DNA of 64,000 nucleotides, taken from contig NC_043007.1 in NCBI RefSeq assembly GCF_006345805.1, forward strand, positions 13,516,001-13,580,000, given 5' to 3'. The notes under the pieces are model-generated. The model made no database searches. It saw nothing but the letters and a program-made list of their open reading frames with translations, and had not been told where the DNA came from. The translations under genes were made by a program, and so were the position numbers. Each line of letters opens with the position of its first letter. Position 1 is the first letter of the stretch. Source of the stretch: Octopus sinensis (taxonomy: Eukaryota). Below are positions 1 through 64,000 of the stretch, piece after piece.

Positions 1-504
1 AAGGGCGGAGGAAGTCTTGAGAGTCAACGGCCATCCAATAAATGTGTAATTTTTTTTTTCTTAAGCCTTAAGGCTGTATCATGCGCGGGGACATGTAAAT
101 AATCGGACTGAATACCCGATCGCGCGGTTAAACCATTGGGAGTGAAGAACTCCAAGGGCATCCTTCTAGGAGAAGGTAACTCAGGTAACTGGGGTAACTC
201 CGACATAAAACCTGCGGCTCAGTGGTTACCGATGAAGTTGACTTGTTCTTCTTTTCGGATTATGGCTGCTGTTGCTTAGTGAGTGGGATTAACTCAGTGC
301 ACAGCCTTTCCTCACTTTATAAAAAAATCTTCTTGCACAGGCATTGCACAAAAACAACACTGTTCATGATTGTTGATGGTGCTGTGAGTCTCAACTGAAT
401 GGCTGGTTGTAGCCTTAAAAAGCAAATAAAAGTCACATTTGATCACAGCACCAATAACAGTTAAGCTTCGTGCAATGGCCATACGCGATAACGAGGGGGC
501 AGCT

Positions 505-508
<4 letters not shown>
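1..508 (+). mobile_element. Putative non-autonomous RTE-clade retroelement (5'UTR-like segment fused to a 3' tail), cut by the window start
   Basis: GC-richer non-coding block ending in ccatacgcgataacgagggggcagctatc then (AT)n, reminiscent of RTE-type 3' tails; no ORF homology seen. Confidence 0.35.
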
Positions 509-545
<37 letters not shown>

Positions 546-561
546 GTATAAAAACATGTAT

Positions 562-608
<47 letters not shown>

Positions 609-609
609 T
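507..609. repeat. (AT)n plus (GATA)n microsatellites
   Basis: Seen directly. Confidence 0.95.
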
Positions 610-1029
610 ACCTGTTTCTATATAAATACTCAACCTCTATGTTTGTATTCTCGCCATACTTTGCCCATGCTATTCCCGATCCCCTCTCTCTCTCTCTCAC
701 CCTCTTCCTCTCCCTCTCCGTCTCCCCCCCCTCTTGCACCGTGTATCTCTCACTTCTCTTCAATCCCATTCCTTTTTCAGTAATTTTTACGTATATATAT
801 TTTTCTCTTCCATCTTTAAAAGCTGTATCATTCTGTTAGGTTCTATTCCTCAGTTTTCTGCTACGAAGTCAATATACACACAACAACATATATATATATA
901 AATGACAGCAACAACAAAAGAAAAAACACACAGACACGCATATACACACGCGCACACATATGCATGGATACACAGCAGTGACTATGTGAACGCTTATGTG
1001 TGATTTTGTGTATGCGTGTGTGGTTTCTG

Positions 1030-1282
1030 TGACTATATATACACACACACATGTATGTGTGTGTGTGTCTGTGTTTGTATGTGTGTACTTATATATATAC
1101 AAATATATGTGTATATATATATATATATGCATATATATACATATACATATATTATATATATATACACTCACAAAAACAAAAAACGTTTACTTTTGAATAT
1201 AGGCACATTTATATGTATAATCATATATTTTACATATACATCCAGTATATGTGTGTATATATTAGTCTTATATCAATACATG

Positions 1283-1325
<43 letters not shown>

Positions 1326-1375
1326 TCGCACACGCACACACATACACACTTACTCACTCACTCGCTCACACACAC

Positions 1376-1420
<45 letters not shown>

Positions 1421-1543
1421 TACACACACACACACCACACTATATATATATATATATATATATATCTATATATATATACACATATACATACACACACACA
1501 CACACATATATATATATACATATATATATATACACATACATAT
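1030..1543. repeat. Compound (AT)n/(CA)n/(GT)n microsatellite
   Basis: Seen directly. Confidence 0.95.
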
Positions 1544-1879
1544 AATTACACTGTTCTTTTGTGGCTTAATTATCTCAAAAGACCATTGCTTCAGTGAGTT
1601 GCCTTATTAGTTTCAGTGTCTTTTCCAAAGCACCATAACGGTGCCTGCATTCTTCCATATATATTCTGCGAATTTCTACAAATGTCATCAAACCACTTTT
1701 ACTCTTGTTGTTCTTGTTGTTGTTGATGTGGTTGCTTTAACTTTGTTTTGGGGTTTTGTTTTCTTTAATTTCGTTTTTATTTTCTTTTAATTGTTTCATT
1801 GTTTTCCTTCTTTCCTATTTAGCCGTTGTTATATATATATATATTGTTCAGTAGTTTTAGCTTTGACTGTGAATGATAA

Positions 1880-2061
1880 TGAGTAGTTGTAGTAGTAGTA
1901 GTAGTAGTAGTTGTTGTAGTAGTAGTAGAAGTAGTAGTAGTAGTTGTAGTAGTAGTAGTAGTTGTAGTAGTAGTAGTGGTGGTAGTAGCAGCAGTAACAG
2001 CAGCAGCAGAATTAGCAGCAGCAGCAGTAGTAGTGGTGGTGGTGGTAGTAGTAGTAGCAGC

Positions 2062-2112
<51 letters not shown>

Positions 2113-2280
2113 GGTGGTGGTGGTGGTGGTGGTAGAAGTAGTAGTAGAAGTAGCAGCAGTAAAGAAGGAGGAGGGGAAGAAGAAGAAGAAGAAGAAGAAG
2201 AAGAAGAAGAAGAAGAAGAAGAAGAAGAAGAAGAAGAAGAAGAAGAAGAAGAAGAAGAAGAAGAAGAAGAAGAAGAAGAA
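1880..2280. repeat. Compound trinucleotide microsatellite (TAG/CAG/TGG)n ending in about 35 GAA units
   Basis: Seen directly. Confidence 0.95.
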
Positions 2281-2283
2281 TAG

Positions 2284-2531
2284 ATGTTCCTTCTTGAGCT
2301 GTGCCAGGCTCCTAATGGCCGGTTTTCCGGTTTCAGTGGCGTAGAAATTCTCCATCTGGACAGGACACCGGTCCGTCGCAGCGTTACTCATTTTTGCCAG
2401 CTGAGTGGACTGGAGCAACGTGAAATGAAGTGTTTTGCTCAAGAACACAACTTGTCGCCCGACCCAAGAATCGAAACCACAACCTTACGATCATGAGTTC
2501 CACACCCTAACCACTAAGCCACGCGCCTCCA
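2284..2531 (-). mobile_element. SINE family D (tRNA head, CORE-like and V-like domains)
   Basis: Minus strand: A box tggcttagtgg, B box gtttcgattc, CORE-like gtgttcttgagcaaaacactt, V-like gctgcgacggaccggtgtcctgtccag; related copies at 33470 and 56720. Confidence 0.85.
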
Positions 2532-2960
2532 CGGAAGGTGGTGTAATGTGATTAAAAAAAAATACACTATATAAAATATGTGAATGCCTGGATGAGATGC
2601 AGGAGAGCTTCCTCGAAATGTAGGAGAGCATCCAACAGGGGCTAGTCAACGAACCCCATATATACAGGATCACCTTGACTACCAAGGACACGAAGTGTTA
2701 ACCCAGTTGCTCTTCTCTCTATAGGCGCATGCTTCGAACAATTCCATTCACTCTCACCATTTCTGCAACAGCCTCCCCCCCCCACTTTTTGTCAAATCCA
2801 ATTTGAAGGAACACTTCCCTTTCCATCTTCATTTTATTTTCCAGATAGGTTTGTCCGTCGGGTGACATGTTAACCCTCATTCATTTCAACCTCATCTACT
2901 ACACAAACCAACCACTTTCTCCACACTTACCAGACAGAGATAAAAATGCCTGCTCATCCA

Positions 2961-3706
2961 AGGCGGCGAACTGGCAGAACCATGAGCACGCCGGGCGAAA
3001 TGCGTAGCTGTATTTCGTCTGCCGTTACGTTCTGAGTTCAAATTCAGGCGAGGTCGACTTTGCCTTTCATCCTTTCAGGGTCGATAACTTAAGTACCAGT
3101 TACGCACTGGGAGCGATGTAATCGACTTAATCCGTTTGTCTGTCCTTGTTTGTCCTCTCTGTGTTTACCCCTAGTGGGTAGTAAAGAAATAGGTATTTCG
3201 TCTGCTGCTACGTTCTGTGTTCAAATTCTGCCGAGGTCGACTTTCCCTTTCATCATTTCGGGGTCGATTAAATAAGTACAAGTTACGCACTGGGGTCGAT
3301 ATAATCGACTTAATCCGTTTGTCAGTCCATGTTTGTCCTCTCTGTGTTTAGCCCCTTGTGGGTAGTAAAGAAATAAGTATTTCGTCCGTCTTTACGTTCT
3401 GAGTTCAAATTCTGCCGCGTTCGACTTTGCCTTTCATCCTTTTGGGGTCAATAAATTAAGTACCAGTTATGCACTGGGGTCAATGTAATCGAATGGTCCC
3501 CTCCCGCCAAAATGTCAGGCCTTGTGCCTTTTGCAGAAAAGATTTCGTCCGTCTTCACTTTCTGAGTTCAAATTCCGCGAGGTCTACTTTGCCTTTCGTC
3601 CTTTCCGGCTCCATAAAACAAGTACCAGTTGAGTACTGGGGTCGATGTAATCGACTAGCTCCCTCTCCAAAATTTCCGGCCTTGTACCTATAGTAGAAAA
3701 TATTAT
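2961..3706 (+). mobile_element. SINE family B concatemer (one head, four bodies, period about 183 bp)
   Basis: Head aggcggcgaactggcagaa; body gtcgactttgcctttcatcctttcggggtcgat repeated from about 3011, 3194, 3378 and 3543; two Tx1-like tails then two type-1 tails. Confidence 0.9.
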
Positions 3707-4035
3707 TAACACACGCCTTGGTTCATTTCCGTTCCTCTATTGGTTAAATATTCAACTAACTAACCGGTTTTCTAATTTGTTTCACCGGTATTTGCATCCT
3801 TTTCAGCGACTTATTTACGTATTTACTCATTTATTCAGGATGTAGGGCAAAGATTCAAGGAAATGTAGCAGTTATTTCTAGCAAGTTGACGGTTGAGGGG
3901 TGATGTTGTGGTTGATCTTTCGCTGGCGAGTTATGGTTTGAATTCTAATAAAGATTAAGGAAAACGATGGCTGTTCTCATTGACTCCATTCTTTGTCACA
4001 ACAGGAAATTTCCTTTCTCACCTATACCCTCAATG

Positions 4036-4038
<3 letters not shown>

Positions 4039-4083
<45 letters not shown>

Positions 4084-4122
4084 ACACACACACAGAGACA
4101 CACACACACACACACACGCACA

Positions 4123-4155
<33 letters not shown>
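4039..4155. repeat. (CA)n microsatellite
   Basis: Seen directly. Confidence 0.95.
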
Positions 4156-4158
<3 letters not shown>

Positions 4159-4427
4159 CATTTATTTACAACTATTTCTTCCTCTTATTTACTTATTATT
4201 ATCTCTACTTCATCCCTTTTTGTATTCATCGCTAATTGAATTACGAAATTAATAAACGAAATAAGAAAATCGAAATTAATTGCCTGAAAATCAAATTGAT
4301 AAATATAAAGAAAACAGAGAGATATAAAGAGAAGGGGGAAGGTAGAGGAACAAAAAAAGGTGGGGGGGAGGACGGTAGATAAAGGGAGTAAAGAAAGCAA
4401 TTGAGTGAAATATGAAAACAAAGCAAA

Positions 4428-4428
4428 A

Positions 4429-4467
<39 letters not shown>

Positions 4468-4952
4468 CAGCAGCAGCAGCAGCAGCAGCTGGAGTAGTTT
4501 TTGTGGTGGAATAAGAATGGCGCAGCAGAAACACTAAATAGAAAAAAAAGATGAAGAAGTAGAAGAACAAGAACAAGAACAACAACAACAACAACAACAA
4601 CAATAATAATAATAATAATAATGGCAAGGAGGTGAAATGAAGATAATACAATAGATGTAGTGTTAGTTGTAGTAACAGTAGCAATAGTAGTAGAAATCGT
4701 GGTGGTAGTAGTGGTAGTAGTAGAAGCAGCGGCAATAATCATAGTGGTTGTATTAGTAGTGATGATGGTGGTGGTGGAGGTGGTAGTAGTATTAGTAGTA
4801 GTAGTAGTCGTAGAAGTAGAGGAAGAAGTAGATGGTGATGTAGAAGATGGAGATGGAGGAGACAGTGGTAATGCTGACGACGACGATTAAATGATGAAGA
4901 TGATGATCGTGGTGATGGTGGTGGTGGTGACGACGACAACGATGATGATAGC

Positions 4953-5007
<55 letters not shown>

Positions 5008-5220
5008 GTGATGTGGAAGACGATGAAGGCGAAGAGAATGATGAGAAAGAAGGTCGTGATGACAACGATTATGGATGGCGGCGAGAGCAACTTCGACGAC
5101 CACAACGACAACGTCAGCAGCGACTACAACACTGACAACGATCATAATAATGATGGCGATGACGACGACGACGACGACGATGATGATAATGAGGATGAAG
5201 TAGAAAAAGAAGAAACAATG
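4428..5220. repeat. Mosaic trinucleotide repeats (TAG, CAG, AAC, AAT, GAT, GAC)
   Basis: Seen directly. Confidence 0.9.
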
Positions 5221-5782
5221 AAAAAAGAAGAAAAAAAACGATGAATATAATGAAACGAACGAACGAAACAAAGTGTTAGTAACGGGATGTGAAAAAGACA
5301 GAACTAAAATGGCTGCTAATATAAAGTAATGTGAAAACAAATTACAATCCCTTTGATGTAAAACAGTCGAAATATTGTAAAGTATAGAAGCCATCTTATC
5401 ATGGCTAACCACATTGGGGAGTGGGTGTTACTGTAGCTTTATAGCCCCAAGAGATCTTCGTCTCAAGCTGGCTTTAGACACAATATCAGTGTCCTTGGAA
5501 ACTGTCGAAATATTGTGTATTGTATTTTGTTAACTTGGTGGATACAAGTTCTCTTAGTGTCAACTAGACTATAGCACAAAGATGGTCGGATATATAAATG
5601 TGTCTGGACCTAGCTTTTTATCTCTCTCTCTTTCCCTCTCTCGTTTTATTTTTCTGCCTGTCTATTTGTCTGTCTATCTATATGTCTGTCTGTCTGTCTC
5701 TTTCTCTCACACACAGTCTCTCATATGTATATGTGTGATGTGTGGACGCGTGGACGTGTGGATTTTTTTTACCCCTTCGATT

Positions 5783-5843
<61 letters not shown>

Positions 5844-5879
5844 ATCTATCTATCTATCCATCCATCTATCTATCCATCC

Positions 5880-5977
<98 letters not shown>

Positions 5978-5978
5978 C
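5783..5978. repeat. (TATC)n microsatellite
   Basis: Seen directly. Confidence 0.95.
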
Positions 5979-6145
5979 TAAGCTTACACACACACGCACA
6001 CATCCACACGCATACACACACAGAAATACAAGTGCATATATAATTAATAGATAGATGCAGTTTTAATATTAAAACACCGATTTGAAAATCAGCGCACATT
6101 TTCAACATTTTCTCTCATAAGACTGACTGAGGTAGTTGAATTTAA

Positions 6146-6228
6146 CCCCAGGCGTTAAGAACCGCTGATGAGGATTAAGATGGTCTACAACAAAGTCCGA
6201 AATCGCTATCCGGCTATGTACGCCGGGG
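6146..6228 (+). ncRNA. Type I hammerhead ribozyme motif with minimal stem III
   Basis: ccg-CTGATGA(6165-6171)-ggatt...agtcc-GAAA(6199-6202)-tcgcta-TC-cgg; stem I extends as ccccaggcgt/acgccgggg; predicted cut after C6210. Confidence 0.75.
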
Positions 6229-6744
6229 ACTTAACTCCCTTTGTCAGTCATTAATTTTGGTAATTTTGTGGTTTTTGAATTATTTTAATTCTTACCTTTA
6301 GCAAAAGCGGTGTTAGTCAGTACCTTCTGTCACTTGTGTCGCCTCTATTAATTTCGCTTCAAGGTTCTGATTGCTAATAAGCCACCCTTTCTAATTTGTT
6401 CTTCATCCTTTCTGGTTTTCTCTCCCACCCTTCCTTATTCTTATCCTCTCCCCTTTACCGTTCTCTCTCTCTCTCACTCTTCCTCCTTGACTCTCTCATC
6501 GCTGACACGTGACGAAAGGGAATCTATCTTTCTACCCATTTCCTTCCTAAAGACAACACGTGCATATACCTGTCTCCTCTCATAAGTTCATCCTCCTAGC
6601 GTTCATAATAATTTTTCTATCTTCTTGGCTTAACGGCCCTCACCGTTTGTTTTTACTGTCTTGTTCTTACTGTCCTGTTCTTGTTACCACTTTCACCCTC
6701 TGCAAAAAATCCGAAATTTTATTTTATTTGTTTTGCATGAAGGA

Positions 6745-6820
6745 CTGTTTCAGTGGAGTCGCGTATTGTCCTTGCCTCCGTTTCGGGGAGTAGATGAAAC
6801 AGGGACAACTGATGAAAGGG
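6745..6820 (+). ncRNA. Rearranged hammerhead-like motif, decayed copy
   Basis: cgcgt-A-ttgtcct ... ctcc-gttt(for GAAA)-cggg ... gggacaa-CTGATGA-aaggg; outer helix ctgtttca/tgaaacag. Confidence 0.5.
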
Positions 6821-6964
6821 AATATTCTTTGTGTTGCATGTCTCCTTTCTCTGTTTGTTTTTTTCGTTGCTCGAAAAAAAGTTTCATTTTCTATGTTTTT
6901 GTTTTTATGTTTTCGATTCTCATTGTATTCAACGTTTTTTGATGTCCTGTACCCATATATGCAT

Positions 6965-7194
<230 letters not shown>

Positions 7195-7829
7195 CTAGCA
7201 GTATCGCCCGGCGTTGCTCGGGTTTGTAAGGGAAATAACTATATAAGCATTTTTTAGAGAGTTATAGCCAAAAAAATAGCAAAAAATGCATTAAAAATGG
7301 AAAAAAATATGATGGTAATTTTTTTAAAATCGTGACTCATCGTAGACATTTTTAGAGAGTTACTTCCCTTATATAATAGCGAAAAAATGCATTAAAATGG
7401 AAAAAAAACGATGGTAAATTTTTTAAAAATCGTATACTCTGTAGACGCTTTCTTAGCCATTTCCGTTTTGGTGTCTTCAAGCCATGAAGTCGTTGTTCTA
7501 AAAGAACACTGGTCTCCTTGACAACGCATTACGACGTTGATTTCCTTACACTCCCTTCCCCACAGGTGCAGGTGTGAGCGTGGACGCCAACTCCGCCGCC
7601 ATCGACACACGAAAAATTATGCATTAAAATGGAATAAAAAATTATGTTAAATTATTTTTAAAATCGTAGACTCATCGTAGACGCGCGCTAATATTCAGAC
7701 AGGCTCCATAGGAATCACGACTATAAGCTACCCGAATTTGGTTAAACTGCACCGCAAAATGTGGGAGTAGTTAGGAATCTAAATCGAAGGGGACATACAC
7801 TCACACAACTACAGTTTTATATATATAGA
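7195..7829 (-). mobile_element. Non-autonomous Helitron
   Basis: Minus strand begins TC (7829), ends CTAG (7195-7198), lies between host A and T, subterminal hairpin at 7207-7222, internal repeats of aaaaaatgcattaaaatggaaaa. Confidence 0.85.
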
Positions 7830-7844
7830 TATACATAGCGCAGT

Positions 7845-8200
7845 AGTGGTGAGATGTGACAGCAAAGAAAAGCATACATTCACTCTCTGCATGCAATTAG
7901 ACTCGGAAAGTTTGTGAGGAACCCATTGACCCAATTTGCTGACTTTTCCGATAGCACACAGGTCTCAATGAATGGTTGAATGACCAAATTCAAGCTTCTC
8001 TGCTAGTTCCTCAACAGTTACGATGAGATTTTGTTCCACCAGGGTTTTCAGGATGTCCTTGTCGAGTTCTACAGATCTTTCGGGATGAGGCTCGTCTTCT
8101 AGGCTGTAGTTTATGGCTCGGGATTTCTGGAACCACCATTGACACTGCCTTACGCTTATTGTCCAATCCCCATATACTGCATTAATATTTCTTGTACTTT
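7845..8200 (-). mobile_element. Mariner transposase pseudogene, N-terminal HTH region
   Basis: RNINAVYGDWTISVRQCQWWFQK...LEDEPHPERS...TVEELAEKLEFGHSTIH, a stop, then GQWVPHKL (WVPHEL motif). Confidence 0.9.
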
Positions 8201-8265
8201 GCACACATTTATATTCTGTTATTCTTTTATATGTTTCAGCCTTGAGGTTGTGGCCATGCTGGATC

Positions 8266-8572
8266 ATGTGTGTGTGTGTGTGTGTGTCTATCTGTCTGTC
8301 TGTCTGTATGTATATATGTATATGTATGTGTGTGAACAATAATATTTTCAACAGATGTGTTGCAAATGTATCTGATTGTTCTCAAGCTTCAATACTGTGT
8401 GTGTGTATGTGTGTGTGTGTATGTATGTATGTATATGTATGTATGTATGTATATGTATGTATGTATATGTATGTATGTATGTATGTGTGTATGTATGTAT
8501 GTGTGTGTGTATGTATGTGTGTTGTGTATGTGTGTGTGTGTATGTATGTATGTATGTATGTATGTATGTATG
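8266..8572. repeat. (GT)n/(GTAT)n microsatellite
   Basis: Seen directly. Confidence 0.9.
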
Positions 8573-9214
8573 AGGTGTGGTGTACTTTATTACTAACACA
8601 AGCCACTACGGTTATTACTAACACAAGCCACTACGGTAAAGTCTTCCTCAAATCACTCTCTCTCTCGCTATTTACTCTCTTCCAAGAACATTTTCACTCA
8701 CTCTTAGCTCTTAGCTTCCCATACATTTTACTCATGTATCTATCAGCGTCATAGACAGAATACTTTCAGTTTAGTCTTCCTCAAATCACTCTGTCGCTAT
8801 TTAATTTCATTTATTCGTTGCACACTGTGTGTGTGCGTTTGCGTGTGGTGTAAACCAGACTAAGAAAAGCATTTGGACACACACACCAGAATGTGAGTTT
8901 TCTGTAAATTTTGCTTAATTGGAGTTTAAATTTTAAAAACTGGACCTGGCATGACGCGATGCATTGTACTCTTAAAACTGCTAGGTAAATTGTAATTGAA
9001 GAAATCCTATATTGTAGATTTGTATAACTCCCAAAGGGAGGCAGATAAAATCTGCCTTTTATAATAGATATATATATATATATACACTCACACGCATACA
9101 CAAACACACATGCACGCACACACACACGCAAACACACACATAGACACACACACACACATATATATATATATGTATATGTTGTGTGGATGGGTGTGTGGTA
9201 AGTATCTTGCTATA

Positions 9215-9440
9215 GGCGCAGGTGTGTCTGTGTAGTAAGTAGCTTGCTTAATAACCACATCTTTCTGGGTTCAGTCCCACTGCGTCGCAATTTGGGCAAG
9301 CGTCGTCTACTATAGCCTCGGCCCGACCAAAGCCTTGTGAGTGGATTTGTTAGACGGAATCTAAAAGAAACCCTCGTATATATGTATATGTATATATATA
9401 TAAGTATATGTTTGTGCGTCTGTGTTTGTCTACCCAACAC
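9215..9440 (+). mobile_element. SINE family A, 3'-truncated
   Basis: ggcgcaggtgtgtctgtgtagtaagtagcttgc...gggttcagtcccactgcg...; matches the full copy at 48256. Confidence 0.85.
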
Positions 9441-9754
9441 ACACGACGGGATTGTTTGAGATTTTTATCAAATCCATGGTTGGTCCGAGACTACAGTAGA
9501 GGACCTTTGGTCAAGCAGTGAAGACAGAATGATGTGTATGGGAAACAAATTCTTATTCCTGACCACAGATATGTAAAAGATAAACAGAAGAAAACAGAGG
9601 ATTTGTGTGTGTGTGTGTTAGTATGTGTGTATTTGTATATGTTCATGTGTGCGTTTTCGAGCGCGTATCTGTGTCGTATGTCACATAATTTTTTGTTACT
9701 ATTGGTGACATTTATCATCATCATAATCCTACATCTCCTGTTCCTTTCTTCTCC

Positions 9755-9755
<1 letters not shown>

Positions 9756-9824
<69 letters not shown>

Positions 9825-9830
9825 GTTATT
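9756..9830. repeat. (ATT)n microsatellite
   Basis: Seen directly. Confidence 0.95.
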
Positions 9831-10353
9831 ATATATTTTATCCCTTTAACTGAGAAGATTGTCTTTTATTTTCATTTGTTTCTCTTTGTTTCCTCATTCT
9901 AATCTACGTCATTCAATCACCTTCTTCCTTCACCTTCATTATTCGTGACAGACCTTCCAAGACACTATATTTTGTTTTTTTGCTTTTTGTTCATCTACTA
10001 TCATTTTGTCTTCAAATTTAATTCAATAGTTTTGTCGCCATTTTATATATTGTGTTTAAGTCACAATTTCGGTGAAGGGCAATTCCAAGCCATTCAAGAA
10101 TGCAAACTTTAATATATATATATATTTCCCACCTATGATTAAATAGATCATTCCATTTCATTATACGAGTTTTAATTTCTTTGAAACCATTATGGATTGT
10201 TTTTTTTTCTCTCTCTCAAAATGCAAAGCAAAGGAAAGAGAAAACATTTTAACAAGAGAAAAATTACTTATAACAATGATTAGAAATGAATTATAAATAA
10301 ATATATTCTTTTAATCTTTCGTACGTTTCACCCCTAAGGCCATGATGGGACAT

Positions 10354-10407
<54 letters not shown>

Positions 10408-10517
10408 ATATATATAAATTGAATAGATATTATATTGAATAATATTATATATATATACACTCCCCCACATATATATATATATATAATTTCGCATGTGTGT
10501 GTGTGAACACACACACA

Positions 10518-10549
<32 letters not shown>

Positions 10550-10647
10550 TTATATATATATAATATAAAGTAGATGTATACAAGGAACTTGACATCATAA
10601 TCTAAAGTCGCAACGGTGATATTGAGAGCCACAATAGAAAAAAATGA

Positions 10648-10688
10648 AAGCAGCAGCAGCAATATTAGCAGTAGCAGCAGCAGCAATT

Positions 10689-10722
<34 letters not shown>

Positions 10723-10744
10723 CAGGAGCAGCAGCAGCAGCAGT
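10648..10744. repeat. (CAG)n microsatellite
   Basis: Seen directly. Confidence 0.9.
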
Positions 10745-11042
10745 GGTATTATCAAAAGCATCTTCGGCAACGAAATTCATGATATTAAAACAACGCCATC
10801 TCTCCTCCCCCAATAATAATAACTATAATAGAAATAATAACGAAAGATGGTAAGAGTAATGGGAAAGAACTCAATTATTAAATAAGTCGAACTTATGGAA
10901 GAGTTGTTTTCGTTTCAACACGCAGTTGGTTATTAATTAAATAATAGTAACAATAACAGCGGTATTTGGAACAGCAACAACAACGACACAACTAACACGC
11001 CTGTGTGCATGAGTTTATACGCCCGTATATCTGTGTAGTGTG

Positions 11043-11707
11043 AGTGTGTATATACGTGTTAATGTTTGTATGAACAATTAGATTCAGATTTGTGTTACTA
11101 AGCGTATCACAGAGTAAAAACAGAATCTGATCGTTCAGATGCTTTAATACTGACTAGTGAGACGGTCAGTGCTTTGATATACGACCAACTATCATGGGTT
11201 TATAAATGAGATTCGGCTGTAATGTCGTTAGACATGAATCACAGTTGGATACGTTGTATATAGAATTTTATGAGTGTTGTGTCAGTGTGTATATACGTGT
11301 TAATGTTTGTATGAACAATTAGATTCAGATTTGTGTTACTAAGCGTATCACAGAGTAAAAACAGAATCTGATCGTTCAGATGCTTTTATACTGAGTATTG
11401 AGACGGTCAGTGCTTTGATATACGACCAACTATCATGGGTTTATAAATGAGATTCGGCTGTAATGTCGTTAGACATGAATCACAGTTGGATACGTTGTAT
11501 ACTCTTTTACTCTTTTACTTGCTTCAGTCATTTGACTGCGGCCATGCTGGAGCACCGCCTTTAGTCGAGCAAATCGACCCCAGGACTTATTCTTTGTAAG
11601 CCCAGTACTTATTCTATCGGTCTCTTTTGCCGAAATGCTAAGTGACGGGGACGTAAACACACCAGCATCGGTTGTCAAGCAATGCTAGGGGAACAAACAC
11701 AGACACA

Positions 11708-11757
<50 letters not shown>

Positions 11758-12190
11758 CATATATACGACAATTTCCGTCTACCAAATGCACTCACAAGGC
11801 ATTAGTCGGCCCGGGGCTATAGCAGAAGACACTTGCCCAAGATGCCACGTTGACTGAACCCTCAACCATGTGGTTGGTTAGGAAGCTACTTACCACACAG
11901 CCACTCCTGCGCTGATATAGAATTCTATATACGTACATAGAAATTTTAAGAGTGTTGTGCCAGTGTGTATATACGTGTTAATATTTGTATGAACAGTTAG
12001 ATTCAGATTTGTGTTACTAAACGAATCACAGAGTAAAAACAGAATCTGATCATTCAGATGCTTTAATACTGAGTAGTGAGACGGTCATTGTTTTGATATA
12101 AGATCACCTGTCATTGGGTAATAAATGAGATTCGGCTGTATTGTCGTTAGAGATGAATCACAGTTGGATACGTTGTACATAGAATATTAC
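11043..12190. repeat. Three-copy 241-bp tandem repeat with internal hairpins, interrupted by a SINE
   Basis: Units start at about 11043, 11284 and 11962 (agtgtgtatatacgtgttaat...). Confidence 0.95.
11501..11912 (-). mobile_element. SINE family A, near full length
   Basis: Reverse complement of the family A sequence with (TAAAAGAG) tail and internal microsatellite. Confidence 0.9.
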
Positions 12191-13067
12191 GAATTTTAAA
12201 TTGAGCCATAGTGATTTCCGTGTTTATATGTTATGTCCCATTTTTATTCCAAGCAGTGATATTTTATTAGAAGCCGTTAGTAGTGATGTCTTCATATGGT
12301 GTTACAAATTGTTTATTTCAACATTCATGTATTCTAATTTTATATTATGGAATAAAGAGTACAAGAGGAGATACGTGGGATGGAGTATAGTTATTGCCTT
12401 TTATATTTTGTGCAGTTGAGCGAGTTGACGCAGTAAGGAACATGTTACGAAACATTTTAGAAATCTTAAGCGATAGATTTAATGTTATGCGGTAAATTTA
12501 CTTTTCAATGGCAGGCTTAATCTTCGTTGATAGGCTTAACTTATGACCTCATTTAAAACCATCACTTCGTTCTTGGTAGATAATAAATGTGGAAAATGCA
12601 ACTCGCAAATTCCTTAACACCGATTCAGGATTCGTTGCATATTCATGTTCATATTCATGGTAAATGGAGGTGTAGATTCATATTCCATTCATGTTTCCAT
12701 AAAAGCAAAACCAAAGAACAAATGTATAGTGGAAATGCTCCATTTGTGACCATGCTGTTTATTTTCCTCCGTATATTAGTTCACTTACGACTATGTTGTC
12801 TAATGTGTACGTATGAATTTTCTAAAGGGTGTGATTTGAAGTTTATGCTGATATTATTTCTGTTAGATCAATTAAACATGAATAATCACGAAGAATCATT
12901 AGACCGTATATATGTGTGTGTGTGTATTTATACGTATATGTATATATATTTTAATATATACGTAACTATATATATATGTATATATATTACATATAAACAC
13001 ACAGAAATATGCATATATGTATGCATGTATACATGTATACATGTATATCTATATCTATATCTATATC

Positions 13068-13116
<49 letters not shown>

Positions 13117-13119
13117 TTA

Positions 13120-13319
13120 TTCTTTTATTATTTTACTTGTTCCAGTAATTTGACTGCGGCCATACTGGAGCACTGCTTTTAGTCGAAAAACAACCGACCC
13201 CAGGGCTTATTCTTTGTAAGTCTAGTACTTATTCTATCACTTTTTTGCCGAACTGCTAGGTTACACGGACATGAACACACCAACATCGGTTGTCAAGCGA
13301 TAGTGGGGGGACAAACACA

Positions 13320-13403
<84 letters not shown>

Positions 13404-13479
13404 CGATAGGCGTCTTTCAGCTTCCGTCTCTCAAATCCATCCACAAGGCTATAGCAGAAGACATTTGCCCAAGGTGCCA
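13120..13479 (-). mobile_element. SINE family A, head missing
   Basis: tgactgcggccatactggagcac...aagacatttgcccaaggtgcca. Confidence 0.85.
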
Positions 13480-13799
13480 AAGAGAGTAAAGAAATAAAAA
13501 ATTTCTTACGGAAATTCACGAACAATCATATGATCCCATGTGATCGAGTTTGACAACTATACTGTTTGTAAGGAAAGAATACCTCCTGCATAAAGGTTTA
13601 AAGTTCGTAATGTACATATTAGACATTGGAAACGGTTACAGGCGATGTCATGCACCTTACACGAGCCTAGCTAACTTAATTTCTCTTGCAAAAGGGAGGG
13701 TGGCATTTTCTCTCTTTTCAATATTTAATTACAAGGGAGAATATGTTGTTACCAAAAGCGTTAAAATTTTACTAACTTGATCGATCTGTCAGTGAACCA

Positions 13800-14717
13800 G
13801 GATTTTAATTTCATTTGATACTCACTTTGTAATCATTGATATGGAGAATTGCAACAGCAACACAAGCTGCCCTGTGGTGAGATGGTACCAACTTTCAATG
13901 ATCTCAAAATGCACGCGTTTCCAAACATTGCACAAAACTTTAGCAACAGTCAACGGCGATGTGAGCGAGCCATCTTAGCTTCACGTAATGATGCAGTCAA
14001 CAAAATACTGAGCGGTATTTCTTCCGGCTCTCTGCATTCTGCGGCTGTTGCCAGGTCAAGAACAGTTTTTCAAATCCATCGACACTGTCATTGACCAGGA
14101 CCAAGCAGTAGTTTTTCCAACTGAGTTCCTTAACTCTCAACAGCCATCTGGGATGCCACCACACAACTTAACACTTAGAAACGGAGCCCCAATCATGTTG
14201 CTCAGGAATGTGGATCCAATTCGCCTGGTGGTAAAAGCGATGTAAGCCCATGTCCTACAAGCAGCAATTATCACAGGGAAATATAAGGATGAGGATGTCT
14301 TCATTCCACAGATCACGTTAATCCCACCTGACTCCCCATTTCAATTTAAACGGCTCCAGTTCCCAGTGAAATCAACTTTTGCTATCTCGATAAACAAATA
14401 TCAAGGACAGTCTCTCAAGGTAGTTGAACTTAACCTTGCTTCTCCTTGCTTCTCTCATGCGCAATTATATGTAGGATATTTGCAAGATGGAAGTCCCAAT
14501 CCCTTTTATTTGTACCCCAATTAAATGACACACTGAAAGCATCGTATATTTAGAAGTTCTACAAAATTAAACTATCATTGATTTCAGGATTTGTTTTAAT
14601 TATTGATTATACTTATGTCATCTGATAGAATTTTTCTGAAAATATAAATTCTATCAGAATAAATATATTTATTTCCTTTAACATTCTTTAAACTTCCGAG
14701 CAAAACCGGATACTTAG
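13800..14717 (+). mobile_element. 3' remnant of an autonomous Helitron: PIF1-like helicase pseudogene and terminus
   Basis: ERAILASRNDAVN, FPTEFLNSQQPSGMPPHNLTLRNGAPIMLLRN, FKRLQFPVKSTFAISINKYQGQSL, CFSHAQLYVG with stops and frameshifts; terminal hairpin tccgagcaaaaccgga followed by tacttag. Confidence 0.92.
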
Positions 14718-14931
14718 GCCCCACCCCAATATAAAAAGCGCAACTAAATCACATGTCAACTGTCATACTACTCAAAGGTACATAAAAAAGATCGTCTGGT
14801 GCGATTTTCTACACCCAAGTTGAATCCTTCTTAAAAAAGGAGTTTTACTTTCATGGAGGAAAACTGTTTGTTATGCATATATGTATTTATATAAATATTC
14901 GTGTATAAGAGTATACACCAACATATACAGC

Positions 14932-14958
14932 TATCTCACTCTCTCTCTCTCTCTCTCA

Positions 14959-14990
<32 letters not shown>

Positions 14991-14992
14991 AC

Positions 14993-15035
<43 letters not shown>

Positions 15036-15036
15036 C

Positions 15037-15100
<64 letters not shown>

Positions 15101-15102
15101 TC

Positions 15103-15144
<42 letters not shown>

Positions 15145-15232
15145 TCTATCTATCTATCTATCTATCTATCTATTTTTTAACAATCTATCTATCTATCTAT
15201 CTATTATCTATCTATCTTCTATCTATCTATAT

Positions 15233-15289
<57 letters not shown>

Positions 15290-15300
15290 CATCTATCTAT
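14932..15300. repeat. (CT)n plus (TATC)n microsatellite
   Basis: Seen directly. Confidence 0.95.
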
Positions 15301-15722
15301 CATATGTACATATGTATATTCATATGTATATATAAACATATGTGCATGTATATATTAAAAGAAAATGTAAGAGTAATATATATATTGGTTTAATAAACAA
15401 TTAGAGAATCCATAGAGCAATACTTTCAATCTCACTCATTCAGGCTCTCTCTCTCTCTCCCTCTCATATGCCCCGTCTATCATTTTTAACCCCTTTTGTT
15501 GGCTATCTTTTACTCTCTCCCTATTACTCTGTCAACCAATCTCTTCCACTCTCCCCTCTGTCTCTCTCTATGTTACATATCCTCAGTGAAAATTTCAAAT
15601 AACACTTATGCAGTCGAAAGTAAAACTTCACTCCCATCAGTCACCTTTTTATATATATATATATACGTGATTCTTTTCTCTTGTCAGTCGAATAATGAAT
15701 AAATGGAATAAAATAAAACAAA

Positions 15723-15822
15723 NNNNNNNNNNNNNNNNNNNNNNNNNNNNNNNNNNNNNNNNNNNNNNNNNNNNNNNNNNNNNNNNNNNNNNNNNNNNNN
15801 NNNNNNNNNNNNNNNNNNNNNN
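15723..15822. other. Assembly gap (100 N)
   Basis: Run of N. Confidence 1.
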
Positions 15823-15854
15823 CGTGCGTGTACACAGGTGTTGTATACACACAC

Positions 15855-15887
<33 letters not shown>

Positions 15888-17359
15888 AGTGTGTGTGTGT
15901 GATGATGTATGTAGATGTATGAGGTGCATCATCAGCATCATCACTATCATCATTATCATCATCGTCGTCGTCGTCGTCGTAATCATTATCCTTCGCCTCC
16001 TTTTCTTCCACACCTCCTCCTCATCATCATCATCATCGCCATCATCATTGTGTCCGGATACGTCATCATCGTTTTCGTTATACGATATTAACATGTTATT
16101 GATTAGTTTTATTTATCTCTGCGTGTGTGTGTGTCTATATACATTTCTACATCCATATGTGTATACATATATGTGTATGTATACGCATGTATGTATATTT
16201 ATGCATATATGTATTGAGTGTGTGTGTGTGTGTCGTGCGCGCGTCTTAGATATTAATCAGAATGAAATATAAAATATATTGTCTGATGAATAAAAAGTGA
16301 TGTTTGATCTGAGATATATTATAACAAATAGATCGTAATTATAGAGAAGTTATGTAATGTGAATAAAACCACTACCTACAGAACCTTACCACGTGTGTGT
16401 GTGTACATACACATCAGGTATGTGCGTCTTCGTGTGGGAGCCGGGGCTGAATCTACATAAGGAAGTGCATACATGACTCTGTGTGTGTCTGTGTTTGTGT
16501 TTGCTGTGTGTTTTGTGTGTGCTATGTGTGTGTTGTATGCATGTGTATATATATATGCATACATACACACACTCACACACACACATATATATACATTATA
16601 TATATATATATACATACGCATAAAATATGAGTGTACATATAATGGAAAAAACACGCAAATACACACACATTCACATACATACACACACACAAACAGACAC
16701 ACATATAGACACACACATACACATACTAAGATTGTTGTTCTTCATTCTTCTTCTTCTCCTCCTCCTTCTCCTTCTTCTTCACCTTTTCTTCTTCATCTTG
16801 TTCTTGTTCTTGTTCTACATCTTCTTCCTGCACTTGTTGCTCTTCTCCTCTATTTTCTCTTTCTTCATAAACTCACGCACACACCACACACACACCACAC
16901 ACACACATAAATACACACACTTTCACATACATACACAAAACACACACACATAGATACACACATACACGCACAAAGGTTGGAAATAATATGATTATTATTG
17001 AAAATATGAAACATATGTTAGAAAATGAAATATGTGAATTGAACGCAGGGGCCTTCAATGGAAAGTCATGGCAGTACAAACGAGCACCTGTATCAGTTCA
17101 TTAGGTTGGGATTTTGCATGTGTGCGGATAGTCAACGGTTAGAGCTGGAAATGAAGTAATGTAAGAATAGACCGATATAAAAAAAGATAAAGGCTCATAC
17201 TTGAACTCCGTAAGAAAGCGGCGAAAGATCGTGAAACGAAGGAGAAGTTTTGAAAACGAAGACCTTATCGTTGAACTAATTTGGAAAAATGAAATAATAA
17301 TAATCTGAATATATTGTTTACAATAGATAGAAGAAATGATTGTATTGAAATTGTTAATA

Positions 17360-17489
17360 GGCGTAGGAGTGGCTGTGTGGTAAAGTAGCATGTTTCTGGG
17401 GGAAGTGTTTTTACTATAGCCTCGGGCCGACCAAACCCTTGTGAGTGGATTAGTAGACGGAAACTGAAAGAAGCCCGTCGTATTTATGA

Positions 17490-17556
<67 letters not shown>

Positions 17557-17912
17557 TATAAAAATATATATACATATAAAAATATATATACATATAAAAA
17601 TATAATACATATAAATATACATATATATATTATATATATATATATATATATAATAAACTATATATATGTATATATAAATATATATATACATATATTATAT
17701 GTATATATATATATATATATATGTATATATCTATATATATATATATATATATATACCGATGCTGGTGTGTTTATGTCCCCGTAATCTAGCGGTTCGGCAA
17801 GGACACCGATAGAATAAGTGCTAGGCTTACATACAATAAGTCCTGGGGTCCATTTGCTCGACAAAAGGCAGTTCTCCAAATTGGCCACAGTCAAGTGACT
17901 GAAACCAATGAA
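17360..17912 (+). mobile_element. SINE family A with internal deletion and expanded (AT)n
   Basis: ggcgtaggagtggctgtgtggtaa ... gactgaaac. Confidence 0.85.
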
Positions 17913-18090
17913 AGTGTTTTATAAATAGAGATTTATGAAGAATGATTTTTGTAAAACGCATGCGTAGTATATAATAGATGAAATAAAGGGATTAACGGAA
18001 ACTGGTGGGGAGTGAGATGCCATCAAATGTCCCCGAATAGTTAGGAAGCATGTTATTCATGCAGTAGAATGAATGAAATAAGTTTTAACT

Positions 18091-18287
18091 GTAGGAGTGG
18101 CTGTGTGGTAAGTAGCTTGCTTTCCGAACCACATGATTCCGGGTTCAGTCCCACTGCGTGGCACCTTGGGCAAGGGTCTTCTACTATAGCCTCGGGCCGA
18201 CCAAAGCCTTGTGAGTGGATTTGGTAGACGGAAACTGAAAGAAGCCCGTCGTATTTATGTATATATATATATATATATATATATGCG

Positions 18288-18325
<38 letters not shown>

Positions 18326-18520
18326 TCCCCCTAGCATTGCTTGGCAACCGATGCTGGTGTGTTTATGTCCCCGTTACTTAGCGGTTCGGCAAAAGAGACC
18401 GATAGAATAAGTACTGGGCTTACAAAAGAATAAGTTCCGGGGTCGAGTTGCTCGATTAAAGGCGGTGCTCCAGCATGGCCACAGTCAAATGACTGAAACA
18501 TGTAAAAGAGTAAAAGAGTA
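18091..18520 (+). mobile_element. SINE family A, near full length
   Basis: Head, CORE-like ccttgggcaag, internal microsatellite, taaaagag tail. Confidence 0.92.
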
Positions 18521-18594
18521 TATATTTATGTTAAAATATTAAGAACTATGGACACGATAAAGAAGTATTTAACAAACATTGGATTGAATTCATG

Positions 18595-19018
18595 ACACAA
18601 GGCCAGCAAATTTTTTGCGGGGGTAGTTAGTAGATTACATGCCCCAGTGTTCAGGCGGCGAGCTGGCAGAAACGTTAGCACGCCGGGCGAAATGCTTAGC
18701 GGTATTTCGTCTGCGTTACGTCGTGAGTTCAAATTCCGCCGAGATCGACTTTGCCTTTCATCCTTTCGGGGTCGATAAATTAAGTACCAGTTACGCACTG
18801 GGGTCGATGTAATCGACTTAATACCTATGTCTGTCCTTGTTTGTCCCCTCTGTGTTTAGCACCTTGTGGGTAATAAAGAAATAGGTATTTATTTCATCGT
18901 CTCAGAAAGGATGAAAGACAAAGTGGAACTCGGTGTATTTTGAACTCAGAACGTCAAAGACGGACGAAATGCCGCTAAGCACATCCGGCGCTTTAATGAT
19001 TCTACCAGCTCACCGTCT
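18595..19018 (-). mobile_element. Older SINE B interrupted by a younger plus-strand SINE B
   Basis: Minus-strand body split at ccccagtgttc | ggtatttatt. Confidence 0.75.
18653..18883 (+). mobile_element. SINE B monomer with Tx1-like tail
   Basis: aggcggcgagctggcagaaacgttagcacg...tgtgggtaataaagaaata. Confidence 0.92.
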
Positions 19019-19607
19019 TAAGTTTTAAACAAATATTAAGAGCCAAGTTACATGAATTATGTAGGAAAAATAAACAGAAGCAATGGGAAAATATTCTGCA
19101 ATGTCGAAAAGATATGACAGTGAGTAGCGAAATAAAAATTAAAAAACAATCATCTTGGGAATGTTTATGAAATTTTCGTACTGACTGCCAATGCACACAT
19201 CGAGGTAAAGATCTTGGGATATACTTTGAAAGAAATTAATAAAGCGTTAGTAAAGATGCAAGAGATATTAAAAGGAATTACAAGAATATTAAAGGGGAGA
19301 AGTGTATTAGCAGATAGGGAAGGAAGAGATAAAGAAAAGTAAAATTCGTAGAAGTGATACAACTATGGTGAACCGAGTAAAAATTTTGAAGGAAAATTAA
19401 TTAGATAGGATTGAAAATTTCGTTAAGAAATCTATACGGATATAAAAGTATACGAAAGTTAGTATAATACTATTTATTATCATGTAGTTTTTAAAAATAC
19501 ATTTGGTAATCCTGGTAACAAGACGAGATTGCCAGAAGCAAAGAAAAGTGATATATACATCTACGTAAAGACCTGACTATGTTTAGTTAGAACCAAACGA
19601 GTGCGCG

Positions 19608-19639
<32 letters not shown>

Positions 19640-19641
<2 letters not shown>

Positions 19642-19838
19642 TTGCCATGATAGATCGTTAGCCACTACACACATTTTTTTCTCTCCTTGTTTCTCTCCTT
19701 GTTTTTTCTGTGTATCTTTCTGTAGAAGAGAATAGGCTCGAAACGTAAAATACTTTTTCTATTCCTGTGCGTTATACTAATACATCTGCTTGTTTTGTAC
19801 ACCACCTGTCTTCGTCTTTTGTTTTTTTCGTAAACTCT

Positions 19839-19841
<3 letters not shown>
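19640..19841 (+). mobile_element. About 200-bp Penelope-like non-autonomous element in (TA)n with a degenerate minimal hammerhead
   Basis: tcttt-CTGTAGA-a-gagaataggctc-GAAA-cg-TA-aaa at 19715-19752; (TA)n on both sides; homolog at 47385-48022. Confidence 0.6.
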
Positions 19842-19874
<33 letters not shown>

Positions 19875-19901
19875 TATATATGTTGTTGTTGTCTTCTTTT
19901 C

Positions 19902-19954
19902 CTTCTTCTTCTTCTTCTTCTTCTTCTTCTTCTTCTTCTTCTTCTTCTTCTTCT

Positions 19955-19989
<35 letters not shown>

Positions 19990-20003
19990 TTCTCCTCCTC
20001 CTT
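19902..20003. repeat. (TTC)n microsatellite
   Basis: Seen directly. Confidence 0.95.
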
Positions 20004-20129
20004 CCAATCAGGTCTCACGCCATTAGCCTGGCAGTTGCACGGGCGCTAAAGAAGATTTATGTTCCTATAACCTGTGTTAATTCTGTAACCCTTTAAAATG
20101 GAAGATAAGAAATTTCATTTTCGGCACTT

Positions 20130-20483
20130 GATGCTATGGGAACCAGACAAAAATTGCTGCAGCTGGGCTGGGATGTGTTCCCCAACCCTCCATATTCACC
20201 AGATATTGCTCCTTCGGATTTCCACTTATTCAGGTCTCTGCAGAATAGTTTTAATGGTAAATATTTCAATTCCTTGGATGACGTAAAAAGATACCTTGAT
20301 GAATTCTTTGCCATGAAATAACTTCAATTCTGGGAAGAGGGTATTTTCAAGTTAAAGGAAAGATGGAGACGCATTGTGCAACAAAATGGTTCATATTTGG
20401 TTGATTAAAAATATAATGGCTTATATTTATTGAACTTTTTCTTTCCTTTAAAAATCGGCACGAACTTTCCGGACAACCCAATA
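20130..20483 (+). mobile_element. Mariner transposon 3' fragment with terminal inverted repeat
   Basis: LGWDVFPNPPYSPDIAPSDFHLFRSLQN...GIFKLKERWRRIVQQNGSY; TIR-like end cacgaactttccggacaacccaa followed by TA. Confidence 0.93.
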
Positions 20484-20599
20484 CAATTATGTTCCTGCAA
20501 AAAAATATATTACAGATCGTTATAGTTACGAAATGTAACGCAGATAAATAACTTCACAGACATCAGGATGATCTCGGAAAAAATGTAGAAGTCTTCTGA

Positions 20600-22110
20600 T
20601 GATACAGGATATAAAAGCATAATCCCCAAACTGCACCAGCAACAGCTGAAAAACTAAACTATAAATCTACAGCATATAAATGGCCCAAGTCAGTTTATCA
20701 TAGCTTCAATGCCAAATGCCCATTCTCTTTAAAAGAGACCCCGACAAAAGATCAGGTTGAGGGCTACTGGAGATCTATAAACGAAACGAGTGATAAGTCC
20801 AACAAAGAAGCTGTATGGATAAAAGAACTGGAGCAGGATAACTGCCAACATGTTCAGCAAAAGCATAATGAAATAGACGGCAAGTTACTGGAAGCAGTTC
20901 TCAGAAAATGTCAATCAGGAAATGCTCTGACTGAGACCTCATAACTGGTTGAAGAATTTCATCTTTTATCGGCTAAATCTTATACTACGGCATGGAGGAA
21001 CTATAAAGAGCTCAGAAGAACGACTCCAATGGTTATCAACTGCAACTACTCTTCTCATCCCTCAAGCCACTCTTGCTAAAAATTACCACCCAATAGCCTA
21101 CCAGGACACCATGTACATAAAGTGCACTGGGTGCCTGAATCTGGTCTTTCAAGATCATTGTGCCACCAACAATACTATAACACCCGAGAAAGCGTGAGGA
21201 AAGAAGGAGTTGTAGGTCTGTATACAGGTGCTACTAATTAACTAAATTATCCTGAAAGAACAGCAAAAATCACAGGATCTTAAGTGTGGTCTAGCTGGAC
21301 TACCAGAATGATTTTGATAGAATGCCGCATGGTTTGATTATGAAGGCTTTAGAGTTAGCGAAAGTCCCACATCCACTTGTGAGTATTCTTGATCGCCTGA
21401 CTTGGTACTGGAGGAAATCGGGTCACATAGCATTCACTGCCAAAAAGGCTTCTTTCAAGGGGATAGCCCCTCAGTGTTGCTCTTCATCTTATTAAATCCC
21501 TATCAAACCTGCTCAGAAAACATAGGGGCAATAGAAATGGATCCAGAAATATCTCTCATCTTTTCTTTGTAAATGGCTGAAAGTGTATGGGCCAAATACT
21601 AAATGCAGAAAAAAAATTGGCGCTCATTACCCAATTGGTGAATCAAACGTACATTTTTGACATAACGTAGAAAAGTTATGCCCTCCTCTGAAAACATAAA
21701 ACTGCACGGCATTACAATACAACCTTTAGAGTCAGATGACAATTATATGTATCTTGGAGAAAACGAGAACGACAATACTAATGGACCCATAAATAAGGAG
21801 AGGACCTGGAAAGAATATCTGAGGAGAGTAAAGAGAATATAGTCGTCAGGACTCTGAGCTCACAAAAGGCATTTGCCCACAACACCTTTCTAGTGCCTGT
21901 AATCATACATACGTTTGGCCTATTGAAATGGTCGCTATAAGAACTTAAAGAGATAGATGTTTGAACTTGCAAGTTGTTCTGTGTTACAGGAAACTCCATC
22001 ATCACTGGAGATATAGACAGGCTATACTTCCGAAGCAATATGGTGGACGTGGTTTCAAAACAGTATTAATGTCATATGAATCATATATAGTGACGCTGAA
22101 ACATCGGCAA
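20600..22110 (+). mobile_element. Decayed R4/Dong-like non-LTR retrotransposon reverse transcriptase
   Basis: Across frames: PQWLSTATTLLIP, NYHPIAYQDTMY, LDYQNDFDRMPHGLIMKAL, GFFQGDSPSVLLF, ISHLFFVNG, YMYLG, HNTFLVPVI, LPKQYGGRG. Confidence 0.8.
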
Positions 22111-22331
22111 CTGAGAAGGAATTCAGTAAGTATCTTTCGTAAGTTTATGACAATGCAACCAATCTATAATAGTAAATGCCGAATCGAATTTCTGTGTGTC
22201 AGTGTGTCACTCTTTGATCCCCTCTGTCACTATTCGGTGATACTTCTACTCCTCTTGCTGGGGTGAGAGTAATAGTAGGCATAGAGAATGTGAGGGCGGT
22301 AGTACGTGCATTGGGACCATTATTTATACCT

Positions 22332-22910
22332 TTTTCTTTACTACCCACAAGGGTGTTAAACACGGAAGGGACAAACAAGGACAGACAAACGGATTAAGTC
22401 GATTATATCGACCCCAGTGCGTAAATGGTACTTATTTAATCGAAGTAAAGTCGACCTCGGCGGAATTTGAACACAGAACGTAGCGGCAGACGAAATGCCT
22501 ATTTCTTTACTACAAACAAAGGACTAAACACAGAGAGGACAAGCAAGGACAGACAAACGGATTAAGTCGATTATATCGACCCTAGTGCGTAACTGGTACT
22601 TATTTAATCAACCCCGAAAGGATGAAAGGCAAAGTCGACCTCGACGAAATTTGAACTCAGAACGTAGCGGCAGACGAAATACATATTTCTTTACTACCCA
22701 CTAGGGGCTAAACACAGAGAGGACAAACAAGGACAGACAAACGGATTAAGTCGATTATATCGACCCTAGTGCGTAACTGATAATTATTTAATCGACCCCG
22801 AAAGGATGAAAGGCAAAGTCGACCTCGCGGAATTTGAACTCTGAACGTAGCCGCAGACGACATACCGCTACGCATTTCGCCCGGCGTGCTAACGTTTCTG
22901 CCAGCTCGCC
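22332..22910 (-). mobile_element. SINE B trimer, all units with Tx1-like tail
   Basis: Three bodies, one head ending at 22910. Confidence 0.9.
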
Positions 22911-23075
22911 AAATTCCATTATCTATACCTTGTCTTATATATCACTCTGTGTTAAAAACCGACTGGGGCCCAGCCACAGATCTGCAATATAGAATTGTGA
23001 TGAAACGTAAACTCGGAGTTCTTTTCAATAATCTAAACAATATTGTCAGCCTCGTGTGCAAACGGAGAGCTTTAC

Positions 23076-23115
<40 letters not shown>

Positions 23116-23499
23116 GATTGCTAGAAATATATATCAAGAAAGAGATAATTAAACAGATGCATAAACAGTTAGAACGATAACTATGTATATATGCGTACTT
23201 GCATAAAACTATGCATAAGCGTGTTAGCGTTAAGACTCCGCGTCAGTGTGGGCTCTGTACACATCAGATATAACTTTTATTATTATCGTTATTATAGTGA
23301 TAATAGTAATTATAACTGAACAGTCGTACCGTACCCTCTTCTGTATTTTTGTATACATAAATAGGAATTTGTATTCAAATATTCCCGAAATAAATATTTA
23401 GTATAAGACAATCACACGTTAGCATACATATATTAAATTATTGCGAATTGTAATTTGATTAGAATTAGAGAAATGTGAAATGCAGAATTTGTTAGAGTA

Positions 23500-23521
23500 T
23501 ATAAATATCAAGTGTGTGCGT

Positions 23522-23558
<37 letters not shown>

Positions 23559-23604
23559 CATGTATATGTATATGTACATCTATATACATATTATATAAAT
23601 ATAT

Positions 23605-23640
<36 letters not shown>

Positions 23641-23665
23641 ATACGTACACACATATATACATAGA

Positions 23666-23703
<38 letters not shown>

Positions 23704-23916
23704 GTATATATGTACATGGACATATATGTGTGCAATTGTAGACATATGTGTAAGTGTGTGAGCCTATGTCTTTGTGTGTAGGATGAAAATACAAAGATAA
23801 ACAACTAAAAGTTGTATAACTTTACGAGTTGTCTTAAGCTTAAGGTTAAAACTTGAATACATCTTACACACATCTATAGATATATATATATATATATATA
23901 TTATATATCTATATAT

Positions 23917-23950
<34 letters not shown>

Positions 23951-24277
23951 CATACACATATATATATATGCATATATATATATATATTGATATGTATATA
24001 TATATACATATATATATTAATATATGTGAACTGCATCTTTAAATTTTTTGGCGAAGATAACTGCTGGTTACATAACTGAACATTGAACATAAAGTATTAA
24101 TGAAAACATTTTCTACACTAAGAGTTGAGAGAAACATAGAAATTGTGGAAATACAGTTAAATTTCATACAGAGCTTTCTTAATATTGCAGAGATACATAC
24201 ATACATACATACAGATACAAGCATATATACATATACGTACATTCATACATACATACATACATACCTACATACAGACA

Positions 24278-24343
<66 letters not shown>

Positions 24344-24740
24344 TAGCATATATACACACATATATACATATACATATACATACATACATACATAATACAT
24401 ACAGACTTACATATATGCATACATACAGACATATATATATATATATTATATATATATATATTTTTTTTTTATGATATATATATAATATAATATATATATA
24501 TATATTATTTTATATATACATATATATATATATAATATATAATATATAGATATATATATATAATATATATATATATATATAATATAATATATATGCAAAT
24601 TACAAGCACGCGTGCAAATACATATATACATATGCGTGCATAAAGAAGTATACACAATTTTTCCCGTATGCGCACTCACACGTACACACACACTCGCACA
24701 CGTACACAGACACACGCACGCAGACACACGCAGACACACA
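23500..24740. repeat. Compound (AT)n/(CA)n/(ATAC)n microsatellite block
   Basis: Seen directly. Confidence 0.9.
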
Positions 24741-24894
24741 AAATCTTACTGTTGTATGTATATCTTGATCGAGAAGAAATGAAATAGATGGATATACACC
24801 AATAGAGAAATAGTTAGCGAGATAGCTATAGACCGGTAATTAGACAGACAGATAGACAGACAGACAGATAGATAGTTAGATAGATAAACAGATA

Positions 24895-25358
24895 ACTTTT
24901 TATTGTGGCCACACAGGGCTAAACACAGAATAAAAATGGACGAAATACAATGTAGAGTTTTTTTCTTTTCGAGGTGGGATGGGTGGGACATACAAAGAAA
25001 AAAACGTTCGATCAATAGGCATCTGTGGGTTGTGTGGTGTATAAAATATAATATATATATATATAATATAAATAAAGTTCACAGTTTAGGTGTAGCCCTG
25101 GAAAGAAAACCTACAAAAAAGACCAAGGTCACCTCAGACAGTTCGAAAATGAACATATGAGTAAGTCGCCTTACCTCTCGTTGTCTCTTTTGGTCACAGA
25201 TTTATGGTTAAAGTATTGTCGTCTTTCACACTGACCATTTTTGCCACTTTTACCTACTTATTATTAAAACATTCGTTCGACAAAGCCTTCCTCTCTATTC
25301 TCATCCTCCTTTTCAAGTGGTACTTGAAAAAGTTGACAAGGGACTGACCAGAGAGGAA
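24895..25358 (-). mobile_element. Diverged 3' end of a Tx1-like LINE next to GATA/GACA repeats
   Basis: Shares ccacacagggct tail and ttttcaagtggtacttgaa...gaccagagaggaa with 60267-60910. Confidence 0.75.
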
Positions 25359-25810
25359 GAGAGATTCATAAAGAGTTAGACAGACTGATTGATTGACTGA
25401 TCGATTGATTGAACTGCTGATTGATAGAAATTAGGAAAATGAATGCTAGTATTGTTTGTTTGTAAAATGTAGTCAATAGAAATTCAATTTTTCTCTGTAG
25501 AAGATTTTGTCTCTCGACCCTCATATTTGTCATGGAATTACATTTGAAGTTTGCTCATAGGAACGATGTTTGGATCTGCTATATACCTTTAAAATCAACT
25601 TAGAGCTACACTTACATCCGAATAATGTGCACATAGTTATAAGAATGTCGATATAATAGATTTATAATGTTTTTCTAATTAGGATGAGTTATGAGGCATT
25701 CAGTTAGGAACGCCAAACGTAAGTTTTGTTGTGAAATGTAGTTTTTTCTACAAATATGTGATTTACATTTATAGAAATGTAGCGTAAACCTTGGCTTGTA
25801 TATACGCGCG

Positions 25811-25844
<34 letters not shown>

Positions 25845-25847
25845 CAC

Positions 25848-25899
<52 letters not shown>

Positions 25900-25900
<1 letters not shown>

Positions 25901-26284
25901 TAGCAGCATCGCCCGGCACTGCTCGGGTTGTTTCGACCCTTAGAATTGGAATTTTTGAAAAGTAAAAATTTTGCATATATGTAGCTTCTTATTTTCTTTA
26001 AGTGAACATTTTTTGGTTTGAAATACACGAAAATGGCGACACAGCAGTCAAAAAATCGTAAAAATAAGGATTTTCATAGAAAAAAAAAGCACCTTTTGAT
26101 GTAAATAATTTTTGGTGTTAACATGGTCCTATTTGGATTTTTTTCTTCTACGGAATAAAGAGCAAGCCTTCTATCATACTCTCAATTTTGGTCAACTTGG
26201 GCCGCAGGGTCTTGGAGGAGATAGTGTTAGTTGAAGGCTACCAAGCCTGCCACACACAGACAACTTCAGCTTTATAAATATAGA
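25900..26284 (-). mobile_element. Non-autonomous Helitron
   Basis: Minus strand 5' TC at 26284, 3' CTAG at 25900, hairpin cccggcactgctcggg; 3' terminus similar to 7195-7829. Confidence 0.85.
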
Positions 26285-26786
26285 TAAATGCAGACTTCCC
26301 AAAAAAAAAAAAAGAGAAAAAAAAATGATAATAATAAACAAACAAAAACAACCACATATTATGAACATTACAAATGCAGTCTGTAAGAGTAACAATAAAA
26401 ATATGCTTGACTTTACTGAAATTCAAAATGTAAATTTGTGTTCCTTATTTGCATTCAAAGATGGAGCTTCTATCGTCGTCAGAAAACAGGCTCCTTCCTT
26501 AAAGGAAGATTTCAAAGAATTCGAATACATACCTACATACCTACACACATACGCACACGGGCATAAAAATATATTCATGCATATATGAATACGTGCATAC
26601 TCTTATATATATAATATATATATATATGTATGTATGTATATATATACATACATATATATATATATGTATATATATATGTATGTATATATAGTATATTATG
26701 TATGTTTATATAGATATTATATATATTATATATTATATATAGTTATATATATGTACATAAATATATATATATATTATATATGTATG

Positions 26787-26827
<41 letters not shown>

Positions 26828-26840
26828 TATATATATATAA

Positions 26841-26878
<38 letters not shown>

Positions 26879-26909
26879 CATATAATATATATACATACAT
26901 CTATACATA

Positions 26910-27290
26910 CGTTACAAGAATGTTTGCAAAAGGGACAGGAAGGCCTGCAATATCAATATTAGCGGTTGGGAGGCAGTTGCCGGCAACCGTGGAGACTGGC
27001 GACGTACCGTAAAAGAGGAAATACAAAGGAGTGACAGAGAGAGAGAGAGAGGAGAAATGGAAAGACAAGAAAAGACGTCAACAAGAAACTATGGCATTAC
27101 AACCAGCCAGGAAGAGTCTTCGCTACATTTGCGGTACCTGCCAGAGGGGGTGTTTGTCCAGGATAGGACTACACAGCCACAGCAGGAAATGTATCAGGAC
27201 ATGAAATGAAAAAGCCGGACTAGACTACTTTATGCCGCAACTCCATTGTCTCCCGAGACAAAAAGGATGCCAACCACAACCAACCAAACA
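26910..27290 (+). mobile_element. RTE (BovB-like) LINE 3' end
   Basis: RYKNVCKRDRKACNINISGWEAVAGNRGDWRRTV, YICGTCQRGCLSRIGLHSHSRKC, tail ccattgtctcccgagacaaaaggatgcca then CAA/CAAC-type repeats. Confidence 0.88.
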
Positions 27291-27295
27291 CAATA

Positions 27296-27373
<78 letters not shown>

Positions 27374-27663
27374 GCACATATGCATACTGACACATACATG
27401 GGTGTACATTCAGTCACTATGCAGTCTTTTGTGTATGTATATGTTGAAAAGCACATAGACATGTGAGTAGTATGCCACCTTACCCGCTCAATGTATATTG
27501 TATACACGCACAATATATTCAAAATTATGAAGTACATTACAACTTCTCTTATCCCAGAAATATAATGTACAATACAGTTTTAGAATATTAAATTTTACTA
27601 CGGCACATACTATTCAAGAACCCCCCCCCCTTCCAGCACAAACCAAAAATAGTATCCATAGAC

Positions 27664-27864
27664 CAGTGGTTTTCAAGCAGGGTTCCGTCAGTACAGTCCA
27701 GGGGTTCCGCAAGAAGTTATAAAACTGCTAAAATCGGCAGTCATTTTTAATTCTCCTGTGCAGATATGTGTGCATAAGACAATTAAATTATTGCACAGGG
27801 GTTCCTCGAGCCAATGGAGTGTTTCCTTGGGGTTCCGCTCCAGCAAAAAGTTTGAAAAGCACTG
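27664..27864. mobile_element. hAT (Charlie-like) MITE
   Basis: TIRs cagtggttttcaa / ttgaaaagcactg; perfect 8-bp TSD ccatagac at 27656-27663 and 27865-27872. Confidence 0.92.
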
Positions 27865-27921
27865 CCATAGACAATAGAACACTCACATACTGACACACAC
27901 ATATACACACACACGCACACA

Positions 27922-27957
<36 letters not shown>

Positions 27958-28015
27958 AACACACACACATACCCATATATATATTGGCGTGGGTAGTGTT
28001 GTAGTAAGAAGCTTG

Positions 28016-28160
28016 CCGAGGTCGACTTTGCCTTTCATCCATTCGGGGTCGATAAATTAAGTACCAGTTACACACTGGAGTCGATGTAATCGGCTTAATC
28101 CGTCTGTCTGTCCTTGTTTGTACCCTCTGTGTTTAGCCCCTTGTGGGCAATAAAGAAATA
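28016..28160 (+). mobile_element. 5'-truncated SINE B (Tx1-like tail) nested in SINE A
   Basis: Flanked by duplicated taagaagcttg. Confidence 0.88.
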
Positions 28161-28445
28161 AGAAGCTTGTTTCCCAGTGACATGGTTCCGGTTTCAGGCC
28201 ACCAGGGAAAGTGTCTTCCTCTATAGCCTCGGATTGACCAAAGACTTGTGAGTGAATTTGGTAGACTGAAACCGAAAGAAGCCCGTCGTATATATGTATG
28301 TGTGTGTGTTTCTTTGCGTATGTGATTGTCCACCAACACCGTTTGACAACTGGTGTTGGTGTTCTTACGTCGCTTCACTTAGCAGTTTGGCCAAAAAGTT
28401 CGACAGAATGAGCACCAGACTTTATACAAAAAAATAACAAATACC

Positions 28446-28763
28446 TTTATTTATTTATTTATGCACCCTTATCAAGCCTAGCCAGGCTCATGGGCTCGGT
28501 TTCCCGGTTTCTATGACGTATGTGTTCCCTCCCAGCTGGATCGGACGCCAGTTCATCGCAGCCTTACTCAAGAAACAGGAAAAAAGAGTGAGAGAAATTT
28601 GAGGTGAAAGAGTTCAACAGGTGTCGCCACCAACCCCTGCCGGAGCTTCGTGGAGCATTTAGGTGTTTTCGCTCAATAAACACACACAACGCCCGGTTTG
28701 GGTATCGAAACCGCGATCTTCCGACCGCGAGTCCGCTGCCCTAACCACTGGGCCATTGCGCCT
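28446..28763 (-). mobile_element. SINE family C with V-like tail, nested in SINE A
   Basis: Minus strand ggcgcaatggcccagtggttagggcagcggactcgcgg...gtttcgataccc; (ATAA)n end. Confidence 0.9.
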
Positions 28764-29604
28764 ACACAATAAGTACCTAGATTGGCTAAATTTATTCAAC
28801 GCGATGCCCTAGCTTGGTCGCAGTCTAATGACTGAAACAAGAAAAAAAGTTGGGGGGGGGGGAAGGGAATGCTATATATGGAAACAGACGAATTGAAATT
28901 ATAACTAATCTTCAGTCAGTTACCACATCAAAAATCTATTCTAGCTTGTATTGGAAACTTCCATGTAATAAAGAGCTACTAGAAAATTATCCTTGTATTT
29001 AGCACTCATGCGTGTTGCATATTTGTGCATTTTAATGTTCACCATTGGCGTATGTATTGAATATTCTTATCGAATACGCTTCTAGGGAAACAATTTTTCT
29101 GCAAAATTTTCTATAAATTCTTTCTTAGAATATTTTTTTCACACTGATATGTTCTTACATGTATAACCTATGATCCCCGCTAGGTTATTTTCAGCGTGTT
29201 TCGAATTTAAGCAAGCGATGCGTACACGAGCAAACCTCATGCAATCAGTCGCTTGAGGACCAGGAACTAGAAATGTCGAATAGTGACGAAGGCGAATTCA
29301 ACTTTGTATCAATAAATAAATAAATAAGTCAAGAAATAAATGTATCTTAGGATGTCTGCATATATCTAAATACCAATTCCCTCTCTTTCACTATCTCTCC
29401 CTCACTCTCCACACATACATACAAAACAAAACACAAATTTCTACATGCACTGACGCCAAATACTGCACATATAGACAGTTACATACAAACACACATACAC
29501 ACACACCTGTATATATACACATACAAACAAACAAGCGAACAAACAGAGATCCTGTTGATTTTGTTGAAATTCCAATGAAGCAATCTTGGATGTAGGTTAG
29601 AAAC

Positions 29605-29785
29605 CGGCTCTTTCTCTATTGGCAAGAAATCTACTCTACTCTAGGCACAAGGCCCGAAATTTTGAGGGAGGCCAGTCAATTAGATCGACCCCATTACGCA
29701 AATGGTACTTAACTTATAGGCACCGAAAAGATGAAAGGCAAAGGCGACCTCGGCGGAATTTGAACTCAGAACGTAAAGACAGAAG
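29605..29785 (-). mobile_element. SINE B fragment with type-1 tail
   Basis: ctaggcacaaggcccgaaatttt...ggaatttgaactcagaacg. Confidence 0.85.
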
Positions 29786-30272
29786 AATTGTCAATAAATC
29801 ATGAAATAAAACTGAATAATGACATATATACAGGCATATATGTTATTAATGACTTGTAGACACACGGTATTTTATTGTGCAACCATAATATATTGCAAAG
29901 TATAATATATTAGATAATATATTACAAAGTATATTAAACGTTTTTATAAGTCAATACCCTGTACTACTGTGTTAGCAGTGCCATGAAATCACGTGCTAAA
30001 ATCATTTCTACAGATTTTCTGTAGAAAATGAAGCCAGCACAGGTTTTGTTACGGCGTTTCGTACCGGAGACGTCAGATGTAAACAAACAATAAGATCGAA
30101 GATGAAAAGATGGATAATGGGCGAGATTTTTGTCCTTCATCAGCACCCATCTAATCCATTAATAACCCATGAACTCATTGCTTGAATAGCCACTACGTAT
30201 AGCGGTGTAACGGTATTGGATATATCAATTTACATATTAAAAACGCTCCTGGACGCTGGTACTAAATATCCG

Positions 30273-30852
30273 TTTCTACTCTAGATAAAAGGTCCGATAT
30301 TTTGGGGGTGGGAACCAGCCAATTAGATCGACCGCAGTACGCTACTGGTACTTAATTTATCGACCCCGAAAGGATGAAAGGCAAAGTCGACCTCGGCGGA
30401 ATTTGAGCTCAGAACGCAACGGCAGACGAAATACCTATTTCTTTACTACCCACAAGGGTCTAAACACAGAGGGGACAAACAAGGACAGACATAGGTATTA
30501 AGTCGATTACATCGACCCCAGTGCGTAACTGGTACTTAGTTTATCGACCTCGAAAGGATGAAAGGCAAAGTCAATCTAGGCGGAATTTGAACTCAGAACA
30601 TAACGGCAGACGAAATACCTATTTCTTTATTACCCACAAGGGGCTAAACACAGAGGGGACAAACAAGGACAGACATAGGTATTAAGTCGATTACATCGAC
30701 CCCAGTGCGTAACTGGTACTTAATTTATCAACCCCGAAAGGATGAAAGGCAAAGTCGACCTCGGCGGAATTTGAACTCACAACGTAACGCAGACGAAATA
30801 CCGCTAAGCATTTCGCCCGGCGTGCTAACGATTCTGCCAGCTCGGCCGCCTT
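30273..30852 (-). mobile_element. SINE B trimer (two Tx1-like tails, one type-1 tail)
   Basis: Repeated bodies; imperfect flanking duplication gctggtactaaatat / gcaggtatgtaaatat. Confidence 0.9.
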
Positions 30853-31659
30853 GCAGGTATGTAAATATTAATGCCATGTAGGCACACAGTATTTCGTTAT
30901 GCAACTGTAATATGCTACAAAGTATATTGAACGTTTTTATAAGTCAATATCGAGTCCTGCTGTGTTAGAGGAAACCTAAAGTGGTCTGTTTATTCATATT
31001 TCTGAATTGAAGTGATTGAATTAACATTTGACTTTGCAGCGTCAAAATTTAAGTGTAAGAACATCTTAGGTAATGTATATTGAAATGCACGCCCGCCTGA
31101 GAATAATAAGCTAATCTCAAAAGTTAAGAAAAAAACCAAATTCAGAAGAAACTTCTTAAACAAAGAAGACTGAATATCAGAAAAAAAAAATAACATGTGA
31201 TTAAATGACTTTGAAAACTGTAAGGTATGTAGCATTGGCAAATTCTTGTAACGCCCGCAAATCTGCTATGGTCTGTCGCTCTGCATGGAAGTTCCCGGAA
31301 TCTTCAAAGTATTCTAATATGATTAGCTTCTAAGGCTTCTCTAATATGTCAGATGCCGACTGCTGCATGCTAAAGTATTAAATTTAGGAAAGATTGAGGC
31401 AAAGGGTAATTTTTCCTCATTGTTGGGCTCCCATAGTAATCAAGCGTCGAGGTTGACCCAATGAATATTTTCACTTGGCTATTAGTCTTGAGAAAAGAAA
31501 AAAAGAACAGAATATTAAAACATACAACACCCTAAAACAGAGACACACCCACACTTCTAGTAAGAGATGAACTCTTACTACTGAGACTCATTTATAAAGT
31601 TCATTATTATTAACGTAAAAGAAGGTGTCTTTAACTTATAATCAGCTAAGGCCATACTT

Positions 31660-32055
31660 GAAAAATCTGAGGATAATAATACGCAGTTTAATGCTGAAAA
31701 ATTCCAGGCCCTGCGCTCTTAGCATCCAAAACTGAATATGAAACTTACAGGGAATTTCAATCCCAGAGCCTAAATCAGTGAGGGACCTGGGTATCGACAT
31801 GAGTGACGATGCCTCTTTCCAAGTGCACATTACCAGGATGGCGACAAAGTGCAGACGACCGGCTGGATGGTTCCAAAGAACAGTCAGAACCAGAGATAAG
31901 GAAACCATGATGGTCCTCTGGCGGACATTCGTCCTCAGCCGCATGGATTACTGCTCACAGATATGGTCACCCACCTGTGTGAAATTAACAGGGGACCTCG
32001 AAGCAATCTAGAGAAGATTCACAAAGAAGATCGTCTCTTTGCAACAGCTCAGCTG
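31660..32055 (+). mobile_element. CR1-group LINE ORF2 fragment
   Basis: VRDLGIDMSDDASFQVHI...LWRTFVLSRMDYCSQIWSP...LEAI*RRFTK. Confidence 0.88.
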
Positions 32056-32327
32056 ATACACAAGAGGCAAGTGTCTGTAGTGAGAAACATGACTTTATAG
32101 GGATTATACATCTATCAATCCAGGTAGACAGAGGTGCAGAAAAATCATGTATTTAAACATAAAATATAACATGATCGGAATTACGATTATAGTTAGGTGT
32201 ATTCCAGCTTCGACTGACATCATTTGCCCACTTCTCATAAACAACAAAAGATTGTTAAATGAAATAAGAGATAAATTAGCTTCAGCAGCTCATGTAGCAT
32301 AGGACCCGAATTATTTTTTTACCACTT

Positions 32328-32382
32328 CATCATCATCATCACCACCACGTCACCATCATCATCCTCATCACCACCACGTCAC

Positions 32383-32415
<33 letters not shown>

Positions 32416-32416
32416 T

Positions 32417-32450
<34 letters not shown>

Positions 32451-32478
32451 CATCATCATCATCATTATCATCATCATT

Positions 32479-32521
<43 letters not shown>

Positions 32522-32555
32522 CCATCACGTAACCATCATCATCATCATCATCATT

Positions 32556-32599
<44 letters not shown>

Positions 32600-32748
32600 A
32601 TTCATCATACTCATCATCATCATAATCCTCACCACCACCAGAACCACCATCTTTGTCATCATCACCACATTCATCATCATCATCATCATCATTATCATCA
32701 TCACTACCACCACCACCACCACACCACCACCACCACCACCACCACCAG
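32328..32748. repeat. (CAT)n/(CAC)n microsatellite
   Basis: Seen directly. Confidence 0.95.
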
Positions 32749-32961
32749 CGCCGGAATAATAAAAAAGAAATAGCAACATAAAAATATAATGCTAAGTTAA
32801 GCTTGGACAAAAACAGAAACTGCATATTTTGCATTTGCATATGTGAATTGCGTTCATTGCAAAACAAAAAAAGAAAAAGCCGTCGCGATTCTGTTGTGCA
32901 TCACGTCAAGATATTGCGTTACTGCAGTTAGATTGCACAACAGCATAATTGTACCAGAACA

Positions 32962-33380
32962 TATTGGTAACTCTGTCGCAGTGTTTCTGACTCATTAAAA
33001 CAATGTAACGTTCTGTTAATAAGGTATATTTAACCGTCGAGGCCGACTCTGCCTCTTATCGTTTCGGGGTCGATAAATTAAGTACCAGTTGCACACAGGG
33101 GTCGATCTTATCGACTGACCTCCTCTCCCAAAATTTCGGGTCTTGTGCCTAGAGCAGAAAAGAATATGTTGGTAACTCAGTCGCAGTGTGTCTGACTTAT
33201 TAAAACAATGTGACATCCACTTAATAAAGTATATTTATCCGTCGAGGTCGACTCTGTCTTTTGTCCTTTTGGGGTCGATAAATTAAGTACCAGTTGCGCA
33301 CAGAGGTCGATCTTATCGACTGGCCCCTCCCGCCAAAATTCGGGCCTTTTGCCTAGAATAGAAAAGAATAAAGTATATTT
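32962..33380 (+). repeat. Tandem duplication of about 204 bp (unique flank plus truncated SINE B)
   Basis: ttggtaactc...gtcgcagtgt...attaaaacaatgt followed by a SINE B body and type-1 tail, twice. Confidence 0.88.
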
Positions 33381-33469
33381 GTTTCTTTTTTTAGCCTCTG
33401 TCACTCTCCTCACAAGCCATTCTTATGACCGTAACCGTTTTAGATTTAACAATTAACAAAATTAAAAGG

Positions 33470-33708
33470 TAAAGCCCCTTCCCGTGTCATATAGACTCAT
33501 AAAGCTAGTTTCCCGGTTTTTGTAGCGTATATATATCCTCTACTGGACGGGGTGCCAATCCGTCGTTACTCATTTTTGCCTGCATTATAGCAAAGTGAAA
33601 TGAAGTGTTTTGCTTAAGAACACAACGCATTGCTGGATTCAGGAATCGAAATCCCATTCTTCCGATCATGAGTGTAACACGCTAACCACTTAGCCATGCG
33701 ATTCCACA
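33470..33708 (-). mobile_element. SINE family D
   Basis: gaaatgaagtgttttgcttaagaacacaac...aggaatcgaaa...ctaaccacttagccatgcg. Confidence 0.8.
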
Positions 33709-33906
33709 TGTGAAAATTACGTCTTTGCTGTTCACAATTAGGAGTTGTAATTCTATGCAGTTCGCTCCACCCTTCCGACCCGTTCCCGAGTCTTGTTAAA
33801 TCAAAGTTGCATTCAAATACTGGTTATCGTGATAGTGACCAGTTATCTTACATTTTAAATTGCTGGCCTTAGTTTTAAATCAGTAACCATTATTAGAGAT
33901 AATTGA

Positions 33907-34105
33907 AGGCGATGAGCTAGCAAAATCATTAATATGGGGAGCAAACTGCTTCGCGACATTTTGTCCGACTTTCTGTACAGAGTTCACATACCACCGAGGT
34001 CGACTTTGCTTTTCATCCTTTGAGGTCGATAAAAATAAGGATAAATCGAGCACTGCGGTTGATCAATCGACTTATAGGCCTTGTCTCTACAGAAGAAAGG
34101 TTTAT
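33907..34105 (+). mobile_element. Degenerate SINE B
   Basis: aggcgatgagctagcaaaa...gaggtcgactttgcttttcatcctt. Confidence 0.75.
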
Positions 34106-34492
34106 TAGAAGCAGTTGAGTAATTTTTGCGATTTATCTTTACTTTTTAACAAAGACACCTTGAGGTTTGAGTGCTCCTTGCCATTTTAAACTTCTAAACA
34201 ATCGAGCGACCATGTAATATCCATCCAATCATTATTACCCCATCTCTGTATATCAACTGCTAAGTTACCTGAGATAGTTTACACCCAAAGTCGCGAAGCT
34301 TTACTACATACTGCGATCTGTGGGCATAACCGGGGGGGGGGGTTCTTGTTGCACTAGCTGCATATGTATGTTTCATGACATTCGGCACCACCTGTATTTG
34401 TTTCATTTCATAAGACCGGTGTGTCAAAAATTTGGATACATATTTAATTAGGACACTCATGTCGTTTGAGAGATTCATCATGAATAATTTTT

Positions 34493-34575
<83 letters not shown>

Positions 34576-35131
34576 TGAAGAAAGCTATTAGCTACTATTC
34601 TTTCCAAAAATCTTTGTTTATTACGATGTTTGATTGTAATTCTAGATTAGAGAAAACAGTTTTTGTCTTTTTTTAGACGATATTGGAAGAAGAGTTTGTT
34701 GCAAATTGTCTTATGATAGAATTTTAATGCATTTTCTGCGAGCCTAAAAATGACTTTTGTTTTAATATGTTTTCTTCTTCTGGAAATAAATATGTTTCTT
34801 GTGAGCGATTGCAATCTTGCATAAGTCCCAGCACAGCTTCTGTACAGAAAATTATTTAATGCAAAACTTCAAACGAGTAGGTGACACATAGAAAAGACCC
34901 TAAGTCAAAATGGCTGTCATATCTTTCTCATATCCCATATACAATACCTACGCGCACTTACAAATAGGAAGTAGGTTTGACACATTGGATTATAAACTCC
35001 TCGACATGAAATGGGATTGACAACTCGATAAAGGGAAACCCCTTCAGAATTGATCAATTTGAAAAAATAGCAGTGAAGTTAATCTTAACTCGTTGATTTA
35101 GTTAAGATTAAAAGATTTTCATTATACTTTC

Positions 35132-35343
35132 TTAGTTAGTTAGTTAATTTTTTTGGCTCAAAAAGCAAAAAGCAAGGCCATGTAGGGGGACATGGAGTTA
35201 TGTACAGGGTGGTGTTCATGTAAAGAGTTCAGGCCAATTGTGGTCAAAGGAGACTTTGAACCGAGCGGTCGTCGACATCTTCACCATCTCGTCCTGCAGC
35301 TTATTCCACGGATCCGCAACCCGGACGGAGAAAGCCCCTCTCC
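35132..35343 (-). mobile_element. CR1-group LINE 3' end
   Basis: RRGAFSVRVADPWNKLQDEMVKMSTTARFKVSFD, short 3'UTR, (ACTA)n tail. Confidence 0.85.
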
Positions 35344-35693
35344 TTTGTGTTGAAACACACAAGAGAATGGCAGTGATTACATTTCCTATTTTGAAAAAAA
35401 AAGGAAAAAAAAAACACCACAATAGTAAATACCAGTAATTAATTTCGGACACCGACAGCTTGTGGACTAACACCCAAATTTAGCAAAGGATTGTGAAAAA
35501 TATTTGTGGTTTTAGATATTAGCAGAAGGCTTGCAATTCAAAGGATGAACAAAATGGATAGCATCGACCTTACTGCTAAACAATAAAAAGGGGCTGTCGA
35601 TTGAACTCAGGAACAAATGACGCATAGTATTTTGACTGATGTGATGACAAGTCTACGAGCTCGGTTCCACATTTTAATAATTTTGCTATCATA

Positions 35694-36312
35694 AGGCGGC
35701 GAGCTGGCAGAAACGTTAGCACACCGGGCGAAATGCTTAGCGGCATTTCGTTAATCTTTACATTCTGGGTTCAAATTCCGCCGAGGACGACTTTGCATTT
35801 CATCCTTTCGGGGTCGATTAAATAAGTACCAGTTACGCACTGGGGTCGATAAAATCGACTTAATCCGTTTGTCTGTCCTTGTTTATCCTCTCTGTGTTTA
35901 GCCCCTTGTGAGTAGTAAAGAAATAGGTAATTTCGCCTGTCTTTATATTCTGAGTTCAAATTCCGCCGAGGTCGACTTTCACTTTCATCCTTTCGGGGTC
36001 GATAAATTAAATACCAATTACGTACTGGGATCGATGTAATCGACAACCCCATTGTCTGTCCTTTTTTGTCCCCTCTGTGTTTAGCCCCTTGTGGGTAATA
36101 AAGAAATAAGAGGTGTTAGCACGCCGGGCGAAATGCTTAGTATTATTTCGCCTGTCTTAACATTCTGAGTTCAAATTCCGCTAAGGTCGACTTTGCCTTT
36201 TATCCTTTCGGGGGAGATAAATTAAATACTAGTTGAGTTACTGATGTCGATGTAATCGACTGGCCGCCTCCGCCAAAATTTCAGGCCTTATGCTTGGAGT
36301 TGAAAAGAATAA
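35694..36312 (+). mobile_element. SINE B trimer inside one target-site duplication
   Basis: TSD aataattttgctatcata (35676-35693) / aataatttagctattata (36308-36325). Confidence 0.9.
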
Positions 36313-36329
36313 TTTAGCTATTATAACAA

Positions 36330-36527
36330 ACTACTCCCACAGAAAAGGCTCGTGTCTAACCCTTAGCATGTAAGGTGATGCTCACAGACTTTTGGGACCA
36401 GCATAGAATAGTGACGGTGAATTTTCTTGCAAAGTGCACCACAATTAATGGGGCATATTATGATTTCTGCATCTTTGCAGGACACCATCAAAGCAGAGAG
36501 GAGGGGCATGCTGACCGAAGGAGTCAA
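36330..36527 (+). mobile_element. Mariner transposase catalytic-domain fragment
   Basis: KVMLTDFWDQHRIVTVNFLAKCTTINGAYY, frameshift, LQDTIKAERRGMLTEGV. Confidence 0.85.
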
Positions 36528-37601
36528 TTGTGCTATAGAATCTTCGAACATGCCGTTCAGCACTTTTCCTTGCCTGCTAACGTATCTGCCAGCACCTAAC
36601 TTTAGAGTAGCAAAACCATTAACAATTATTCTTCAAGGCTAGTAAACTGCAAAATATAAATATCCACACTGCCACACTTCAAACGTACCTGCTATAACTC
36701 TTTATCTCGATTTGAATATACGTGAAGGTATTTAGAATGTCCAAACATATTTCTGTAAAGGTGCTAAGCACTGGTTCTAATCATAAATTAATAAGCGTAG
36801 GAGCGAGGTAAATGCAGTTAAAATAGCGGGGCCAGTGGAGTGACATTTGAGCGGCCCTTCAGAAATCGAACCTTCTCACGATACTTCCTGGGATTTCATG
36901 GTATGAATTCATTGTCATTGCTTCGATTTGGTCGCCAATGCCATGTATTTAGTTTAAAATGAAGTAAAATTAGGTTGAGGGATCAGTGGGGTCCACTTAG
37001 GTGGCCCTTAAAAAAATATACCCCCTTAGCACATTCCCTGGGATTAGGGGAGATGCTGGTTTGGGTATCGTTGTCCTTGCACCACACGGTCTATAAGGTG
37101 TTAACGAACATACAAACGTGACAGACAGAGAAGCATCATTCAAAATTATAATGGATGAGGCAATATACTATTTGGCATTTGTTCTAAATCTTTACGTTCT
37201 GAGTTCAAATTCTTTCGTGGTCGACTGTTCATTTTTATCCATTTGGAGTCAATAAAGTAAGTACAGGCTTAGCAGTAACGTCGATGAAGGGACTTGAACA
37301 AACGTCGTGGTCATAATAATTAACGATGATTTTTCGTATTAAGAAAAGGAATTTTAAGGGAGAGAACATCTGATTATATTAGATGCGATATACTTGAATA
37401 TCCCTCTAGAATTTCTTCCCTGGATATTTGAAAACCCTAGAAGTATTTAGCTTTCGATCGAAAATGTATAATTAGTTACCACAAATGCATTACCTCCACG
37501 GCACCCAATTTCTCTACACATATGTATCCATGTACATGAGCATGTATACATACATACATACAGACAGACAGACAGACACACACACATATATATGTATGCA
37601 A

Positions 37602-37666
<65 letters not shown>

Positions 37667-37677
37667 CATATATTGTT

Positions 37678-38021
37678 GAGGCGCAATGGCCCAGTGGTTG
37701 TGCCAGCGGATTCGCGGTTTCGATTCCCAGACCGGGTGTTGTGAATGTTTTTTGAGCGAAAACACCTGAAGCACAACGAGGCTCCGGCAGAGGGGTGTGT
37801 GGGCGGACTCTACTGTACACTTTGACCACAACTTTCTATCGCTCTTTCTTTATGTTTCCGTTGTACCTGTATTTCAAAGGGGCCAGCCTTGTCACGATCA
37901 ATCTCCCCGAGAATTACGCGTCTGTAGAGTGCTCAACCACTTGCATGTTAATTTCACGAGCAGGATTTTCCATTGATCGGATCAACTGGAACCCTCGTCA
38001 CCGTAATCGACGGAGTGCCAC
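37678..38021 (+). mobile_element. SINE family C variant with RTE-like tail
   Basis: Family C head and body, then a different 3' half ending ctcgtcaccgtaatcgacggagtgcca; (TA)n on both sides. Confidence 0.85.
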
Positions 38022-38289
38022 TATATATATATATATATATATATATAGATTAGTTCAAAATGTGACCGTGTGTGTATCGTTGGCGATATTTTCCCTTTGT
38101 GTTTTCTTGTTTGGATTAACTATATATATATATATATATCTATATATATCTTTTGTCCTTTACTTCTGTCCGTAATTCGATGGCGGCGGTTCACAGTCTT
38201 CAATTTTAAATTTTTAATACCTCGAGCTTATAAGTTCTGTCGCCGAACAGCTGGGTGACGAAGAAGTAAAGACGCGAACAGAGACACAA

Positions 38290-38332
38290 GGACACACACA
38301 GACACACACACACCTACACACACACATACAGG

Positions 38333-38389
<57 letters not shown>

Positions 38390-38403
38390 ATATATATATA
38401 TAT

Positions 38404-38452
<49 letters not shown>

Positions 38453-39118
38453 GTGTGTATGTGTGTTCGTGTGTGTGTTGGTATACGAAGGGCTTCGGCT
38501 TCTGTTTTAGGTTCTGTCTACCAGATACACGAAAAAATGGTTTGGTTGACCCGAGAATATGATGGAACCCACATCCAAGGTGCCATACATTGAGACTGAA
38601 CCCGAAACGATACGGTTGGCAAACTTCATATATACGTATGTAACACATATATGTATATATATGCACATGTTTTATATATAAATATATATAAATAATATAT
38701 ATACACAAACAAAACAGAGAAGGTACACAGATATAGAGCGCTTATGTGTGAATATACGTGTGTGTATGTGCGTGACGGATTTTGTGAGGGCCCAGGTGCT
38801 TCGTTGCATTCGTGTGTGTATGGAAGTTACATAGACTATGCTACACAAAGCGTGTGTTCAAAAGATCAATCTCTTGATGCGAAAAAGTATAACCAAGGAT
38901 TATCTATGTAATTTTACATGCAGTCATGTAAGGATGTATAAAACGAAAGCACATGGCGCGTGCGCGTGATCACACGCGCAGTTACGAATAACGCATACAT
39001 ATTTCTACGTAAAAATAGATGTATAGGAGATTAATATATAAATGAATATATCTGTATATATATATTATATACATATATATAATATATATATATTATATAT
39101 AATATAATATATATATAA

Positions 39119-39150
<32 letters not shown>

Positions 39151-39279
39151 GCATACATACAAGCATGCATACTTGTATACGAACATACACACATTCGTGT
39201 ATCTATGTATTTAGATGCAGATCTACACTTCAGCAAGCACACGTATATATCTATGAAAACATACACACACACATATATA

Positions 39280-39324
<45 letters not shown>

Positions 39325-39996
39325 TATATATATATACATGTAGGGAGGATATGCAGGTATCAATATGTACAAATTCAAATATGTATGTATTTGGATATAA
39401 ATATTATTCGTAAAATCTTTAAGTTATGCAAATAAACACACACATACATGCACAAATACGCACATATGTATATATATATATACATATATATATATATAAT
39501 ATATATATAAATATATATATATATACAAACATATATATATATATATTATATATATGAATACAAACATATATATATATATGCACACACGTATATATATATA
39601 TATACATATATATATGTATACATGTATATATGTATATATGTATATATATATATATATTATATATATATATATATATATACGCATATATATATATATACAT
39701 ATATATATAAACATACATACATACAAATACATAAACGTATATGTTTATGTAAAAATACATATATATATGCATATGTTTAACTTACACATATGCATACATA
39801 TATATGTGTATATATATATATATATATATAATATATATATATATATATACGTATATATGTATGTTTCTACTTATCTATGTAAGAATGGATGAATGCACGC
39901 ACATATGCTGTATTCATGTATGAAAATATGCCCCAATATAAGTATGCATACATGTGTGCATGTGCGCAAATCTATATATGCATATACTCTTATATT

Positions 39997-40028
<32 letters not shown>

Positions 40029-40964
40029 AGTGTATGTATAAATCTTTATACATATTTATATATATTTATATATATGTGTGCATAATTGCATATATACATA
40101 TATATGTGTGTGCATAATTGCATATATACATATATATAAATGCATATATATGTGTGTGTGTGTATATATTTGTGTGTGCCTGCGTTTGTGTGTATGTGTG
40201 CGCGTGTGTAGGTGGATAAGATTATATATATATATATACCAGTGCGCGTGCCTGTAGGTTCAGATGTATATGTGTTGGTGTAGACGCATGTATTTTTATG
40301 AAATATTTGTGCATATATATATTACAGTGAATAGTTTTCAGGATTCTTCATGGATTAAAATATTTTCAGATATTTATATCCGGAAATATAATCATCCTAA
40401 AATTTATTACTGATGTACAGAAATGTATTACACACACACACAAGGAGATAGAAAAGCACGCATGCACACATACGTAAACAGACACACTCACATTCATAGA
40501 CACACAGGCTCACACAAACACGCAGCACGCGCACGCACATGCACTCAGAATGAGTGTTGCATATATTCCATCTGAATGATATATACAAATATACATACCG
40601 TTATATACACATGCCGTTATATATTTCTATATAAACTTAAATAAAAAGTGGAAAAAATATATACTATATATTTGTTTGTGGATACGATTATATTTATGCA
40701 TTTGTTTATACACATACATATATACATACATAAATATCTATGTATATATATATATATTTATATAAATGTATATATATATATATAGGCCTGCTGATGAATA
40801 CGTAAGTATGAAATCACTGTGATACAGGTCTATATTTTTTAAATGTTTACTTTGAAAAATTGCATTCGGTGGATTAGTAATATTTTTGTAGAAATGACTA
40901 ATTGTCCCTCTTAGCGTGTGGCATGTATGTATAATGCCCTCTGGCATGTATGTATAATGCCCTC

Positions 40965-41008
<44 letters not shown>

Positions 41009-41184
41009 ATGCATGTTTTTGCGGGAATTATATATGCACATGCACATATAGACTTACAAAAAGAGACGTGTGCACATGTATATCTGTATTTGTCGGTCAT
41101 GTAGTTTATATATACAGTTGTGTAATCTGTACGAAAAGGAATAATCCACGTTGGCGTCCGTCATATACTTACATACATACATAA

Positions 41185-41217
<33 letters not shown>

Positions 41218-41229
41218 AATGTGTGTATG

Positions 41230-41262
<33 letters not shown>

Positions 41263-41438
41263 GTATATATAAATATATATATGCATACACACACACATAT
41301 ATATATGTACATCTACAATATATAACTATTGGCATGTGTATATATATGTATGTTTGTATGTAAGTATGTATTTACGTATATATGCACCTAACTATCTATC
41401 TATATAGACTCTCTGTATATTTATATATTCAAGCATAC

Positions 41439-41477
<39 letters not shown>

Positions 41478-41496
41478 CATATATATATATACACAC

Positions 41497-41543
<47 letters not shown>

Positions 41544-42080
41544 TATTATAATATATACATATATATATACATACTTAAATACATATGGATTTCAACTGTA
41601 TACTTCAGTGATATATTTCAAGATGTATTACATAAACGAACTTGTATGACAGTGGAATCATTTTGGCTGTATATCTCAAGTTGAATCTACAGCAGAATCC
41701 GTACACATTGATAGAGAAAAACTTCCCCACATCTTAACCCGATCTGTTAAACAGTTACATTGACTATCCATTGAGATATCAAACTGGCATGATTAATATA
41801 AACTTTCATGATCATGTAACAAACGGGTGACATCATTTAGGCCAGTTTTTAATTCAGTATTCCTCACAAGTTTGGCTACTCAAGAAGGGTTTTGGAAAAT
41901 GAAATATATTCAGTTTTCTTATTGCTGAATTTGCTCACCGAATATCAAACGTAAAGTTAATCAGTAGTTGATAAAATTAGAGCTTCGAATTCTTTGAACA
42001 AGTGAAGATCATGTCATTTATATGCATACATATACACACGTATACATACATACATACATATATATAATATTATATATATA

Positions 42081-42132
<52 letters not shown>

Positions 42133-42318
42133 TTTGTTACGTATGTATTTGTATATGTTGTATGCAAGTATTTATATAAACATATATACATATATATGTA
42201 TGCACATATATATATATATATATATATCCGTATGTGTGTGTATATATGGATACACACACGAATACAAACATATATATAAATATATGTTTTTATATATATA
42301 TATATACATACTAGTATA

Positions 42319-42367
<49 letters not shown>

Positions 42368-42484
42368 CATACATATATATATACATAGACACAGATACAC
42401 ACACGAATACAAACATATAATAAATATATGTTTTTATATATATATACATACTAGTATATATATATATATATATATATATTATAT

Positions 42485-42518
<34 letters not shown>

Positions 42519-42839
42519 ATATATATAATATATATATATATATATTATCATACATATATATATATATTATTACATAGACACAGATCACGTGCTGTAACAC
42601 TTTAATTAAGAACAACAGGATCTGAATTTATGGAATTGTAATCGATGTTGAGTCAGCTCTGGAAAAAGATATATTAAATATTTGTCCAACTTAACATGCA
42701 AATATATAATTGTAAGCAAACAGCAAAACGCATATGAACATGTGTGTGCTTTTAACTGAACCATGTAAATGTTATTTAAAGGAAATCAACTATAAAAAGA
42801 GGACACACTCATGAGATACTTTGGCTGATATATATATCA

Positions 42840-42881
<42 letters not shown>

Positions 42882-42960
42882 CATTTTATGTATATACATT
42901 TATAGTTATACGTAAAATATAAACAGAACACACACACATATATATATGTATAAATGTAGG

Positions 42961-43010
<50 letters not shown>

Positions 43011-43367
43011 CATACATATATATATGTATATATGTATGCATATATTGTGTATATATGTATATACGCATGCACACACGCACACGCATACAAACACACACGT
43101 TCAATATCTATGTGTATATACACCTATATAATAATCTGTGTGTGTAGATATACATATGTGTATACACACACATATATATATATATATATACATAGCTGTG
43201 TGTGTGGCAGTGCGTATGTGCGTGTATATATATATATATATATATCTATATATACATATGTATATCTAGATATATATATATATATATAGATGTGTGTATA
43301 CGTATATACATATATATATGTGTGTGTATATATCTATATAACATATGTATATATATGTATTATATAT

Positions 43368-43398
<31 letters not shown>

Positions 43399-43580
43399 GG
43401 AATCTATATGTATATGTATAATGTATATATGAATATATATGTAATATATACATATATATATGGATCATAAACAAAACTTGACTTAAACAGGATTCGAATA
43501 ATCCTATCAGGTGGTGCTATTAAGTTAGACATGGCCTGGACCAATCTTTGGTCGAAAAATATTTAAGTTTATCTAAGTTT

Positions 43581-43618
<38 letters not shown>

Positions 43619-43910
43619 TTATACAGATGCCAGTTCACACACGCACGCACACACACGCACACACACGCACACACACAAACACGAACTCAGACTGAGTGAG
43701 GTGCATACGTGAATGTATGAATATCCACGTATATGAATGTTGATATATTAACTGCATATATACATGTGCGTGTGTGCATTTATGAACAGGTATTCAGGAT
43801 TTAAGTGTGCATACATACATACATATATATGTGTGTGTGTGTGTGTGTCTATGTGTGTATCTAAGTGGGCGTGTATGTGTGTTTTTGTGTTTCTGTGTAA
43901 AACATAAGAC

Positions 43911-43951
<41 letters not shown>

Positions 43952-44190
43952 AAGAGACATAGCCAGTTACACAGAGAAGGAAACTGTATATGGTTGCATA
44001 TTGGCTCTGACATAATTAATGCTAGTGAATACAGGTATAGATAATGATTTGTAGGTGAGCATTAACGATAAAATATATATTGTAATTTATATATATGTGA
44101 AAAAATGAAGTAGAACCATTTAACTGTCATCGAAATAAACACACACACACTCAAACATATATTATATATATATATGTATATAAGTATATA

Positions 44191-44242
<52 letters not shown>

Positions 44243-44458
44243 ATAATAGGCATAATATATGCATACATATATATTTAGTACATATTTATATATAATCACA
44301 CATCCTTACACAGACCCTCAATGATGTATGGTTTTTTTTAGATATATTGTCTTGAAAGGGTTGGAAGGAATTAATACTTTTTGAGACTGTAAATCAGAGT
44401 GTGAAAGTTCGAATCCAAGTTTAGTGTAATGTAGTGCGTTCCGGTATCCGGAGTATTT

Positions 44459-44542
<84 letters not shown>

Positions 44543-45454
44543 CATATATACATATACATACATATATACAGACAGATAGACACACAGAAACAGAGGAAGA
44601 AAGAGACTGACAGACAGAGAGATAGAGGCACATGTATATATGTATATATATCAATATATATACTCATATATATATATACATATATATATATACCACACAC
44701 ATATATATTAATATATACTCATATATATATACATATATATATATATACCACACATATATATATATATATATAATATTATATATATATATAGATATATATA
44801 TATATATATATATATGTACGAATGTATATACAGACATATGTACATATATATAATATATATGCATGCTTGTATGTATACAAAATAAATCTTCATTCTGAAA
44901 TATTGATGCACATATTTTCCCCTCAAATGAACTAAAATATTTCTCTTAAGCAAGCTACTCATTACTTGATTATTCTCTCATATTAATATACATCACGCGT
45001 TTAGTTTTCCTACACGTAATGTTGTTTATGCTTTACACATCATAAAAACATCAGCAAAAACACTAAAACTCTCGCCATATTTATATGCATATATCTTTAT
45101 AAGTACGTATGTAAATCGATATACGTATATATACACATATATATATATGCTTATATATATGACTCTATACGTGTATATATAGATATGTATGGTCATATCA
45201 ATTATGCTTATGCATTTTTAATATCTTTACATAGAATATAGGTTTAGGGTAAATTGCTTTCTTCCCAAATTGGGTTAATTTTTTATGTCTATCCCACTGT
45301 GTTTGTCATACATAATCAGTCATATATTAAAATATATTCATGCTAACTATTTCACGCTGTCACAATACCGCACATGCACACTTCTCTAATATACTTATAA
45401 CCACCCATACACCAGACAAATATGCATTGACACTTACACACACTTATATATACA

Positions 45455-45527
<73 letters not shown>

Positions 45528-45586
45528 TATATTTATATATATATATACATACATCATATATACATACATACCTATATATATATAAT

Positions 45587-45619
<33 letters not shown>

Positions 45620-45719
45620 CATATACAAACATACATTCATATCTATATATCTTATATGGATATTTATTAATATATATTTATATATATGTATGTATATATA
45701 TGTATATATAAATTATTTG

Positions 45720-45818
<99 letters not shown>

Positions 45819-45830
45819 ATATACCTAATT
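38290..45830. repeat. About 7.5-kb mosaic of (AT)n/(AC)n/(ATAC)n microsatellites with short unique spacers
   Basis: Seen directly. Confidence 0.9.
38480..38625 (-). mobile_element. Degenerate SINE A fragment
   Basis: ccaaggtgccatacattgagactgaacccgaaac. Confidence 0.6.
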
Positions 45831-45931
45831 TTTGTGTGCATATGTCTGTACACTAATGTCTCTGTTGCTTCTGTTTTCACCTGTACCTAATTATATCCAC
45901 AAATACGAACGATATGGAAAACAATAAGATC

Positions 45932-45962
<31 letters not shown>

Positions 45963-46257
45963 GTTATAATTGCAACAACAAGAATTAATGTAATAACAAT
46001 TTTATTTATTTATAGAAACCGAATTCTTTGCTTTATAGTTCCTGCTCCACATCAACACTTCACCTTAATTACTCTGTGTCTAGTAGCCGTTGATTAGATG
46101 CATTCTTCTATATGCATTTACATCTAATATATATTATATATAATGAACTAGGCGACACTTTCACACCTAACATATCTGTGAAATTTCTTTTAATAACTCT
46201 CTCATCCAGATCTCTGTTCGAAATACTAATTTATATATACGCATTTATCTTAAGCAG

Positions 46258-46862
46258 AACTAATAAACATTCTACTATGGATGCAAAGCCTGGAATTTTG
46301 GGGTTAGATACATGGCTAATCGATTATTTCTACCTCCCCATCACCGTGCGAGAATAGAACTTTTTTTCGATTCTGAAAGGACTTCAGTGGAATTTGAACT
46401 TACAACGTTAACCCGGAAAAAATGCCGCAAAATAAGAACTAACACATTTTCTACCATGGACATAAAGCCTGGAATTTAGGGTTTGGCACCGTGGCTAATC
46501 GATTACTTCTACCTCCCCACCCCCGTGTTTGAATAGAATTTTTTTTATCCTGAAAGGGCGGGAGATGAAGTCGACTTCGGTGGAATTTGAACTCACAACG
46601 CTAACTCGGAAAGAAGTGCCACTAAATCAAAACTAATAAATTTTCTACTATGGACATAAAGCCTGGAATTTAGGGCTTGGGTACGTGACTAATCCATTAC
46701 TTCTACCCACAACCCCTGCTTGAATAGAAGTTATTTTTTCGATCCTGAAAGGAGGTTAAGTGAAGTCGACCTCGGTTGAATTTGAGCACAGAACGTAAAC
46801 CCGGAAAAAATGCCACTAAACATTTTATCCGGCGTGCTAACGATTCTGCTAGCCCGCCGCCA
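46258..46862 (-). mobile_element. Diverged SINE B variant trimer
   Basis: ttctactatggacataaagcctggaattt-like unit three times (about 46258, 46437, 46632); head at 46830-46862. Confidence 0.8.
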
Positions 46863-46894
46863 TAATGATTACTAATACGATGTTAACTAAAGTG

Positions 46895-47105
46895 GGTGAG
46901 GTGGGAGAATCGTTAGCACGCCGGATAAAATGCCTAGCTGCATTTCGTCCGTCTTTACGTTCTGTGTTCAAATTCCGCTGAGTTCGACTTTGCCTTTTAT
47001 CCTTTCCGGGAAGATAAAAAATAAGTACCAGTTGAATAATGGGGTCGATGTAATTGCCTAACACTCTACCCTTAACTTGCTGGCCTTGTAAGAAAATTTG
47101 AAACC
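46895..47105 (+). mobile_element. SINE B monomer
   Basis: gaatcgttagcacgccggataaaatg...gttcaaattccg. Confidence 0.85.
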
Positions 47106-47384
47106 GATACAATCCTAACTGTGAATATCTTAGTTTAAATGTAGTAAAATATATTCATATACTCTTTAACACCCTTTGACACGTTTCAGTTATTTGACGG
47201 TGGTCAAGCTGGAACACTGCCTTTTAGTCGAAGAAATCTACCCCAGGGCTTATTCTTTGTAAGCCCAGTACTTATTCCATCGTTCCTTTTTGCAGAACTG
47301 CTAGGTTTCGGAAACATAAACACACCAACAGCGATGGTAGAGGGACAAACACAAAAACACATACATTTAAGTATATATACATAT

Positions 47385-48022
47385 ATAGTTGAAATTTAAA
47401 GAAAAACAAAAGACGAAGAGAGATATGTAGTGACGTCATTTTCCAGTGTGCGTGTGGGGGACGTCATTCTTCAGTGTGCGTGTGCGGGGCTGGAACCTTC
47501 TGGAAAGGCCTAAGGAAGTTCCTTCATGCACATGCGCTAGAGACTGGCGAAGAAAATTCTATCGAGTTCCTTGTTAGCGTCGTTGACTTGAGACACGGCT
47601 ATTGAAGAGGAAGGACGTGTTAAACGTGTGATTAGCTTATTCTCCTGTCCCAGACGCTTGGGATTTGACCTGCTCTTTTGCTGCTAAATTTGTTGTGAGG
47701 TTTATCTTACAAGTGTTAAAATTCAGCCTTGCTATATCGAACCAAGTGGACACCAATATACCAACGTGCTTCTTTTGTAAATAAGAAAATAAAGAGTCAT
47801 ATATACTTTTAAGGTTGCGTTCTTGTTCCTGACTGGTAGTTTCTGGAAACAAAAAAAAGGAAATTGTGTTACACCCAAATAGTGTTAAAAAAATCAACCA
47901 GTTCCTTTACAGATACATAAATAAGAAAAAGGTGTATTAGTTTGATGCTCGGGAAAGTGAGAAAGTCTTTTATGTTTCGAGCTTACGCTCTTCACCAGAG
48001 AGGAACACGAGGAAATAAACAG
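47385..48022 (-). mobile_element. Penelope-like short element (same family as 19640) interrupted by a solo LTR
   Basis: Minus strand CTGGTGA-a-gagcgtaagctc-GAAA-ca-TA-aaaga at 47966-48003; tail cttcgtcttttgtttt. Confidence 0.6.
47426..47911 (+). mobile_element. Solo LTR, probably Gypsy-type
   Basis: TGTA...TACA termini, 4-bp TSD gata (47422-47425 / 47912-47915), AATAAA at 47788, interrupts another repeat cleanly. Confidence 0.85.
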
Positions 48023-48255
48023 ATGACGGGCTTCTTCCAGTTTCTGTCTACCAAATCCACTCACGAGGCTTTATTAGGCCCGAGGCTATAGCAGAAGACA
48101 CTCTCCCAAGGTGCAACGCAGTTGAACTGAACCCAGAACCATGTGGCTAGGAAACAGACTTCTTATCACACAGCCACGCCTTCGCCTATAGTATAATTTA
48201 CTAAAATAACATGTGCTCGAAATTTAAGCGCCTGCAGAACTCTTATGAATGTATA

Positions 48256-48672
48256 GGCGCAGGAGTGGCTGTGTGGTAAGTAGCTTGCTAACCAACCACA
48301 TAGTTCCGGGTTCAGTCCCACTGCGTGGCATCTTGGGCAAGTGTCTTCTACTATAGCCCGGGGCCGACCAATGCCTTGTGAGTGGATTTGGTAGACGGAA
48401 ACTGAAAGAAGCCTGTCGTATATATGTATATATATATATGTATGTGTGTGTGTTTGTGTGTCTGTGTTTGTCCCCCTAGCATTGCTTGACAACCGATGCT
48501 GGTGTGCTTACGTCCCCGTCACTTAGCGGTTCGACAAAAAGAGACCGATAGAATAAGTACTGGGTTTACAAAGGATACGTCCCGGGGTCGATTTGCTCGA
48601 CTAAAGGCGGTGCTCCAGCATGGCCGCAGTCAAATGACTGAAACAAGTAAAAGAGTAAAGAGTAAAAGAGAG
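48256..48672 (+). mobile_element. SINE family A, full length
   Basis: tRNA-like A and B boxes, CORE-like segment, internal microsatellite, taaaagag tail. Confidence 0.93.
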
Positions 48673-49004
48673 AGTATCTTTCTCTCATAGGTTAACAACC
48701 GTTCATAGAAAGGTCTCGAAGTATATAAAAACAAGCCACTCCTAATTTAAAACCACCTCCACCACCATATGGTTTGAATTTCGACCATAAGGTCGGTCCT
48801 TTAATCGCCTACAATTTTACAAGGTGTGATTCATATGAATATGTTTAGTATGGCATTGGCGGTGAGATCTAATCTGCATCTGTTGCTTCAGTTTCAACTG
48901 CTTGGTTGGGTGGCTTGCTACACTTCTGAAGGACATTAGCATTGTCCCACCTTTCGTCACTTCCTTACACACACATGCAAACACACGCATATTACGGTTT
49001 TCAT

Positions 49005-49296
49005 TTGTCTTATACTTGGTTTAGTCATTGGACAGCAACCATGCTTGGGCACTGCCTGGAAGTGTTTTAGTTGAACAAGTCGATATCAGAACTTATTTTG
49101 TAGTTTAATAAAGCCTGTCACTCATTCTGACGTCTTCTTTTTACTGAACCGTGAAGCGGACATAAACAAACCAACAGAGGTTGTCAAGAGATTATAAGTG
49201 ACAAAAACAAACACAAAGACACACACACACACAGATATACACACACACACAGATATACACACACACACAGAGACATCTAGAGAAATGTATAGAGCA

Positions 49297-49359
<63 letters not shown>

Positions 49360-49586
49360 CATACATACATACATACATACGTACATAGACAGACAGTCAT
49401 ACAAATAGATAGTTAGATATATAGATACGTTGCTATTTTTTCGATTTCTTTTTAGCAAATCCACTCACAAGAATTTGGTAGGCCCAAGGCAATAAAAGAC
49501 ACTTACTATAGTGCAACGTAGTGAAACTAAAGAGGAAACCATTGAGTTGGTAAGAAAAAATCTTACAACACAGCTACGCTTACGCC
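49005..49586 (-). mobile_element. Degenerate SINE A with internal (GATA)n expansion
   Basis: caaatccactcacaag...aagacacttac; accatgcttgggcactgcc. Confidence 0.7.
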
Positions 49587-49975
49587 TGTTGAGGTCTTTG
49601 AAAATTAGAAATTCCGAGAACCAGAAATAATTCAGTTTTGCAACAATTAATTCTTGCTGGAAAGAACAAAGTCTCTAGAATAGGTAGGGAAATTCTTGGG
49701 AAATTCTTTGGTTGAATGGAACAACACTTGTCATACATACAGATGTGGACTTGTGTCACGAGGGCAACATTCAAATATTTTTCAGTTCAAAACTGACTTG
49801 TTATTGTCTATAGCTACAGCTACTTCGAAATTCACTTTTTCAAGATCTCTCTCGCTTTAACTCTCTCCCTCTCTAACTATGCACATCCTTAAATCCTTAA
49901 AAATGCTTCAGCCCGAAGGCTGCGGCCATGCTGGGGCACCCCGTTATATATATATATATATATATGTATGTATGC

Positions 49976-50013
<38 letters not shown>

Positions 50014-50160
50014 ATATATATTATATATATATGTATTTATATATATGTATGTATACATGTGTGTGCATATATACATATGTATATAATATATGTGGTGTGT
50101 ATGTGTGTGTGTATGCCTATATATATCTATCTAGCTATATATATATATATATATAAATAA

Positions 50161-50193
<33 letters not shown>

Positions 50194-50432
50194 CGTACAC
50201 ACACGCACACACACACACATATATATACATATATATATATATATAAGTGTATATATATATTTATTATATATATATTATATATATATATATATACATACAT
50301 ATATATATCATATATATATATATATATATATTCAAAGAGGGGGACAAAAGACGAGAGAGAAAGGAAGGGGAGAGAAAACAAACAGGAAGTCCGCTGACCG
50401 GCCCCACTTGTGAGCGTGGGTACGTCTGTATA

Positions 50433-50584
50433 TATGAACGTCTAAGATTTCAAAAGTGTACTTGTTTCTCATGTGACTTGATCTGAGAGTGCACGTTGAC
50501 CCTAACTGAAAAACATCGTGAAAGAACCATCCTTATGAAGAAATAGGGTTTTAAATGGCTCAATTGATAATTTAGACGTTCATA
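50433..50584. mobile_element. Candidate small MITE with TA flanks
   Basis: Perfect 13-bp inverted repeat tatgaacgtctaa / ttagacgttcata. Confidence 0.5.
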
Positions 50585-50804
50585 AATTATGCGATAAGAA
50601 AGAAAAAAGACAAGATCTACGGAAGAAGAGGAAAGGGAGAAAGTCACCCACATGGAGGACATTATGCGTAACACACACACATATGTGTGTATATATATAT
50701 ATATATATATGCATATAATAGTATAAATAGTATATAAGTATATGAATATATACATACATATATGTACATAGCTTTATATATATATATATATGTATATATG
50801 CATG

Positions 50805-50937
50805 CATATATGGGTACAGGACATTAAAAAAATGTTGAACAAAATGAGAAACGAAAACAGAAACAAAAGCATACAACACAAGGAATATTCCTCTTCTTCA
50901 GTTTGTCCCTCTTTCATCTACTCCGCGTTTTCGAAGG

Positions 50938-50938
<1 letters not shown>
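50805..50938 (-). mobile_element. Truncated copy of the 3' end of the 6060-6962 element
   Basis: Minus strand cttcGAAAacgcggagtagatgaaagagggacaaaCTGAAGAagagg...gtcctgtacccatatatgc. Confidence 0.75.
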
Positions 50939-50971
<33 letters not shown>

Positions 50972-50972
50972 C

Positions 50973-51004
<32 letters not shown>

Positions 51005-51061
51005 ATATATAGATATATATATTATATATATATTATATATATATATATATATTATACTTCT

Positions 51062-51187
51062 AGTTCTTTACTACCCAGAGGGGCTGAACACAGAGGGGAC
51101 AAACGGATTAAGTCAACTATATTGACCCCAGTGCGTAACTGGTACTTATTTAATCGACCCCGAAAGGATGAAAGGCAAAGTCGACCT
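51062..51187 (-). mobile_element. Truncated SINE B with Tx1-like tail
   Basis: ttctttactacccagagggggctgaacacagaggggacaaac. Confidence 0.85.
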
Positions 51188-51189
51188 AT

Positions 51190-51385
51190 ACGTATATATG
51201 GACACAGGACATCAAGAAACGTGTACAACAAAAAGATACGAAGAACGAGTACATGGAACGTGAAGTATTCTTTCCTACAACGAAAAGCACAAATGGAAAA
51301 CAAAACAAACAGCATAGAGAATGAACCTTCGTCAGCTGTTGGCTGCTTTTCTAGTCTTGTATTTCGAGCATTTAACAACAACGCT
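51190..51385 (-). mobile_element. Related Penelope-like 3' fragment with GAAA preceding CTGACGA
   Basis: Minus strand ttgttg-ttaaat-gctcGAAAtac...caacagCTGACGAagg; end gatgtcctgtgtccatatatac like 6941-6961. Confidence 0.6.
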
Positions 51386-51471
51386 ATCTCTATCTAGCTA
51401 TCTATCTATCTATCTATCTCTCTCTCTCTCTCTCCTCCTCTCTCTCTCTCCTCTATATATATATATAGATA

Positions 51472-51509
<38 letters not shown>

Positions 51510-51984
51510 TGTGTGTGTGTGTGTGTGTACATACATACACACCCACACACACATACACACACACCACACACATAGACACACAACACACCACATATATATA
51601 TATATATATTATATATATATATATATATTTATATATATAATAAATAATATATATATATATATCGATAGAGAGATAGGCAGCAGACAGACAGATAAAAATG
51701 AATAAAAAAAGAAAGAAAGAAAGAATGAACGACAGAAAGAAAAAGACAGAAATTATGAAAGAGAGACAAAGCGACAGCGAGACCGAGAGAACGAGAGCGA
51801 GAGAGGTAGTCAGGTAGGTTGATATGAAGATGTTTAGGAAATCAGATTCAATAATATCCAATTGGAAGCTTCTACCAAGTAATTTTTTCTACGGTTTAAC
51901 TTACAGTTTACCTTACACCATTGCACCCGACCCACGATATCCAGTAAGTAAACGAACATTGCTTAATTAATTTGATTAAACTAA

Positions 51985-52200
51985 GACGCGTGGACTAGTG
52001 GTAATTGCATTGCTCTCACACTCGTAAGGTCGCGATTTCCATACCTGAAACAGGAACTGCATTTTTTTTCTTGACTAAAACACTTAGATTCATATTAATC
52101 CGGCCCACTCAACTGTAATCGATTGACCCCTTAACTGATTGGCGTGAGCTCGGTCACGTGTACGTCAAAGAAACTGGGTGACCTGTCCTAAGAATCCAAG
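51985..52200 (+). mobile_element. Degenerate SINE D
   Basis: gacgcgtggactagtggt...ttcttgactaaaacactt...ccactcaactgt. Confidence 0.55.
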
Positions 52201-52435
52201 TACATAAGGAAAATTGATGTCAACCGGTTGTTGATGCTGCTGATGTTAATGATGAAGGTGCAGTCAGTGACCAGGTCGCACCTCGCGCGACGTTTTTGAC
52301 ACTATATAACAAATAATAAACCTTTAAGCGAAGTTAAACGTCTTTGTGTGTGTTTATGCATGGGTATAAATGTATCAACCACGCAACAATTGTATGAGAT
52401 TATAATTATCTTCAAATTTCAACAGATTTTTAATA

Positions 52436-53285
52436 TTCTTTTCTACAATAGGCACAGGGCCTGAAATTCAGTAGAAGAGGACTAGTCGATTACATCGACC
52501 ACAGTGCTTAACTGGTACTAAATAATCGACCTCCAAAGGATGCAAAGCAAAGTCGACCTCAGCGGAATTTGAAAACAGAGCATAAGGACGGACGAAATGC
52601 TGTCGAGGATATTTTGTCCGGCGTGCTAACGTTTCTGCCAGCTCATCACCTTCAACAAATCTTTTGATATTCTTTCCTACTCTAGGCACAAGACCCGAAA
52701 TTTTGAGGGAGGAGTCTCCTCCATTACATCGACCCCAGTACGGAACTGGTAATTAATTTATCGACCTTGAAAGGATGAAAGGCAAAGTCGACCTCGGCAG
52801 AATTTGAACTCAGAACGTAGCAGCAGACGAAATACTTATTTCTTTACTACCCACAAGGGACTAAATACAGAGAGGACAAACAAGGACAGACAAACGGATT
52901 AAGTCGATTATATCGAACCCAGTGCGTAACTGGTACTTAATTTATCGACCCCGAAACGATGAAAGAAAACTCGAGCTCGGCGGAATTTGAACTCAGAACG
53001 TAACGGCAGACGAACTACTGCTAAGCAATTCGCCCGGCGTGCTATCGTTTCTTATTTCTTTACTGCCCACAAAGGGCTAAACACAGAGAGGACAAACCAC
53101 TACAGACAAATGGATTAAGTCGATTTTATCGACCACAGTGCGTAACTGGTACTTATTTAATCGACCCCGAATGGATGAAAGGCAAAGTAGACCACGACGG
53201 AATTTGAACTGAGAACGTAACGGCAGACGAAATACCGCAAAGCATTTCGCCCTATGTGCTAACGTTTCTGCCAGCTCGCCGCCTT
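52436..53285 (-). mobile_element. SINE B monomer plus trimer in tandem at one site
   Basis: Site sequence recurs three times: agatttttaatatt (about 52424), aatcttttgatatt (52658), aatcttttcatatt (53289). Confidence 0.88.
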
Positions 53286-53579
53286 ACTAATCTTTTCATA
53301 TTAATAAATTGTTGATTCTTAGAAGCTGAAAGCTTCAGAAACATACATGTTCACTTCCAGCTGCTTATGGTGGTCGAACCGTAGTACAAGGGTACCTAAC
53401 TTCATATATATGTGATTTTTACCATTTAATCGATTGATTCATTAATGCATTCATATCATATGCAATGTATGATGATGTTGGTGATGCTGTTGGCTGTAGG
53501 CGACAAGAATAACAAGAAAACCAATAAATATTAATTAACTCAACACCCATTCCGCTCGAAATTTCGCTTCTTTCCGGGT

Positions 53580-53684
53580 GTTTATGTATACATATGGATA
53601 TATATATATATATATATATGTAATAGATATACATATATATATATGTATATATATATGTACATATATAATATATATATATATATC

Positions 53685-53719
<35 letters not shown>

Positions 53720-54670
53720 ATATATATTATATGTACACTATAATATTGTATATATATAAATGCATACTATATATATATATATATATATATCAAACATTTA
53801 ATGCATGCTTATGCATGTCTAGATCCCATCCATCCACCCATCCATTCAGGTATCTATCTATCTATCTATCCATCTATCTATCTTTCTATCTATCTATCTA
53901 TCTATCTATCAATCTATCTATTTATCTATCTATGTTTGTATGGATGTATGTATATGTATACAGATATTTATAATACATATATATGTACACATGCATATAT
54001 ATTTATATGAGTATAGGAATGTATTTCTGTATAAAACGCATCAATATGGAACTTTGCAGAGTACATACGTGTATGTATGTACATGTACACGCCGTCTCAA
54101 TGTTTGCTCACATTACATCATCATATGAATGTATACACACTCACATATATATATATATATACACTTACATATATATGTATACACACAGATCCCCAACACA
54201 TACACACACACACACATTATTACATACACATATATTCTTTTTTGTCTTTATCAAGCATATACACATAGACGTTATATGTTATACACACACACACACACAC
54301 ACACATACACATATATATATATTATACATATACACACACTCACACATATATATGTATATATATATATATTTCTATATATGCATGTGTTTGTGCATGTGTG
54401 TGCATATGTGTGTGCACACGTATTCTTACCTGCGTATGCTTAAACAATACCTGTATATATGTATAATATATATATATATATATATATATTTTTGTATATA
54501 TATTATATTATATATATATATATATATATATGTAAATATATATATATATATATATATTTTTTGTATATATATATATATATATATAATATATATATATATA
54601 TGTAAATATATATACATATATATATATATTTGTGTATATATATATATATATATTATATATATATATATAC
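53580..54670. repeat. Compound (AT)n/(TATC)n/(CA)n microsatellite block
   Basis: Seen directly. Confidence 0.9.
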
Positions 54671-55534
54671 CAGCAAGTGTGTGCATGTGCACAACACTGT
54701 AAACTGTGCATTTCTTTTTGCATCTGTGCACTAAATTCCCTTCACTAAAATATCTTAAACATTTCCATTCCATGAAGGCATTTTCAGAAATAACTCTCTA
54801 CTTATTTTTCTTTATTCTTTGCTGTTTTACTTCATTTTGTTTTATATTTCTTATACCTTCCAGAAAATCTGTAAATTCCATATTCTCGAAAATGTACCAA
54901 ACCAAAGTAGAATGTAGGAAATTAGATAAAATACACACGTGGATCAATAATTTTCATTAAAACCCTATGTTTAATTATTAAAGAAAGCCGTTGTTTAGTT
55001 CGCGAGAGCGTTTATCTTTGGACGGGGAGAAATAATTAAGTTTCTCTTAAGGCCTATCACGAAATGTGGATTAATTTACTGAATATAAATGTGAAGAATT
55101 TACCCTTTAATATATATCCAATCATATATCCAAGACATATTATCATAAGCAAATAATCACTTTCGTTTATATACTTTTGTTGTATTGTTTTATAACTTAG
55201 GAACTGTGTCACACGTTTTGCATTGTCAAGAATATAGGGACTGCTATAAGTGACGCTTCCTATATTTCATAGGCGTAGAATAGAAAGCAGTCGAAGTCTA
55301 TTTTATCGGGCTTGAACTTATATAAATTGTAAGTCACAAAACGCAGGTACATCAAGCCGTTCATGCTGGAGGATGGATCTACTGATTTTTAAAATCCAAA
55401 GAGGTTTTGTAAATTTTGTTTCACTGTATCGCTTTTAATACTTGGTCCGATTAGGGCACATTTTATCGACTCCTCCATGGTGAAAAGCAGTTAAATCCAT
55501 GTGATTTAACAACCCTAAAGTATTGTGTGGGCAG

Positions 55535-55610
<76 letters not shown>

Positions 55611-55668
55611 AACCTACTTAACTACCTACCTATCTCCCCTTCTGTATATATATAAATGTATGTATATA

Positions 55669-55706
<38 letters not shown>

Positions 55707-55730
55707 GTGTGTGTGTTTGTGCGTGTTGTA

Positions 55731-56003
55731 AACGTGCTGGTTTAGTGGTTAGGGTGTTGCACTCATGATTGCGAGATCGTGGTTTCGGTTCCCATCTAAG
55801 TTCCACGCGGCTCCGGCAGAAGGTAATGGCGAACTTCTGCTGGCGAACTTCTTTCGCCACAACTTTCTCTCGCTCTTTCTTCCTGCATCTTGCAGCTCCC
55901 ATGCGATGACCGGCGTCCCGTCTAGGTGGGGTGCGTATAACCCAAGGAAACCGGGAAACCGGCCCTATGAACCAGGCATGGCTCGCAAAGGTACAGAACA
56001 GAA
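55731..56003 (+). mobile_element. SINE with D-like head, C-like body and V-like tail
   Basis: tggtttagtggttagggtgttgcactcatgat...gctccggcag...gcgatgaccggcgtcccgtc...gaaaccgggaaaccggccc. Confidence 0.8.
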
Positions 56004-56719
56004 CATTTCAGACAACAACTGCCTACGTGGATGGACCATGATACCATAGATATTCTCTTAAGAATGACCTAACCGACACTATCAATTGATGGTTATTGAA
56101 ACATATCCTGGGTCTGTTTTTGCTCTCTTTCTCTATTCATGTTTTTTTGTCTTCACACACACACATACAACCAGAACTCAATCCACGATCAATCACCGAA
56201 TGATACATTAAACGGTTACCTGCGCAGTATAGATACAGGCATGTCAAATTTACCTATTTCCAGGAAGATTGGAAAGGTATTGAAAAAGAAAAACCCTGCT
56301 TGATACATTTTGTATATGTATGTGTGTGTGTATATATATATATATGTTTGTGCGCGCGCATAATCAGACTTCCTTGGAAGTGTTCCCTTATCAACAAGGG
56401 TCTCCTACTAAGATTTCTGAAACCCTACGACTATTCGAGATTGATTAATGAGGGCAATAATTCGCCATTTCCTTCCCAGAATCACTGGTTTTTAAAAGCT
56501 CCACAGCCACTATAACTATGGCTCAGCTACGTTTTTAATTAATGAGAGATACCGTCATATATATTCTCTATATTCTCCATCCTTTCTGCCTTTGCCAGTC
56601 AAACAGTCATGGGTTTCTCATCAATATCGAACTGTAATCCATATCATACCGTATATCATCTAAGACACCTCATCAATAGAATGAAACTTTATTTATCGAA
56701 CTGCGAGTATTGAAAGGCA

Positions 56720-56920
56720 AATAAGATTATGGTTTCGATTCGTGGATGGGGCGATGTGTTGTGTTCATGAGCAAGACACTTGATTTCACTCAGCTGTAGA
56801 AATGAGTTGGAACGTCGTCGACGGTATGACATCGTGCGTGACTTGTGCATTGGAAGGTAAATTGCTAGGTGCAATCCCATGGTCATGAGTGACCGAAGAG
56901 GGGTTTTTACTCTTTACTCT
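56720..56920 (+). mobile_element. SINE D variant with a different tail
   Basis: ggtttcgattc...gtgttcatgagcaagacactt...ggtcatgagtgaccgaagagggg. Confidence 0.7.
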
Positions 56921-56923
56921 TTG

Positions 56924-56960
<37 letters not shown>

Positions 56961-57053
56961 ATGGGAATTAAATATAAAATATAAATTGCAAAGTGGGACA
57001 AGAACGCAAAAACACACAAAGAGACGACACAAAAAAACAGACGGGTCACTCGA

Positions 57054-57130
57054 AGCCTCTAATCTTCAGTCGGGAACCGGATCATCTTAGTAATTTCGGC
57101 TGTTTAATCTCGATATTACTCCGACCCGGC
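57054..57130 (-). ncRNA. Rearranged hammerhead-like motif (downstream repeat)
   Basis: Minus strand agtaat-A-tcgaga-ttaaac-agcc-GAAA-ttact-aagatgatccggt-tcccga-CTGAAGA-ttaga-ggct. Confidence 0.55.
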
Positions 57131-57809
57131 CAGCCCCAAAGAAAATCCAAGCCACAGGCATTGGATTTCTTGGAAAGAGGGTCGAATGTATACGGAACAA
57201 GACAGGATGCCACACGAATATAAATACAAGAAACTAAAATAGAAATAAAAACAGAAATAAAAAACACGAATGGTGGACAGTACAAGGACAGGGGCGTCTT
57301 ACGACTTTAGACAATTTTCAACTTATCTTGGCTGGCGTATATGAAAAAAGCCTTTACGGCAAAACGAAAACAACGTTAACGTGGCCGCGGTCAGGCCGAA
57401 AAGACCAGTTTGAACGCGGTCACGTGAGAGCACGGAAGAAAGAGAAAGAAAAAGAAAGGCAGGGAGCAAGGAATTAAAGAGAGAGGGGAAAGAAAGGGAC
57501 GAAGGCACCAGGGGAGAGAGAGGGAGAGAAGGGAGTAATCAGAGAGGGGAGAAGAAATAGGATTGGCACAGCAATAGAAATGAAGGTGCAAATAAGAGTG
57601 GGGGAAGAATCAGAAGCAAGGAAAGAGAAAGAGAGAGTGTGTGTAAAGACGTCGTACAAGGTAAAAATGTGTGTATACATAGGAGATAGGGGAACGTTAC
57701 GCCGCAATAATATATGTATGGGAATTAAATATAAAATATAAATTGCAAAGTCGAACAAGAACGCAAAAACACACAAAGAGATGACACAAAAACCAGACGG
57801 GTCACTCGA

Positions 57810-57886
57810 AGCCTCTAATCTTCAGTCGGGAACCGGATCATTTTAGTAATTTCGGCTGTTTAATCTCGATATTACTCCGAACCGGA
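57810..57886 (-). ncRNA. Rearranged hammerhead-like motif (upstream repeat)
   Basis: Same motif as 57054-57130 with identical core and stems I and III. Confidence 0.55.
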
Positions 57887-57932
57887 CAGCCCCAAGGAAA
57901 AACCAAGCCACAGGCACTGGATTTATATATAT

Positions 57933-58092
57933 AGCCAAACAAGAACAAGCAAGGAAGTGGAACAAGCATTTTGTTATTGGACGCTCAGGAAAGCAAAGAA
58001 AGAGGATTTCACGTTTCCATCAGAAATATAGAAAAAGTCCAAAGAAATGAACGCGGAGAAAGAAAATCGTCAATGACACACACGCGGTCTCA
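57933..58092 (-). mobile_element. Short Penelope-like fragment with a hammerhead remnant lacking stem II
   Basis: Minus strand attt-CTGATG-GAAA-cg-tg-aaat at 58006-58027. Confidence 0.4.
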
Positions 58093-58167
58093 CACACACA
58101 CAGAGATACAAACACACACACACACACACACAAATACACACACACAAACACCCCCCCACACACACAC

Positions 58168-58212
<45 letters not shown>

Positions 58213-58229
58213 TATCATGGTGAACCTTT

Positions 58230-58795
58230 AATCCTCGCACATCTTTCTCCCTGTCCGGCTATTTTAGTTCTCTTTCCATTTTACCTCTCAAATCTTGAGG
58301 AATCTTTCATCGAGTTGGTACAAGACCTCATCAATAGCAGATGTCATGCCATCATCACTTTGATACTGGTTCCTAGCCAAGTTGTTTGTGTGTGTGTGTG
58401 TGTGTGCGTGTGTGTGTTGGGGAACAGATGATAATGAGATGGGGCCAAATCGTGAGAAAAGGGTCGGTGATCAATCAGTTCATATTCATCGTGACCCATC
58501 TCATCTATTGAAACAAAAGACTTGTGTGCTGGAGCATTTACCTGATGACCCATTTCGTAAATTTTCTAGGGCTTCAGGTCTTGATAGCCTTTCGTAACTG
58601 TCTCAGCAAGCTGGGATATTATGCCCTTCTCTGTTGGTGTGGTCCAATGAACACAGTACTATTCTCATTCTCGAAAACTAAGGCCATCACCTTCTCTGCA
58701 GATGAAACGCCCTTGGTTTACTTTCGGGCAGGTTCGGAGGGGTGTTTGAAGCGCACAGATTATCGCTTTTTCTCAGGTTCAAAGTGATGAACTCC
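58230..58795 (-). mobile_element. Mariner transposase pseudogene with an internal (CA)n expansion
   Basis: HHFEPEKKR, SAEKVMALVF, NAPAHKS, IDHRPFSHDLAPSHYHLFPN. Confidence 0.88.
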
Positions 58796-59349
58796 TACAC
58801 GGATATTCCAATCAAACACGGTTTTTCAACTGCAAACATATCTGGCGTTCTTATTTCAAAATATGGCTATCCTTGGTAGGGAAATTTCAGGAAATTCTGT
58901 AATTATTAAACTCAAACAAAGCCACAGGTTCGTGTTCATATCACTTTTCTCCTACTTTGAATCCATTACACTCAGCTAACATCTATTATTTGCCGCTACA
59001 AAAGAGTGGAATTTCATGAATATGGAAAATCAAGGAGATAGCGATATATTTTATATAAATTTTTACCCAATCTTTGCATTTCATTCTATACGGGTGATGC
59101 ATTTGATTGCATTTCTATATATAAATCAACTGTAACGAAATCTGCGTACGTATAATTAACTTTCTTGTTATCAGTTTTAAGACTATCTTTTGATTAATTA
59201 CATTTGTTTTAAGATTTTTAAAGAAATTTTCTCGTGGAAAAATGATCCGAACTAAAGGAAAAAATTAGATATGTTGAAATTCATTAAATTACATAAAGAA
59301 ATGAGAGAAAGTCAGGGAGAACAAGAAAAACAGAAATATCAAAACATAG

Positions 59350-59384
59350 GCAGATAGATGGATGGAGGGATAGATAGATAGCTG

Positions 59385-59454
<70 letters not shown>

Positions 59455-59580
59455 GAATTAGATAGATGGATAGATAGAAAGAGAGAAAAAGAGAAAGAGA
59501 GAGGTGAGTGTACGCTGGAAACTGATAAACATACATAGAGACAGACAGAGAAACAGGTAGATAGATAAATAGGTAGATAT
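59350..59580. repeat. (GATA)n microsatellite
   Basis: Seen directly. Confidence 0.9.
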
Positions 59581-59891
59581 GTTTCTTTATTAGCCACACA
59601 GGGCTGCACACAGATAGAACAACTTACAAGGTAAAGCTTTTCTTTTGAAGGTTTAAAAAAAAAAAAAAAAAAAAGGGAGAGTTTCGATCAAAAGGGATCG
59701 TAAAAGGCGAGAAAGAGGACAAAAAAAGGGGGTTAAAAAAAAAGGGGGAGAGGAAAAAAAATTGATCAATAGGATCTTTATCACAGAAATGTCAATATGA
59801 AGTGTAAAGGGGAGGACAGGTGAGGTTTACCCGTGGAAAGAAAAGCCTACGGAAAAGACCACGGTAACCTCGGTCAATGAAGTACCATTTT

Positions 59892-59924
<33 letters not shown>

Positions 59925-60084
59925 AAATAGCAACTCTCTGTTTTCAATTTCTGGGTTCATAGGACTATGCTCAACGTGGCTTCGTCATTCATACGTGCCA
60001 TTCTTGCTACATTCACCCATCTTTTTTTTAAAACATTCGCTAGACAAAACTTGCCTTTCTACTCTCACTTTCCTTTTCAAGTGG
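59581..60084 (-). mobile_element. Tx1/L1-like LINE, 5'-truncated, in (GATA)n
   Basis: Near-identical to 60267-60782; ORF end, T-rich 3'UTR, AATAAA, then (ATCT)n. Confidence 0.8.
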
Positions 60085-60116
60085 AAATAGGTAGATAGAT
60101 AGATAGACAGACAGAC

Positions 60117-60182
<66 letters not shown>

Positions 60183-60191
60183 GTAGGTAGG

Positions 60192-60222
<31 letters not shown>

Positions 60223-60266
60223 ATAGATAGATAAATAGATAGACAGATAGATAGACAGATAGATAT

Positions 60267-60910
60267 GTTTCTTTATTAGCCACACAGGGCTGCACACAGA
60301 TAGAACAAATTACAAGGTAGAGCTTTTCTTTTGAGGTATTAAAAAAAAAAAAAAAAAAAAAAAAAGGGGGATGTTCGATCAAAAGGGATCGTAAAGGAGA
60401 GAAAGAGGACAAAAATAAGGGGGGTTTAAAAAAAAAAAAAAAAAAAAAAAAAAGGGGGAGAGGAAAAAAAGATCAATAGGGATCGTTATCACAGAAATGT
60501 CATATGAAGTGTAAAGGGGAGGACAGGTGAGGTTTACCCGTGAAAGAAAAGCCTGCGGAAAAGACCACGGTAACCTCGGTCAATGAAGTCACATTTTATA
60601 TTTGTTTTTTTTTTTTTTTTGCAAATAAGCAACTCTCTGTTTTCGATTTCTGGGTTCATAGGACTATGCTCAAGGTGGCTTCGTCATTCATACGTGCCAT
60701 TCTTGCTACATTCACCCATCTTTTTTTAAAACATTCGCTAGAACAAACTTGCCTCTCTACTCTCACTTTCCTTTTCAAGTGGTACTTGAAGAAGTTGATG
60801 AGAGATTGACCAGAGAGGAAAGTGTTTGTCTCCAATCCTTTCAGACGCGTCCACCAGATACATTCTTTCGCCATAGCCACAAGGATGATGAAAATAGCTC
60901 ATCATCCTTA
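60267..60910 (-). mobile_element. Tx1/L1-like LINE, 5'-truncated, in (GATA)n
   Basis: ILVAMAKECIWWTR...FKKRW, like the AKxxIWxxR / FxxxW C-terminus of Tx1/L1 ORF2, then 3'UTR. Confidence 0.8.
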
Positions 60911-60913
60911 GAC

Positions 60914-60944
<31 letters not shown>

Positions 60945-60949
60945 CAAAC

Positions 60950-60984
<35 letters not shown>

Positions 60985-60985
<1 letters not shown>

Positions 60986-61058
60986 CTTTCTTTTATTACC
61001 CACACAGGGCTGAATACAGAGGGGACAAATACAAATGCAGAGCTTTTGTTTTCGAGGG
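60985..61058 (-). mobile_element. Very short 3' tail of a related Tx1-like LINE in (GATA)n
   Basis: Minus strand tttgtcccctctgtattcagccctgtgtgggtaataaa. Confidence 0.7.
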
Positions 61059-61079
61059 TAGACAGACAGACAGACAGAC

Positions 61080-61148
<69 letters not shown>

Positions 61149-61149
61149 T

Positions 61150-61221
<72 letters not shown>
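61059..61221. repeat. (GACA)n/(GATA)n microsatellite
   Basis: Seen directly. Confidence 0.95.
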
Positions 61222-61564
61222 CCCGGCGTGCTATAGTTTCTGCAGCCTTTCGTGAATTATATATATCCAAATTTTGGCATGCTTTACAAAAGTTGTTGCT
61301 GTCCTTTAGTATCTGGTAGTCTCTGCCTAATTAGGTTTCGAGCACGGTTTCAAGTTAAGTACAAATATATCATTGTTCCGTTATCATTGAAGGTTCGATC
61401 ATCTAATCTTTAATTTCAAGCAGTGAGTTATTTATCAAATGTGCTCATCTTATTATTTACCAGCCGCAAGGTGAAGATGACTTGGCTGTTCTTTCTAGAT
61501 TATTGTATTCTCACTGAAACACTTCCAGACATCCTTGAATTGTTGTCATTATTATTGATGTTGA

Positions 61565-61927
61565 TGCTGTTGCTGTTGAGCGAAGCGGTCTTCGTCCCAT
61601 TAGTGAGAGAAGTCCGAAACGTGGTCCTTTGCTATTCGTGAGACCCGCAGAAGAGAAAGCAGGTGAACCCCGCGACACCGAGAGTATCGACGGATGGATG
61701 AAAGCGCATCCAGGCTCAGTGGTTGCGTAGGAAGTCGGGGACAAGAAACAGGAAGAAAGAGTGAGAGAAAGTTGGAGCGAAAGAGTACAACAGGGTTCAC
61801 CACCACCACCCCTTGCCGGAGCTTCGTGGAGCTTTAGGTGTTTTCGCTCAATAAACACTGACAACGCCCGGTCTGGGAATCGAAACCGCGAGTCCGCTGC
61901 CCTAACCATTGGGCCATTGCGCCTCCT
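61565..61927 (-). mobile_element. SINE family C variant with a third tail type
   Basis: Family C head and body, then gacttcctacgcaaccactgag...gggacgaagaccgcttcgctcaacagcaac. Confidence 0.85.
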
Positions 61928-62067
61928 GATGTTGATGCCGACTGCTTAGCTTTAGGCGACATCTGAACCACTATACATGTAACCAAATGCTATTTAAATT
62001 TCATTTTGTTTGTCAGACATTTTAAATCTAGTACTACATTATCCACCGGGTAATTTATTTCAAAGCG

Positions 62068-62385
62068 GAGGCGTAAAGTCCCAGTGGTTAGGGCAGCGGA
62101 CTCGCGGTCATAGGATCGCAGTTTCTATTCCCAGACCGGGCGTTGCGTGTGTCTATTGAGCGAAAACACCTAAAGTTCCACGAGGCTCCGGCAGGGGTTG
62201 GTGGTGATCCCTGTTGTACTCTTTCGCCCCAACTTTCTCTCTCTCTTCCTGCTTCTTGAGTAACGCTGCGATAGACTGGCGTCCCGTCCAGCTGGGTGGG
62301 GGGGGACTCATACGCCACAGACACCGGGAAACCGGGCCCATGAACCTGGCTAGCCTTGAAAAGGGTCCATAAATAAAATAAAAAT
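62068..62385 (+). mobile_element. SINE family C, full length, V-like tail
   Basis: cccagtggttagggcagcggactcgcgg...gctgcgatagactggcgtcccgtccag...(ATAAA)n; flanked by aatttatttca on both sides. Confidence 0.92.
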
Positions 62386-62858
62386 TTATTTCATAAAGGG
62401 CGAATATATGTTGAAGGAAAGTCGCCTGATGTTTCTAGCTTATCAAGCGACCACATATTTAGTTTCTCATTTGCTGCTTTTAAATAAATTGTATGATTTG
62501 GATACCCAGTTTAGTTTCAGTTACACAAGCTGAAATATTAAACAAATTTGCTTCTCGTTTTACTCATCCTGTCGTTGTTCACATTGACACATTATTGCTG
62601 CTAGTTTTACAGTTTATTATCTTAATATTTAACATTAATTTCCTTATGATGAACAATAATCCTGCTGACGCATGTTTATTATTGTGGTTAATGTCTAAGA
62701 AATATATTTCCCTATGGACACATTGCTGGTCCATAACAGCTATAAAATAACCTCAATGGTTTCTTCTTTACGATTACAAATCTAAGCAGACATGATGCGA
62801 TAACTATAAACTCTAAAGTTAACGTCTCTATAGAATATAAATCATTCTTTTAGACATA

Positions 62859-63263
62859 GGCACAGGAGTGGCTGTGTGGTAAGTAGCTTGCTTACCAACC
62901 ACATGGTTCCGGGTTCAGTGCCACTGCGTGGCATCTTGGGCAAGTGTCTTCTGCTATAACCCCGGGGCGACTAATTCCTAGACGGAAACTGAAAGAAGCC
63001 TGTCGTATATATGTATATATATATATATGTATGTGTGTGTATATGTCTGTGTCTCTGTGTTTGTCCCCCTCGCATTGCTTGGCAACCGATGCTGGTGTGT
63101 TTACGTCCCCGTCCCTTAGCGGTTCGGCAAAAGAGACCGATAGAATAAATACTGGGACTTACAAAAGAATAAGTCCCGGGGTCGATTTGCTCGACTAAAG
63201 GCGGTGCTCCAGCATGGCCGCAGTCAGATGACTGAAACAAGTAAAAGTGTAAAAGAGTAAGAG
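62859..63263 (+). mobile_element. SINE family A
   Basis: Matches the 48256 copy with a short internal deletion. Confidence 0.92.
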
Positions 63264-63729
63264 AGCATTACAGTAGAGATAAATAGAAGAGGGAGAAAAT
63301 GGGTCCAGAAACATCGATGGAGATACCGTATTAAATATAAGCAAAACTCAAAACCAAGCTCTCAGATACATCAGAATAACGTAACATGTAGCTCTATGCC
63401 ATTCACACCATAGTTTTAAAGACTTAGTAGGGGAGTAAAGAACAGTGCTACTGCCACATTTAAAGGACTTTGGAACTAATGACGCGAAAGAAGGGGGTAA
63501 TTCAGAGATCTCAGATGTGGTCGGAATGCTTGACATCCAAGTTACACGCGGTTATATATGAATGGAGAAGTGGTTTGAACCACCGACCATCGATTCAAAA
63601 AATAAGCAAAGCTGACCGCGGCAGGATTGGAACTCGGAAAGTACAGAACCGGAAGAAATACCACAAAGAATTTTAGCTGACGCGCTTGCGTTTCTGCCAC
63701 AGCAATGAACAATAGTAGATAAATATGAG

Positions 63730-64000
63730 AGGAGTGGCTGTGTGGTAAGTAGCTTGCTAACCAACCACATGGTTCCGGGTTCAGTCCCACTGCGTGGCAT
63801 CTTGGGCAAGTGTCTTCTACTATAGCCCCGGGCCGACCAATGCCTTGTGAGTGGATTTGGTAGACGGAAACTGAAAGAAGCCTGTCGTATATATGTATAT
63901 ATATATATATATAATATATATATGTGTGTGTGTATGTGTGTTTGTCCCCCCAACATCGCTTGACAACCGATGCTGGTGAGTTTACATCCCCGTCACTTAG
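63730..64000 (+). mobile_element. SINE family A, cut by the window end
   Basis: Matches the 48256 copy. Confidence 0.92.

Follow-up and report, generated by a model that had tools for sequence, protein, structure and literature searches.

The question raised by positions 6,745 to 6,820 of the window, a 64,000-nt stretch of the Octopus sinensis genome, is whether the hammerhead-like motifs found there in a rearranged order form a ribozyme, how its core would be wired, and whether it cuts. The segment had been read from its letters alone as a rearranged hammerhead (the initial annotation), and on re-reading the sequence all of the quoted motifs were at their positions. Nor did the pattern arise by chance: an S-G-C descriptor found 145 cores in 372 fetched loci, further families in the flanks included, compared to 0 matches in 3.58 Mb of shuffled sequence (three rounds); the 1.20 Mb of fetched loci overlap and were chosen for these repeats. 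Judged from sequence, this is probably a real and active new wiring of a known ribozyme, of which the window holds a dead copy.

The window copy and its families

The motif lies in a non-coding, 5′-truncated copy of a repeat, family A, at 6396–6968 on the plus strand, which matches fetched locus L002 at 88% over 577 nt. The family monomer is ~730 to 740 nt long, and a TA/TATC microsatellite forms the 3′ end of the copy. The whole structure spans 6696–6819, wider than 6745–6820 on the 5′ side. On the plus strand it begins with the P5 5′ strand (6696–6699), which pairs with the strand right after A9, and the P4 hairpin (6700–6738; arms 6700–6706 and 6732–6738), which abuts G10.1 and whose first pair has decayed in this copy. 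Next come the stem II 5′ strand GAAGG (6739–6743, positions 10.1 to 10.5), 5/5 Watson-Crick in the majority rows of families A to E and Naiad, the 5′ strand of the outer helix P0 (6745–6752), and the 5′ side of a kink-turn-like loop, read by eye and decayed here (6753–6759). Block S (6760–6772) consists of the stem III 5′ strand CGCGU (6760–6764), U16.1, H17 (A6765), and the stem I 5′ strand UUGUCC(U) (6766–6772). Block G (6775–6787) holds the stem II 3′ strand CCUCC (6775–6779), G12 to A15.1 as GUUU (6780–6783), and the stem III 3′ strand. The 3′ side of the loop and the P0 3′ strand follow at 6788–6802 (UGAAACAG at 6795–6802), then the stem I 3′ strand GGACAA (6803–6808) joined to an intact CUGAUGA, C3 to A9 (6809–6815), and the P5 3′ strand, which begins right after A9 (6816–6819). 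A6765 remains the supported candidate for the nucleotide preceding the cut, as first predicted. The 7-bp stem I given for this segment does pair, and its seventh pair shares G6802 with the outer helix, so that an outer helix of 8 bp leaves only 6 bp for stem I.

The window copy is, from its letters, decayed and inactive because GAAA reads GUUU (6780–6783); two stem III pairs are also broken, and the motifs are otherwise present. Positions 6782 and 6783 are mostly A in other family A copies, most of which have both GAAA and stem III restored, as the initial annotation had proposed. The copy fails the S-G-C descriptor, which only two 57-kb copies in the window pass, and no hammerhead was found among the Rfam matches listed (150 of 382).

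Five families were obtained from the window and from flanks, namely A (the window copy), B (57 kb), C (51.3 kb), D, and E. The genome is 2.72 Gb and microsatellite rich, and first-look candidates in it numbered 2988, 3484, 1922, 2744, and 3835 for A to E, respectively, in sets that overlap and are not copy numbers. The order of the blocks, site strand, GAAA strand, and CUGAnGA strand, is the same in all five. Stem III reads CGCGU/ACGCG, GUAAU/AUUAC, CGUAU/AUACG, CUCAU/AUGAG, and CAUGU/ACGUG in A to E, respectively, and at least ten sequence versions of it occur; stem I and P0 covary between families in the same manner. One fold with compensatory changes in every helix is common to A to E and the published octopus Naiad retrotransposon. 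The U16.1-A15.1 pair, H17, covarying stems I to III, and G10.1-C11.1 are all present in the families, and C3UGAnGA9 stands beside stem I in all majority rows and in the window copy. GAAA at A13 was found in 52/52 matches of B and 34/62 of A, and GAAA is kept in the majority rows of C, D, E, and Naiad. The cross-family covariation asserted at the outset is supported for stems I and III and the outer helix; stem II as it was then paired is not supported.

Three further loci in the window, all on the minus strand, belong to these families. The sister family A copy (50794–50940) starts ~7 nt past the predicted cut, directly behind (TA)n; read downward from 50940 it retains CUUC-GAAAA-CGCG and CUGAAGA, as had been noted, without the cleavage-site strand, however. 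The family C copy (51194–51381) is the other short one and starts at about the predicted cut site. Family B forms a partial tandem with 756-nt spacing (56975–57925), in which the entire fold is present in the copy whose CUGAAGA lies at 57069, with a predicted cut between 57114 and 57113. The motif CACGTGAC, at 6506–6513 (plus strand) and 57419–57426 (minus strand), is common to A and B, lies ~260 to 310 nt upstream of the cut, and is a possible promoter element. More families with the same core were chance finds in the flanks (L016, L039, L055, L202, L093, L113, L348, and L072); in L016 the P0 region is longer, and neither P4 nor P5 is clear.

Stem II, the extra helices, and the outer helix

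The five bases before G12 pair with a strand 0 to 3 nt 5′ of P0, forming GAAGG/CCUUC in A and E, GAGCA/UGCUC in C and D, GGCUG/CAGCC in B, GACAC/GUGUC in Naiad, and GCUUA/UAAGC in L016. Of the 13 rows examined, 10 have all five pairs of this upstream stem II as Watson-Crick pairs, and three, which are single decayed copies, have four of the five. The stem always contains G10.1-C11.1; it was scored as the best of 24 start positions, for which our own arithmetic gives a 5/5 chance of ~2% per independent sequence. The GAGG/CUUC stem II of the initial annotation is probably in the wrong register: the 5/5 Watson-Crick partner GAAGG (6739–6743) lies upstream, and the downstream strand pairs as P5. 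In the majority rows of A to E, the strand after CUGAnGA pairs perfectly as P5 with a probability of 0.95 to 1.0.

Because the Watson-Crick partner of stem II lies upstream, the chain is likely opened between A9 and G10.1, and it would be closed by two extra helices. The P4 hairpin ends directly before G10.1, and P5 starts directly after A9 (2 nt later in B), its partner being the strand just 5′ of P4. Both helices change on both sides between families. The combined P4 and P5 score was matched by 0/500 shuffles for C, 1/500 for D, 18/500 for A, and 23/500 for B; it was not above shuffles for E (92/500) or for Naiad (367/500), where P5 is short, nor for the single copies L016 and L039. Folding was pseudoknot free and applied only to P4 and P5, since such a model does not allow stems I, II, and III to coexist.

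P0 covaries in every family and is joined to stem III through a tandem G-A loop. This fits a structural brace better than the switch that had been suggested for the outer helix, and the obligatory trans partner proposed as the alternative may exist but is not required by the data. The kink-turn consensus is a 3-nt bulge followed by tandem G-A/A-G. By eye, the loop is a textbook case in B, C, and Naiad, and A, D, and E keep the tandem G-A with an irregular bulge. P0 is likely a kink-turn-like structural brace; the distal ends of stems I and II and P0 would come together as a three-way junction, and the return of P0 to stem III via the G-A loop would let P0 brace a monomer.

Insertion 5′ ends and the carrier

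The 5′ ends of family A insertions were compared with the predicted cut in two samples that were chosen separately and have a few loci in common. A tail motif 124 nt past the cut had 164 exact matches, and the first 90 of these loci made up the tail-selected sample (92 rows minus two duplicates, giving 90 distinct copies). Twenty-six of the 90 begin within +1 to +20 of the cut (the cut class), the observed starts running from +1 to +19 and two being exactly at +1, compared to 0/90 at 0 to −7. The rate of 5′ ends was 0.021 per base in this interval compared to 0.0027 in the flanks, a 7.8-fold difference for an interval that was picked after the data were seen. A second pile at −118 (12 copies) was mostly an alignment artefact of a subfamily insertion and was excluded from the baseline.

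These ends were compared with the state of the core. GAAA was intact in 14/17 cut-class copies compared to 14/43 copies spanning the site (P = 0.0006), and the whole core was present in 9/43 spanning copies. CUGAnGA was intact in 24/26 and 33/43, respectively (P = 0.12), a direction that fits cis action. In the core-motif sample (all 62 matches), 22 of the 34 copies with A13 start past the cut compared to 7 of the 28 without it (P = 0.002). Internal deletions ended within −4 to +6 of the cut in 7/42 cases (P = 0.015). The piles were weak in family B (4/30 copies at −2 to +13) and in Naiad copies (~3/30 past the cut, by eye). Variants of family A with U13, G13, or one A missing from GAAA are common and are enriched in long copies. 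Since 28 of the 62 matches are without A13, core-mutant subfamilies spread too; variation at A13 may also trace back to a small number of source elements. The pile of new insertions just past the predicted cut suggests that the family ribozyme likely cuts in living cells.

The A to E units are non-coding, end at (TA)n, and are sometimes tandem, with spacings of 726 to 850 nt at some loci; one unit has a pair of open frames, both T-rich, with lengths of 121 and 159 codons. No match to a Penelope-like element (PLE) protein was found within the units. Upstream of them, Neptune-like queries found no PLE frame except one unrelated fragment, and thus no Naiad-type frame in which RT is joined to an N-terminal GIY-YIG domain. 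Sequence comparison linked no autonomous element to A to E. The cut-class copies often have PLE-type 5′ junctions: 11/26 lie directly behind a TA run and 4/26 behind an inverted copy. A 26-nt motif of the published octopus Naiad consensus has 178 genome matches at ≤1 mismatch, and blastn of A to E against Naiad loci near the ribozyme gave microsatellite similarity only among the 30 matches listed. The published Naiad_Ovul 3′ end carries the same fold, and the Naiad_Esco end fits by eye only; the ends of three of the 54 published Naiad consensi were inspected. The putative link to Naiad lies in a common fold and common insertion habits, not in sequence.

Two PLE families that touch A copies were rejected as partners and taken as unrelated neighbours. 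The PLE frame beside L020 is part of a Neptune-like element that is nested there and carries a type I hammerhead of its own. The fragment in L009 comes from a PLE family of which 12 long copies were fetched, none of them ending in A or B. Several other elements were observed in the fetched loci. A young Neptune-like PLE family (L061–L073; 7449 candidates, frames up to ~1000 codons) has a minimal type I hammerhead that reads CUGUUGA, so A6 is U. A second PLE family (L074–L085) has long frames and inverted 5′ copies, with no CUGAnGA seen just downstream of the frames; a diverged fragment of it (L009:1028–1333) abuts a family A copy. L002:1750–2900 holds two fragments that resemble the C-terminal endonuclease of a HERO/R2-type element. 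The window also contains an abundant SINE-like repeat in tandem units of 160 to 216 nt on both strands (3010–3704, 22447–22865, 30322–30802, 32956–33370, 46380–46820, and 52835–53269) and a 241-nt direct repeat, 97% matched, at 11033–11501.

Proposed mechanism, rival readings, and known hammerheads

We consider it quite likely that the locus is a decayed non-coding retro-repeat whose family motif is a predicted split-core hammerhead, intact copies of which likely cut in cis after H17. The strand order would be P5-P4-II-P0-III/cut/I-II′/GAAA/III′-P0′-I′/CUGAnGA-P5′. P4 and P5 would create a four-way junction holding A9 against G10.1, and P0 with its kink-turn-like loop would tie stem III to the distal ends of stems I and II, replacing the usual loop-loop contact. 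A Penelope-type enzyme, probably that of Naiad, would reverse-transcribe the cut RNA starting at the 3′ tail and insert the product at (TA)n. Copies made in this way would start just past the cut, whereas those made from uncut or core-mutant RNA would run through it, and the window copy would be of this spanning kind.

The same strands could instead form a plain type-SGC hammerhead, with stem II made by the strand after CUGAnGA and with the upstream strand, P4, and P5 as an alternative, possibly inhibitory fold. This was our first reading and was dropped; the Naiad_Ovul end cannot form the downstream stem II, and the upstream partner is better. The class is proven to cleave according to the accessible text of PMC10085705, and a downstream 4-bp pairing exists in A to E, perfect in B after a 5-nt spacer and in the B relative L348. 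In A, C, D, and E it follows a 1-nt spacer, as is typical of PLE hammerheads. However, two of its four pairs are G-U in A, C, D, and E, it needs a 4- to 5-nt spacer in B and Naiad and fails in L016, and the strand it uses is the one that pairs perfectly as P5. We therefore regard this reading as unlikely.

It is also improbable that the helices proposed here are active only in a domain-swapped dimer, whether between tandem units or between separate molecules, of the kind ascribed to minimal PLE hammerheads (PMC4209133, accessible text). Tandem units at the spacings given above would allow this, and P0 abuts stem I with 0 to 2 nt, straining a monomer, but stem III is a full, non-palindromic 5-bp helix, and a monomer could be accommodated if the kink-turn-like loop folds P0 back. 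The excess of intact CUGAnGA in the cut class also has the cis direction, but at the P value of 0.12 given above. Very unlikely, in our view, is a conserved non-catalytic structure that resembles a hammerhead, such as a signal that binds protein or stops reverse transcriptase. Consistent with it, U13 and G13 subfamilies, and some in which an A is missing, have spread, and the core of B is perfect, yet most sampled B copies run through the site. Against this, the core nucleotides are all kept across very different families, and the 5′ ends have their stop at precisely +1, with a dependence on GAAA, which alters no helix.

Returning to the split-core hammerhead, its closest relatives by strand order are the type-SGC hammerheads (HRIMA-1 and variants; Eckert et al. 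2023, PMC10085705), known in the accessible text only from metatranscriptomes. The two share the order of site, GAAA, and CUGAnGA strands, a pseudoknotted core, and a short stem I-stem II linker (2 to 5 nt in all our rows), whereas the octopus fold has the stem II 5′ strand at its 5′ end, additional helices P4, P5, and P0, and an animal genome as host. An unbroken block C, with the stem II 5′ strand 1 to 2 nt after A9, was not found in our rows, where the best partner is upstream and a weaker downstream pairing is possible. Minimal type I hammerheads of PLEs (Cervera and de la Peña 2014, PMC4209133, accessible text) likewise have their site in the 3′ repeat of PLE-type elements, G10.1-C11.1, and tolerance for an extra nucleotide between 9 and 10.1, but they are of type I, in circular form, and their stem III is nearly absent; one is found in the Neptune-like element of the octopus genome. 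A single extra base at this link also occurs in the viroid CChMVd hammerhead, and the accessible part of Perreault et al. (2011) lists other small core insertions and no helices at the 9/10.1 link. The pseudoknot-containing hammerhead (PMC11300833) also tolerates a very short stem II backed by another helix, but in the accessible text its strand order is circular and A9 is still joined to G10.1.

Among mobile elements, non-LTR retrozymes (bioRxiv 10.64898/2026.07.22.740005; PMC7229834) are likewise non-coding tandem hammerhead units linked to PLEs. In the accessible text they are defined by a type I hammerhead, one per unit, which A to E units were not found to contain, and their descriptors would miss the split-core fold. 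Naiad PLEs (Craig et al. 2021, PMC8557442) resemble A to E in (TA)n targets, inverted 5′ copies, partial tandems, and, in Naiad_Ovul, the fold itself; unlike them, A to E have no RT or GIY-YIG frame and, among the matches listed, no similarity to Naiad loci beyond microsatellites. The accessible text of that paper states that Naiads lack canonical hammerheads and labels Naiad_Ovul and Naiad_Esco "HHR_half_core."

A literature search mostly outside subscription journals found no description of split-core wiring or of SGC-like hammerheads in animal genomes. We think it likely that the octopus fold is a seventh natural hammerhead wiring, a non-circular permutation opened in the catalytic strand, with a four-way junction and a kink-turn brace. 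It would be active in vivo, would occur many thousands of times in the genome of an animal, and would be the ribozyme that Naiads were thought to lack. If so, it would break the rule of three unbreakable blocks by which hammerhead forms are enumerated and, within the literature searched, would provide the first non-circularly permuted hammerheads in the genome of a known animal. It would also explain the half-core labels of Naiad elements and offer a new scaffold for RNA engineering. Finally, the role of hammerheads in Penelope-type elements would become testable, because insertion 5′ ends would record cleavage.

What the first reader, a model, noticed from the sequence alone, without database searches (positions are those of the whole stretch)
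57054..57130. Hammerhead-like motif whose strand order is not a circular permutation
Seen (minus strand): AGUAAU-A-UCGAGA, UUAAAC, AGCC-GAAA-UUACU, 13 nt, UCCCGA-CUGAAGA-UUAGA-GGCU. Stem III (AGUAAU/AUUACU, 6 bp), an AUA cleavage triplet, stem I (UCGAGA/UCCCGA, 5 of 6) and both core halves are present. Established: natural types I, II and III are circular permutations of the order cleavage strand, CUGANGA strand, GAAA strand. Here the order is cleavage strand, GAAA strand, CUGANGA strand, which needs a pseudoknot or a trans partner. Inference: the short linker joins the distal ends of stems I and II, which lie side by side in the active fold, so it could replace the loop I/II tertiary contact. 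I do not know of this topology being described, and standard descriptors would miss it. Weak point: stem II (GGCU/AGCC) needs a 5-nt insert after A9.
Basis: partly seen in the sequence, partly recalled or inferred. Interest (0 to 1): 0.9.

Follow-up and report, generated by a model that had tools for sequence, protein, structure and literature searches.

The report
Rewired hammerhead ribozyme in Naiad retroelements
This octopus-type repeat carries a conserved RNA fold with all the parts of a hammerhead self-cutting ribozyme, wired in an order I could not find in print and shared with Naiad jumping genes of many animals that were reported to lack a standard hammerhead, and it likely cuts the element's own RNA.

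Summary
It sits in a 756-nt non-coding Penelope-like repeat with thousands of relatives in G000. The strand order S-G-C was published in 2023 from metatranscriptomes (Eckert, PMC10085705). Here, however, covariation puts the stem II partner upstream of the cleavage strand. CUGANGA is followed by a closing stem that, with a hairpin, is grafted between A9 and G10.1. A kink-turn links stem III to a fourth helix joining stems I and II.

The same architecture lies 3' of Naiad-type RT genes in 18 of 80 metagenome loci, with none on the antisense strand or in shuffles. By eye it is also in 11 published Naiad consensus ends, a clade reported to lack canonical hammerheads. In one sister group, 29 of 90 copies start within 15 nt after the predicted cut (4.2 expected); two other families show no such excess. 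Cleavage is untested and no autonomous parent of this family was found. Verdict: new variant of the hammerhead, interest 0.85.

The parts
56958..57714 (-). Full 756-nt unit of a non-coding Penelope-like repeat, ending at its fixed 3' end
   Evidence: direct repeats 756-757 nt apart; genomic copies share the 3' end and are 5'-truncated; no RT-like reading frame
57715..57924 (-). Upstream, 5'-truncated copy of the unit's 3' end (pseudo-LTR-like partial tandem), 95% identical; holds a second motif copy (N17 57870, GAAA from 57853) that lacks the 5' strand of the closing stem
57680..57714 (-). About 35-nt extension ('tail') seen between tandem units and absent from most 3' ends; inner limit approximate
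   Evidence: tail described for PLEs in PMC8557442 and PMC11167929
57925..57932 (.). (TA)n at the 5' junction
56921..56957 (.). (CA)n(TA)n microsatellite at the 3' junction
57176..57188 (-). Closing stem P0, 5' strand
   Evidence: pair probability 0.9-1.0; 9 of 16 aligned pairs with double changes, 76.6% paired
57136..57173 (-). Hairpin between P0 and G10.1, abutting G10.1
57131..57135 (-). Stem II 5' strand (10.1-10.5), upstream of the cleavage strand
   Evidence: 91% paired, 22 double-change cells in 60 copies; 14 different stem II sequences in metagenome loci
57122..57130 (-). Helix IV 5' strand (non-canonical arm of the kink-turn)
   Evidence: 5 of 7 pairs with double changes
57120..57121 (-). 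Kink-turn GA (2n, 1n)
   Evidence: G 61 of 61, A 59 of 61 (part of the sample was fetched with a pattern containing it)
57114..57119 (-). Stem III 16.x strand and N17 (A57114); predicted cut between 57114 and 57113
   Evidence: 4 of 5 pairs with double changes; N17 is C 45, A 11, U 4, G 1 of 61
57108..57113 (-). Stem I 1.x strand
   Evidence: 4 of 6 pairs with double changes; one A.C mismatch in this subfamily
57098..57102 (-). Stem II 11.x strand, after a 5-nt linker from stem I
57090..57097 (-). G12 A13 A14 and stem III 15.x strand
   Evidence: 59, 61 and 60 of 61; A15.1 61 of 61
57085..57089 (-). Kink-turn 3-nt bulge and GA (1b, 2b)
   Evidence: bulge variable; G 56 and A 60 of 61
57076..57084 (-). 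Helix IV 3' strand
57063..57075 (-). Stem I 2.x strand and core C3 U4 G5 A6 N7 G8 A9
   Evidence: core positions 59-61 of 61; N7 free (A 29, U 18, G 10, C 4)
57047..57060 (-).

Best explanation
The window holds two copies of a conserved RNA fold at the 3' end of a non-coding Penelope-like repeat; it has every hammerhead core nucleotide and covarying stems I, II and III in the non-circular S-G-C arrangement, with the chain opened between A9 and G10.1, and it likely self-cleaves 3' of A57114. Shown by covariation: the 5'-to-3' order is P0, hairpin, stem II (10.x), helix IV, stem III, cut, stem I, linker, stem II (11.x), GAAA, stem III, kink-turn, helix IV, stem I, CUGANGA, P0. Inferred: stems I, II and III+IV form a cage closed by the catalytic junction at one end and by a I/II/IV junction at the other; helix IV and the short linker would replace the loop I/II contact, the kink-turn would bend stem III back, and P0 with the hairpin would hold A9 beside G10.1. 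Inferred: the fold is the ribozyme of Naiad elements, kept by this non-autonomous family; cutting would free unit-length or short 3' RNAs from read-through transcripts, which a PLE reverse transcriptase supplied in trans would copy into TA microsatellites.
For: Covariation in 60 distinct G000 copies: 89.0% of cells paired, 16 of 23 pairs with double changes, 164 such cells against 54 in shuffles, slid controls at most 49%; with P0 and hairpin 28 of 47 pairs, 170 against 55. Core invariant except N7; N17 almost never G. Same architecture on the sense strand 3' of Naiad-type RT genes in 18 of 80 metagenome loci, 0 antisense, 0 in two shuffled sets; 15 RT clusters at 90% and 7 at 50% identity, median 34% (not counting the CSG locus L397). 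P0 and an abutting hairpin, which the descriptor did not ask for, in 19 of 21 representatives against 170 of 1050 shuffles; bases after A9 pair with the 11.x strand in only 25 of 105 cells. In G000 a Naiad-type RT fragment lies about 900 nt upstream of a second version of the motif (L313). 29 of 90 copies begin at +1 to +15 of the predicted cut against 4.2 expected, 8 of them at +1 to +3 and only 1 at -1 to -8; 17 against 2.3 when the TA-rich linker positions are left out. S-G-C hammerheads with the same helix joining stems I and II cleave in vitro (PMC10085705).
Against: No cleavage assay. The excess of 5' ends at the cut was not seen in two other families (3 of 56, 4.4 expected; 1 of 37, 1.0 expected), and it comes from sister subfamilies with a perfect stem I, not from the window's own subfamily, which has an A.C mismatch in stem I (duplex -1.8 kcal/mol). 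Many arrays run through an intact motif (L005, L046) and the window's upstream copy starts 54 nt 5' of the cut, so uncut or circular templates are also used. 61 of 80 Naiad-type loci gave no hit (7 have under 250 nt of 3' flank). No autonomous parent of the window's family was found. Eckert et al. assumed that block C cannot be interrupted. In a lizard PLE, hammerhead cleavage was not needed for insertion in vitro and no reads ended at the cut (PMC11167929). Copies are related, which inflates shuffle tests within G000.
Confidence: 0.8

Rival explanations
1. One reading: an ordinary S-G-C hammerhead whose stem II is the downstream GGCU, with five bases looped out after A9.
For: GGCU/AGCC can pair in the window's subfamily; 81.3% of cells paired and 9 double-change cells in 60 copies. 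The upstream copy in the window lacks the P0 5' strand, so its GGCU is free.
Against: The core-proximal pair fails in 25 of 60 copies and whole subfamilies (L131, L152, L139) have no downstream complement; the segment is bound in P0; the upstream duplex is stronger (-6.8 against -4.2); in 21 diverse representatives the bases after A9 do not pair with the 11.x strand.
Confidence: 0.04
2. The fold is a hammerhead-derived but non-cleaving or very slow structure, kept as the recognition or RT-initiation signal for the PLE protein.
For: No excess of ends at the cut in two of three families; intact motifs inside tandem arrays; PAc hammerhead dispensable in vitro; position at the element's 3' end, near where RT starts.
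Against: Conservation follows the catalytic pattern exactly (N7 free, N17 not G, G10.1-C11.1 in 21 of 21) across RTs only about 34% identical; a sharp run of 5' ends starting at +1 in one family group.
Confidence: 0.1
3. The motif works only as a dimer or with a protein: two RNAs swap strands (as minimal PLE hammerheads do), or Snu13/L7Ae-type binding to the kink-turn is needed for folding.
For: Tandem copies are common; PLE minimal hammerheads are proposed to act as dimers (PMC4209133); the kink-turn is box C/D-like (recalled family feature); the two crossing helices cannot be formed by nested folding.
Against: Stems I and II are short (4-8 bp) in the 18 loci and linked by 1-5 nt, as expected for threading within one molecule; most metagenome examples have a plain bulge, not a kink-turn; no palindromic stem III loop is present.
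Confidence: 0.06

Closest known systems
Type-SGC and type-CSG non-circularly permuted hammerheads (Eckert et al. 2023, PMC10085705; main text parts 1-6 of 8 read, supplement only listed)
   Same: Cyclic block order S-G-C, short linker between stem I and stem II, an extra helix that joins the other sides of stems I and II, full core.
   Different: Their block C (CUGANGA plus the stem II strand) is continuous; here the chain opens between A9 and G10.1 and a closing stem plus hairpin is grafted there. Stem III is joined to helix IV on both strands, here through a kink-turn. [quoted passage not shown]
Naiad Penelope-like elements (Craig et al. 2021, PMC8557442; passages, metadata table and searched passages of the consensus file seen)
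   Same: (TA)n targets, 5' truncation, partial tandems, 30-40 nt tail; the same RNA architecture at the 3' ends of Naiad_Bfor, Amil, Aacu, Anas, Obim, Ovul and five entries identified by file position only (by eye).
   Different: The paper reports no canonical hammerhead in Naiads and lists only 'HHR_core' (10) and 'HHR_half_core' (8) notes; it gives no fold. The window's family has no reading frame and no sequence likeness to Naiad_Obim/Ovul beyond the architecture.
Type I and minimal hammerheads in PLE pseudo-LTRs (Cervera and de la Pena 2014, PMC4209133; part 1 of 4 read)
   Same: Same place in the same superfamily; an unpaired base is tolerated at the 5' end of stem II.
   Different: Nested three-way junction, often dimeric; at most one or two extra bases after A9, not a two-helix domain carrying the chain ends. 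Neptune-type PLEs of G000 carry degenerate motifs of that ordinary kind.
Animal non-LTR retrozymes (PMC7229834, passages; preprint 10.64898/2026.07.22.740005, part 1 of 5 and passages)
   Same: Non-coding, non-autonomous, tandem, ribozyme-bearing, PLE-derived.
   Different: Units of 150-450 nt with type I hammerheads; here about 700-850 nt, mostly 5'-truncated monomers, with a permuted ribozyme. Circular RNA not shown here.
Pseudoknot-containing hammerhead, PDB 8YDC (PMC11300833; part 1 of 6 read)
   Same: Helix II is formed as a pseudoknot and the core keeps the hammerhead mechanism.
   Different: Pistol-like connectivity with a loop-derived helix II; no opening at A9/G10.1 is described in the part read.

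Membership tests
Hammerhead ribozyme | Core C3 U4 G5 A6 N7 G8 A9 and G12 A13 A14, A15.1-U16.1 | tested here: met
   (59-61 of 61 at core positions; U16.1 56 of 61; patterns used to fetch copies fix part of these)
Hammerhead ribozyme | Three helices I, II, III around the core, supported by covariation | tested here: met
Hammerhead ribozyme | N17 is not G; G10.1-C11.1 | tested here: met
   N17 G in 1 of 61; G-C in 56 of 60 and 21 of 21
Hammerhead ribozyme | A device that holds stems I and II together | tested here: met
   helix IV, 5 of 7 pairs with double changes, plus 1-5 nt linker; the geometry itself is inferred
Hammerhead ribozyme | Site-specific self-cleavage 3' of N17 | not testable with these tools
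   indirect only: 5' ends pile up at the site in 1 of 3 families
Canonical types I, II, III | Nested three-way junction, cyclic order S-C-G | tested here: not met
   order is S-G-C; no Rfam match in the window or in 20 motif-bearing loci
Type-SGC (Eckert 2023) | Order S, G, C with short stem I-stem II linker and a helix joining the other sides of I and II | tested here: met
Type-SGC (Eckert 2023) | Block C uninterrupted: stem II strand directly after A9 (at most 1-2 extra bases) | tested here: not met
   adjacent pairing 25 of 105 cells; partner lies upstream of S
Kink-turn | Canonical helix, 3-nt bulge, tandem G.A/A.G, second helix (features recalled) | tested here: met
Kink-turn | Kinked fold and L7Ae/Snu13 binding | not testable with these tools
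   none
Penelope-like element, non-autonomous | Fixed 3' end, 5' truncation, partial tandems, 30-40 nt tail, (TA)n targets | tested here: met
Naiad clade | ORF with N-terminal GIY-YIG and C-terminal RT linked to this 3' end | tested here: inconclusive
   met for metagenome loci (L381, L387, L437; domain order in related proteins) and partly for L313; no ORF found for the window's own family
Non-LTR retrozyme | 150-450 nt tandem unit with a type I hammerhead | tested here: not met
   756-nt unit, permuted ribozyme
Non-LTR retrozyme | Expressed as circular RNA | not testable with these tools
   only assembled contigs were available

The most novel reading that the evidence does not exclude
Naiad retroelements across ctenophores, cnidarians, molluscs and arthropods carry an overlooked family of active, non-circularly permuted hammerheads: one cage-like fold opened at different places (CSG in nematodes and a spider; a new split-core form, with a two-helix domain inserted at A9/G10.1, elsewhere). 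The octopus form uses a natural kink-turn as a hinge, and its cut sets the 5' end of RNAs that are retrotransposed, which would be direct genomic evidence for what PLE hammerheads do.
Probability: 0.65. Interest if true: 0.92.

Novelty: new variant of a known kind. Interest (0 to 1): 0.85.

Why it matters
It would add a hammerhead topology outside the six-permutation scheme, which assumed that the CUGANGA strand and stem II cannot be separated, and it would be the first non-circular hammerhead in animal genomes that I could find in nine literature searches, at thousands of copies. It offers a testable answer to the reported absence of canonical hammerheads from Naiads, elements that dominate many invertebrate genomes, and explains their 'half cores'. 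The pile-up of 5' ends in one family bears on the open question of what PLE ribozymes do. A core that accepts a large insert at A9/G10.1 and a kink-turn hinge are also new handles for ribozyme structure and switch design.

Tried and rejected
Rfam at gathering score: no match in the window, in 20 motif-bearing loci or in 20 Naiad-type loci without the motif. Sequencing runs: no RNA holder on record; contigs of four runs cover the unit but cannot show ends, strand or level. Parent search: Neptune-type PLEs of G000 (RT then GIY-YIG, some with intact 775-781 aa frames) do not share the unit or the motif; the older family carries a degenerate ordinary type I motif. Pairing of the bases after A9 with the stem I-II linker was checked by eye and does not covary. 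An alternative register with an expanded N7 was dropped because G8 and A9 are conserved in the canonical register. 5'-end excess tested in three families: present in one, absent in two. RT stalling at the fold as the cause of the excess is disfavoured because the same fold gives no excess in the other two families, but TA microhomology in the linker may add to the +5 to +11 ends. Earlier scan notes held nothing on this motif.

Full report
Observation. A second copy lies 756 nt upstream. Rfam has no match. A descriptor for the fold finds these two copies and nothing in 30 shuffles of the window.

The carrier. The window is G000:C11:13516001-13580000. A 201-nt query gave 3161 first-look candidates; the 40 scored are 96-100% identical. 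Copies share a fixed 3' end, are 5'-truncated at many places, sit in (TA)n, and form partial or full tandems with a short tail between units. These are the marks of Penelope-like elements given in PMC8557442 (passages). Pattern counts show several subfamilies: 5114+7463 loose matches against 244+248 for the control (overlapping matches counted), 2777+2776 against 0, 1480+1511, 423+439, 160+152 against 8+5. The unit has no RT-like frame. I infer an octopus genome because another repeat family in G000 (392+385 matches) matches the 3' ends of the published Naiad_Obim and Naiad_Ovul.

What is published. The order cleavage strand, GAAA, CUGANGA is type SGC of Eckert et al. 2023 (PMC10085705; parts 1-6 of 8 read; supplement only listed). 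Those RNAs cleave at 0.007-0.19 per minute.

I aligned 61 copies chosen by hand to span subfamilies (mostly from the 95 non-redundant instances, with the window's own subfamily thinned). A model with stems I, III, a helix IV and stem II formed with the upstream strand gives 89.0% paired cells, 16 of 23 pairs with changes on both sides and 164 such cells against 54 in shuffles; slid controls reach at most 49%. Relatedness inflates the shuffle comparison, so the metagenome data below carry more weight. For stem II, the upstream strand pairs at 10.1-11.1 in 57 of 60 copies, the downstream GGCU in 35 of 60; the downstream strand does show some covariation (9 cells), and whole subfamilies lack it. 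The downstream segment pairs instead with a strand about 60 nt upstream (P0), and a hairpin fills the space between P0 and G10.1: 28 of 47 pairs with double changes in 48 copies, P0 76.6% paired; pair probabilities 0.9-1.0 in the window copy. The core is conserved in 59-61 of 61 copies at each position, N7 is free and N17 is G in 1 of 61; the fetch patterns fix some of these positions in part of the sample.

Helix IV joins the same strands as the 'I' helix of Eckert's SGC form. The window's fold is therefore a circular permutation of the SGC cage in which the ends enter between A9 and G10.1. That the three arms close into a cage, that the kink-turn bends stem III back and that P0 and the hairpin hold A9 next to G10.1 is inference from the standard hammerhead geometry, not a result.

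It is a Naiad feature. Craig et al. 2021 report that Naiads lack canonical hammerheads and note 10 'cores' and 8 'half cores' among 54 families. Reading searched passages of their consensus file by eye (not all occurrences, and line breaks can hide motifs), I saw the split form with P0 and hairpin, or for the two octopus entries the split core with a kink-turn, in 11 entries: Naiad_Bfor, Amil, Aacu, Anas, Obim, Ovul (named from the header that follows) and five known by file position only. Six others (three Nippostrongylus entries, Naiad_Smim and two by position) have the CSG order with an intact block C and the same helix IV. In G000 a Naiad-type RT fragment lies about 900 nt upstream of the Obim-type motif on the same strand (L313). 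That fragment found 460 relatives; an alignment of 22 of them fetched the best 80 of 419 metagenome loci. A descriptor found the split form in 18 and CSG in 1, all on the sense strand 3' of the frame, none antisense and none in two shuffled sets. 61 loci had no hit; 7 have under 250 nt of 3' flank, and Rfam found no other ribozyme in the 20 with the longest flanks. The three hit loci checked have an N-terminal GIY-YIG-type region and a C-terminal RT (Pfam order in related proteins). The 18 fall into 15 RT clusters at 90% and 7 at 50% identity and show 14 different stem II sequences. Stems I-III were selected by the descriptor; P0 and the abutting hairpin were not, and appear in 19 of 21 representatives (16 metagenome loci after dropping two near-duplicates, 5 from G000) against 170 of 1050 shuffles; the misses are L380 and L118. 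Most metagenome examples use a plain bulge where the octopus forms have a kink-turn.

Does it cut? No assay was possible and the available runs are contigs. A genomic trace was tested: copies were sampled by an anchor downstream of the cut and their 5' ends mapped. In the group that includes the window's subfamily (92 anchors from the first 90 loci of 2991 matches), 29 of 90 at risk begin at +1 to +15, against 4.2 expected from the rate over -1 to -150 (p about 5e-17); 8 begin at +1 to +3 and 1 at -1 to -8. Leaving out the TA-rich linker positions, 17 are seen against 2.3. The result did not repeat in the old Obim-type family (3 of 56, 4.4 expected; 60 of 161 matches sampled) or in a young tandem-rich family (1 of 37, 1.0 expected; 40 sites, the 5'-most copy of each array). 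The ends at the cut belong to sister subfamilies with a perfect stem I; the few sampled copies of the window's own subfamily, which has an A.C mismatch in stem I, do not end there. So cleavage shaping templates is supported for one group only, and the window's copy may be slower.

Mechanism. Most likely the element is transcribed by read-through or from an internal promoter, the ribozyme cuts 3' of A57114, and a PLE protein supplied in trans starts reverse transcription near the fixed 3' end or tail and inserts at (TA)n (internal initiation and AT-rich targets shown for a lizard PLE, PMC11167929, passages). Cut templates give copies that start at the site; uncut or circularised templates give tandems. 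The mobilising protein is unknown: G000 has intact Neptune-type frames that do not share the motif, and Craig et al. describe cephalopod Naiads as remnants.

Novelty. Nine literature searches and passages of PMC3088659, PMC13725137, PMC7229834, PMC7936874, PMC10162972, part 1 of PMC11300833, part 1 of PMC4209133 and part 1 of the 2026 retrozyme preprint showed no hammerhead opened at A9/G10.1 and no permuted hammerhead in Naiads. The library lacks most subscription journals; PMC13725137 mentions variants 'containing additional helices' with one reference I did not trace, and the Eckert supplement was not read. Verdict: a new variant of the hammerhead, confidence 0.8 that it is a working ribozyme of this topology at family level, lower (about 0.6) for this copy; interest 0.85.

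Noticed in passing
PMC8557442 supplementary consensus file; L397:3400-3600: Nematode and spider Naiads and one metagenome locus carry CSG-order hammerheads with an intact block C and the same helix IV; Eckert et al. knew CSG from two sequences only.
   Followed up: partly
L084, L085, L096, L231 (3' of the ORF): Older Neptune-type PLEs of G000 carry a degenerate ordinary type I minimal hammerhead in the 3' UTR, so two ribozyme architectures coexist in this genome.
   Followed up: partly
L303:932-3274, L304:953-3292, L305: Intact 775-781 aa Neptune-type frames (RT, Cys linker, GIY-YIG); the L303 family has a 3' UTR with repeated CCAAT-, CRE- and TATA-like boxes and no hammerhead core that I could see. 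A candidate helper for the non-coding family.
   Followed up: partly
window 59525-60782: A second, unrelated tandem repeat of about 690-700 nt flanked by (TATC)n, with a strong hairpin; also seen upstream in L020. Not classified.
   Followed up: no
L015:1653-1714: One contig of run X3 skips 60 nt that cover the P0 5' strand and part of the hairpin; single contig, ends not GT-AG.
   Followed up: no
L437:202-4125: A Naiad-type frame of 1307 aa with a C-terminal extension that looks by eye like a ubiquitin-specific protease domain (Cys and His boxes; recalled, not scanned).
   Followed up: no
L306:4059-4177; L196, L286, L142: Motif copies inserted antisense inside a Neptune ORF, and inverted 5'-truncated copies joined head to head, as described for PLEs.
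   Followed up: no
window 58344-58800 (-): Decayed mariner-like transposase fragment just upstream of the element (recognised by eye from the translation; not scanned).
   Followed up: no
Naiad_Bfor 3' end: By eye, stem I is only about 2 bp while helix IV is 15 bp, suggesting that the cage can replace most of stem I.
   Followed up: no
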